Assembly: GCF_037042905.1 (NCBI RefSeq)
Contig: NC_087245.1
Span: 3,536,001-3,600,000, forward strand
DNA from: Lytechinus pictus
Lineage: Eukaryota
DNA: 64,000 nt
Direction of reading: 5' to 3'
The notes below the pieces were generated by a model that worked only from the letters and a program-made list of their open reading frames with translations, ran no database searches and was not told the origin of the DNA. The position numbers and the translations under genes were made by a program. Below, in pieces: positions 1 through 64,000 of the stretch. Every line of letters starts with the position of its first letter. The first letter of the stretch is position 1.

Positions 1-1009
1 TTTGCAGATTCTCATCCAGGTATAAAACTTAAACTAACCCATACAAAATTACAGATACATTACATGCATTGAATGTTAACCATGTTTACATTAAATAAAA
101 ATAATCCGAGCCACAAAGAGGTAGGATCTGTAATGAATATACACTTCTTAAATATACAGGCTCTCGAGTCTAAAATAGAACCAATGCCAAAAGTTATGTA
201 CCTTGGGCAAATTTATAAAATACCGGTAAGGTCATGTCCTTGATCTACTAGTAATTAAATGGCCTTTTTATTTCCTATTTGTCTATAAACAAAGCAATAT
301 TTATTTTTCATATTTTACAAAATTCATTTTATTTATTCAGTAGTGTGATATTCATATTTCTAGATTTACGATTTTTTTATAATCTTGTTATTTTACATTT
401 TGTCCAATAGGATGATGCAGTTTTACAATTTCCATGGAGGTGATTGATGATGATAAATAATTGGTGAAGTAGGCCTAATAGAACAGCGACTAGACCACAA
501 AGAGAAATACAACCTACATCAGTTATATGAGTGAGTTAATTAGTGAATATTTTTAATAATGGAGGTTGTTCACATTTTTTTTGGCAACAAATAAATCTGC
601 CTTTGAAAAACCCATTTCAATTTTGTTTTTAGATTATAGTTGGTGTCGTTTTTAATCACAGATCAAAATATTCTGTGCAACAAAACATATCAACTTTAAT
701 TCTGACTATTTATATAATTTACATATATGTTGATTCACATATTAATATTCATGAGAAATCTCTGACATTTTTTCATAGAGTACATGTATTTATAATGGAG
801 AGTGGTATGTAAACTGCATAGAACAGGTTTAAGTGATATGCTTTATAGAAGTACAAGTTTATAATTAGTAGAAGTAAGATTTCCTGTTATGTGTTGAAGA
901 AACATATATATGTATAGTCTCACTTTTCTTAAAACATTTATGTTTTATAAATCACGACAATTTTAATTTAAATTCATTGATTTTCTTTCTCTATTTTTTC
1001 AATCTGCAG

Positions 1010-1078
1010 GACTGGTGTAACAGATGTTTTCATTCAAGAAATCCAACAAATCAAGAGTCTGACTTAGGAACCACTTGA
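1010..1078 (+). CDS. Possible terminal exon of an upstream gene (frame unresolved)
   Basis: Strong acceptor ttttctttctctattttttcaatctgcag|1010; donor-like CAG|gtataa at 19/20. All three frames stop within 70 nt. Confidence 0.3.
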   Translation, partial: DWCNRCFHSRNPTNQESDLGTT

Positions 1079-2310
1079 TGAAGATGGAAAAGTTTTTTTT
1101 TTTTCCAAGTCCAATTAAAAAAAAAAAAGTTTTCTTGTTGATTTTCATTAAAACTGGTTGCAAAAGGAGAAGCTATAAACATACAAATAGGAGCGGCGGA
1201 GTGAAGTTGAAAGTTGGGGGGGGGGGCATAGGGAAAATGCTGTATTACGTGAAATTTTTAAGAAGTTGCAAAATTTTGACATTTTTAAAAAGAAAATCTA
1301 AAATATTCAGAATGATATATTTCACTTTTTTTTTTTTTTTTTTTGGGGGGGGGGGGCAAGAGTCCTTCAAGCCCCCCCCCCCTCCATCTGTACGAAACTG
1401 CTTATATACCCCCACTCATGAATTATTAAACTTAATGCACAAAGGATTTCCTTCATAAGTATATTATCGAAATGAGAATATTGTTTTCTTGTTTCAAAGG
1501 GCAATCGTCATGGTGACCATAAAACGGGTCCTCAGGTGAAAGGGGCACAGAACAAGTTCTTTAGGAGCACTTTTCTTGGGTAAAAGGGGGCAGTGATTCG
1601 AGAAAGGGCACTTACAAGAAGGCGAGGGGGCACTCTTTAACATATGAAACGGGCCCTCGGATGAAAGGGCACAGAACACATTCCGGGGGGGGGGGGGCAT
1701 TTTTGGGTAAAAAAAAATTGCATACAAGGAAGAGCACTTGGTAACACCTAAAACAGGTTCTCGTCAGGTGAAAGGGACACAGTACACGTTCGTGAGGGGG
1801 GATTTTTCTTGCATAAAAAGGCACTTTTCAGTGCTTCAAGAAGTAGGGGGAACTGTGTCCCCCTCCCCAGGATCGCTGCCCCAGCATACAAAAAATTCTT
1901 TTGGTTCAAAGTATTAACATATATGCTTAAGAAAAAGGTAAAGCGTAATCCTCTGATAATGTGATATTTTTTATGGCTAATTAATAAAATTCATCCCTAA
2001 CCAGAGAGTTCCTTTATGTCTTTCATTTGTGTTCATATAGTATTTGTACAGAGCTAAAATGAAAGGGATTTGGAATTGGCAATTCAAAATTCAAAATGAG
2101 ATGAAGATCGAGAGAGGGAAAGAGTGATGAGAAGTGGGTTGAAAAGAGATGAGAAAGAAATGGGAGGGGCACATATGAAGAGATAATTTAGAGGGGGGTG
2201 GTAAGAGAGCTAGAATGTGGGAAGTAGGAACAAAAGGGGTGGAAGAGAAATAAGACGAGATTTATGGAAACCAGGAGACAGATAACAAGTGGGAAAAGAA
2301 GAAGGAAATA

Positions 2311-3088
2311 TATGAAGAGTTTAGTTGCAAAAGGGGTTAGGGCCACTTTGGACCATTCCGAGAAAAACCATGTTTTTATTCTCACTTATTGCAATATTCT
2401 TATGAGAAACTTAATTGTCATGATGTACTACTCTATCATGTGAACATAAAATTGGGTATAAAAGAAATCTACCTGTCTTCAATTTTGTTCTATATAGTAT
2501 ATATTACTTTAAAAAATATCATTGTGTACCTAAGCCCTTTTGCAAGTAAATTGAAGTGAATCCAATCGCTTTTGATTAAAAAAGTGATTTTTTTTTGCCA
2601 CTTCCATTCACGTTTTCATTTGAATGTCAAATTTTCTTTGGTATCATCAGAGTGACTGAAAATTTAGAGGTTTAGAGACAGAAAACAATAAAATATATGA
2701 AAAATGGACCTAACCCCTTTTGACAAATGAGTTCTTCAGAAAAGTTTAGTTGCAAAATTCTCCCATATTGCAATATTCTTATGCGAAACTGAATTTTCAT
2801 GGTACACTACCATGAGAACATAAAATTGGGTATAAAAGATATTTACTTGTCTTCATATTTGTTAAGATATTATTAAAAAAAAAAAAAACCCAACTAAACT
2901 GAAATGGACCTAACCCCTTTTGAAAAAAAAGGTGATTTTTCTTTGCCGTATTAGTTCACTTTTTAATAGGAATTTCAACTTTTCTATGGTATCATCTTAT
3001 ATAGCTACTAAAAATCTATACATTAAGACATAAAAATCAAGTTTGATGAAAAATGGACCTAACCCCTTTTGAAAATGAGCTCTACATG
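2311..3088. mobile_element. Tandem pair of a TIR-bearing non-autonomous element (about 2311-2740 and 2741-3088)
   Basis: Left end gaagagtttagttgcaaaaggggttagg; inverted cctaaccccttttg...gag(t/c)tct at ~2709 and ~3058. The internal block tattgcaatattcttatg...cataaaattgggtataaaaga is duplicated. Confidence 0.55.
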
Positions 3089-3879
3089 TGTAGGAGAAAG
3101 GCGGCACAAAAGAATTTTGAGTGGGAAAATGATTAAATGGGGAAAAAAAACAGAGTAAGAAATGCTGGAGAATAAAGGGGACAAGAAACGTATTAAACAT
3201 GATAAATTGGGGCCCGTTTCATCATGAGTTACAAGTATGTTAACTACGATTTAGGGATGGCAAAAGCTGTAGAGACCTCTTTACCTAATCACGACTTGAT
3301 CTACTCTTCACCTTCCCTTTTGGAATTAGCAAAGGCCTATAACACGCAATACAAACAATGCTTTGTTTTTAAGTAATATCGCTTGTGATATCGATACTTT
3401 ATAGAGCGCAACGTATCGTCTCAGATTTGCGCTTGCTTGATTCGCTGAATCCTTCGCGTCACGAGCGCGTAACAAAATGAATACATTAACGAATTTGCCA
3501 AGTTGACCTTTGTCATTGCGCTGATGTGCGTATTGTCTAATACACGTACAAAACCACAGTTGACGAGGGAGCATCGTACGAAATTAATATTAATGAGGGC
3601 TTATTTTAGCTTCTAATGGATTAAACAAAATGGCGGTAGCTTCGGGGGCTTGGACCGCACCATGGCAATTATCCGCATTATTTGGAAATACGTTCATAAA
3701 CTCAAAATCTTGTCCCGATGCCGCTATTATGCGGATAATAGCAGCATCAGAATAATGCGGATAACTCTTGTCCTCCTCTGATTTTACGACCAAATTATGC
3801 TGCTATTAGCCGCATAATTGGGTTTTATTGGGTTTATAAAAGGGGTATCATATGGGATCTTCCTACATTAATAATGTGA

Positions 3880-4445
3880 GCACAGAGCGCGAGCAGAACA
3901 TATTTTATATTGTGATCTGAAACTGGATAATGATTTAATTAGAGAACAAGTTGAGTATCTGAATAAACATGCGCGCGCGTGTTTCATATTTAGACATAGA
4001 ATCTATATAGGCATTCTAAATACATCTTTTATCATAAAAATCAAAGCGAGCGCGAAGTGCGAGCCAAAACTATTTGATATTCTGATCTGAGAAAAGAGTC
4101 AGTATATTTTAAGCACTTTGTAGGAAAATTGTGAGGTGGATATGGATCTTAATAAAGAGCTGATATTTTTCATTATGATTACTTTGAGTTTTGATATATA
4201 GGACCGGGACAAGACCTTAAGACATGTCATCATATGAAAATGATGACTGTCTTCCTATTCCTCTTGCTAAGCGCGAGATGAAACAAAAGGGACAATTTAA
4301 TTATTAAATCAATATCTTAATGAGGGCGCAAAATCTGATAATATTGAGGCCTGAAAACTGGACATTTCAATCACTTTTGTAATTATAAATATGATGCATC
4401 AGTTAATATATTTTTAACCATTAATGCGAGCGCAAATTGCGAGCC
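3880..4445 (-). repeat. Degenerate array of the gcgagcgcgaagcgcgagc-containing unit (same family as the interior of 48104-49485)
   Basis: Recurrent gcgagcgc(g/a)aa..gcgagc motifs, the reverse complement of the array at 48.3-49.3 kb. Confidence 0.65.
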
Positions 4446-4449
4446 TGTC

Positions 4450-4753
4450 GTAGCTCAAGCCAAAGGCAAGGGGATTTCCCCCATATGCATCCATTTATTT
4501 GGACCACAGGGACCACGCCCATGGCATGCAAGACTCAGAGCGCGCCAGCTGAGCGCTCGCTACGTACGCCTATATCAGGCCTATACTAGATCTAAGGCCA
4601 GCGAGGTTGTAAAATTAAAACTAAAAGTAGGGTGCCGTGCCGTGGTTATGCTGCATCGCCATATCGAAGATTAGGCCCGGCCTAAAGCCAAATGCTTGAA
4701 AAGTTGGTTTGAGAGCTGAGCTTAAGATTTGTATTCGATTGAAGCCCCATCAA
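4450..4753 (+). promoter_or_regulatory. Candidate promoter and non-coding first exon of the TMEM163-like gene
   Basis: Locally CpG/GC-rich non-repetitive stretch ending in a strong donor CAA|gtaagt at 4753/4754. The ATG-containing exon has an acceptor, so an upstream exon is expected. Confidence 0.45.
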
Positions 4754-5004
4754 GTAAGTAAACGGCCTAAGAAAGTAAGATAAATTTGTAAGGCCCAGAC
4801 ACTCGATCTACCAACTAGTGACGGTAGTGTTAAGTTAGGTCTCTTCTTCTTCCGTTGAGTACCGGTATTATATATAGTCGTACTTGACTGAGTAGGCCTA
4901 CACAATCACAAAAACACATGACAGTAGGTCTAACGTTAGACCTACTCCTAGTTCCTAAGTCACAAGAAACTTGTGCTGGTGGACTTGACTTTATATATTA
5001 GACT

Positions 5005-6043
5005 CCAGGGGCCCGTTTCTCAACACCTGGACAAGTTAGTCATATCTTTATCCACCAACCACGGAGTTAGTTCCAATCTTACTAAACCCGTTTCACGAAG
5101 GGCTTCCTAACTAGAATCCCTTGATATCGATACTATCGGTAGAAAGAGCAGACGAGACGTAGCCTTAGTCACAAAATAGCATAATTTTTTAAAAGCAAAA
5201 ATGTGATAAAACTGCAATTATTGTGATTAATTTGGAAATACATCTAATAAAAATAATAGCAGAGGCAAAATATGAACCATGCATACTTAAACCATGAAAA
5301 CTTGAGCATCTAATTGCTGAGAAAATCAAATTATGAATATATCATTTCATGACTAAAAAATCACATGGGGACAATGAGATGGGTATCCCCGGGATAGTAA
5401 ATTTTGATAGTTTACGAAAGTAAACCACAATTGTTATCTTTGTAAAATAAGATAATTATACGTTTATTTATGGTTCCAAACATCATCAAAATATAGTTTA
5501 AATTAATTTTTTTTTTTTTTTTTTACATACCGAAACACACGATTTGACAAATTCTTTGCATAAATTAGAGATAGAATTTATCAAAAATGTTGATAAGTGT
5601 TTGAAAACGACGAATACGAGTCCAGTTATGGATGACCTGCCGTGGTAGAATCTTTATCGATTCAATTACTTTACTATTTTAAAATGAGTGGTTTTGTTGC
5701 GTTTTACCAACAGTTTTGATAGTTTCTGTGCATAACAATTATTATTGAATGATCTATCACACCTGTTTTGCAATGTAATTTCAACTTCTATGAATGATTA
5801 CGTAAGATTACAATTGTCAAATTTCGAGGCAATTTTGCATGTCATAGTCTACCCACGTGATGCCACTACGTCATTAAGAAAGAAGTTATGACAGGTTCGG
5901 AGGTGTCATAAATATTTAGTGAGGTTGTTGTACCCGATCTTGGTAAAGAGGGCTTCGTGAAACGGTTAGCGGACAAGTAGCTCACTATCTCCGATTTAGT
6001 CAAGAAGTTAGACTTATGACGGTGTTGAGAAACGGGCCCCTGG
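5005..6043. mobile_element. ~1.04 kb non-autonomous DNA transposon with 23-bp TIRs
   Basis: ccaggggcccgtttctcaacacc ... ggtgttgagaaacgggcccctgg; second subterminal inverted pair ccgtttcacgaag / cttcgtgaaacgg. Confidence 0.85.
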
Positions 6044-6816
6044 TCCACAACTTTTTGTGTAAATCTTGTTATTGTTATCTTGTTAGGCTAGCTTGATTCA
6101 ATCATAGGATGGAGGGGTGGGAGGATCACTTTGACTGACACCTTTGTTTCGGAAGCAAACACCCGGGGGGAGTCAAATATATTGCTGTACACACGCGTGA
6201 CCAAAAAAACATGTTTAACGGGGTGTTTTTCAGTTTTGGACGCGGGCCGCGCGTGCACTAAAAACACCAATTTTCAACAACAAAAAAATGATAGTTTTGC
6301 AAAACTGGTCAATGGTCAATCGCAGGGTCAAACGTATTTAGGGTATGTTTTTTTCCAAAGCTTTTGTTTTAAGACTAGCCAAACGTGTTTAGGGTTTTTT
6401 CCCCCAAGCTTTTTCCCTGGGTTCATAATCTGGCGACAACTTGTTTAGGGGCCAAAATGTGTGAATAAAGCCTGCGAAAAACTTCTTTAGGGGGTTATTT
6501 TATAGACAGAGAAAAACTCATTTGTATTTATGCTATCAAATATTAAGATCTATGTGAAATGTTTCTTAAATTGCTATTTCATCATTGATGTACATTTGTA
6601 TGGCCTAGATTCTAGACCCAAATATTTTTATTTGTCAGATTTTTTTTCTTATTTTTTATAATACGATTAACAATTCATTTCTTGCAATTATTTGGAAAAA
6701 GGGGAATACGATCTAATGTTTCATCTGTAAATTGACCATTTGGTTTGTGTTAATTAGAATTAGGCCTAGTGAATGAAGCATTTTAGATTAATGAAAGGAA
6801 GAATGCCAGACAAGCT

Positions 6817-7100
6817 CCCGGGGGGGGGGGGGAGCACTTCCATTGACGAGTGGATGCCATGCGCGACCATGGGGTCTCGAAAAAGCACCCCAAACAAGTA
6901 TTTTCCATATTCTGAAAATGCAACCCTTATCAAGTATTGGCATGCGAAACCCTACCCTTAAGCTGTATTGGAAACAAAACAATACTCTTGGCAAGTATTC
7001 CCTAAATTGAACCCCTATACAAGAACAGCGATATTTCAATTGTTATGTCATGGACGTCAGCCGTCGGTTTATCATCAATGGAAGTGCCCCTCCCCCCGGG
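6817..7100. mobile_element. CCCGGG-terminated MITE
   Basis: cccggg(g)n agcacttccattga ... tcaatggaagtgccc(c)n cccggg inverted ends. Confidence 0.75.
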
Positions 7101-8743
7101 CATTTATGTATCAATGTAGACTTCAATATGTGCCACAGGAAATTGCACTGGACCTGAATCAAATACAAATTACTACTCACAGTCACATTAATACAATTCT
7201 TTCATTTAATCATTCCTGGAGAAAGTAATGATTTTAGTGAACACTAAAGTGAGATCTACATTATCATTACATATTAATGCAAAATGAGCAATTGAAATTG
7301 AATACAAATATTATCTTTTAAGTCTGTTACTTAACAATAGCCTAGTCATAATCCCAACCTTATACAACATTCCTAATATTGAACCCTGAGTGTAAATGAA
7401 TTGGCTATTAACTTGCCCTCCAGCCCAAATCAATTGGTTTTAAAGCCTGATATTTACCTGTGGGAGAAAGGAACATAAAATCTATAAATGGTACAATAGT
7501 GTAACATCTTGCCAAGCCTCTATTGAAGGATATCAATTGAGTGGGGGGCTAAAGAACAATGGGGTGTGGTCAGTATTGGTCTTCCTGGGTTCTCACGCAC
7601 AGGGGTACCTGAATACACCCCTCCAGGTGACCTAGGGAGGAGGGGGTTCTGATATCAATCCCTTCGTAATGAAATGGAAGTGTGGTGATATTAATCTTTG
7701 TAGCTCTTTTAATTGGTCATCAGGTGACTGGTAAGTAAACAACATGTGATAGCTGATAAGAGAGAGAGAGAGAGATAGAAGAAAAAGGATGGAGAGAGAA
7801 TGAATAGAGAATATTTGGCTAGACTTATGTAAAATGTTTATGATATGTAGTAATCATTGATTTTTGGACATCATATGTAAATAAATTCATCCGTTATTAT
7901 TATTCAATCTAGGTAAATACTTTGATCGCATTTCCAAAATGTGATGCAAGCATTTATAAATATTATTTACATTTGAAGACAAGTTTTTTATCTGCATTTA
8001 AACCTAATAAGCCCCTCATTAACTTCATGTGAACATAGTATGTTGGTTAATATAATCTAAGTGATAAATCCTGCAACATTTTTATAAAAATAAGGTTGAC
8101 AGATAGTTTGTAGACAGAATTATAAAATAAGTTTCAAATCCCCAGAACTTAAACCTTTTTTTGTGAATGTTTGATTGCCTCAAGGTTTGTAGTTTGTTTT
8201 ATTATTGTCTTAGATAACTTAAGAATTACATATACCAGTAAAGGTTTTAAACAAGGGTGATAATAGTCAGTTTCAGTCAAAACTAAAAGAGAAGTAAGTA
8301 CATGTAGTGCTTTGTCCCAAAATGTTATATTTACCTTAGTCATTGTGGACATTTTTTAAGGGTACCTGCTGATATTAGTTATTTCATTAAGCCTTAGATA
8401 ATCATGTTGTGCTTATACCAGCAAATTAATGTGTAGTGCCATTTTAGGAAATTACATCATCAGTCTTCTATGCCCTTGAAAGTGCTGCATGATTGCAATT
8501 CTCCACAGTGAATAATTGACCTTTCTCTAAATGTTTTCTGGATCATTCAAACTTTACCCTTTTACTGTTGAGTAGTGCTTGAGACTTGGAAAGCATTTTG
8601 AATCTACTGTTTGGTTAAGCCTATCTCTTATAAACATGGATTTACTAATATTGGGTTATAATTCTGCATGAAAATATTTTTGGAACAACCGAGCCTATTT
8701 CAGATGGAAGAGTGATTTTCCTGTCTCTTTGTTACAATTGCAG

Positions 8744-8892
8744 AAGTTATTTCATCATTCTTGAATGGATACAGAAGTGTACACTATTCCTAGATGTATT
8801 GAAAGCTAATATCAGGATCATTCCTTCCATATTTCCTCTGAGAAACTGCACAGAATATTCAAATTGAGAGCATTGATGGCACACTTCCAATG
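8744..8892 (+). other. Possible additional 5'UTR exon of the TMEM163-like gene
   Basis: ctgtctctttgttacaattgcag| acceptor and ATG|gtaagc donor; stops in the frames read. Confidence 0.3.
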
Positions 8893-10115
8893 GTAAGCTA
8901 AAGCTTTGTACATTACAGTTGTCATGGTAACTTATTAATATTAAAGAACTGACATTTTAGATTACATTATAATCAAGACCATTATAGAATGCTTGACTAT
9001 TGATCTGGTAAAGTGGAAAGAAAGTCAGAAGAGAAGCAGGAAAGCTACATAAAAATAATCTTATAATTTTTCTCTAATTTTTTTTTTTTACTTGTTTCAA
9101 GAACCTTTTTAAAGCTATCATAAAGTTTTCTTTTTCGAAACAACCAAATCTTTAGGTAATGTAGTCATGTATCAAATATCATATTACAATTGTGAAATGC
9201 ATTGATGCTGTGTCTCATAATGCATGTACTAGTAAATCTATACATTCAAAATTAATATCTTGTTTGAAAAGAGGATGTGTTTATTTCTTTATTAACACCT
9301 TTTTTTTTTTGGGGGGGGGTGTTTAGGTATTTGGTAGATTACTATCTGGTAAACAAAAATAATTTTCTTATATGTTTTTCTTGCAACTTGTAGGCCTATA
9401 TACAAATCAATTGTATATTATATGGCATAGTATTAGACCGGTACATGATAATGGTATTGGTAATGAAAGTGATGGTGCTAATGATAATGATTTTAATAGT
9501 TACCGTAATTCAGTAGCAATACCAACTCATAATTGAAAAATTTATATGATAATATTGATATTAATGATAACAGTAGTGATAATTATGATTATGATAATAG
9601 TGATGACATTAAACTGTTCTTTCATTTAGGAGTTTCATCATCCTTATTCATCATAATTAATTCATATTCTGCCTCTCTGCAATTTTGTTTTCACTGATTT
9701 TAGATCTACAGTGTATTTATTTATATTTTTTATAAAAGTGCATTATGTATAATTCACCCTAGAAGCTGTGAAGGCATAGCTGTTGAATCAATGATTAATT
9801 TTGTGATATTTCCCACTTCAACCAAAACATCTGGTCATGCTTTGCTTTTGTTTGTATTTGCTACAGCTGTACTTCATTTTGTTTCCCTGTTTTGTCACAG
9901 CGAGCCCAGGACTGTCTTTATATTCTGTTCTGTATACTCATACTGCATATATTTTAGAAGTTGAGCAGCAAATATCTGCTAGTACATTTATCTGTTGGGA
10001 TTACTTACATGGGAAGTAATATTTCTATATTGACTTAATTAAGTTTGAAGTTGTATTTGCTGTTTCCACAGATTCTGCCTACTTTCTGCTTTCCTAAAGG
10101 GACTTGATAAGCAAG

Positions 10116-10293
10116 ATGGATAACAATGACATTGAGAAGTCAATATCACCAGAGACATTGCATCTAGAGCAGATGCCCTTTAATTCCAATAAATCAGCAC
10201 AAAATTATACAGCATGTGAATGGGAAGGAGAAGGACAGAGAGATGGAGATGGAGAGAAGGATCAAGGTAGAAGGAAGACAACTATGAAGGAAA
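10116..10293 (+). CDS. TMEM163: TMEM163-like coding exon 1 (MDNNDIEK...RRKTTMKE); exon begins at 10072 with 5'UTR
   Basis: Acceptor tttccacag|10072, AAGATGG start context, donor A|gtaagt; phase 1 fits the next exon. Hydrophilic, poorly conserved N-terminus. Confidence 0.8.
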
Positions 10294-13200
10294 GTAAGTC
10301 CAAAATGAAATTACTTTTATAAATACTGTTTTTAACTAATGTTTATTTTTGTCTCACCTGCATATAGCATATTGAGACTAGAGGCATCGCCTTTTCTGAC
10401 TGCTACAGCGGTGTCATCATGAAATCTTAACCAAGGTTAAGTTTTTGAAATGTTTTCAGAACATAGAAAAGTGAAGAAAAAAAATTGACAAAATTTCATG
10501 AAACTGGGACGCATCACACAAGGATACTCAGTAGGTTACATGATCAAGGTCAAAGGTCATTTAGGGTCAGTGAATTTATTATTTTATTATCATATGATTA
10601 TGAATGATGTTTTTGTGAATAATAATTCATCTACCTTGTTTTTCAAGTCAGCACAGCTGGTATAATCACGTAATGCAGGGAAGACTACCAGAGGCATTCT
10701 ATTTAAAGCACTTTGGACAAAATCTTTCTGATCAACTATCATTATAATGGCTGATTTTATTCAACATTTCACAGACCATATGCCTAATTATATTTTCAAA
10801 ATGTTTTGTATCTCTAGCAAATATATTATGGGGTAGAGCCACTTTCTCTTTTAGAATGTTTACAAGCCACACACGGATGTATTTTGAGAATAATCTCAGA
10901 GAGCAGTGTTGTCTGCATATCTACAGCATCGAGTTCATGATGCAAGGGTTGAAATCATGTTAATACTTAGATTGAGTAAATATGCAAAGCCTGTACGTAA
11001 TCAATGACTTGTCAATAGATGAGTCTCTGAAAGAATATTTATTGGCTGAATTATAAGTCTCTTGCTCTCAATGGGAAAAAAAATGAATCTCTTTGGTTTA
11101 AACTATGCAGGTACTAATTCTTAAAATACTTACTTGTTTTAATATTATATAATTTGTTGTCATTTTTTTTTATTTGGTGTGCAAATATCTGTCTTTTTTC
11201 CTCTTTCTCCATCTTGCTCTCTTCCTCTTTTTCTCTTCTTGTATGTATGCTCTACAGCTTTAGTCTCTCTGTAATTATGTCCTCTCTCTCACCCCTTCGT
11301 GCACCCTCTCTCTCTCTTTCTCTCCCTCTCTGTCTTTCTTTACATTTTATTTGTAGAATATTTGACAAAAAATCTTTCCTTTATCATCCTTTAGATCTGC
11401 TTGAGGAGGATAAAGAATCCATGTCAATGAAAGACACCTCTAGATGGCGCTCTGCAGCATTGGCCGTTTCTTGGGCTTCTGTAGTTGGTCTTCTCATTGT
11501 TGGTATTCTAAGCTTTGGTAAGCTACAAACTCTGACTTCCTTGGTCAACAAGGTTAAATTTTACTCACATGTATAAAAGAAAAAGAGTCTCCACTACTTT
11601 TTTTGTTATAACTTTATGTGTCCTTTATTTGTACGTCAGTTTCTATCTATGTTATGAATGTTACTGTCATTCAAGGCAAATATTATCACATGAGAACTTG
11701 AAAATATTGTATAATACTTTTACTCAATGAATGATCTTTGAAATCAAGAAAAGAAATGGATGGAATCCTAAAATTTTATTTAGATAATGCATTGTTTAAG
11801 TGATATGATTATGAAATAAGCATCTTTGTGATATCAAATTAATTTCCTGTCTCTTTTTCCAACAGTTGTAGCTGAAACAACACAAAGTTCAGCAGCATTT
11901 GGATTTGGTGTAAGTAATACCAATATTCTGCTCATAGCACTTAATACATTGGAAGGATGTCTTTCAGCACTTTATAGTATATTATTATTATTATTATTAA
12001 TTATGTGCATCTATTGTCGATAGCCTAGCTAAGGGTAATATAGGAGCACCTTGGGCACCTAACAATGTGGATATGTGCACAATATAATACCCAATACAGG
12101 ATTACTATTATACTGTATCACTCGGTGAAAGTCCCATCAGTTACTTTGAAATGGTTACAGAATATGAAGGAAGATGATGATGGGGGTGATGATCGCAATA
12201 TATCTTTTTAAAGATAATCTGATTATTCTTTTTTCAGTTTGACTGTTTATTGGATGTTGGAACATCAGTAGTTGTTATCTGGAGATTCACTGGCTCTCTT
12301 GGATCAGTTTATTCAGAAAAGAAAGAAAGAATGTAAGTACTTCTTCCTAATTAAGCAGCTGTGAAGTGTGTTTGTCCATTTTTTTTAGCTTGTTTACCTA
12401 GTGTTTCATCTGTTATATGTTGTTTTATATCTTTGTGTGTATGTTCCAAGTTTTTCTAGCAAAAGTTTACTTAATTGTTTCCCCCCCTGAAGAAAAAAAA
12501 ACAATAAGCTGGCGAAAATAAATGTTTAGTGTTCAGAGAGCATTGCCTTGCAACTTATTGTGCGTTTAGAACTTGATCACATTTGATAACAGTGTACTAA
12601 TCCTTATCTTTTTAAAGGTCAAGTCCACCCCAGAAAAATACTGACTTGAATAAATAGAGAAAAATCAAACTACCATAGTGCTGAAAATTTCATCAAAATC
12701 GGATGTAAAATAAGAAATTTATTACATTTTAAAATTTCGCTTATTTTTCACAAAACAGTTATATGGACAAGTAGGTGACTCAGTCAATGATGTCCATCAC
12801 TTACTATTTCTTTTGTTTTGTATTGTTTGAATTATACAATATTATATTTTTTAAAGATTTGACAATAAGGACCAACTTGACTGAACCAAATAGTATTAAA
12901 CAATTCTAATTCCACATGTTCAGGGAGGAATTAATCCTTGTATCACTTGACAATGAGATGAAAATTAGAATATTTCATATTTCAGATAATAAAATACAAA
13001 AGAAATAGTGAGTGGATGACGTCATAGTCTCCTCATTTGCATACCAGCCAGGATATACATATAACTTTTTTGTGAAATTAAGCGAAACTTTAAAATGTCA
13101 TAATTTTCTTATTTCACATTCGATTTTGATGAAATTTTCAGTGTTATGCTTGTTGGATTTTTCTCTTTTTATTCAAATCAACTTTTTGTTGGGGTGGACT

Positions 13201-16200
13201 TGTCCTTTAAGACAGCCTATTTGTCAGTTTAAACTAGTAGAAAGGTAATGGATGATTTATCAGGATTATTCTGGCCATTCATAATGACATATGCCAGTCT
13301 TTCCCCGCACCTAAAAATAATTTGTTCAAGCAATTCATATCTACTTCTAGGCATATAGCTTACTTCAGTTATAGAGATGTAGCAAGTAAAGAAGTGCAAA
13401 AGCCCAAATGGTATTAAAGTGATGGTCTTTCAATCTAGCAACCTTTCTTTGACAGCCGGTTGGCACTTTAGTGACCTATTTAAGGCATTTATCCTCTTTA
13501 CCAGCCTTCAGAGAGTACCTTTTGTTGTCTCTTCTCATATTGCATAATAACAAGCATTTTTTTGGTAGTGCAAGTACATATACCTGTACAGAATGATATC
13601 TACCACTACCACCACTTTAATAATGTTAATAAACATTATCAGGGATTTAGCTGATATTTGTGTTTTCATATCTAATATATTACTGGTATTCATTATTTTA
13701 TGTTCATTCATCATTTGTATTGATTTGTAAACTTATCCTACTGTTTATATGGGATTAAGATTGTATTTCTGTAAATGTCAGAAAATGAAAGTTTAAAAAG
13801 ATACATGTATGTCTTTTCTTGGGTTTGTGCAAATTAACCAAAACAATCTTGACACAATGGCTGATGTAAAATAAAGTAACATATTACAAGACCAAATATC
13901 CATGAATGATTGAAATATATTTCCAATGGAAACTGCAGTAAAAATGATAAAAATGGAAGAGTCATTTCATATGAAACTATGACACAGGAAAAAAATTGGT
14001 AATTTGTCATATTTCAAAGAATTTGTTTAAATTGTCTTTATTTTGTGGTGAATCTCTTCTCATATTATAAAATATTTTGCAGTCTTGAATTAGCATTGCT
14101 ATATTCAAATTATGAAAGGAACGATCTTTATATTATGTTTTGTTATAGAGAGAAAGACCAGCATATTTTGGGTACATTCTTTTTTAAGAAATTGTCCTTC
14201 ACACAACATGTACATTTGTTTTCAAGTATAGTTATGATCTAATGTTATGCAATAATGTTAAAAATAAGACACATGATTCTTTTCCCAATATAATGTCAGA
14301 TATCTTTATGTTTTAGTTTTATGTCTTTAATTGTTATCTTTTAACAGCATAGACCACTTCCTTTTATAGGGATCCATAAGACCCTAAAAGCAATCATAAA
14401 AGGGTAGATATTGACCAAGGGTCAAACTTCTCATTTGAATGAGATATAAAGAAATAGGTCCTGTTTAAATGAACATGAAAATAGGTTAAACTTAAAGAGC
14501 CTTGTATTAAATATGGTATTTTGCAATCAGTCTCAGTTCAATTCACATCAATCAGTAATCCATTTAATTATTATTGATTGTTAATAATTGATTATTAATA
14601 TTTGTAGTAATTATTGTAAGGATTATTGTATTTGTAGTAAGAATAATTGATTTTTTGTTAATATTAAGTTGGAAGTTGGCTCTAAGCTGACATGGGAATG
14701 GTGGGGAGAGCTTTGTGAAAGACTAAAGCCTTCATAAAGGTCTAATATTATGTTTAAGGGACTATATAAATCTAACATTCCATTCTTACACAAGTATAAT
14801 TTTCTTTTGAATATCTGTGAAATTTGAAATTGAAAGATGATATTAAAGTAATTTTGATGATTTTCAAAAAAGATTACATGTACCTCAAATGACTAATGGA
14901 ATTATTGTATATCAGAAAGCAATAATGTATAAAAATTATATACAAAAATGTCATCCCATTCCATCCAGAAAGCTGACAACTGAAATTAACACATTAGAAA
15001 TGTAAATAGTGCAAGGCAAACAAGTGGGTCATACCAGAAAGTTAAATTAAAAATACTTGTAAGGGAACTATTACAGTGCGTCCCACAAAAAACGAAACCA
15101 AGATTTATCGATGATTTATCATAACTTAATCACAAATACAATAGACAAATGACCTACCATTGTAAAGCTTAGAATCTCCTCTTTCATCTGAAATTACTTA
15201 GATTATTTTTCATTCACGCATGAGTGAGCAAAAACAATTTGAAGAGGGGATACCAAAAAGTCATTTGGCGGGCTTTATCTGAGTTTAAAAAAGAAAACCA
15301 CATTTTTAAAAAGTTCAATATCTGCTCTTTAATTTGATACCTCAATTACAAAAATGATCAAGAAATTACAAAGTTCTGGTTATTTGAAATAAGGCTTGAA
15401 TTTCAATAATTTCATAAAATGAAGAGGTTTTACAGGGTAGTGTTCAAACTCACTTGACACTCCGTTTTGTTGACGATCAGCCATGCATTAAGTCTTTTGT
15501 TAACCATGCGATAGCTTCTGTGGGAAACCGGTGAAAACACGTTTATTTAATGAAATTATGGAGATACAAGCATTGTTTTGAGGGAACATAACTTTTTTAC
15601 TTCTTGACCATTTTTTGTGATTAAGATATCAAATAAATAGAGCAGATATTGAACTTTTTAGGCATGTAATTTCCTATTTGAAATTCAGATACCCCCCCCC
15701 CCCCGCCAAATGGGTTTTTGCTCACTCATGCATGAATGAGGAATAATCTAAGTAATATCAGATGAAAGAAGAGATTCTAAGCTTTACATTGGTAGGTCAT
15801 TTGTCTATTGTATTTGTGATTAAGTTATGATAAATCATCGCTTAATCTCGGTTTTGTTTTTTCTGGGACGCACTGTATAATATCTTTCTGTTTTTTTTTT
15901 ATTATTTTAATTTTTTCTGAGTATTAGATTTTAGATTACATCTGTCCCAGGAGTTGTGTTTATACTATTGAATTTTATGTGACCATGAAATCAAACTCTC
16001 ATCTCAAATTTGTATTGCCCTATCCCTACAAGCAGGGTTGGCACGTTTTAAACGGTGTGTTTTAAAACATGTTTTAAAACGCGTTTTAAAACACCCGGTT
16101 TTTTTACAAAAAAAACGTGTTTTAAAACGCCTCATAGACTTGTGTGTTATAAATATGCATGGTCATGGATGTGATTTTAGATTAATATATTTTTTTTTTC

Positions 16201-19200
16201 TTTTATTTCTTAAGTGGTATATTATTTTCTTCTAACTAAATCTCTTTTTCAACACCACTCTTTCCTTCTTAATCCCCCTTTCTCCATCACTTTGTCATGT
16301 TCCTTGAAATCCTCTTGTTCAATTGTGCACATCAATCTATAGAATATTCTCATTATAACAAACATCTGAGTGTTGTGCTCACTTTTTAGACAGGGAAAGA
16401 AACACTATTTAAAATAAGCTCAAATGTGTAATTGTATTCTTGAGGTACATACAAAAGCAGGTGAAACTTTGCGCTACGTAAAGATGAAGAAAAGTAGTTT
16501 AATTCAGTATAAGATTGTAGGCTAGCAAACCTTAAAGGACAGTCCACCCCAAGAAAAATACATGTATATGCTGACATTTTTCTTTAAAATCGGATGTAAA
16601 ATGATAAAGTTATGACATTTTAAAGTTTTGCTTAATTATGCAAAACAATTAGATATCTTGGTCGGTATGCAAATGAGGGGACTAATGACATCACTCACTC
16701 ACTATTTATTTTGTATTTCGTTATTTTATCATTGTCATGTGAAATAAAGTTTTATTCCTCCCTGAACATGTGGAACTACCATTGTTTTTAACATTTTTGG
16801 GGTCAGTCAAGTAGGTCATTATTATCAAATCTGTAAAAATTGAAATTGTATTGTTCAAACAATAAAAAACAAAATAAATAGTGAGGAACATCATCGACTC
16901 TTTCATTTGCATATCACTGAGATGGTTGGTATTACTGTTTTGTGAAAAATAAGCGAAACTTTAAAGTGTCATACATGTAACTTATTTCACATTTGATTTT
17001 GATGAAATTTTCAGCATTATGCTTGTTTGAATTTTCTCTACTGATTGAAATCAACATTTTTCTGGGGTGGACCTGACCTTTAACCCTAACAATCCCAGGG
17101 GACCGTAATGGCCCCCTAAAAATTTTCTATGATGAATCCATGAGCACGACAGGGCCACGCCATATTGTTCAAGACTATTTTGGGGATGCATGCATCGGTA
17201 TGTGATTATGATATTACACAAGTGCATGTCAGACCCCGAATTGCTCAATAACGTGATTTCATGTACATGTATAAAGCCAATGTGAATTTTTTGCCAACAT
17301 TCGTACCTGTACCAATATTTGTACATGATTGGAAAATTATCGCCAATAATTTCCATTTAAAAAAAACCTAACCAAAAAAACTGTTCATAAGAAATATATA
17401 AAAAAAAGTTAAAACAAACACTAAAAAACATTTTTATTACAAATCTTCAATTAAAGAAATAAGGGCTTTATTTATAGATTTAAACCCAAACTTGTATTTC
17501 ATGCACTAAAATTGGTTTAATTTATTAAAATGAAATGAAGAATATTGATTAAATGATATCAAGCTTTGAAAGCCCATAGTCTTTAGATTATGTCATTTTC
17601 TTACATTGTGCAAATTCTTCTCACCCCCTAGATTGACAAGACTCAAATGTATGTACATGTATGAGGAATAAACTTATAAAATGTCAATGTACTTTTTTGC
17701 ATTCAATTTCAATGATTTAGTAATTTTTGGGAAAATATGAACTTTTCTTTTGGAAATTCAGTGAGAAAAATTGTAGTTATCTCTTACTTACTCAAAAAAT
17801 GTATTTAAAACATCAAGAGCTTAAATAATACAGTATTAAATGTATAGTTTAATTGATTTACAGAAAATTTCATCGTTCGTTGGGGGAAAAAAACGTTTTA
17901 AAACGATTTAAAACGTTTTAAAACAATAAAAAACGTTTTATTTGTTTTTTTTAATAAAAAACGTTTTTTATTACAACCCTGCCTACAAGTACCATGACTC
18001 TAATGCATGCTCATCTCTTGAAGCATTTAATTATAGGGGCAGAATACGTGCTTTGAAAGGCATTTAGTGTTTTTAAATACTTTTCATATTTCTTTCTTGA
18101 CCCTTCCTCATTGTCTGATAAATGTTGAACTATGTCCTGTAACAAATGATGTCATAGTCTGTCTTGTCGAATATCACAATAGTTTTTTTTTTGCATTTAT
18201 TACTTACAAACAGTATACAAATTATAACACTCCTTATTAATCTTGTGTAATTATATGGTATTTATAAAGATTAAATGATCTGAAAGTGACTTTGCACAAT
18301 TGACTGCTGGTATGTGCTCATTGGTACTACTTGAGACCTTACTGGTAGTGTCAGTTTCATGACACCCTCTCTACCAGCATGGTATGAGGAAAATTAAATA
18401 AAAGTAATTACCTAAAAATAATCAAAGGATTATAATTAGTGTTCATATTCCTAAAAGGGCAGCGCTTTTTATATAAAAAATTTGTTTAGTGCTTGCTTTT
18501 ATTTTTTATTTTATTTATTTTTTGTTTGGTCATTTGAGAAAGTGTGCACACCATAAATGTTAAGGATTTGTTTCTTTAAATACTGAATTAGAACAAGGAG
18601 ATTCCATAAATACCTTTATGACTCTGACTGCCTTTTGCATTATATTGCCCCCTTTATTTAATGAGATATTCAGTTTTGAGTGTGTCATTCAACTTTTCTT
18701 GGTAATTTTATTCTATTTTAAAAGTTATTTTTGTATTATTCAATGCCATTTAATGTTCTCTTTATTCACATAAATATGTTTGAAAGGAAAAGTTTATCTG
18801 GTCATCAAAGTGTTATTTCCTTTTTGTTTGTTTTTTGTTTTCTTTCATTCTGATATTGTATTTTGAATATATTATGATTATTTGCAATGAACTGAAATTT
18901 ACTATTGTTATGAGTGTAATTGTGTTCCTGGAAATGAAATTGAATAAATAAATAAATAAATAAATGAATAAATAAATAAATAAATAAAATAGATAAAGGG
19001 CAACCAAGTTTGAATACCCATGTTGCTAAATGTAAATACAAAACCATATTAATGTTTTCCCCATATGATGTTTTAATTTGACTTCATAAACCAATTTAAA
19101 GCTAAGATTTAGCTCTAAAAAGTGAAATATGAGAGAAACCTCTAAAATTACTTTACGTTAATTTAATTTTAAGTTAAAATTACTTATGTTTATCATGAAC

Positions 19201-22200
19201 TTATCAAAATTTTATTACTTCAGCTACCAAAACTGTAAAGGAATGTAAATAGTCTCTCTAACAATTAAAGCTCAGAGCCAAAAGTCTCTAAATATTGGTA
19301 ATCATATTAGTGTTAACATTTCTCAGTAAATTTGGGCTACCAGTAGTTTCATTAATGAACAACACTTTATGTTGATTATTTAAAAGAAAATTGCTTAATC
19401 AATAGGAGGTGATATCACCAAACACTTTTCACAATATTACACAAAGTCCATTAACTATCGGCAGTATAAATACTGGTTATTTTTATCTGATCAATAGGGT
19501 ATTCGTGTCTGAAAATAATCATATATAAATATAAAATTTACAAATTAAAGTGCTGAAAATCTGATAATGACAAAGTTATTCAATATGAAAGTACTGTAAC
19601 ATTTTATAAAAATGATATGTATGCATTCATTAATATGAAATACTAGCAGGTGAGCTGATGATGTCATACCCCCACTCAATAAATCATTATATATATGTGT
19701 GTATGATATGTCTCCTTGTTATAGTTGCAACAATTATTATCCTACATAATGAATCAGTATTCTTGAAGGACAAAATTTGTATAAATACAATTTGACATAA
19801 CAAAATACAAAAAAAATAAGTAGGGATATGACATCATCAGCTTGCGCATTGCATATTCATGGAGATATACAATGAACTGTTCACCAATATCCATTCCCAA
19901 TTTATAATATCATAACTTTGTTTTTCCTTATCCAGTTTTTGATGAAATATTCCATGTTTTATTTGTCTGATTTCAATTTATCTGTTCAAATAATATTATT
20001 TTCTGCCTGGTATACCTCAACCCTCTTTGATACCTGTTAATTCCTGGTTACATGGAGCCTTTATATAATTGCAGTTCTAAAATAAGATGTGCATTATTTT
20101 TCCCTTGTGGGTTGAGAACTTTGTATTGACGGATTGAGTTTGACATACAATGTTTGAAAGGCTAAGAATATATTTCTTTTCTTCTTCATACAGATCTCTT
20201 CTATTCCTAGGCTCTCTCTTCATTGTAGCAGCCGTTTCTATATTTGCCAGGGCAATTCCAGATCTGATAGCAAATACAGAGACCATAAGTGTGAGTAAAT
20301 GTGTTTCATACATACTACCCCCAAATGAATAAATAAATTGAAAGTTATCAATGCTTTAAGAATAACCTTAAGTATATAACCTTAAGTATTCATTAATCTA
20401 TGACACATGCGTGTTTTAGGGTTTTTTTTTAGCTGAGACCCCGCTTTCATCTGATTCAACTTAATATGACATGAATGCTGCACGTATGAGTGAGTAAAAA
20501 AGATTGGAGAGAGGGTACCAAAAAGATGTTTAGCGCTTGGTTTCTGTATTTCAAAGGAAAATAAAATTTCTAAAAATGTCATTATGTGCTCTTTGATAAT
20601 CATATGACACCTTAGTAAAAAAAAATAAGCAAGAAATAACACAGTTCTGGTTTCTTTAGTGTAGGTCTTGCATACGTTCATTCGTTATTTAATGCCATGC
20701 TATTTCCAATTTGTCCATGCCATTTTGTTGATGTGTTATCAATCTTATTTGTTGAAAATTGAAGTAGCATTTCAAAATGTCTTCTTTCTTCTTTTTTTTT
20801 GCAGGGTATGTGGCTAATGATTCTTGCTGGAGTGAGTGTATTTATTTGTTCAACATTAGCTATTCTAAAATTCATCATTGCTAAGAAATTAGACAGTACA
20901 AGTATCCAGTCAGATGGTAAGTACATAATCAAAATTGAAATTTAGCATGCCAGAAGTTGTATACTTCACTTGGTAAAGGAATGACATCTTAGTTTATGAA
21001 ATTGATGCTCAAGCACCCTATGCCAACATGCCACCCTTTTTTCATGATCTCAAGTTTTTTTTATTTTGTTCAATTATAAAAAAAAAAAGATGGTACAGGT
21101 AATCTCATGAAGTGCAAGTACTCAGTGAACAAAGTCCATGATATTGAAGTGTTTCATTTGTTTTACGAACATACTGTCTGTAATGTGCCATAAGGGTTTA
21201 CTACACTCTCGACATGCAACAGTATCACATAAATACCATGGAGCTTCAACATTTCTGGTATATTATTAGAGTAAAACCTTTGTTTGTATCTACGGGAAAT
21301 GCAGTGAGGTGACAATCTCTAAAGTAAAAAAGCATTTATCATTTGTTTTGCTTTCCTTTATCATTAGAAGATTCTTGAATAGTGACAGCGTTTCCTTTAT
21401 CATAAACTTGCTGAACAGATATATCTTCAGCTGTCATTGACCTAAACTCTGAGTTTATCTTGGCCATATAGTCCATTATTAAATTTCTGGGCCCCGTCTT
21501 ACAAAGAGTTACGATTGATCCGATCAACCCCAACTATATAGAAATCCACCATTGTCATAATTTTTTCTACAGGAAATTTATACCATTTCATTTGTAAACA
21601 AAGAGAATCACAATGAATCTTTAAGAGAATGATTAATGTATGAGTATACATCATATCTGGAAAATATTTTGAACAAACATGCAGTTTCGATGTTGACGTT
21701 GCTGGCCGTCCATAGTTGTGATTGATATTGGATCAAACGTAACTCTTTGTAAGTGGTCTTTCTTTTCTATCCTTTAGGCTACAGCTCGTTAGCTGGGGGG
21801 ATCACAGCTCTCTCCATGCTCATCAGTACGACAATCATCCATTTTGATTACCATGTTTGGTATCTAGATGAGATCGTTGGTATCGTGGTTGGTCTTCTTC
21901 TTACAGCCTATGGAATCAAGTAAGTGTAGGGATCCATGAATGTTAATTCTACTTCATAGTCATATCGTCAGCCCTAACCCTTACCACTTTAAAACACAAT
22001 TAAAACTTATTGCATTTGCTTTCTCTGGATCTCACTGTCATGAAGAGGTTAAAAGATGCAATACTTACATATAGGCATGTATAGTCCAAATATTACAAAT
22101 TGTCTCCAACTTATTAAACCAACATTTCAAATGTGCTTTCATTCAGAATTTGATACAAGTTGTATTTGCTTGATTCATGATTCTATTTTCAATTTTTCCA

Positions 22201-22449
22201 GTCGGAATTTATTAGGATTGCTTTTACTTTAATTGGTTTGAGTAAATTGATTTTATGTTAGTTTAAAGCGGCTAAATTGGTAATGACGTATATTGTTGCA
22301 GATGCAATAGAAATACTAAGTTTTGAGGGGAAAAAAAGCATTTAAAACTTCTTTATGCTTTATATCAATTTTACAGATTACTGGTGGAAGTGACACAGAG
22401 CTCAGATTTGAAAATTTCCTTGAAATCTTGTCTTCCGCAACAAAAGTAA
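10116..22449 (+). CDS. TMEM163: TMEM163-like transmembrane protein (CDF/ZnT-related zinc transporter), 8 coding exons, 287 aa; join(10116..10293,11395..11517,11866..11909,12238..12332,20194..20290,20805..20916,21778..21919,22377..22449)
   Basis: All 7 introns are GT-AG with matching phases (1,1,0,2,0,1,2). The spliced CDS is 864 nt, ATG to TAA. The translation matches TMEM163 motifs as recalled: WRSAALAVSWASVV, SSAAFGFGFDCLLDVGTSVVVIWRF, LAILKFIIAKKLDS..IQSDG, VWYLDEIVG..TAYGIKLL. About six hydrophobic segments. In-frame TAA at 10095 lies upstream of the ATG. Confidence 0.93.
10346..10702 (+). mobile_element. HINE/DINE-1-like (Helentron-associated) element
   Basis: Starts in a T-run with tgtctcacctgcat; subterminal inverted atgcagggaagac near the 3' end; homologous copy at 62424. 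Confidence 0.55.
11395..11517 (+). CDS. TMEM163: TMEM163-like coding exon 2 (TM1: RWRSAALAVSWASVVGLLIVGILSF)
   Basis: cctttag| acceptor, G|gtaagc donor; similarity to TMEM163 TM1. Confidence 0.9.
11866..11909 (+). CDS. TMEM163: TMEM163-like coding exon 3 (VAETTQSSAAFGFG)
   Basis: ttttccaacag| acceptor, GGT|gtaagt donor; SxxAFGF motif. Confidence 0.9.
12238..12332 (+). CDS. TMEM163: TMEM163-like coding exon 4 (FDCLLDVGTSVVVIWRFTGSLGSVYSEKKER)
   Basis: tttttcag| acceptor, AT|gtaagt donor; DxxxD metal-site motif and the WR[F/Y] signature. Confidence 0.93.
12616..13206. mobile_element. Kolobok-type non-autonomous element, family A
   Basis: TTAA|AGGTCAAGTCCACCCC ... GGGGTGGACTTGTCCT|TTAA; homologous to 16536 and 28843. 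Confidence 0.88.
15074..15875. mobile_element. Tc1/mariner-type foldback MITE with ~300-bp inverted arms
   Basis: TA|CAGTGCGTCCCA ... TGGGACGCACTG|TA; long, highly similar inverted arms. Confidence 0.9.
16033..17981. mobile_element. Non-autonomous hAT element with nested insertions
   Basis: CAGGGTTG ... CAACCCTG ends; perfect 8-bp TSD CCTACAAG (16025-16032 and 17982-17989); subterminal aaacgttttaaaa repeats at both ends. Confidence 0.9.
16536..17079. mobile_element. Kolobok-type family A element nested in the hAT
   Basis: TTAA|AGGACAGTCCACCCC ... GGGGTGGACCTGACCT|TTAA. Confidence 0.85.
20194..20290 (+). CDS. TMEM163: TMEM163-like coding exon 5 (SLLFLGSLFIVAAVSIFARAIPDLIANTETIS)
   Basis: cttcatacag| acceptor, AGT|gtgagt donor; phase 2 in, phase 0 out. 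Confidence 0.9.
20805..20916 (+). CDS. TMEM163: TMEM163-like coding exon 6 (GMWLMILAGVSVFICSTLAILKFIIAKKLDSTSIQSD)
   Basis: ttttttgcag| acceptor, G|gtaagt donor; LKF..(A/G)K.L.S.....DG motif. Confidence 0.92.
21487..21753. mobile_element. MITE with truncated right TIR, next to the exon 7 acceptor
   Basis: gggccccgtcttacaaagagttacgattgatc ... gatcaaacgtaactctttgtaag inverted repeat. Confidence 0.75.
21778..21919 (+). CDS. TMEM163: TMEM163-like coding exon 7 (YSSLAGGITALSMLISTTIIHFDYHVWYLDEIVGIVVGLLLTAYGI)
   Basis: tcctttag| acceptor, AA|gtaagt donor; VWYLD and AYG.K motifs. Confidence 0.93.
22377..22449 (+). CDS. TMEM163: TMEM163-like terminal coding exon (LLVEVTQSSDLKISLKSCLPQQK*)
   Basis: ttttacag| acceptor in phase 2 gives YGIKLL, as in TMEM163; TAA at 22447-22449. 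Confidence 0.85.
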
Positions 22450-23907
22450 TCAAGTCATCTAGAATGGAGTTCTCATCCAGTGCAACAGTGGGACAGCTTA
22501 TATATAGACTACAGTAATGCATTTGAGAAGAGGAAGGCTTAAGAAAAGCACAATAATCCTGAAATGAATATTTTCTACTTCATGCCCTTGCCAAATTAAG
22601 AAATCAATTGACAATTGAGTTATTTTGACAACCGTAGTCCATTACTGTGCCTGCATGCAAGCATGGAATTATTTGCTGGAAGCAAATCATCCGAGAAGAA
22701 AGGGTTTCCTGAATAAATCCTGTACTGTACTCAGCTACAGAGGGCAGCATTGATGATTGTGATTTTTTTTTTAAACAAAGGTCCTTCCAGGTTTCTGCCA
22801 TGGGCCTAAAACATTTCCCATAGACTCGTGTGTTAAAGTGGCATTTGAAAAAAAATCATAAAAATAAGGATGAAATATGGGGGTCAAATGTTTACTAACA
22901 GTGGATAGGATATATATCTGACAAGAAATATCTGACCAGAAAAGGTTCCCTCCACCGGCACATTTTAAAAAATAAATCAGCATTTATGAAGACATCTCCT
23001 GAGGGCTCAAATTCATCACCTGAAACAGTAACATGGCCCTAATCCTTACACCAGTCAAATGTAGTTTCCAAAGTTGGTGATATTTCTTCCCAATTGGAAA
23101 AAAGAAGTTCAGAATGGGTTGGCTCGAATAAATATCATTTGCCTTCCGGTTGTTAATAGGCCCGTGTGACCTCCATTCTCCGTGTATGTACAAATTTTTG
23201 TTAAAAAGTTTGATGCAGGGAATCATAAATAACACTGTAATGCATATTTCATGCAATACACCCCTGTTTATATTGCAGGGAAGGTTTAAGACGGTTGTGT
23301 TGTCACCCACAAAAGACTATTTCACTTTAAGAATACCACCATTCTGTTTCAGTGGTGACCACAATCATTTTTCATATGTGTATTCTGTTACACAGATTAC
23401 CCTCAAACTCTGATCAATATTTTTTGATCAGGCATTTTCAACGTATTTCATTATGAGTTAAATAATATTGTCAGTACAAATGGGCCAGCATGCCCTCTAT
23501 GTTAATGTTTATGAAACACAACGCATACTGAAGTCAGATATAATAGTGATGTATTTGACTTTCTGTAGAATTCTCAGATATTTATTTACTTTAACCAGTC
23601 AAAGCAATAATTTACCATAATATTTGAAGTGCCATACAATGCTAAAAGTGTGTTATTTTGCAAAATTTTGAATGCTTCCTGTAAAATATATAGAACTAGG
23701 TACAAATTAATGTTATAATATATTTAATACTAAGAAGATATTGTCTTAAACTGTTGACTAGTGCATGTATATCACAATTTTACATGAAAAATATGTAAAT
23801 AGACTAATGTCAAAGGCCATCATACATTATATTGTATAAAAGTAATAGCAATTTCAGATGTGATATATCAGCCTTTGTCTTGCAATCCAGTGACTGGGTT
23901 TGATTCC

Positions 23908-24172
23908 CATTTGGTCATCTCTTGCAGAGGACATTAAGGCATTTGGTCATCTCTTGCAGAGGACATTAAGGCATTTGGTCATCTCTTGCAGAGGACATTA
24001 AGGCATTTGGTCATCTCTTGCAGAGGACATTAAGGCATTTGGTCATCTCTTGCAGAGGACATTAAGGCATTTGGTCATCTCTTGCAGAGGACATTAAGGC
24101 ATTTGGTCATCTCTTGCAGAGGACATTAAGGCATTTGGTCATCTCTTGCATAGGACATTAAGGCATTTGGTC
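23908..24172 (+). repeat. 32-bp minisatellite, 8 full copies plus 9 bp (catttggtcatctcttgcagaggacattaagg)
   Basis: Exact 32-nt periodicity, one substitution (24151), no spacers. Confidence 0.97.
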
Positions 24173-24556
24173 CTCTGGCTACTTGCTTGTAAACATTGAT
24201 GCGTTTTTAGAAATCTGGTTTAAAAAAATGCCCCTCCCACCACCAGTGTATTTGTATTTCTAGTTTGCCGCTATAATATGTAAATATGTACCTATATTTT
24301 TCAAACATGAAATTTTCTCAAGGTAAAAGTTATGCCAAGAAACTCTTTGTGGATGCTTTATGGACTTTTGTAAATTGATAAATATTGATGTATTGAAGCA
24401 TGGTATCATATCATATTCCCAATTTAATTTCTAATTTTATATAGATGTAGCAAGAAATAATGTTGGGGTCCAATATTTTGTTATTAAGTGATATCATGAA
24501 TATTTAATACTTAAGCATGTGATTTGTAGAATGAAAGATTCTTGGGTTTAACAACT

Positions 24557-24978
24557 GGTGAATTGTCATTTGGTGTACAACCACTTTGTTTACTTTCCAT
24601 TTGGTCTCAACCCATATGGTCTAATCCTTGTTAATCTACAACCAAACTGCTCTAACCATTTTGTCTAATTGTCATTTAACCCATTTACCATTTTGTCTAA
24701 TATCCACTTTGTCTAACACCACTCAGTCTATATGGTTAGATGCATTGTTTATTAACCAAAATTTCATTTGACAAAATGCAAAATAAGGCAAAGTGGAAGT
24801 GGAAATAGAATATGTTGGCATAAGACTAAATGATCGGGGTAATAATAAATCTGTAAAGCGCTTAGGCACGTCGTTCTGATGTATTAAGCGCTATATAAAA
24901 GCTGATTATTATTATTACTATTATTGTAGAGTAGGTGATGGTTGAGCCAAACAGTTAAAACTAAATTGACAGTAAACC
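24557..24978. mobile_element. Degenerate foldback element built from short gtctaa/ttagac repeats, interrupted by a SINE/LINE-type tail
   Basis: Repeated (t)gtctaa on the left and tagac/agactaa on the right. The tail aagcgctatataaaa(att)n lies at ~24850-24925. Related to 41905-42310. Confidence 0.45.
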
Positions 24979-27198
24979 TAGTGGGTTTAGCCATGATAGT
25001 ATTTAACGGTCTGAGAATTATCTGTTTACTAACCTAGTAAAAACCAAGTGGATACAAAGCTAGCAATTACATTTGTTGTAACAAAAACACAAATATCTAT
25101 GATATGATAAATTAAAATTCTAAATTTATGAGTTAAGATATTTTCATTGACTTCCCTATTTTCTATGGATGTTTAATGCAGTAATGGGATTGCTTTACTT
25201 GTAGTAGATCCAGGCAGAGTTTCAGGTGTGTTTTCTTTCTATTGTTGTAGAATACAATCTAAAAGAAATTGACCAATGCCCCCCTGTCATTTTAGAATTA
25301 AGCTTATACAGTCTGTTTTATTCAAAGTTCTTCCCTTTGGAATGTAATATATATCATTATTCTCAGCAGATATATTTATGATGATGAAATAAAAAATTGT
25401 ATGATAGTAGTATAGTTCAAATTCATAGATAACAAAATTGCCTTCAAGGTACACGTTTTATATTGTATTTGCAATACACTCTGGATAGACTTCATTAGTC
25501 ATATTGACTCAAATGTAATTAAGACAAATATTTGTCCAGAATATTGGACAGGATCCCACCAAATTTTGCCTTCAAGTTCAAGAAAACTTAAGATAATAAT
25601 GCATGAAGGAGTGCTGTATCAATCATTATGTTTGTATACAAACAAACTGTGCCATATTCTTTGAAATATTTTCACATATTTAAAATAATGGATATTTATT
25701 TATTACTGCCACGCAAACAAAGTAAGTGGCGATATTAGTTTTGTCTGTATGTTTGCCAGTACGCTAGCATTTGAATTGTTCCAATTTAGTTCACCGGACT
25801 TTCAGGGATCCCTCATGTAAATTATTGCAATATAAAGTGTTAAGAAACATAGTTTATTCAGGCAGCGCTATATGAATGTAATTATTATTATTAAGTAAAA
25901 TACAATTCCGTATTGAATTTCACAGTCACAGATGTATTTGCTTTTTTATATTTAATTATTTTGTATATTTTTCACTTTTGGCGCATGTGCAGTGCCAAAA
26001 CTCTTCTTGAACAAGACTTTACTATAATGGCTGTTTGCATTGCGCTTTAGCTGCAGCCACTGACAAAAATGTCCACCAAGACGATTGATTAATCAAGAAT
26101 GGTATGTATTTCATTGTGTGGTGTACAAGTTAACATTCATTTGCTACCTATTAGAAGTTATTTGATAAAATCAAGTTTAAATATCTATATCAAAGTAATT
26201 CTCAATCAAGTCTTGGTGTTGTTGTTTGTTGTTTTTGGTCAGTATAGGTCATGGTACAGAAGAGGTTATTGCCATTACTGTCATATACAAATACTGGGTG
26301 CACACATCCAAAGGAAGTTGTAACTATCGTACCTAGTCTTTTCTGAATTTAAACACTTCATGAAACATAGATTACTTAATGAATGTCATAATTTCATAGA
26401 GAGATATAAATCTGAGGTGAGTGGATGCCATGTATCACGTTAGCAAGGTGGTTTACTGTTGCTAAACAGTAGGCAATCTATCATGTTGTAAATTATAAAT
26501 CTATGAATAAAAAATGATTTATGAGGAATAGGCCTGATATATTCTATGGATTATTTGATGTGGTTTCTTGTTACCTTCTTCCCATTCCATATCCCTCTTT
26601 TTCACTACTTTATTTTCTTTCCCATTCCCTTCCCCTCCTCTATGTTGACTTTCCCCTTCCCTACCCACCCCCCCCCCCTCCATCTCTCCCCTCCCCTCTT
26701 GATTATTGATAGCAAAAGAATCCTATTAACATTTTAATCCCAGTTGTTGTTATGATGATGATGAGGATTATTATAAGTAATATTATTGTTAGTTATTTAT
26801 TGATTTGTTTATGTTATTTTATTATTTTCTTTTTTTTTGGCAGAGTCAATTACAATGATAAAAATAATTGTTCATTAACACAATAATAATACACTGGATA
26901 TCCACCTGGGTGAGCTGCCAGGCATTGGGCAAAGCTTACCAAATAATTATAGTCTGTCGACCGCCCATTTTCATGTGACGTAAACGTACCATACATTTGC
27001 ATTTAAAATTACACATCAAAACAAAAAGTTCATTTGCTTAGAATCAAAACATAAAGTCAATGTAAACAAAGATCAATAAATACACAGCATCACACATGCT
27101 GCTTTGTCAGATGGGGCTTGATGATTAAATACATTGGTGCATAACTAGGATGAAACATTTTTCTACAAACTATTGTTATTTTGATTGTTATATCTTAA

Positions 27199-27787
27199 AG
27201 GAGAATGAAACCCTTGAAACCAGCTGAATCCATATCAAAGAGAAAAATCAAAGAAACATATTGTTGAAAGTTTGAGGAAGATTGAATGAAAAATAAGAAA
27301 GTTATGAGCATTTGAATATTGAGATCACTAATGCCATGTAGATCCTCCCATTGGCAATGCGTCCAAGATCTGTGATGTCACACACGTACAACTCCCTCAT
27401 TACTAGTCTTTAGTACTTATTTCACTTATATTTTCACTTTTATAGAGTCTATCACAAGGTGAGGTGTTCTCTTTATGAGAGGACAAGTAAAGAGGTTTCA
27501 CAACATTATATAATTGATGAATCGTTTGTCATATGATTAGAATGAGCAAAAAGAGATATTTTGGGGTATATTTTCAGTGTCCAAAAGGGGAGAGTTGTTC
27601 ATCTGTGACATCATAGATCTTGGTCGCATTGCCAATGGGAGGATCTCCATAGCATTAGTGATCTCGACATTCAAATGCTCATAACTCTTCTATTGCTAGT
27701 CCTATTTTACTCAAACTTTTGTTGATCTTATTCTTTGATTTTTCTGCTTTCACAAAAGCTAACTTGCTCCAAGAGTTTCATTCTCCT
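27199..27787. mobile_element. Kolobok-type foldback element, family B
   Basis: TTAA|AGGAGAATGAAAC ... GTTTCATTCTCCT|TTAA; long internal inverted arms (gatcctcccattggcaatgcg / cgcattgccaatgggaggatc). Confidence 0.88.
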
Positions 27788-28842
27788 TTAATAGCAGAAG
27801 TTAGACAATGGAAGGCAATGTATAACAAAATATATTAGTTTGGCAAAATACAGAACATGTTTGCATCAAGAGCATGGGGGAGGGTACATGTTGCAACCTC
27901 TTTTGCTAGCTCCATGTAAAAATGAATGATTTTCTTTATGGATTAAATTGACCAAAAAAGTGACTTCTTCAGACTGGGCATGCTTTCATGAAATGCCTGA
28001 TGACTTATTTTGTAATAATGCTGGAACCAACCACAAATGTGGGCTCTGCTCCATTTTAATAACTGTTTTCATGACATTTCTTTGTAGGTGGTCCCCCACT
28101 ACCAAATCCACATGGCTGCCATAAACGTGTTTACTGAAAATTTATGAACGAACCAAACTAAACTGATAGGCCTATATCCTAAGACTTTCCCTACAGATGT
28201 GTCACCCGTATGAGTCATCTAAAAGCAACATTGTTCCGACGGCTTGTCAACTCTGCTTTGTGATCAATGGTAATATTTTAGGAAGAGCGCCATTTACGGC
28301 AGACGATGTAGTCGCACTCTCTGAGCTCAGCGTCTTGGAATGCGAAAGTCTCCATATATCTTCAAAATACTCTCTCTTTCTGGTCCGTTGTAATGTCTTG
28401 TTGATGGATACAGTTTGAAATATATTATGATTTCGATCATCCTAGGGTTTCGATTCACTTTGATTTAAGTAAACTGGTTTCAGACATTCAAACATAGGAA
28501 AAGTCTTTTTCTCCATGTGTCTAGTAGCAAGCTGTTAAAAAAAAGGTTGTTTGTATGGGGGACCTGTCTGGCAAACTACATTGCGTGTTTTCCGAAGCTC
28601 AAAGGAGACCAATCTATGAATTCTCTAAATCGTTAATTTTTGTTCAGTATCGAGCTACCTTTATTCTTTCGATACTCCTCCCAAACCAAAGAGAGTCAAG
28701 ACTCCAGAGGCTTTGGGCGGGGCAGGTGGAGAGGAGGAGGAGGAGAGAGAGTGAGGGGGGGGGGGCGTTGAGACTTCTATTGAGTAGACCTTAGCAAAAA
28801 GAAATAATACATTAGCCAGATTTTATATACCACATTGTTTAA

Positions 28843-29444
28843 AGGACAAGTCCAACCCAACAGAAAGTTGATTGGAATTAAAAGAGAAAAATCTAACAAG
28901 CATAACACTGAAAATCTTATCAAAGTCGGATGTAAAATAAGAAAGCTATGACATTTTAAAGTTTCGCTTTATTTCACAAAACAGTAATATATGCACATCC
29001 TGGTCGGTATGCAAATAAGGAGACTGATGACGTCATCCACTCACTATTTCTTTTGTATTTCATCATACGAAATATGAAATATTTCAATATTCTCCTCAAG
29101 TGAAACAAAGATTGATTCCCTCCCTGAACATATGGAATTGGCATTGTTTTAATACTAGATGGTTCAGTCAGGTTGATCCTTATTGTAAAATCTGTAAAAA
29201 ATGAAAGATTGTATATATCAAACAATAAAAAACAAAAGAAATAGTGAGTGAGGGACATCATCGACTCTCTCATTTGCATGTCACTGAGTTGTGCATATAA
29301 CTGTTTTGTGAAATATAAGCAAAACTTTAAAATGTCATAGCTTTCTTATTTTACATCCGATTTGGATGAAATTTTCAGCGTTATGCTAGTTTGATTTTTC
29401 TCTATTTATTCAAATCATATTTTTTTCTGGGGTGGACTTGACCT
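28843..29444. mobile_element. Kolobok-type family A element
   Basis: TTAA|AGGACAAGTCCA ... TGGACTTGACCT|TTAA; inverted relative to the 12616 copy. Confidence 0.88.
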
Positions 29445-29865
29445 TTAATGTAATTATATCGAACCGTTCATTGGTAAAACGCCAAAAAAAAACGAAGAGG
29501 AAAGAAGAGGGGGGGGGGAGAGATCAGAAGATGAATGCATGGAAGAAAAAAAAAGAAGCCATGAGATAATAATTGGCGATATGAATTATGAGTAACCCCA
29601 TATGATATGCTCAGGTGATCTACCATTTCTCTTGTCTGGAAATAAATAAATAAAAAAATACCAACGTGATAGATGGGATGAGTTGGGCTGATAAAAGTTC
29701 TGAACGACACGAACCGGGAAATAATCGGAAAATGATCCACTTCCTGATGTTTAGTTTACCTCAAGAATGTGTCACCGGTTTATTGTGTCAGAGACTGTTG
29801 GTCGGTTAGCGAATGAGATCCGGTCATCTTTAGCTTTGAAAGCTCATTTGATTTTGGATTAATTA

Positions 29866-30027
29866 TACCTTGGTCACATTTGTTCTACAGCGGCCGTACG
29901 GCGAGTCGAAAACAGCCCTTTTAACATTTTGTGTACCAACTACATATAGGTGGTTTGAATTAAAATTAATAAAACGGCTGTTTTCGACTCGCCGTACGGC
30001 CGCCGTAGATCAAATGTGACCAAGGTA
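29866..30027. mobile_element. 162-bp PIF/Harbinger (Tourist-like) hairpin MITE
   Basis: TTA|TACCTTGGTCACATTTG ... CAAATGTGACCAAGGTA|TTA; 3-bp TSD; near-perfect ~55-bp arms. Confidence 0.88.
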
Positions 30028-31498
30028 TTACAGAGGGTTGATCGGTTGATTTATTGAGAAGGAAAGCTGGCATAAATAAACAGATTAAGCAATCGTTAAA
30101 GATTTATCCAGGAAAGTGTGAACTGTCATTGTGATTGATTGTTTAGGTTAAGGACTAACACTTTTTTCGATGACTGTTGGGCCTTTTTTATTTCAATCAT
30201 CCACGATTGTTATTTCCTCCAACCTCGATCATATCAATTTGCTTGAAATTACATAAAGTATATTTGTTTATAAAAAAAAGAAGGTCACACACTGGTACCA
30301 TGGACCTAGTAGGTCCATGCTGGTACAAACTGACGAATTCACAGAATCTTATTAGAAAAAGAGATTTCGTGCAGGTATACTGCATACAGAACTTTTTTTC
30401 ACCATTTGAAATCGTTTTTTTTTTTGCTGCATTTTGGTTAGTATCACTATGAATTTAGATATTTAAACACAAGTATTTAAAAACAACCAATAAAATAAAT
30501 GAAGGAATGCCAGATCCCACTGGTGTTGGCATAGACCTAAACTGATGTTGGGGATTTGGGCCATGGCTCCACCCATAATGTTGACCCCCCCAAAAAAGGA
30601 AAATGAGACAAAAGAGAAAGCAAATGAATTACATATGATTTTATCAACTAAACATATTGTTATATTGTATCACAAAATAATCTTTCCGTACCAAGTAAGG
30701 GCATAGTAGGTCCATGGTAAGGGCAAGCTCTTTGATAAACTCTCGCTTCGCTCGCTCGTAACATTTTGAACATTTTCCATCATACACCAAGTTTGGGGCC
30801 CTCAATTTTTTTTGGCTAAGTACGTCAGTACCAAACCCAAACAGTACAACCAAGAAAGAAATGTCCCAAAGATCAAAAGAACATATTTTGTTTCTTCATG
30901 CTCATAAAAAATCGATTTCGTTTTTGCCATGACATACTCATTATCAGTATACTCACAATTTCTGAATTAAAACAAAACACAAGCAAACAAATATTCTTCA
31001 TTAATGATTCCTGAGACAACAGGAGTGAATTGGAGACTAATGCTGCACAACATCACACCCTGTTCTCACGCAGATTAAACATGGGTTACTAGTTTACGTC
31101 AAACATTTAACATACGAACAACAATACACTTTGTTTAATAAGTCAAATTAGTGCCGGCATCACCACAGGTAGTCCGTAATACTATTTTGCAGGTATAATA
31201 GCTATAAACCCGCTTTATTTGACCTTCCCTCATCCTGTGCTTTCTTTGAATACTATAAAACAAAGGCCTATTAATCTTGAGTGGTGGTCAATGAACGCTA
31301 AGATGGATGCTTTAGATGCCACATAATCTTTAATCATGGAGCTATGTATAGCTCCATGGTAGTGTTACTTGTTGGTATACACGCGTGCATTCATCCCATC
31401 CAGCATTATCACAACCTATGCTCAACAGCAAGTAATTCAAGAACATCTATGGAAACAGCTAAGAACACAATTTTATTACTGTATGATTTGCTTCTGGA

Positions 31499-31534
31499 AT
31501 AATAATGATAATGAAAATAATGATATTAATAATG

Positions 31535-31565
<31 letters not shown>

Positions 31566-31738
31566 TAATAATAATAATAACAATAATGATAATAATAATA
31601 ATAATAATAATAGTGATAATAATGATAATAATAATAATGATAATATTATTATTATTAATAATGATAATGAAAACAATGATAATAATATTAATATTAATAG
31701 TAATGATAATAATAATGATAATAACAATAATAATAATT
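31499..31738. repeat. (AAT)n/(GAT) microsatellite
   Basis: Direct reading; it explains the poly-N, poly-I and poly-L ORFs. Confidence 0.97.
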
Positions 31739-32759
31739 GGTGAATGGTGGTGATTTATTACCTCATTGCCAAGAAAGCATAAATACTAGGCAAGCAACAT
31801 TCACCCCTCCCCAAACCTCCTTGCAATTCATAAAAATATCGACCAAGATTGTTTAACTTAGAACATTGTATACAAAATGCAAATCTTTAACTTATGGATA
31901 TTGCACATGCCATGATCTAATGATTTATAATTTGTCGAAGCTGATGCATTACATGTCGGAAAGATGACAGCATCTCTAAAAATCGTTTAGGAGATTCCTT
32001 ATACTACACCCTCCATCAGGAACGGATCCAGGATTATCCCTATGGAAATTTGAAGAAAAAAAAAAAGTTTTCACCAAAAATTGAAGGCCATTTCGTCCTC
32101 GGAAAATTTGACAAGCAAAAAAAAATCCTCACTTTCAAAAGGGGGGGGGGGACACACTTGCGTGAAAACGGTATATTGAATACAAACTTTGATTATGGCT
32201 CTCAAAATAGGGGCACGAGCCGGCCGTGTCCCCTCCCCCCCCCCCCCCACCCCGGATCCGCCACTACCCGCCATGGACTTCTAACCACTCCAAGCGACAC
32301 CACAATCCAGGTGTTCGATATCAATTAAACTTCGCAACAGCGGCAGGTGTAAAACTTTTACCTGTTCTGATTGGTCAATTCTTTGGAATCCTACAAATAT
32401 GGTGGGGGAAATTGAGATGAATTTGATTTCATATGATTTTGAATCATAATTTTTCAAATATATATTATTAAATGTTTCTAAAATTGTTTATATTATATTT
32501 TTTAATTAAAATCAGTGGATACTATGAGATATGACTAATTTTATTATTATAACTATATTAACACCCATCTTGTTGTAATGGAATCGCCCAAAAGGTGAGG
32601 AAAAAATCACGATGGGGAAGAAAAGACGTTGAATTGATTTATCTTCTGAAATATTTTTTTTCCAAAATGGGATCCGCTTAGTAGATCAAATCGGTATAAG
32701 TATTTTTATAAGATATGTCATCTATGTGGAAATTTATATATTTATGGCTGATCTAAGCT

Positions 32760-33109
32760 CGCAATACTAAATGTGGATCGTTCAATTGAGAGTGAGTGAA
32801 GATCGCCAGTGCAGCACGGTGCAGCACCCAGCTAGCTCGCGATTGTGGTTGGCCTGCATGCATCCAACGACCCTTCTTCTTCACAACGGTTGTGCATCCT
32901 CGGTGGAGCAGGTGAAAGAAGTGCGGGGCGTCCTCCTTGGTTTTGGGGCCTATACTAGACTACAATACGGAAATTAGTGCCCACAGCTCCGGTGTACCTG
33001 GATGTCAGTGCACCGTAGGACTTGGAATTCGTAGGTTATCGGACTTGGCTCTATTTTTGGAATAAACATTACAAACACAATTGGATATCGACGGAGAAGA
33101 TATTTCAAA
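32760..33109 (+). promoter_or_regulatory. CpG-rich promoter/5'UTR of the second gene
   Basis: Marked GC/CpG enrichment directly upstream of ATG 33110; not a recognisable repeat. Confidence 0.55.
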
Positions 33110-33120
33110 ATGGCACCAAG
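33110..33120 (+). CDS. Coding exon 1 (MAPR) of an unidentified secreted or membrane protein gene
   Basis: CAAAATGG start context at the end of a CpG-rich region; donor AG|gtatgg; phase 2 joins in frame to 34074. Confidence 0.75.
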
Positions 33121-34073
33121 GTATGGGAAGTTTTTAGTCTTATTTCGTACTGAACAAGAACTAGGCGAAATGAGATCTGGCCTATAAATCTATTCTGGGT
33201 TTCTTGACTCCCGTCTTCTGACAATATTCTAATACAACATCATTGTCATCAATACCTTTTTTTGCCACATGTGATGGAAGGGAAGGGGGGCTGAGTGATA
33301 ATTTCTTGGTGTATATATCTCAACCAAGGACAAGGACTTAATTATTTTATGTGTGTGGGATGTGCGAGTGTGTTTATTATTCTCTTTTCCCTCTATTTTC
33401 TGTATTATATTTCTTAACTTGTTTCAGACATTCAGTGAATTGGGAAAATGAGTGGATCGGTTGAATTTATGTATGTTTATGAATTAGGGCCTACATATTT
33501 TACTGGTACCTTGATGCATGGACCTGGTCACATGTGACAATGCACAGTGACAATGCACAGCACCCCCAGTAACTATAGAATAATCCCCTGTGGACAGTGC
33601 CCCCTGCCTTTATGTATTATTTATGAAGTTATTTTGTATTATTAACAATGTTATGAACTTTAATATGATTGATTTTTTTCATAAAGTTATGTAGTTTTGA
33701 CGGTTTGTAAGACATTCAAATATGGTCCTAGTATAGAAGCTTTAAGTTTAGATTTTCTGCATCCAGAGGGATGCAGATTAGATTCTGCACTGCTTGCTAA
33801 GTTGTGAAATCCATTTAATTATTTGAGGTCAGGTCCAATCTTTAAACTTAGACCTATAGCCTAGGCTATCTGGACATCAGGATTGAGCAAAATGTTATTT
33901 AAAAGTAGGCCTAGTACCATGGTGGCATCTCATTTTATTTGTTAATTAGTATCATGATAGATTCCTAAACAATCATTAAAATATTGTTTTGTTTACTGAA
34001 TGATTCTAACTTTCATAGGATTACTGGGTGTGACATGTATATTTTTTAAAATTTCATTTTGTGTCTCATTCAG

Positions 34074-34171
34074 GTGCCATATTGGGCTTCCAATTGCCAG
34101 CCGATATGGATTGATTTTAGTTATCTTTATACTGAGTACCATTCACCTTGCAAGCCCACAAAGTTTTGAAG
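34074..34171 (+). CDS. Coding exon 2, signal peptide (CHIGLPIASRYGLILVIFILSTIHLASPQSFE); gene continues beyond the window
   Basis: tttgtgtctcattcag| acceptor, G|gtaaga donor, open frame, hydrophobic core LILVIFIL. The phase-1 exit is typical of modular extracellular proteins. Confidence 0.75.
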
Positions 34172-35797
34172 GTAAGATTAGTATTTAGAATGTATAATTA
34201 AACAAATTAGTGGTAGTTTATTACTTTTTTCTATATTTTTGGATTTGCACAAGATTTCAAAATTGTAGTGCTCAGACAACATTGGATGCCAAGCATTAGT
34301 TATTGGATGCTAATGAGACGTAGGAGTGGGTTACAATTTACTGGTTAGTTTTCTTCACCTTGAAACTTGGCAGAATGAGAGCTGAACCGAGGCTGAATTA
34401 TCATCACAGACAAGATCACAGCATGATTGGTCTGTACATACTCAGACAAGGAATGGCCCCATAACACAAATGTTTGAAATCAATCACAGAATGAGATTTG
34501 GTGGCATGATCATTTTGTTTAGATTACCAGGTTGTAACTATGACAATCTGCATAAATTGTAAAACTAATTATATTATGAAACATATTGGAAGTGTGTGTA
34601 AACTCACAAACTCCAGATAGTTTATGCCTAATTGATCTAAAGAAACTTCAAAGCTCTGTTGTCAATTTACACAACTCCTTTTGTTTACACATATATACAT
34701 GTATATACAAACATTAGAAGTGTTTATTACATAACCATGATCAAAATTCAAATTTATAATTGATTGCAAACTTATGTGTAACAGAGGCCTTTATCTTGTC
34801 TAATATTGATGACTAATTCTTCAGAGATTTGTGTAGGATTGATGGGTATGGTAAATGGTCGTGTGGGATGTATAACTTGTTTCTTAGCACTTAGGATGCT
34901 GAATAGATGATACCATGCAGTGATGATGGTTTGGGAGACACACTTAGGCAATGCATGATAGATGATTTCAAATTGATCGTTCAAGTAGCACTGTCATACA
35001 GGATAAAGGGATAGTCTTACTTCCATAGGAAATTAGTTAGTCCAGTCTTCTCAGCTATATATTGACGCTTTGAGAGAATGAATTAGTCTGATGTGTCATA
35101 TCATTAAGTCAAGGATAGATATTGGGCTATACCTCAGTGAAGCAAATAGGTTGATGCTATTTTACTCTGCATCAAAACTTTGGTTTACAGCATGAAAAGG
35201 AAACAAATTCACGTCAAACAATATTTGCTGTGAATTAGGCTAGGTGGAGGTTTGGACACATGGGTTGAAGACAGTGGGCAGGATTTGCCACCAAACCAGC
35301 GGTGGCCAATTTGTGGGCTGTCTCAAGCTGGTTTACCTAACGACTACCAAGTGCTAGGATGTTTCCTCCTAGCTATTTATTCATTACCCACATACTCCGC
35401 ATTCACCCAGGTAAACCATGCCCTCCTTTTGTTTGTGAAACTGCACCGTTAAACCAGGGTGTATTGAATTTGAATGAGAGAATATTGTACTTTTTTTGTT
35501 AATTGGAGAAAAGGAGTGTATCATCACTCATATTCTTGCAAGTAGTCTGGCATGCTGTTAAATCATAAATAATCTTTGAATAACAACAGTAATATATTCA
35601 ATTTTACTCCTGTATAGTACATTTCTTTAAGTAACTTGAGTAGCATGTAGAAAGGTGTTATGTCAATGACAAAGGAATATCTAGTCTGTCCACATAACAT
35701 TCTTTCACTGCTGGTGGTCTGGTCAATCTCAGTGCAAAGCTTGAATCATGCTTATGAACAAAGCTGGTATGACCATGGCAATATGTTGATATCTTAA

Positions 35798-36302
35798 AGG
35801 GGAAGTTCACCCTGACAAAAGTTTATTATAAAAATAGCCGATAAAAATTATAATTAATTAAATTGGTGAAGGTTCGACAAAAATCCACCAAAGAGTAAAA
35901 AAAATTATCAGAATTTTAATTATTTGATTTGTGATGTCATATGCGAGCAGCTTTCCTACATATTGTATGGTAAAAACATCAATAAAGTGTTGTCTTCTCA
36001 GAAAATTGAAAATGGTTTTTATTGTACCTTCAGGATATCAATAAACAAATCATTTCTCACCTGTTTCTAAAAAGAAAACAAAAATAAATCATCACAAACC
36101 ATTATAGAAATGATGAAATTTATGCATTTAATAAAACATAACATATGGGGCAGCTGCTCTTTTATGACATCACAAATCCAAAACTTTAAATTCTAATAAC
36201 TCTCTTAATCTTTAATAAATTTTCCTCGAGCCTTCACCAATATTTTTCATTATTTTTTCTGCTATTTTTACAACAAACTTTTCTTCAGGGTGAACTTCCC
36301 CT
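35798..36302. mobile_element. Kolobok-type family C element, copy 1
   Basis: TTAA|AGGGGAAGTTCACCCTGA ... TCAGGGTGAACTTCCCCT|TTAA. Confidence 0.9.
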
Positions 36303-37200
36303 TTAATGGTATGAGCAGTGAATCACTAACAATTCCCTTATTTTATGAGGATGGCACTGTGCTTCAGCAGGTGATATGTGCATGGATGTTTTTCCAAAAC
36401 ATTCCTTTGGCATGTTAAATACAGGTGTTGAACATACCAAACAATAATGATTTATCTCTGTTGTATGATGAAAGTTGTGTATTATTGGGAGTTGAATCAA
36501 TTTTGTTAGCTTGATTTTACTTGCCTTTACCATCATTTTTTGTTGTTACTGTTTGAAATATCTACCTGTGCCCTGTAGCACAGATATAGCCTTTCATGTA
36601 TTATGTAGCTTTGTAGAAAATACACTGACACTTATACCAATGCCAGTGTCCCTTTTCAATCCTGGCATAGATGAGGAATTAGTCTTAAGAAGGATTAAAA
36701 GCATGTATTGTTATCTTAGAAATAGTAATCCATCTTTGCAATAACATAATTTACTAATACCTCAAACAGAGAAGGTGGATCTTAAGACTTTTTTGAAGAC
36801 CCACCAATCAGGGAACTCCCTGCTCCAGTGAATGCAACTGTAAGATATCCTTAACCAATTGACTTATGGCTCATTCATCCTAATCCCAAAGCACCAGTCA
36901 CTCATGTCTGAATAAACCAGCTTAAAAGCTACTTAGTTATACCACCTGTAATTAAAGGGGTGGTCCAGGCCAGCTCCAAAAAATATTTAGCCCGTAGTAA
37001 ATAATTACAGGAGCCATTTCAAAAAGTATTATCTCCTTACTCGACTTTGGAGATTTTTAAGAGCATTTCTTGTAACGGTTATTTGGGGCAAAAAGAATTA
37101 AATTTCGCGCACATGTAGCGAGATCGGTCACGTGACTGTGACGTACCATCTCCACTTTGGTTTCGCAACAATCCAGCGCGCGACGTCTCACAGCTGCAAT

Positions 37201-37383
37201 ATGCCTATGTGTCAGGCATACGGCTGCTCGGTTCGGCCGGGAGAAAATAACCATAAAAGTGCGTTTTCTATACCAAATCCGAGATCGAGAGAGATGTGCC
37301 CAGTGGCTTCACAATATTGGGACTGACAAGTTTGACATAAAAACATACAAATATAACGCGAGTAGAGTCGTTTGCGAGGACCA
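37201..37383 (+). pseudogene. THAP zinc-finger fragment of a Kolobok transposase (frameshifted, truncated)
   Basis: MPMCQAYGCSVRPGENNHKSAFSIPNP, a frame change, then RERCAQWLHNIGTDKFDIKTYKYNASRVVCED; matches the THAP consensus CxxxxC..F.FP..W..vCxxH. Confidence 0.8.
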
Positions 37384-37575
37384 AATGCTCTCTCTGGCCG
37401 TCGGCATCACCAGGCAGTTCCCGCACCGACACCAGTAATTTATCCCCACTCGATCGGCCGCTGGCTGCGGTACGATCGGATCTTCCTCCACCTCTTCTTC
37501 TTCTATTCTTCGACGGTTCTCCAACTCTTCCGCATTCCACCTTGGTTGGAATGCATATCCCGCAGGACCCGACAT
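37382..37575 (-). pseudogene. N-terminal fragment of a KolX / P2X7 intracellular ballast-like Cys-rich protein
   Basis: MSGPAGYAFQP, an acidic linker, then DRVGINYWCRCGNCLVMPTARESI, truncated just before the expected CC. Confidence 0.72.
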
Positions 37576-37990
37576 ATTAATTGTTCAAATTATGAAATAA
37601 ACGGCGAGAAACAAACAAATTGTGAATTACAGGGTCGACGGTGGCTGCAATCAATGCAAGTCGAAAACTACATGTAGCTAATACCGTACGTATGCGGCCG
37701 GCGCTGATGATCTATACGCATACGTACGTGCGAGCGATAGCTAGCTAGCTAGCTAGCTCGCTCGCGCTCGTAGCAGCAGCCAGCGAAGCCAAAGTGGAGA
37801 TGCTACGTCACAGAAAAAGCTGCGCATTGCATTCTGGGATCGTACAGACTCGTGCCAGAATATGATTTTGGCAAAATTGAAAATTCAATAAAAAATAACT
37901 GTGCCTCTTATAAATTAAACCTGGCCTGGACCACCCCTTTAATGGATTTGATAAGATTTTGAAGCACAGGAGCCTCAAAGGTGTCTTTAA

Positions 37991-38489
37991 AGGGGAAGTT
38001 CACCCTGACAAAAGTTTGTTGTAAAAATAGCAGAAAATATAATTAAAACTATTGCCGAAGGTTTGAGAAGAATCCATCATAGAATAAAGAAGTTATTATA
38101 CTTTTAATTATTTGATTTGTGATATCATATGCGAGCAACTTTCCTACAATTATCATAAGGTAAATAAAATCAATGAAATGTAGTTTTTCAGAAAATAATT
38201 TTTTACTGTACCTTCAGTATATCATTGGGCAAATTATTTCACTCATGTTCCTAAAACGAAAACAAAAATAAGTCATCATGATGAACCATTACAAACTTGA
38301 AATTTATGCATTTTATATTATTACATAACATATGTGGCAGCTGCTCGTTTATGATGTCCCAAATCCAAAACTTAAAAATCCAATAACTTTCTTTATCTTT
38401 AATGGATTTTCCTCAAACCTTCACAAATATTTTAAAATATTTTTTCTACTATTTTTACTACAAGCTTTTCTTCAGGGTGAACTTCCCCT
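37991..38489. mobile_element. Kolobok-type family C element, copy 2
   Basis: Same TIRs and TTAA TSD as 35798-36302, same orientation. Confidence 0.9.
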
Positions 38490-38825
38490 TTAAGATGAAC
38501 TAGATCTCCATGAGAAGCCTACTTCACTGTACCTGTCTAAATGATACTAAATTGAATATTAAAGGCAAAGGGATCAGTCACTACACTGTACCTTAATAAA
38601 GCGGGTGGCTATGTTAGCATAATTTTGAATAAGATCATAGAGTTTGTTACATTAATTGCACATTTTCCATAACTTTTCCATAATCATGATTCTTGGAGAA
38701 GGGGAAGGGGGTGGTCTCAAAATAATGAGGAATCTGACTGTTTACACTTGTCATGATTTGAAATTCATTACTTCTCTCAGTGCATCATCAATATCCTCGT
38801 GATATTGTGAAAGGAACTTCTCCAT

Positions 38826-39303
38826 AGGTGGTTTCAAACCGCCTCGATCACAAGAATCCCCGTTAAATTACGAGAACTTTTTTAGGCTGAAAAATACCCA
38901 TTAATTATTCCTGCATTCACACCGCCCTGAAACATACCCTTCGGGATAAGTTCCTGAAGTTACGAGCATGCGCAGTATGGTCTGATAAGCAGCAAGGCGT
39001 GAAATTCAAAACCACTAGCCCAGCAGCAACCCATGCACGGCGCCGCACCCAACGACACGCTGGGCTAAAAGTTCCCGTAATTTGCTTTCAGACCGCCAAA
39101 ATACCCACGACCTTGGAAAAATCCCCGCGAAAGTTCTCGTAATTTCGCCAAGTACCTACTATTTATCGGGTATTTTCTTTCGGGGATATTACGCGTAGTT
39201 TGCTTTCACACCGCCAAAATGCCTGGTATTTTCTGATCGGGGTAAATTTCCCGATCAGAGAATACCTGGAACTGGCGAACTTCGAGGCGGTCTGAAACCA
39301 CCT
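38826..39303. mobile_element. PIF/Harbinger-type MITE
   Basis: CAT|AGGTGGTTTCAAACCGCCTCGA ... TCGAGGCGGTCTGAAACCACCT|CAT; 3-bp TSD; internal ttca(c/g)accgcc repeats. Confidence 0.88.
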
Positions 39304-41904
39304 CATGAGAACTATTTTGAACTGTATCTTATCAGGGTTTGGATATGAGAAAGATTCATGATCTACACCTGTCTTATACCTGGACCCCTTCAAGATTCCA
39401 GTGCCAACAGGTCAAGTTTATTTTCATATCTCAAGAATTCCAACCATTTTTGGGTACAGTCAAAAGTATGAAAGCAACTTGGACATTTAGCAAAAGAAAA
39501 CGAAGAAGAAATACATACTTAGTTAATAACGTTTTGTACGCTGCATACGCCGATCTACATGAGCCAAAGCATCATTTACACTCTATTGTGTTGTTTGAAT
39601 TTATAGTTTGAAAACTACAGTAACATCATATCTATCAGGTTCAAGCGAATTCATTTTAGTGGGCATTAGCTATCATTAATCATTTTGGTTTATAGCAAGA
39701 AATCAAGAAAAACAAGTCCATAAAACCGTGATTAAGAATTCATATTCCATTGATATTTGTCATTTTAATAATATTTTTGTGCCAGTGAAATTCAGAAAGG
39801 CCATTCACTTAGGATTTGTTATAGTGTCCCTGAATGTTGAATTGGTAAAAATCAACTGTACTTTTTTGTGACCAAGGTGAAATGTCTACTTTTTAGTGAA
39901 TTAAGAAATCGTACACAATTTTTTTTCAACTACTCAAGTAAAGTGCATACTAGAGGTATTTTGAGATTTGAGGTTGTGTTTATTGTCAATGGAATATCAT
40001 GTGGTTTAGTTCACAAAGAACTTTGCTTGAAGAAAAGCATTCATGCAGACTCTACTACTCATACAACCTGGAGCGTTTTCACAGCCTAGTCAAATAAAAT
40101 ACCTTCTAAACCCTCCCAAAACCTTTCTAAAATCCTCCAGGATTGCCTCACAAAATATGTATCCTCACAAACACAGGGAGGAAAGAGAAAGTGCAGGTGG
40201 TCATACTGTATTTGGATAATTTTCACCAGTCAGAACTCCAGAAGCCGTACACTTGTTACAGGGAATCCTGGAGGATGCATGGCAGCTTCAGTTGTTCAGT
40301 GCTGATGGCAAAGGTGCTTTTGGTAAGAAACTAAAGACTGAACCGTTTTTCATTTGAGAAACATCTATTCGGGAAGGGAGCAAACTTGGCACTGTGTTCT
40401 CATCCAAGCCCTGAAGCTGACAAACACTTTAGTGTAGAGAGAAAGTATAGGTCTTTGTTGCACTTGTCAAATTATTTGCACTCCTCTCTCTTTTTATATC
40501 TCAATCCTCCTCCCTCCTCTTACATTGTGGTCACCTAGCTGTCTTTAATATCCTTATGTCACAGTTCAATTCTGCAGTTTACTACAACATATTGATTTAT
40601 GTAATAACTGATGGTTTGGTTGAGGAAATTTCACCTTTGGTCATTTTTTTAAATGGCCAATTGTGATAATTTTGTTACAATATATTTTGTATGTGATTGT
40701 AGCAGTTACAAGTTGCAAACCAATTGTAAAAGCCCACGTAGTGGGCTAAAATGAACACAGTCAAATAAAAACAAACCCAGAAGTTTTTTCACATTCTTCC
40801 TTGTTTTGTTTCAAACTCTAAATTTCCTGTTATGAGGCGAGACATTAAGAATCTGTCGCCTCTCACTCTCCTGTTTCTTTAAAACTTTTGTGAAAATAAA
40901 AAAATATTGTTATTCAGTCAACTGGTCATATCTCCAGACAAAACATCCTCTTCTATGAAATTGTAATTCCAGGGACTCCCTGGTTATTCCAAACCCATTT
41001 CCTGAATTTGAGCTTCTGTGGCAAAAAATATGGATTGCTATGTGAACAAAATTAATAAACATCATTTAATCAATAGTCATAACTACTTTAATTCAGCAGA
41101 TTTATTATGCCAATGTCATTGTGTGGGAAAACACACAGGCACCCACTTAGCATGTACCATACATTTTTTCATGGAATTTTTAATGTCAATTTTTTTATAT
41201 TAAAGATGAAAGTGTTACTTCCATTTGAGAAAAAAAACCTTAAATTTGTCCAACTTGCTTCAACCATTTCCCCCTGCATTATGATCTACACTTTAGTTAA
41301 TGTTTGCCTTTACCCAAAAGGTGGTGGGACTCATAAAACTTTAACAAAGAATCTTTTCAAAAATACCAGACAAGAAGGTCAATATTTAGATTAAATCTGG
41401 AGCATAAATGCAGGCTTGAAATGGAATTAAATGGACATTTAATCTTCTCTTTGAAAGAGAAGATTTCAAAGTTCAAGTATTTGTCAATAATGTCCTTTTG
41501 TTGGAAGAATTTTGGAAATGTATTAAAATTGTAAGTTCAGATTCATGTACATGTATGATGTCTGGGTTGAGAAGGATAATCCCAATGTGGGTAGACAGAC
41601 ACACTTGACAGGGATGGCTAAAGTCAATATTTAGACAGGTTTTCATGGACAGAATGTTTTCTCTCTAAACATAACCAGATTGTAGGAGTAAAGTCAGTAA
41701 ACTTAATGAAACATCTCATGTCCCTGATTTGATTCAAACATGGATCCTAAGTACTAGCTAGAACCATGATTTAAATAAGTTTTTTTTTTTTTGGAAGAAA
41801 TATGTAGGCCTGTTTTCACAGTGAATCTAGCCCCTGATGTCCTTGCAAAAGCCTTTCAAAAATGTTTCCTTTAGATTTATGGTGCAAAGTAAATTAATTC
41901 TGGC

Positions 41905-42310
41905 TGGTTTATTTCCAATTTGTCTAATGCCAATCCGTCCAAACCAACTCGTCTACTATCATTTGGTCCAACATCAGTCCATCCACTATCCACATGGACT
42001 AATTGCCATTTCGTCCACTCACCATTTCGTCTAATAACCAGTTGGTCCAATAGCAATTCAGTCCATATACCATTTGATCTAATTGGACTAAGTGTTAAGT
42101 GGGTGAAATGAATGAAAAGAAAATGGGCATTAGACCAACTGGTTATGAAAATGTGAGACGAAATTGTCATAGACGAACTGATAATTAGATGAAGTGATTA
42201 CCAGATGGAATATACGAAATGTTGATGGACAGAATGGCATTAGACTAAATGAAGGTAGACCACATGTGATGAGATGGACGAGTTGGCATTAGACGAATCG
42301 GCAGTTTACT
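41905..42310. mobile_element. Foldback element made of short tandem ttcgtc(t/c)a / tagacgaa motifs
   Basis: Left half has repeated gtctaa/gtccaa; right half has repeated ttagac(g/c)aa. Confidence 0.6.
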
Positions 42311-45300
42311 TTCTGGCTTTGTGTAACACATTATAGAAAGTTGTGGGTAGCTGTGCTGTCTTCATCCCCCATACAAGTTTGTATGTCAAGTTGGAACTGA
42401 AATTTTCAGACAGTTGCTTTGGCACTTTTGTAATAGCTAGGTCATCTATGGTATAACTTACACACAATTATGCTCATGGCTCTCTGGAGAACCATTTGGT
42501 GACCAGATGCCACCATCTGAAGTGACCCAAGTCAAGATTTATCGCGAAGGAAAAAGGAAATGGCTCCAAAGAATATTTGTTGAAAATGAAGAATATGGTA
42601 CTGCCACGTCAGGTACATTGAGGACTATATAGCTAGGATAGGTCTTTGAAATAGGTTGAATGAGAATGTAGTCATGTAGGCTTGGTCTGCAGGTAGTCTT
42701 GAATTACCTTTAGATTATCACTTGGTAATTGAGTTTTAGAAAGAAAAAAAAAAATGCATGAATGTCAAAGCCTATATGCATTATGGGCATGGTTTTTATA
42801 TCTCTCTAATTGTAATCAAGCAAGTCAATATGAATTTTGAGCATTTTGATGATTTTGAACTATTCACATGATTGGAAAGGCATTCCTGTATTGAATGTAG
42901 GCTACATGAATTAAACATGTTCACCTTCCAAGTTCTGATCACAGTCAATGACCAAATGGGAATCACTGTACCCAAGGAGATCTCCTTGCTATACCATACT
43001 TATTTACTCTTTTTTAAACATATTTAATCATTGATCAATATAAAATGAACATAAAAATCTCTGTCTTCATCACTGTCTTATATGTCTGAATTCATGATAT
43101 TACCCCCAAATACACCAGACTACCCTGAAATAAAATAGATAGCGGTAAGGCATATCGTTTGTCATGTAGTTGCAACTTGTAAAATGTGTAAGGACACTCA
43201 ATATTTCTGTAATTTGCACACCTATGAACAGGAAACAAACTGCTAAGGAACAATAGAGCCTACAAGATTTTCTTTGAAGCATAAAACCACTATTTTCCCC
43301 TCATAATGAGCAGCCAGTGCCCTAAGGGGTCTAAACAAGCCTGAGAAAAAAGAAATAATATCAGGGTCAAATGCAGGTGACATTATAGGATCCATTCAGA
43401 CGAGACAACAATTTGAACTTGAACATTTATTTGTAGAAATAAGAGCATACAGTACACTCAAATGCAAAAATAAAAAGATCTATGAATATTTATTACCCAT
43501 TAATTAACAAACACCATTTGAAATTATTTTAATGAGGTCAGATCACATGAATTCTTTACCTTCATGACTAATTTGTTCTATACTTAATACAGAGAGGGTG
43601 GATGATTTACTCTGTCTGAATAAACCTCTATAAAATGAGAGGAATAACTATGAGCAGAACCTGTGGCATTGTTGGTATGAAAGATTGTTTCCTGTGGAAT
43701 AGGAAACAACTCCATTCACTGGACAAATTGATTATGCATGTAAATTAAGTACTTAACTCAGAAGAAAGAAACAAATCATAGACCCTACAATTTTGTGTAG
43801 TGAAATATTCTGTGAGACAGTTACATTTAGGCCTAAACCTACATATTGTTATTGTACATTGTAGGTAGAAATTAATATTTATCTATTTATTGATGTAGCA
43901 ATTTTCATGTGGTATTTTACTGCTGTGCAAGAGTTTCCATGATGAAAAAGTACTTTGGAGATATGTATTATAGTGATGTGAAGTTAGTTTTGGGAACATT
44001 TTATATGAATATTCAAGACAGTCATTTGAAATGATAGAGGTTTTGGGCAGTGGGAAAATTATTACTTCTATAAAGGTTCCTTAGCTATTTAGAAAATTAG
44101 TCTTCATTCTCTCAAGGATGTTGAAACAATTATATTACAAATATCTTGACAGAATATATATATATTATGGCACACTACTTGGTTTAGTTGGGTCCAACTT
44201 CAAATTCAAGAAAAAAAAAAGGTGCATGAATTCACCAATTTCATGCCGCATCTCCTGTATAGGCTTTGCACTGTTTACAGCAACAGTACATGCATCATTG
44301 ACATTACAAGGAATGAGTCTACTCTAAATTCTTCTAGATTTTATTTGTAATTTTGATTGTTTTACTTAATGTTATACTGATGCTTTTGATAAATGTAAAT
44401 TTATGATATGGGCTAAACCTATTTGTATTGATTGGAAGTTGTCTTATTTTTTTTTATGGATAAGTCTGATAAGAAATTAGAATACTTATTTGCTTGCAAT
44501 GGTAGTGTTCAATTGTTCTCTTTATAGGACAATACATGTACCTCTTTTTTCTTCTTTGTCTTGTTTGTGCTCAGTAGACCTAGAACTTGATATCAACCTG
44601 TTCTAAAGTCCTTGGCCCTTTTTGAGGTGCATTTCTCATCTTGATTTACTGAAACCACCCACCATATCAAAGTGGTTTTAGAATATTTGTTCATATCAAT
44701 TCAGAAGTCACCTTAGCTTACAGTCAAGTTTAGCAGAACAATAATAGAATAGCAAGACCTGGGGAATAATTCTTTTCTTCCTGCTCATGCAAGGTTGTCC
44801 AAATTGTTACAAGGTATTGTCCCAGATCTGAAGCACAAATGGTTGTCATGGGAAGTTGTAAAAAAATCATAAAGGAAGTCTCACTTTTAAGATGCCGTCT
44901 ACTGAGTAGGTGGATGACTTCTCAGTGTAGTTGTGAGAAATGTGACAATGTTTTGAAAGCCTGAAAAAGATTTTATTTTTTGGCCTGGGTTCAAGAATAT
45001 TCTTGAGGCGTCTAGGTAAATAGAGAATAGGACTGAGAGTAGAAGTTGGCAGATGCAGCTCGCCAGTCAAGATTTGTGAATGGATGCCGTTGACTTTTGG
45101 CTTCAAATGTAGCACCCAGAACATTTATTGAACTGTCTGGAGAATCAGGGAGGTGGGTTCTGCAAACATCATTGCAAAACCTTGGCCTTGCAACTTGTTT
45201 TAAAGTTTATCAAGGTGAATAAAACAAATTTGTGGTGTTTCTGTCTCGTCACTTTTTATTACCTTTGCTTGGCAACATTCATAAGAAAATATAAAAAGAG

Positions 45301-48103
45301 TGTTTTTGTTATGTCAACTTTGACTTACTTGTTTTACATGCTTTAGATTACAATTTTGGTAAGATCTAAACATGGATGAACTCAGTTTCTAAGATACTAT
45401 GGATTTTTCCCTATTCAGATGAAAAAACAATAAAAATATCTGAAACATGCTCAGAATCATGTGCCACGGATTCTTATCAATCTACTGTTCTTGCTAATTA
45501 CATTGAGAATATTGGCTTACTCGAAAGTGTCTGGTGTTAGTGTGAATGCAGAAAATCAAATAAATTAAATGGCATTTTGAGTCCTGAACAAGTCTTCATA
45601 AACCCTAGATGTATTTTGATAATCAAGTCCATCTGAAATCATCTTGTGTTTCATGATTAATAAGCTTTGATTTTATTTTCCTTCAATGGTGCACCACCAT
45701 ATATTTCCATGTTAAAAATTGTTGCAAAGCATAGATGGTCATCCTGGTTGTATTATGTAGCCTGTATTGGGCAAGCTACTTGTTTGGTCATTAGTTTTGA
45801 TTCCTTTTCATCTGATGAATTCATCCGTTAGAGTACATAAGCTGGCTTGTTCAGTCAAGTGGTTTCTCCCTGTATTCATTCTTTGCCCTGGATGATTGGT
45901 GTCCATCCATGGTCTGGTGGTATTACCCTCCGTCTCTGAGAGGTTGATAACATTGGTATCAGGTTCTTATTATTGAATGTGCTACTTTCTAAGGATACTT
46001 CTCTGCGGGTTTACAATGTTCATTGTGTATTTCCTTTACAGAAAGGTTTCAGAAAAGCATCCAATTGAAGTGAAAGGAAAACTGTTAAGATGATGAAAGG
46101 AAACTTCCAAATTTGTCTGAGTTCATAGGTTGTTATTCAGTCTTGTTAATATTAATTGAATAAACGATTGACCTGAAAAATGATGCTTTTGGACTTAAAG
46201 TAACTTGAAATCTAAGAAAAGAGCCTCCCTTTTCAGTCTGCCACAAGTATAGCAGATAATATACATGTAGGTGTAAGATACCATTGCCTAAACCTGTAAG
46301 AAAAGAAGTAATTGTGTTATTGTAACCAAAGTCTTGGGTTTTCACAAACCTAAGAACATTAAAGGTATCGTACTTCAGAGGCGTTTATTCAACCTCATGT
46401 TGTTGTAAACATAAGCCGACTCCCAGTGGAGGAGTTTAGGTGCATGAGGTACCTGATGCATGAAAAGACATGTGGGACTATAGTTCTTGGTGTATGAACA
46501 GTCTGGTATGTTCAGGAGATGAAAATGATATCCTTCCTACAGGTTGCCCCGCTGATATGCTAAGTTAAGAGGTCTGCTATAGGTCTCTTGCTCAGTGAAC
46601 TTACAGGTCTTACTCAGTTATATTTGTTAGATTCCTGACCCAAACTTAGTTCATGTTGATCTTGAATTGAATAAATTTTGTGTTAAAAATGATTCAATGT
46701 GTCTTGAAATTGGCCAGCCAGACACATATTCCCAATTCAAATTCCCATACTTTTGCCAGAGACTTTTCCTATCGGGTGAGATGTAGATTTACATGTAGGC
46801 CTAAATATTGAGATGAAAGTTTCAGATAGTGTACTTTGCCCTACATGGCATTTTTATAACGTTGGGACCTGGAAGGAAAACCCGGCTTGAACCCGGACCG
46901 GAAGATTTAGCAAAAAAAAACATTCCTGGTCCTGGATCGGCCCTGAACTCGGAGCCACCCCACAATACTGCCGCTGCAGCGCCTATAGAAGCCTGGCCTC
47001 GCTAGGCCCTAGTGTAGGCCTACTTTAGTACCCCGCAATGTCAGTGAACTACTTTAACCTAAATTTTAACTTAAGTATTGATCTAAACCTGAGATTCTAC
47101 CTCATTGAGCATCAGGAACAGCTTTATTTTGGCTTCGATCTTGATTTCATTGTTCGAATTCTCAAATTTAGGGTCTCAGTCCACCGCATATTCTTTTTCT
47201 GATATGTGCTGAAATTAGTGATTACATACAGCAAACACAAAGTCAACAAACATTGTTGCTGCCTTCTACATGTACATTCGTGTGGCGAATTTGACTAAGA
47301 ATTTAAACGAAAACGTCTTGATTAACTTAGTCTTGATCAAAGCCAAAATATGGTCGTTTCTGATGCCCGATGGGGCTAAAATTCATTTTAAGAATTGATT
47401 AAGTCAGCTTATTTGAGAATAAATATGAGCTTATTTCATGCATGGAGGTAAATGGTTACATTATCTCGCTGTTAATTTGGTATTTTTCCAAGACTTAACA
47501 GCTTCCAATCTTTGCTGTTTTAGCTCTCAACCCGGACCAGCTTGACCTGGGGGGGGGGGGGGGGGGAATCCCCCAACTCGCCGGGTAAGTACCAGCCCGG
47601 CCCGGCTCCCAGCATTATATTTTTAAGGGTGGCGTTCTATACATGTAGGGTAGCAGATGGGGATAAGGGGGAGGCCTATAGGTGCGGACCTCTATAATAC
47701 TGCCATTGAATTGATAAAAAATGTCACCTTTAGGTCATTTTGCCCCACTCAGTAGAATACTCCCATAGACACCAAATTTATAAATATGTTCAAAATAACA
47801 TTAATCGTTAACTGAAGAGATTTTACCCTTTCCCTCTCTCCTACAAGTTTTATTTAGGGGAGGGCTGTTTTGCTGCTTATTTCATTTAAAATGTCAGACC
47901 TACTAATATAAGTTTTGTAGCTATTTGGTGAAATACATGAAGCCCAATCTTCTGGAGGAAACACTTGAGTGGTATCCTTTGCAGTTATAACTGCTTTGAT
48001 ATAAGAGGGTAAATAAAAGCCTTTTTAGCACTACAATCCCACCTATGGTCTTGAGATTAAACTGATCTTATTTGTTAGGTATTCATTCCCTGAATGTATC
48101 AAC

Positions 48104-49485
48104 CAGGCGCGGATCCAGGAGTGGGCCGAGCCGGCCCCGGCCCACCCCCCCCCCTATTTTTTGGCAACCTGCAGAAAAAGTGTACTCTTTAACTTGATAG
48201 AAACAATGAAAACAAAAGTAAGAAAGAGGTCTTTTACCCATGTTGTGTAATTTACAGCCTCGTAACGGCCGGCCCGACCCCGAAAGGAAACGAAAAAAAG
48301 GTGAGGGGAAGAATTGAAAAATAGACTTTATATAATTTTTTTCGCTCGTGCTTTGCGCTCGCATTACCTGTGTAATGAATCTCACTCAAGAGAACTAAAT
48401 GGCACTTAATATATCCAGTTCTGACATCAATTTGCACACAATATTTTAGCTCGCACATCAAGCTCTCATTATTTTGTTTTCAGCTCGTGCTGCGCGCTCG
48501 CATTGTTTGATTTGTGAGATACCTATCCTCTTTGGGAATTCTTACCAAAATTTCTCAAAATTTCCCTTTATCATGTCAATATATCAAAAATTTAAGATCG
48601 CGCTTTGCGCTCGCATTTAATTGTTTGAGACACACAGCTTGTTCTTTATTTAAATTAAAACGCGCTTAGACTGTCCAGTTTTCAGGTCGGAATATTAAAA
48701 AAATTTGAGCTTGCGCTTCGCACTCTCATTATTTAATTGGTGATACTTGTATCCTCTTCATTAATCACTAAAAACAGTACCATTTTAGGCCCTTTTCACG
48801 TATTAAAATTTCGGCTCACGCTTCGTGCTCGCATTGTTCAGTTGGAAACCTATCTTTTTCACGATTATAGAAACTGCTCAGAATCTTCAGGTCTTTCAGG
48901 TCTAAATACATGAAATATAAAAAAAAATGAGCTCGCGCTTCGCACTCGGATCAGTTATTCAGTTAGATGGCTGTCCTGTTCATGATTTAAAAAAATGCTT
49001 AGAATATCCAGTTTTCAGTTCGGATTGTCAACCATTTTCAGCTCGCACTTCGCGCTCGCATTATTTGTTTGGTGATATGTTTATCCTCTTCATTAGTCAC
49101 TAAAACAGTCCTATAAGTTTCTTTTCACGCTAAGCCTACTATACTAAAAATTTGGCTCGCGCTTTGCGCTCGCATTGTTTAGTTAGATCTTTGTTCATGA
49201 TTATAAAACCTGCTCAGAATCTTCAGGTCTAAGGACACAAATATCAAAGAATTTGAGCTCACGCTTTGCGCTCGCATTATATATCAAGACCACATGAGAT
49301 ACTTTATATCTTGTTCATAACAATAAAAACTAACAAATACTTAAAACATCAGTCTTTAGTTAGGACTACCCCATGAAAAACCAACCCCCCCCAAAAAAAA
49401 AAAAAGATTATAGCGGCCAATAGAGAAAAATGTTGATGAAAGTATTTTTCGGCCCCCCTATTGGTGAAAGCTGGATCCGCCCCTG
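48104..49485. mobile_element. ~1.4 kb non-autonomous TIR transposon with 5-bp TSD and an internal tandem array
   Basis: TCAAC|CAGGCGCGGATCCAG ... CTGGATCCGCCCCTG|TCAAC; about 9 units of ~110-130 bp, each with gctcgcgcttcgcgctcgcatt. Confidence 0.85.
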
Positions 49486-52400
49486 TCAACCATTACATTC
49501 CCACAAGAAACATGGTGGATTTTATGGCATGGCATGTTCATATCTCAAAAAGATAACACGTGGACTTATTACAACAGACTAAATGTATCTTAGACTTGTC
49601 TATTTGTGGATTTCTACTTATGTAACCCATGTCATTGACATTAAACAAGTTGATTTCAGACATGTAGTCTTATGACATATTGAGCATTCTTTGTCTTGGT
49701 TGCCTTGACTTTAACCTTCATATGACACCTCTAGAGAATGGAGGGTTGACATCTCCATCACCTTGCTCTGGGTGTGTCATATTAGTGAGGAGGCGGGTGG
49801 TTGAATAGAGAGAGAGAGAGAGAGAGAAGGGGAGAGGGGGATGGAGAGGTGGATGAGGTGGGTTAAAATGTTCATTATTATTAAGGAATGTAGAAGGGGG
49901 GAGGTAATCTACCTTCATGAGAGAGACAATCATTTCGTACATAATTCAGTTTAAATTGGATAAAGTATAGAAGAAAAAAACCTGACCTCTTATGGGCCCA
50001 TATTCCTTGAACATTGTTTCAGGAATATCATTTGTTGTCTGAATATGCTAAATTTGTTTCTCAATCTCTTTTCCATGTTATGTGCCCCATTTAGGGTCAT
50101 TATGTTTTTTGTTGTAAAGTCTACAATCTACATCCTTCATTAAAATAGTCTTCTCTTGATACCAATGGTGATAATAATGAAGAAGATTACATTCCATTTT
50201 TATTATATAGCAAAAATATATCTTAGTACTTTACATTACTCTGATTATAATGCAGAATTAAACAACATTACAAAAAACTATTTAATCACGCTAGGGATTT
50301 AGTTGTCCATCCACACCAGCAGTGTTTCAAAACTCCTTTTTCATTTAAAAATACAGGTATATTGTATTAAAAAGAGATTACAATAGTCCAAATGACTGCA
50401 GGCTAATCATTAAAAGGTCAAGGTGGTCACTCAGATTGGTGGAGAAATATATTGTTAAATCATTAGTCAGTAATTGGTTAGTGTATCAAGATAACATAGT
50501 TTCCCATTTCATTGATTCCTATAAATGTAGTACTCAAATTTGTAAAATGTTCATTAGATGTGGTAAAAATGTGTGCAGGTGTTTGAGCATGCTTTAAGTT
50601 TTGGTAAAGTTATCCCAAAGTGTACTGACAATGACCCTTATTTTTTCATTGGTAGGCCCTAATATGGAGTGAGTAACGCACTTAGTTTCTAGTGTATATC
50701 TGAATAGATTTCATACATGTAAATCAGGAAACTAAACTGGCAAAGATTGTATAACCTAATTCTTTGTTTCATCTGAAGCTCGAGAAGTATACCCAGAACT
50801 GAAATTATCATCTGACTTTTTTTTTTACTTAGAGAGGAATTTGATGGAACATTTTTTAATGTATCAGATTGTATCATATTTCCTCTACTTCACATTTGTT
50901 TTCTGACTTTTCTCGCTTTTCATTTCATCCAATACAAATTCAGTCAAATCTTGAAGATGAGTACTTATATTTGTTACCTCAAGTTTATGAAATACTCCAG
51001 GACATCTATCTAATTTCCTGATTTATGAATTTGTATAGGGTGAACTATTGGTAGATATTAGATAGGGTCGATTATGAAATAATACTCTGACAGATTAATA
51101 AAGCTTCATAACCTCATGTCTAAAGGCAGTGACTTTAGTATGCAAACATCTCTCCCTGTGTTCCCAAACCAGTCCATGCAGCCACTTGAGTTTAGAATGC
51201 TGTAAAGTACAGGCCCTTGTTACTGATTTATACAGAGCAAATTTAGTAATTTGGGCCAACTTGAATATACTGTCATACATGTAAAGGTTACATGTAGCTC
51301 TTAAAGCCTGGTAGAGCAGATAACTGAATTGCTCACCTGGATAAATTAAGCATTATTAGTATGCATTTTTCAAATACCTTCTCTGTTGTTCAAAATCTAA
51401 TGATATTGTCACTTCACACATCATTTTTAGAGTTGAAATATTTGTTACCAGCCATGATGAAAATAAACTGTTAATCTATTAAATAAGATTAATTGTTTAC
51501 TTCTGAGGCCTACTTGTAATTTCAATTATTCAGCAGTTCATTTTATATTAAGGTTGGAAAATCTTTTGGTACCAGCCCATGTTATAGTATTTCATCTACT
51601 TGTATATGACCAACAACTGTAAACTAAAGCTTTCAAAGAACAGAAGGTGATTCAAAGATATGTCATCAGTTTTGCTGGTCATACTGGTAGGAAGAGTGCA
51701 CAGGACAGGTAATAGGGAATGCCTTTGCAACCTCAGCCAGACAAATGTCTTGTACCATTAGACAGGAACGGAACAATGTCATGGGGTTTAAACACCTTTA
51801 GATTAGAGAATAAAGTTAATTTCTGCTTGATAGCAGATTTGCAATTACAACCTTTGTTATTATTTTGCTCAACAGAATTTGTCACTCTGAAATGGAGTGT
51901 ACGAAGTGGAGAGAAGTAGGTTGGTAGCCTCTAAATCTTTATGTCTTGGGTTACCTTAAGAGCCCAATACAAACCTAAAACCTACTATCTACAAACCACT
52001 ATAAAGCCATAGATCTTATTCTTCATGAAATCATAGAAATGAAAAAGATCAAGGTCCATGAATCCACTCCTACTTTGGGTACTTCTGAGGGTTTGTGCCC
52101 ACAATGGGCGCTAAGTCCTCCTTGGATGAGATGACCAATCTGTTAGCATTGGTCAAGGTGGTGGGTCCCAAAGTGGTCCTCCAATAGTGTTATCCAAACC
52201 ATAAGGTGTGATGTGGGATTTGGAGGATTGAAGGAATTTTTCTGGGCATGCCTAAAATACTTGTTGAGATGCTTTTCATATCAATTTTCTTATATTGCTT
52301 CAATTTCAATTTAGGTCAATGTACTGACTTGCCTTCTCTAGGGAGGAAAGTATATTCTTCAGAGTTATGGGCTTAGGGAGTACAATATAAATATTGCCAT

Positions 52401-55400
52401 TTCTTCCAGAGGGGCAAATAAAGTGAAGTCTGTGCATCGATCTTGCCACCTCACACCATTCTACATCCATTGACCTGCTGTTATAAACTCTGCTTTTATC
52501 TTATCCCTAACCAGGCCATTTTCATGTTTGTTTCAAAGAATATATCTTGGGTTCAGGTGAGTTTCTTGGTGGGGGAGGGGCGGGTTAAAGTTGAGCTTAA
52601 TGTAGGCCTAAGGCAAATGTCTTGCTTGGCCAAAACTTTGCACCAGGCAAAGAGGTGATTCGGGTTTGATCACGGCTGAAACTCAAGAAAGAAAAGGTTT
52701 GGGCTGGCCCAAATTCACAGACGTAAATCTGTGACGTCCCCCCCCCCCCAATCCATAGGTCATACATTGTACATGCACAGTTATGATTACGGTTGGGGTA
52801 AGGTAACTTAGGTTTTAGCTCAGTGTTTTGTTCTGAGTCCTAAAGGAGCTTTGCAGTTTTATGACTTCTGACAACTATAATGTATTTGGCCAGACCAATA
52901 GCTCTATGGCCAGACCAGTACTCTGTAAATGTGAAAGACTCGCTTCAGGTAGATTTTGGCATGCCAAATTATGAGTGAGATGCAGAGTATCTTTCATAAT
53001 TTCTCCCACTGGTACTTCCACAAATTACTAGTATTGTTGTTAATTGTACATGTACATATGAATTCCCTGCATGTGCTTGCTAAAACCCATGGCTAATGTG
53101 TGACCATAGAGCTATAGCTCCATGGTGTGACTAATGAAAATTGAAATATCAAGTGAATTTGTGTTAGAAATCAGAATTGTTCACTGTGTTCTAAAGAGGA
53201 CTTGCATTTCTGGTTCATAGTTTTACATTTCCAAGTGCAACTGTGATGACTGATTCCACCATTATTTACAAACTGATATGGTGTATCTTTTAAAGTGATT
53301 AGTAAGATTTAGTGGGATTGATTTTGTTTATCAGCAGACAGTAGGTATTAAGTTTGTCACTGTTTAAATAACCTAAGCAAATACATTTAGAATGATTTCT
53401 TTTAAAAGTAATTATTTTTTGAACCCCCTAATCATCCAATGTACTTACAGTATGCTTATGTGTATGTTTGTGCTAACTAAATAAAACAATTGCTTAATCA
53501 ATGGTAACTTTAGATTAAAATGTTAAATCAAAGTTGATGGTAGGGTATGTTTTTATGGCACTAGGTTTGGACCATCAACTAAGTGGTGCAGGTGAGGTTA
53601 TACTCGCATTTGGACACTGTTATTCATGAGATAAGATAATTGAGTCATAAGGATGATGTACTTTATTGTGGTTGGTGTTCCTGGAAGTGTGGAGGCTGTT
53701 TAGGTTCCTGTAATGCCTAAAACTTGTTATCCCACAGGGTGGTGCAAAGGAAATATTAATCCCTCAGATGCAAATCTCAGAACATCTTTTCCTTACCCAG
53801 GTTTATGCTTGTGCCAATCATAAAGTAATATGTATTATTATTTAGTGTGTAATAACAAATATCAGCAACACCATCCCTTTTTTTAACAAGACAGGTCAGA
53901 CAATTTGTAGACAAAGCAGTTGACTTAATGTATCAAGAAAAGGGGAGAATGTTTGCTCAAGCATTATTGTCATTAACATTATGATTTAATTGTTTAGAAA
54001 GATTTTATGGACAAAGCTTGAATGTCATAAGAACTAAAAACTACTATTTTGCACATATTTTATGCTCCTCTTTCACTTAGCACTAATAGGGGGGGGGGGC
54101 ACTTCCACTCCCCCCCCCCCCCCCGGGAAAATTGTCAAACTTTCTTATGTTACTAATTGGGATTTGCTGACTTCATCATTTTAAGTTCTTATTATCATGT
54201 GCATAGAAGATTTAGGGATGTCACAAAGTCAATCTACAAGACTTGTGATTTTTCAGTTGTTGCTTTCAACCATAAAATGGTCCATTTATCAGGTCGTTAG
54301 CAAGACAATAAAAATCTTTTGTCATTTTTTGTGATTTCATAGGAGCATCAAGGATAGCTCGATGATGTTATTGTGCTGAGCTCTCCATGCTACATGGTTT
54401 TCAAATGAGACACTTCAAAGGTAGCCTACCTCTTTTTAATGATGGGCTATGAAATCTTGATTTCTTAAGGTTGAACTTTTGACCTTATGATATGCTTGTC
54501 TTACATTAATCATATACAATTTGATGACATTTGTATTTATTTGATCCAAGCCTTCATATTAACCTTGATGTTTGTTGAAGATCAATGCCCCTTTTCAGGT
54601 AATGTTAACCTGACATTCCATGAGTTTCTAGTTTTGACTCTCAAGTTTAAACATGAATTAGGGTACATGCAGCACACAGATCTAAATCCTAAAGTTGAGA
54701 TGATTTTGTTTTTGTAATAATTTATGATAATATTTGTATAATGAGCTACCAAATACATCATGAACACAAAACCATAAACAATCTTAATTAAACAGATATT
54801 TGACCATTTATGAAATTAATAAAGTCTATTGATTTTTGTATGAACCACCAACTGCATGTGGGCTTACCCTGTTTCATCTCATCAGCTAGCCTAGCAGGAA
54901 ATCTGCTTGTAAAACCCTGAAACCGAGAAGCGGTCCTTGACAATATATTGTGAACCCTCATTTATACTTCCTAAGACTAAGAGTCTTTTGTTTAAAACTT
55001 TTAAGATTTGCAGCACTTGAAGATTTATAACAATGATTTCGCCATCCAGAGTCACATCAACCTAAAAGCATTTAATCATGCGGAGCAGTGCGGGTCAGAC
55101 AGATATCAGGCTTTGAAAATCATAATGAAAGAAATGTTCCAATCATTGAGTTTGATTAGCGCGATTGAGTTCAAAGTACTAGAACTAGATGTATTACCAT
55201 TATTGTATTTTGTTTCTTTAATCATTCAGGAATAAAAAGTGCAGATGAATCATTTTCACTCAATTCTGTCCTATAACATTGCTTTGTGATCTAACTAACT
55301 ATTGAAAACTATATTGTTGGCCCAAGATAAAAGTAAAATGGTTCACACATGTAAGCCCAATATTTCCCAGTGTTTCCTTAAACAATCAAGAGATACTTAG

Positions 55401-57981
55401 TATTGAAGTAAAAGTAAAGCTTCTATTTCTAGTTTACATGATGGTGAAGATCCATGAATGGACCATTTAGCATACAATCTTGTAAAAAATCAAACTATTA
55501 GATCATACTGTAACACTGCCTTTAATTTTTTGCTACAATAGCCAATATTACAACTGAGACAAGAGAAACCCTTTACAATCTTTATATCAAATTTATAAAG
55601 TTTCACCAGATCCATTCACCCAACTATGTACATGTAATGATGTGTGCAAATCAGTATGTAATTCCTATACGTGGAGAGCTGCCATGTGACCAGAGCATTG
55701 TTAATATCTGATAATTTGAAATATTGTACCGAAAAGTCACCTGAAAATGTGAGCAGATGATCTCTTGCATTGATGTGTTCATGGAAGGTTGACAATTATG
55801 AGACAACTTCCTGCCAATTTTCCTTCAACTCTTAGTTTAGACCGTGGATATATTAACATACCTTTGCATTTCTTATTCAAATGGAGAGAAATTACTAATG
55901 AAGCATTTGAATTCATTAAGTACATTGGGTTCAACAATGTTGACAGACCACTTTACAGGGTTAGAATAAACAGACCCAGTTTGTTTTGGGGCTTTACTCT
56001 TGAATCTAGTTCTTGTAGGCAGCTTTGTAAAACCTATTCTAGTCTTTGTCAAGGGGATATTACAGGGCTTGAAGACTTGCCAGATTGGTAAAATATAACA
56101 CATGAAAGTGGCAAAACTTTATCCTCCTGGAAATTATTTTGAGAGAGGTACTTTGGGCTTTCTTATGTTACAGCCTATTGAGCTATTGCTAAGGCTTTAA
56201 TATTTATATTTGATACAAAATGATTTTTAAACTAGGCCTACCTGTTTACATGTATCTGCAGTTTGTATTATAGATTTTCTGGTCTATTCAAGTACAAGTT
56301 TATTTGATTTAAACTTTGTCTCTAATCCATAATAGTGCTTAGCTGAATATATGGTAGGCCTACATGTATGAGTGGTGTAGAACAAGTTTAAGTTGATTTT
56401 CTTTTTTGATAGATTGAATAATTACCAAGGAAGTTTAGGATTAACATATTGACTTCAAATGCTTTAATTTTGTTGAAGAATGACCAAAGAGATTCTATTT
56501 TGTATGAACTTTCCACTTGTCTTAATGTCAACAGAAACTGTGTCATTAGTTAATACTCCTACTCCTACATGCCCATGCAGGAATTATGAGTACCTGTTTA
56601 TTTATTTTTTATTGCTAATCAATAGTACTTCTAGAAAGTCATTGTGATATGAAAGGTACATGTACAATGCTGGTAGATCATCATGCAATATAAATTTATT
56701 TTATGTGTAATGGCAGGAAATAAACTTTGTGCACATGATATCTTCATTTAAGTAGTCAAATTCTGTTTAACAAATTTGAATTTCATTTTAAATTGAACTG
56801 ATTCAATCATGTTTTATGTGATTCTAAACTTTGGAATGTATGATATGACTTCCCTTTAGCAATAAATTTGAAGGGAATATCTGGCCTGTTTGTTTCTCCT
56901 TGCCTCGTGTAGAATGCAAAGCCATGCATATGACATAAAGGAATGCTTATAAAATTCATGGAGGAGAAATACTTTTGAAACAAATTCATCGCTGGAGGGA
57001 CATAAATTTTGACTCACAGTACAAAAATGTTGATGTTGAGAGTTTCTAGCCAACATTCCACCCCTCAAAATAGGGGTTTATGGTGAAGGTATTCAAGTTT
57101 ATGATAAGAAACTATTCCACTGGTACAGGACTCTAATAAATTTTGGTCATACACATGTATTAAAAAAGAAATGCATTTTCATACTTATATTATATTTTGA
57201 TGTGGGCACTAGAGGCATTATTATTTTATGTTTTCATTCATTTGGATAAGTACTTGTATAAGACATAAGTTTGATTAAAAAAAAAAAAAAAAAGAGAACA
57301 TTTTTAGGCATTGAATGATAAAAAGTTTCAGTTTCTTTAAAATCTTTTCTTCTTTCCAGGTTAATAATAAAGATATTGGGCCTTTGAACATATCCATAGC
57401 AGGGCGGTAGCTGGAATATCATTGTGCCAATTATTTATTTATTTATTCATTCATTCATTCATTCATTTTTATATTTTATGTACTCTTTTAATCTGCGTTT
57501 TTATTTAATTTAATAAACATTTATTTTTTGAATCATTCTATTGATAAAAAATATGTTTCAGTTAAACTTATGGAAATAGTGATTGATATGCACAAGTTTA
57601 GATTAAAGATCTGACATGTATAGTCATGTGAAAAGACAAGGTACCTAGAAGTAAAACTAGTTAAAAAGAGACAGAGTTAAACTGGAAATGAGCATACCAT
57701 TAAGCAAAAATTATATACATCTGCAGGAAAAGTAGGAAGCTGTTCCCTCTTTTGATCTGGATAAGTGATTTGATTTTGTTAAAGTTTCCATAGTAGGAAA
57801 AATAAGAAAAAAGGAATCCCAAAAGTGATTTTGGATTGAAATATTTGTTTTTGTCTAGTGGTCTATTGTACTTTTTTAGAAAATGAATTTCAAACTACAT
57901 GTATCAGACAATATGCCGACACCTGTCTTGACAATAGTACATAAAAACCTTAAATATCATGAACAGCCTATGTGATTCTTT

Positions 57982-58384
57982 AGGCGGTGCTGCACCATCC
58001 GGAGTTTGCTCAATCTCGAGATTTTAGCCCGATCCGCCCTCTTCGCGATTAATCTTGAGACTCAAGAGACCCCGTCTCCACCATCACAAGAAGAGAGTGA
58101 TTCCTGCTCGAGTGAGGCATCGATGCATTTTGGTCTGACGCCGTGAATAAATAATCCTGAGTGCGTCTGCACCTGCGAATTAGCGCGATAATTCGTAAAA
58201 TAGCACACTATTTTGCAAATAATCCCAAGTTGACTTGGGATTGCAATCTCGAGATTAATCCTAGGAACTAGCGCGATAATTGCGTCTCCATTACAGATAA
58301 TCTCGAGATTGTTCAGATCAGGATAATTTGCCGGATCAGAAATAGCGCGCTAATTTGAAAACTCGGGATAGTGCAGACGGCCCT
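57982..58384. mobile_element. Harbinger-like MITE (degenerate)
   Basis: agg(c)ggtgctgcaccatcc ... ggatagtgcagacggccct imperfect TIR; internal gcgtct(g/c)ca and atctcgagatt repeats. Confidence 0.65.
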
Positions 58385-59224
58385 ATTGACATGTTGACAT
58401 GACTCTATCCAGAACAAGATTGTTTTTCACACAATATATGCAAAAGATGTTGGCCACACTTACAGTTTACAAGTACCTTATTGACCTCTTAATTACAGAT
58501 TGATCTAGCGTTAGAATCAAATAGACCGCTCATCATTTAATTTGATTGAATGTCCAAGAACCTTTTCTGAAATAGCAGATCAAGATGAGACTGACTGTAC
58601 CAGAGCTTCGGAAGGAATATCTTCCACGTTGATTGATAAATTGGATCTTGTTAGCTACTTACAGGTAATGATTTAAGCAGTCATCATGCCTCCTATATGT
58701 ACCTTAGCAGTGGCCATAACCTGTGGACAACACAAAGTAAAAGGAATCAGCTAATACTAATACTTATATGCAATTTGGAAAGTTTTATGGAGTTGTTGTG
58801 GCTAAATCCACTTACTTGAATACTTCATATTAATCCCTCTGTGGTATTTTATGATCAAAAGGCTAGATATAATAATAATAATGTGGACATTTGTAATGCA
58901 CCGGTATCTATCATAAATAGATGCTGATGGCGCAGTAAAAAAAAAGAAGAAGTGAAAAATATATATGTATTTTATGTCGAAAAAACTTTGGATACAAAAT
59001 TATTATATCAAAGAACTATAACATAAATCAAAACCACTTTGTTGCACAAATGTGGTAAATTGTTCCCTGAATTTGGATAACTAAATATTTTTATATCTTA
59101 TTCCAAATATATCCGATGAAACTGTATATAAATTTGATATAAAGATGTGTTTTCTCGTGTCTTGATTATAAAATTTGTGAATCATGAAGGCACATTGATA
59201 TGTGTTACAAGATGGTATAATAAA

Positions 59225-59695
59225 TATGCTTTTCACATTGCATTTCCTTAACCCCATACTATCCTTAACCCCGGACTATCCTTAACCCCATACTATTTTT
59301 TTTTTGGATTCACACTGTCTTTCTTAACCCCATACTATCTGCTTAGCCGGGGTTAACGCCTTAACCCCGGACTATCCCACAGCTCATTAATATTGATGAT
59401 TTTACCATACAGAGCGTGATTAATGTGCAATTTCGACTTCTGTGATTGGCTATTGCTTAGCCCCACTTTTCCTTAGCCCAGTTTCGTTTCACACTGCATC
59501 TCTTAGCACCGCAATTGTGGTGCTAGCACCGCAATAAGGCAGCTAACCCTGCTTTTTTGCAGGGCCAGATAATACCGTACTCGCCCACTTTGCTAAAACG
59601 TAGTGTGAAAACGAATTGGGCTAAGCTTAACCCCGGGAAATTAGCCCCACCAATTTCCCGGGGTTAAGGAAAAAAAGTACAGTGTGAAAAGCATA
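59225..59695. mobile_element. Harbinger-like MITE
   Basis: TATGCTTTTCACA(T/C)TG ... CAGTGTGAAAAGCATA; internal cttaacccc repeats; flanks aaa/taa. Confidence 0.8.
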
Positions 59696-60087
59696 TAAAT
59701 GTACCCTGGACGAACTCTCATCATTCTATGAGCTTCACCTTTACTTCAATACCAAGTATCTCCTGCACCCCTATAACCATACACCTGTTACCCATCTCTC
59801 CCATTCCAATCATGTCAATGCACCCTAAAGAGCTAACATCCTATCAAAAACAGTCCTCATCCTGCGCTTCTGTCTGAATATATTCACCATACAACTTCCT
59901 TTTATCTACCTACCACTCTCAATTTCCATATTTCTTCCTCACTCTTTCCGTCAGTCTGTCTCTCTTTTCTAACCTTTTTATATTCGATACCTGTCTATCT
60001 CATCTATTTGATTGTTTATAAAAAAGATATAAATCAATTGAACTTCTCAGTAGTCTATTCCAATATTTTTTTTCCTGAGGAGAGTAA

Positions 60088-60724
60088 TACCCCTTTCATA
60101 TTGCGCTTTTCACCGGCGAACTTCACCGGCGAAGTTCGCCAGCGAAGGGGAAAGTGTCCAGTATGAAAGGTACACATGAGAACTTCACCGGTGAAGTTCA
60201 CCGCGAACTTCTCCACCTCTAGAGGTGGAGAACTTCGCCGGTGAAAAGGCCAGTATGAAAGCAAACCGGATAACTTCTCCTCTTTAATGACGTCAGAGGT
60301 CAATTTTTTTCTTCTCTCCCGAAGTCCCCTGTACCGAGATTTCGCGCGCAATAGTTGCAAGCTCAGCTGAATGCTATGGCCAAGTAGATACCCTCTAACA
60401 TAATTTTTTCTACTAATAATATTTATTAAAAAGCAATTTTTACATGTATAAAATGCGCTAAAATATAAACACAAGGTGATATTGTTTGTTTTTATCGCAA
60501 TACTTCCAAAATATGTTGTAATTAATTTTTTTGATACCTTTTTTTAATAGGTAAAAAGTAATGTTTACAATTTTCTTTCGTTTGTTCTGCAATTGCCCGT
60601 TGACTTTCGCCGGGGAAGAAATGTCAGTGCGAAAGGGGAAATTTTTTTCTTCGCCGGGGAAGTGAGGAATGCGAGGCGATGAAGTTCGCCGGTGAAAAAT
60701 GAAGTGGGCAGTATGAAAGGGGTA
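60088..60724. mobile_element. PIF/Harbinger-type MITE
   Basis: TAA|TACCCCTTTCATA(T/C)TGC ... GCAGTATGAAAGGGGTA|TAA; internal gaacttcaccggtgaagttc palindromes. Confidence 0.88.
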
Positions 60725-61502
60725 TAAATTGCTAGCACTATCAAAGGTTACCCACTGTAAATTTTTTATTTCATTTTAACCTGCTCCACCCTCTTTGGAT
60801 AGTATACCTTTATTTTTTGAGGATCGGTAGTTGTTGGGTCTTTTTATCCATTAAAAGTAATTTGACAACCTTGACCCTGAGACATGACATATGGTGGACT
60901 AGAAACCATGAAATGAACTTCATTTGACTTCAAGAGGGCTCTTTTGGCCTGTTCAATTTACAGGTGTAAAGGTGGAAGCCAGATGGAGAGTACCATTCTC
61001 CTTTCTTCCACCTTCCCCAGTACTCCATTTTCCATGGGATTTTACCATGGACCATACAACCCCTCTGCTAATTTTTTTGGTGCTATAAATGGAAATAATG
61101 GAGGGATGTTTATAGGTCTGTAATCTCTGCAAATAATGCAGAAATCTCTAAGCATTGACCATCAAGCAACCAGTAACTGCATCTGTATGAAACAATTCCG
61201 AAAGGCATATAAAGTATATGTTCATGTAAATGTATAGAGCTTCATGATCGAAGGAAATGTGTGGTGCAAATACCTTTACATTCAACCTTTTTCACTATGT
61301 GTAGGTCTACATCATGTAGAAATCTATAAATACATAAAGTGATATTCTAGTCAGGATTTGAGGGTAACTTTGATAACAAAGTTATCCTGAACAAGCTGAA
61401 GACCATTGACATATGGAGGATACATGCCAACGGCAGTCTGTACTTTACAGGAAAAAGAAGAAGAAGATACATGTATGTAGGGAGTTACGTTTGTTACAAG
61501 AC

Positions 61503-61685
61503 CAGATGGATGTTTGATAAAGCTGTTCGTACATGTAAGTTAAGAGAGACTTTAAGAACGACTGGTGATCCTTTTTTATGGTAAATGGTATATTCAATGG
61601 CGATGGTTTAGTGCGTAAGAAAAGATCACCAGTCGCTCTTAAAGTCGCTCTTAACTTACGAACAGCTTTATGAAACGGCCCCCTG
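61503..61685. mobile_element. Short hairpin MITE
   Basis: ataaagctgttcgt..aagttaagag.gactttaaga.cgactggtga is inverted to tcaccagtcgctcttaaagtcgctcttaacttacgaacagctttat. Confidence 0.8.
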
Positions 61686-62423
61686 TATCACTAGATCCCA
61701 GTTGTCAGGTTGTGAACATGCTGGTATTCAAACCGAAACTAGTAAGAAAATATGATATAGTATCAAACCAGATGTGTCCTTTGGATTGGTGTGAAGAGAA
61801 AAGAGGATATGCTCCATTTACACTACATGGGTCCTTTTCTAAATGATGTATGAAAACCTTGCGTGTCATACATGTATCATAATCCTAGTCCTACGGGCAC
61901 TTTACACCCCAAATTTCAAATTTCTTGAGGATCTCTGTCTTGGGAGGAAAAATGCATTTGTTTTCTTTTGCAAAATTTGCAAAACATCCTTTATGCTACT
62001 AGTTTCAATAGAAGACATTTAGTATACTCTTGAACTGATAACCCTTGGTACATTTCATCTATTACAGTTAAACATTCCAAGGTCATGAGCATGTTGACTG
62101 TGAAGAAGCTGTGATCAGATGTGTTTTATTGAAGATGACAAGAATAAGATTTATGTGTCTGAGGGTCTGAGGGCAATAAAGGTACAAGGGCCGCACCTCT
62201 GTTATTCGAGAATACTTCCAATCATAGAAATTCTCCACTCCTACAAAGATTAACAGAATTGACAATCAATTTACTTATGTTGTCATGACAAGAGCATTCA
62301 ATCAGACATTCAAACAAGCCAAGAATTTACTTATGAAATCAGAAATCTGCTCTGTAAATGTAAAATATAAAATGTCCTATTCAATGTCTTTTTAGGTACA
62401 TCACAGTTAGGCAGTTGTACTTG

Positions 62424-62740
62424 GTTTTGTCTCACCTGCATAGCAGAGTGAGACTATATGCTCTGCTTTTCCAATGGTGGTGGCATCAACATCAAATCTT
62501 AATAACCTAAGGTTAAGTTTTTGAAATGTCATCATAACTTAAAAAGGATATGGACCTAGTTCATGAAACTTGGCCATAAGGGTAATCAAATAATACTGAA
62601 GATCCTGCCTGAGTTTCAAGACACATGACCAAGGTCATAAGTCATTTAGGGTCAATGAACTTTGGCTAAGTTGGGGGTATTTGTTGAATTACCAACATAA
62701 CTTTATTTGAGGTAAAAAATATCACTGAACATCCTTTCAG
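62424..62740 (+). mobile_element. HINE-like element, second (3'-truncated) copy
   Basis: ttttgtctcacctgcatagcagagtgagacta...aggttaagtttttgaaatg...gtcatttagggtca shared with 10346-10702. Confidence 0.6.
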
Positions 62741-64000
62741 ACATACTCTAAAGCTGAAATTAGAATACCTGATTTTCTCTGATCGGGCATCTGGGTTGCC
62801 TGTTTTCTGACCTAGCAAATATTGAATTGCGTATCTTGTCTGTTACCTGCGTCCCACACCAGTTTGCATGCTCATAACCTCTGAGAATTTATTCTGAAAG
62901 GGTCTGGGTCAGATGGCTATGAATGTGGAATATAGTTATTGAAAATCTTGATTCCTTAACAAGGTTTCATAAGGTAAATTTTTGTTTGAGTAGAGTGCTT
63001 AGAGTTAGATGGAGTGAGGGCTATAGAGAGTGAGAGAGAAAAGGGGGGTATTTGTGGTGCAATGTGGCTTTATTTCAATCAGTGGAATAATTATATCTGG
63101 ATCTTTGTGTTATCATGTCTGATATGATGTCAAAATATTTTAACATTTCTAATCCATTGATATACATTTGAAAAACATGTTTCTCATTCCTTTTACCCAC
63201 CATTCAATCACGGTTCTATAATGCTTCTCTTTGATTCGATAATCAATGTGTTCTTAAAAAAAGTTTATGATTTAGCAAGTTCACTACCCTGTTCCTTTAA
63301 TGTCCTTTAACATTTATGTTTGCATGGCATTTTATACTGCCCAGCCTGGTTTGCTAAATTTGTTTCATTGAAATGAAAATACAGAAGAGGTGACCTACAC
63401 CCATCCTGATTCTTATTTGATCCTTGCATCTATCTACATGATGATATTATTTTGTTTGTCACTGTCAGTCCCAAGTATTCTTCAGACTTTTCATTTGATT
63501 ATTTATGAAGTTATGCACCTGTGTCATGTTTGTCTGTAGTAGAGTTCAGATGGAATCTTACTTCTTAAATTAGGAGTTGGTTTGAAGTTTATATTTAATT
63601 AATATATTTGGTTATGCGAGGTAAAACCCTAATTTGTAAATTCCATGATATAAAGTTTAACTCCTGACAGCAACATATGCAATATTTTTTAACAATTTTG
63701 TTGATGTTTTAAGTCTACATGTATCTTCCACTATAGACCTATTAATCCTAGGTCCATGCTTCTACAAAGTGACTTTGCGCTATGTAAGGCCACCACCGTA
63801 ACAAGGTCGAGTTTACCCCTGTCCCTAGTTGATGAGAGGGGACAAGTCAATTAAAATTCAGAATATGATATAGAAATCTGAACATTATTTGAACCATATT
63901 TTGATCTTGGGAATTAAAATTGAAAAATTGAAATTGAAGATATAAGGTTCCATGACATTTGCTCCAGCGACAATGGCTCCGTTCTTAATTCCACACACTA

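What the first reader, a model, noticed from the sequence alone, without database searches (positions are those of the whole stretch)
30292..30326. P-element-like excision footprint: 21-bp palindrome between perfect 7-bp duplications
Seen: CTGGTAC|CATGGACCTAGTAGGTCCATG|CTGGTAC. This is the clearest of at least six such structures in the window (30292, 30695, 41732, 52889, 53098, 63725). All have CAT(A/G)G...C(C/T)ATG-type ends, 13-30 bp inserts and 7-bp flanking direct repeats. Known: P-superfamily (THAP9-related) transposons begin with CAT and make 7-8 bp TSDs. They excise with long 3' overhangs that leave TIR remnants at the donor site. Inference: these are repair scars of an unannotated P-like family, about 1 per 10 kb here and too short for repeat maskers.
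Basis: partly seen in the sequence, partly recalled or inferred. Interest (0 to 1): 0.72.

Follow-up and report, generated by a model that had tools for sequence, protein, structure and literature searches.

The report
Excision scars of P-like transposons
These tiny palindromes between short duplications are most likely scars left when relatives of the fruit-fly P element cut themselves out of sea-urchin DNA; scars with the same ends occur in another animal, so such genomes keep a readable record of past jumps and of how the breaks were mended.

Summary
30292-30326 is a 10+1+10 palindrome between perfect 7-bp repeats. The 10-mer CATRGASCTA occurs 11 times against 0.3 expected, and 6 of the 8 loci holding it have a 7-bp duplication with at most one mismatch. 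The anatomy matches experimental Drosophila P excision junctions: intact duplications, uneven stubs of both ends, joined on 1-4 nt microhomologies or filler. The same 10-bp ends turned up in animal-like metagenome contigs, there with 8-bp duplications (47 of 92 site clusters perfect; 0 of 54 prokaryotic matches). Paralogous host repeats show single-copy empty sites at 5 sites. In one family there the long stub stops at 17 nt, the P-element stagger. Not shown: any full-length element or transposase with these ends, or an orthologous empty site in the urchin. A close relative keeps the 30695 scar, breaks off exactly at the 31335 scar, and does not span 30292. P membership is therefore inferred, about 0.7. 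The scan noted this reading before in the same genome (e1-7810740). New here are the cross-animal ends, the empty sites and the 17-nt cap.

The parts
30292..30298 (.). left copy of the 7-bp target-site duplication
30299..30319 (.). focal scar, GACCTA end family; reads as a 10-nt left stub and a 14-nt right stub sharing a 3-nt microhomology
   Evidence: the end beyond 10 nt is fitted from this scar, matched independently for 13 nt by 30695 and consistent with the +3-nt variant
30320..30326 (.). right copy of the 7-bp duplication
30523..30551 (.). candidate lopsided scar (10-nt stub, 3 filler, 2-nt stub), duplication with one mismatch; weaker
   Evidence: covered in organism A with substitutions at 30539 and 30548
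30695..30723 (.). scar, GACCTA family, 5+13 stubs overlapping by 3, perfect 7-bp duplication; shared with organism A
   Evidence: records 3, 13, 20, 27 span it
31335..31358 (.). scar, GAGCTA family, no duplication; organism A diverges from the window exactly at its first base
41732..41775 (.). decayed or third-family scar of 30 nt, duplication with one mismatch
52889..52915 (.). lopsided scar, GAGCTA family, 2+11 stubs, perfect 7-bp duplication
53098..53131 (.). scar, GAGCTA family, 20 nt (12+12 stubs on a 4-nt microhomology, or 10+10 blunt), perfect 7-bp duplication
63725..63765 (.). older scar, GACCTA family, 10+7 filler+10, first base C>T, duplication with one mismatch
27907..27916 (-). lone exact 10-mer, no partner end or duplication found; half-scar or chance

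Best explanation
These are donor-site scars of cut-and-paste DNA transposons of the P superfamily (1360/Galileo-like 7-bp duplication in this sea urchin). (1) An element with CATRGA(C/G)CTA... ends inserts and duplicates 7 bp [shown: duplications, target motif; empty sites shown only in the other animal]. (2) The transposase later excises it with a deep staggered cut, leaving a long 3' single-stranded tail of each end on the flanks [inferred from the P mechanism and from stub lengths: at least 13-14 nt here, up to 17 nt in the other animal]. (3) The tails are trimmed and joined on short microhomologies or with filler, as in polymerase-theta-type end joining [inferred from the junction types]. 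(4) The scar lacks internal transposase-binding sites, stays put and decays [inferred; one scar is shared with a relative about 6% diverged].
For: Enrichment. Same anatomy as sequenced P junctions in Drosophila (PMC2895639 Tables 1-3); the 17-nt stagger is called unusual to P (PMC7776569). 7-bp duplication with GTTNAAC motif for 1360, 8-bp GTCCGGAC for P (PMC3276498); the window's seven duplications match GTnnnAC at 18 of 28 positions, p 3e-5 (motif chosen after the fact). Insert sequence is shared between sites with unrelated duplications, so it comes from the element, not the flank. Metagenome contigs: perfect 8-bp duplication in 47 of 92 site clusters against 0-2 for other lengths 4-10, 0 of 54 prokaryotic matches. 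Ends of unlike families are never paired, 0 of 118. Single-copy empty sites in paralogous repeats for 6 of 74 queries, 5 distinct sites. 57 distinct duplication-flanked sites fall into 23 junction types; in the GACCTA family 8 of 9 keep one 17-nt arm, and the four sites that run on past it continue with A, A, T, C. Lopsided scars (2+11, 5+13, 10+2; L083 16+0). Many other loci of organism A carry the focal palindrome with unrelated flanks: depth 12-21 times single copy, loose ends on both sides. No longer element with these ends in the window.
Against: No full-length element and no transposase with these ends were found. No orthologous empty site in the urchin: 30292 is not spanned, 30695 is shared, and at 31335 the relative diverges but into other sequence, not a single 7-mer. 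GTnnnnAC targets are also used by hAT elements such as hobo. One 26-mer makes up 28 of 48 GAGCTA sites in the other animal, and the focal 21-mer recurs in organism A, as a mobile micro-element would. The 17-nt end is fitted to the scars themselves, rests on 9 sites of one family, and the scan only admitted inserts up to 32 nt; for the GAGCTA family 13-17 nt cannot be told apart. 68 of 74 empty-site queries found nothing.
Confidence: 0.72

Rival explanations
1. Excision scars made in the same way, but by a transposase outside the P superfamily that also cuts deep inside its ends.
For: No transposase is linked; the cleavage chemistry of many superfamilies is unknown; 8-bp GT...AC targets are shared with hAT.
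Against: CAT ends, both 7- and 8-bp duplications and a 17-nt cap together match only P among the systems read. hAT, Transib and MULE hairpin the flank and piggyBac the element end (PMC5499845), so none is expected to leave 10-17 nt of element end.
Confidence: 0.1
2. Ultra-short non-autonomous elements (20-26 bp micro-MITEs) that are themselves mobilised and make their own duplications.
For: One 26-mer in 28 of 48 sites; the focal 21-mer recurs at 11 or more other loci per run of organism A; ends are never mixed; L061 has scar-like units at both ends of a 223-bp insert with one 8-bp duplication.
Against: 23 junction types in 57 sites, lopsided and one-armed forms with intact duplications. The dominant 26-mer is what two self-complementary 17-nt tails would give. 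Drosophila junctions also recur (14 isolates of one type). All 8 window scars differ.
Confidence: 0.08
3. Extreme internal-deletion derivatives made by aborted gap repair from a sister template, not by direct joining of cleavage tails.
For: Aborted synthesis followed by end joining is the usual outcome in wild-type flies (PMC2895639) and leaves both ends and both duplications.
Against: It predicts a range of lengths; the window has 7-8 forms of 13-30 nt and none of 46-20000 nt, and one family stops at 17 nt. The metagenome scan could not see longer forms.
Confidence: 0.08
4. Chance hairpins, or hAT-type footprints made of inverted flank sequence.
For: Short palindromic words are generally over-represented in this window; prokaryotic genomes hold the palindrome by chance or as hairpins.
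Against: the inserts share sequence with each other, not with their flanks.
Confidence: 0.02

Closest known systems
Drosophila P-element excision junctions (17-nt 3' tails joined by end joining; PMC2895639 Tables 1-3 seen, PMC7776569 passages seen)
   Same: Both duplications intact; CAT...ATG stubs of both ends; 1-4 nt microhomologies, blunt joins, filler; lopsided forms; up to 17 nt in the GACCTA family of the other animal.
   Different: Natural, fixed and dense (about 1 per 9 kb) rather than recovered from lab crosses; 7-bp duplication in the urchin; different end sequence; urchin stubs seen only up to 13-14 nt; transposase not identified.
1360/Hoppel and Galileo (P superfamily, 7-bp duplication; PMC3276498 and PMC3698922, passages seen)
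   Same: 7-bp duplication; GT...AC target motif (1360: GTTNAAC).
   Different: No footprints described in the passages read; end sequence not compared; no protein to compare.
Zebrafish Pdre2 / THAP9 (PMC10983969, first 10,000 characters and passages seen)
   Same: Deuterostome P-like element with short (13-bp) CAT-starting terminal repeats, excisable by THAP9; the paper says sea urchins have THAP9-family genes.
   Different: 8-bp duplication; different end sequence after CATA; its excision products showed larger flanking deletions.
hAT / MULE / Transib footprints (PMC5499845, passages seen)
   Same: Small palindromic scars; hAT has 8-bp GT...AC targets.
   Different: Those arise from hairpins of flanking DNA and leave no long element stubs; here the palindrome is element-derived and the flanks are intact.

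Membership tests
P superfamily | P-type transposase (THAP, GTP-binding insertion, RNase H core) in an element with these ends | not testable with these tools
   No genome held; 83 of 132 long ORFs of the metagenome loci gave no transposase; two THAP-seeded searches gave only non-P urchin proteins
P superfamily | 7- or 8-bp target-site duplication | tested here: met
   7 bp in the window, 8 bp in 47 of 92 metagenome clusters; literature
P superfamily | Terminal inverted repeats starting CAT | tested here: met
   P and Pdre2 ends start CAT. The motif CANRG is recalled; none of 15 listed papers held it
P superfamily | Palindromic GT...AC target motif | tested here: met
   18 of 28 positions, p 3e-5; G 0.61 at position 1 and C 0.61 at position 8 in the 8-bp set, W 0.73 three bases out. 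Not exclusive: hobo is alike
P superfamily | 17-nt staggered donor cleavage | tested here: inconclusive
   Fits the GACCTA family of the other animal (8 of 9 sites), fitted on the same data; urchin stubs reach 13-14 nt in 8 scars
P superfamily | Subterminal THAP-binding sites, GTP dependence | not testable with these tools
   needs the full element and biochemistry
Excision footprint | Empty site with one copy of the duplication | tested here: met
   5 distinct sites in paralogous repeats of the metagenome loci; not obtained for any urchin site
Excision footprint | Allele or ortholog holding the full element at the same site | tested here: inconclusive
   Organism A diverges exactly at 31334, but only 16 letters are seen and they are not an element end
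hAT footprint | Palindrome derived from the flank, no element stubs | tested here: not met
   Inserts are shared between sites with unrelated flanks
MITE family | Copies uniform in length and sequence | tested here: not met
   8 different forms in the window; 23 types in 57 sites, though one type holds 28

The most novel reading that the evidence does not exclude
An undescribed, widespread P-superfamily lineage with conserved CATRGA(C/G)CTA ends, in two matched sub-lineages, is or was active in distant animals, with 7-bp duplications in sea urchins and 8-bp in another animal. Its germline excision scars are fixed at about one per 10 kb, so genomes alone reveal each family's cleavage stagger (17 nt as in Drosophila in one, perhaps shorter in the urchin) and the host's end-joining spectrum. 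Scar pairs may also mark composite units that moved host DNA (L061) and joins between two insertions that deleted it (31335).
Probability: 0.4. Interest if true: 0.7.

Novelty: new variant of a known kind. Interest (0 to 1): 0.52.

Why it matters
P excision junctions are known from fly crosses and cell assays. A natural, dense archive of them would let one test from sequence alone whether the odd 17-nt stagger is general in the P superfamily, count past transposition where the elements are gone, and read germline break-repair habits in animals without genetics. The scars are also a source of 20-37 bp insertions too short for repeat libraries, and good polarised markers. The mechanism itself is known, which caps the surprise.

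Tried and rejected
No whole genome was held, so the genome-wide regex could not be run. Full-length elements: none in the window at 46-20000 bp; a relaxed search of the window and 118 loci gave only the L061 composite and three weak window pairs that I rejected as chance. Self-BLAST found no paralogous host repeat around the window sites. Viral contigs: 0 matches. A family search on the metagenome loci was not possible. A Pfam scan of 83 of 132 ORFs of 130 aa or more (prokaryote-like loci and duplicate frames left out) and 4 window ORFs found no transposase. THAP-seeded protein searches returned one protein each, neither annotated with P domains. Runs found for 30030-31480 had small word shares; I laid 4 of 7, all contigs; 30280-30400 has no orthologous cover, which proves nothing. 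A broad scan for other CA...TG scar families gave 5 sites against a mean of 1.7 and a maximum of 5 in 40 simulations, so the two extra candidates are not claimed. The flank clustering merged a few distinct sites (e.g. L005 with L010), so 92 is a slight undercount; 21 of 92 clusters had no duplication, some of them bacterial. Kolobok was considered and set aside: the KolobokP footprints described are small flank deletions (PMC9587614 passages), and its TTAA target is recalled. The 90-bp polymorphic palindrome of Spadella (PMC2997562 passages) is longer and could not be compared.

Full report
Observation. The focal site is as described: a 21-nt insert with perfect 10-bp arms between two copies of CTGGTAC. 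Of the six sites listed, three fit the strict pattern, one has a perfect repeat but a 2-nt left stub, and two have one mismatch in the repeat. I found two more: 30523 (one mismatch) and 31335 (no duplication). CATRGASCTA occurs 11 times against 0.30 expected. Of the 8 loci with an exact 10-mer, 4 have a perfect and 6 a near-perfect 7-bp repeat, against 1.4% and 11% at random positions. The consensus came from these sites, so the independent data below carry more weight.

Host. The window is 34-35% GC, mostly non-coding and rich in small transposons. A THAP fragment at 37142 is 100% identical over 36% of its length to a Lytechinus pictus protein, and earlier notes call this genome a sea urchin. 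No assembly was held.

Anatomy in the window. There are two end families, GACCTA (30292, 30523, 30695, 63725) and GAGCTA (31335, 52889, 53098); 41732 is decayed or a third family. All eight inserts differ. With ends fitted from the scars, 30292 is 10+14 nt overlapping by 3, 30695 is 5+13 overlapping by 3, 53098 is 12+12 overlapping by 4, 52889 is 2+11 blunt, and 30523 and 63725 carry filler. The 14-nt end is fitted on 30292 itself, but 30695 matches 13 nt of it independently, and two contigs of organism A carry a variant with three more letters behind 30305 that makes a symmetric form. The seven duplications match GTnnnAC at 18 of 28 positions (p 3e-5, motif chosen after the fact). No longer element with these ends lies in the window.

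A close relative. I laid 4 of 7 listed runs (contigs, at most 3 samples) of organism A on 30030-31480. They cover the locus at about 6% substitution divergence (49 in 819 bases, record 13). Over the focal palindrome the depth rises to 12-21 times single copy, with loose ends on both sides, so many other loci hold the same palindrome in other flanks. The 30695 scar is spanned without a gap in all four runs, so it predates the split. At 31335, contigs of three runs (two samples) leave the window exactly at 31334, one base before the scar, and go on into 16 letters not found in the window. The scar is absent there, but this is not a clean empty site; a flanking deletion or a join between two insertions would explain the missing duplication (inference). 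No contig spans 30292.

The same ends in another animal. In 92 flank clusters, 47 have a perfect and 9 a one-mismatch 8-bp duplication; perfect repeats of 4, 5, 6, 7, 9 and 10 bp occur in 2, 0, 1, 1, 1 and 0. L005 and L010 (35-38% GC) have perfect 7-bp duplications. The duplication-bearing contigs are non-coding (median long-ORF cover 0.0 in 46 loci against 0.90 in 52 prokaryotic loci), and contigs of this set carry MH1, PIG-U and TRAF domains, so I read them as animal DNA; the 8-bp duplication and higher GC argue that it is not this urchin. As a control, 0 of 54 matches in prokaryotic genomes have a 7- or 8-bp duplication within one mismatch. The two end families are never mixed in one scar (0 of 118). 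Modelled empty sites were found in paralogous repeats for 6 of 74 queries, 5 distinct sites, at 70-85% identity.

Stub length. Among 57 distinct duplication-flanked sites, the 9 GACCTA sites give 6 junction types. Eight keep one 17-nt arm, the four that run on past it continue with A, A, T and C, and lengthening the fitted end beyond 17 explains nothing more. The 48 GAGCTA sites give 17 types; 28 are one 26-mer that is 13+13 blunt or 17+17 annealed on 8 self-complementary bases. A 17+13 join (L031), a 17+17 join on 2 bases (L004) and a 16+0 half scar (L083) favour long tails but do not fix the length. Caveats: the ends are fitted to the scars, the sample is small, and the pattern admitted only inserts of 20-32 nt.

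Mechanism and comparison. P transposase cuts with an unusual 17-nt stagger, and the donor break is mended by homologous repair or end joining (PMC7776569, passages). The sequenced junctions in PMC2895639 (passages and Tables 1-3) show intact duplications, uneven stubs, short microhomologies, filler, and recurring types, as here. P makes 8-bp and 1360 and Galileo 7-bp duplications (PMC3698922, PMC3276498, passages), with GT...AC motifs (also PMC2577343, passages), but hobo has a like motif. hAT, Transib and MULE hairpin the flank (PMC5499845, passages), which does not leave element stubs. So it works like a P excision scar (about 0.8 for a long-tail scar of any transposase), while membership of the P superfamily (about 0.7) lacks its main test: no transposase or full element with these ends was found. 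The recurrence of a few junction forms and the L061 composite keep a mobile micro-element alive as a minor rival.

Novelty. Nine paper searches (listings and abstract starts only, except the nine papers named in this report) showed no report of natural genome-wide P-type scars or of these end sequences; for I saw 40 of 218 listed papers, none on transposons. The library lacks most subscription journals and Repbase, and I read no supplements, where such ends could be listed. The scan itself noted this reading in the same genome (e1-7810740), with a count of thousands that I could not test. Verdict: a real feature, a new variant of a known kind, interest 0.52.

Noticed in passing
L061:639-861: A 223-bp insert that begins with a scar and ends with a decayed scar, flanked by one 8-bp duplication inside a host repeat whose other copies are empty: possibly a composite unit whose two elements later excised.
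   Followed up: partly
window:40963-40989 and 42966-42995: Two further palindromes (13 and 16 nt, CAGGG and CAAGG ends) between 7-bp repeats with one mismatch; may be scars of other families but within chance.
   Followed up: partly
window:36952-37600: A TTAA-AGG end followed by a frameshifted THAP frame and an opposite Cys-rich frame; looks like a Kolobok-type element (architecture recalled). THAP supported by an L. pictus homologue; no Pfam hit on the pieces.
   Followed up: partly
window:12612-13210, 27194-27791, 28838-29448, 37984-38493: About 500-600-bp elements with long inverted ends starting AGG inside TTAA, several related families; Kolobok-like MITEs by recall.
   Followed up: no
window:15072-15877: 806-bp element with 164-bp inverted arms at 93%, TA-flanked CAGTG ends, Tc1/mariner-like by recall.
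   Followed up: no
   Followed up: no
window:23908-24176 and 48338-49291: A near-perfect 32-bp tandem array (8.4 copies) and a diverged array of about 110-bp period.
   Followed up: no
L033:1583-1608, L063, L084: The scar sits at the centre of a long perfect palindrome (up to 1582 bp arms); an assembly or amplification artefact, or sister-end fusion at the excision break.
   Followed up: no
L001:1058, L009:2327, L031:1113: Lone exact 10-mers running into unique sequence; possible ends of longer elements, no partner found.
   Followed up: partly
L120-L170 (Latescibacterota and relatives); L119/L150: A conserved 28-nt hairpin with the same arms but no duplication in many bacterial genomes, and two direct copies of a related palindrome 6.8 kb apart in a deltaproteobacterial contig; unrelated to the scars.
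   Followed up: no
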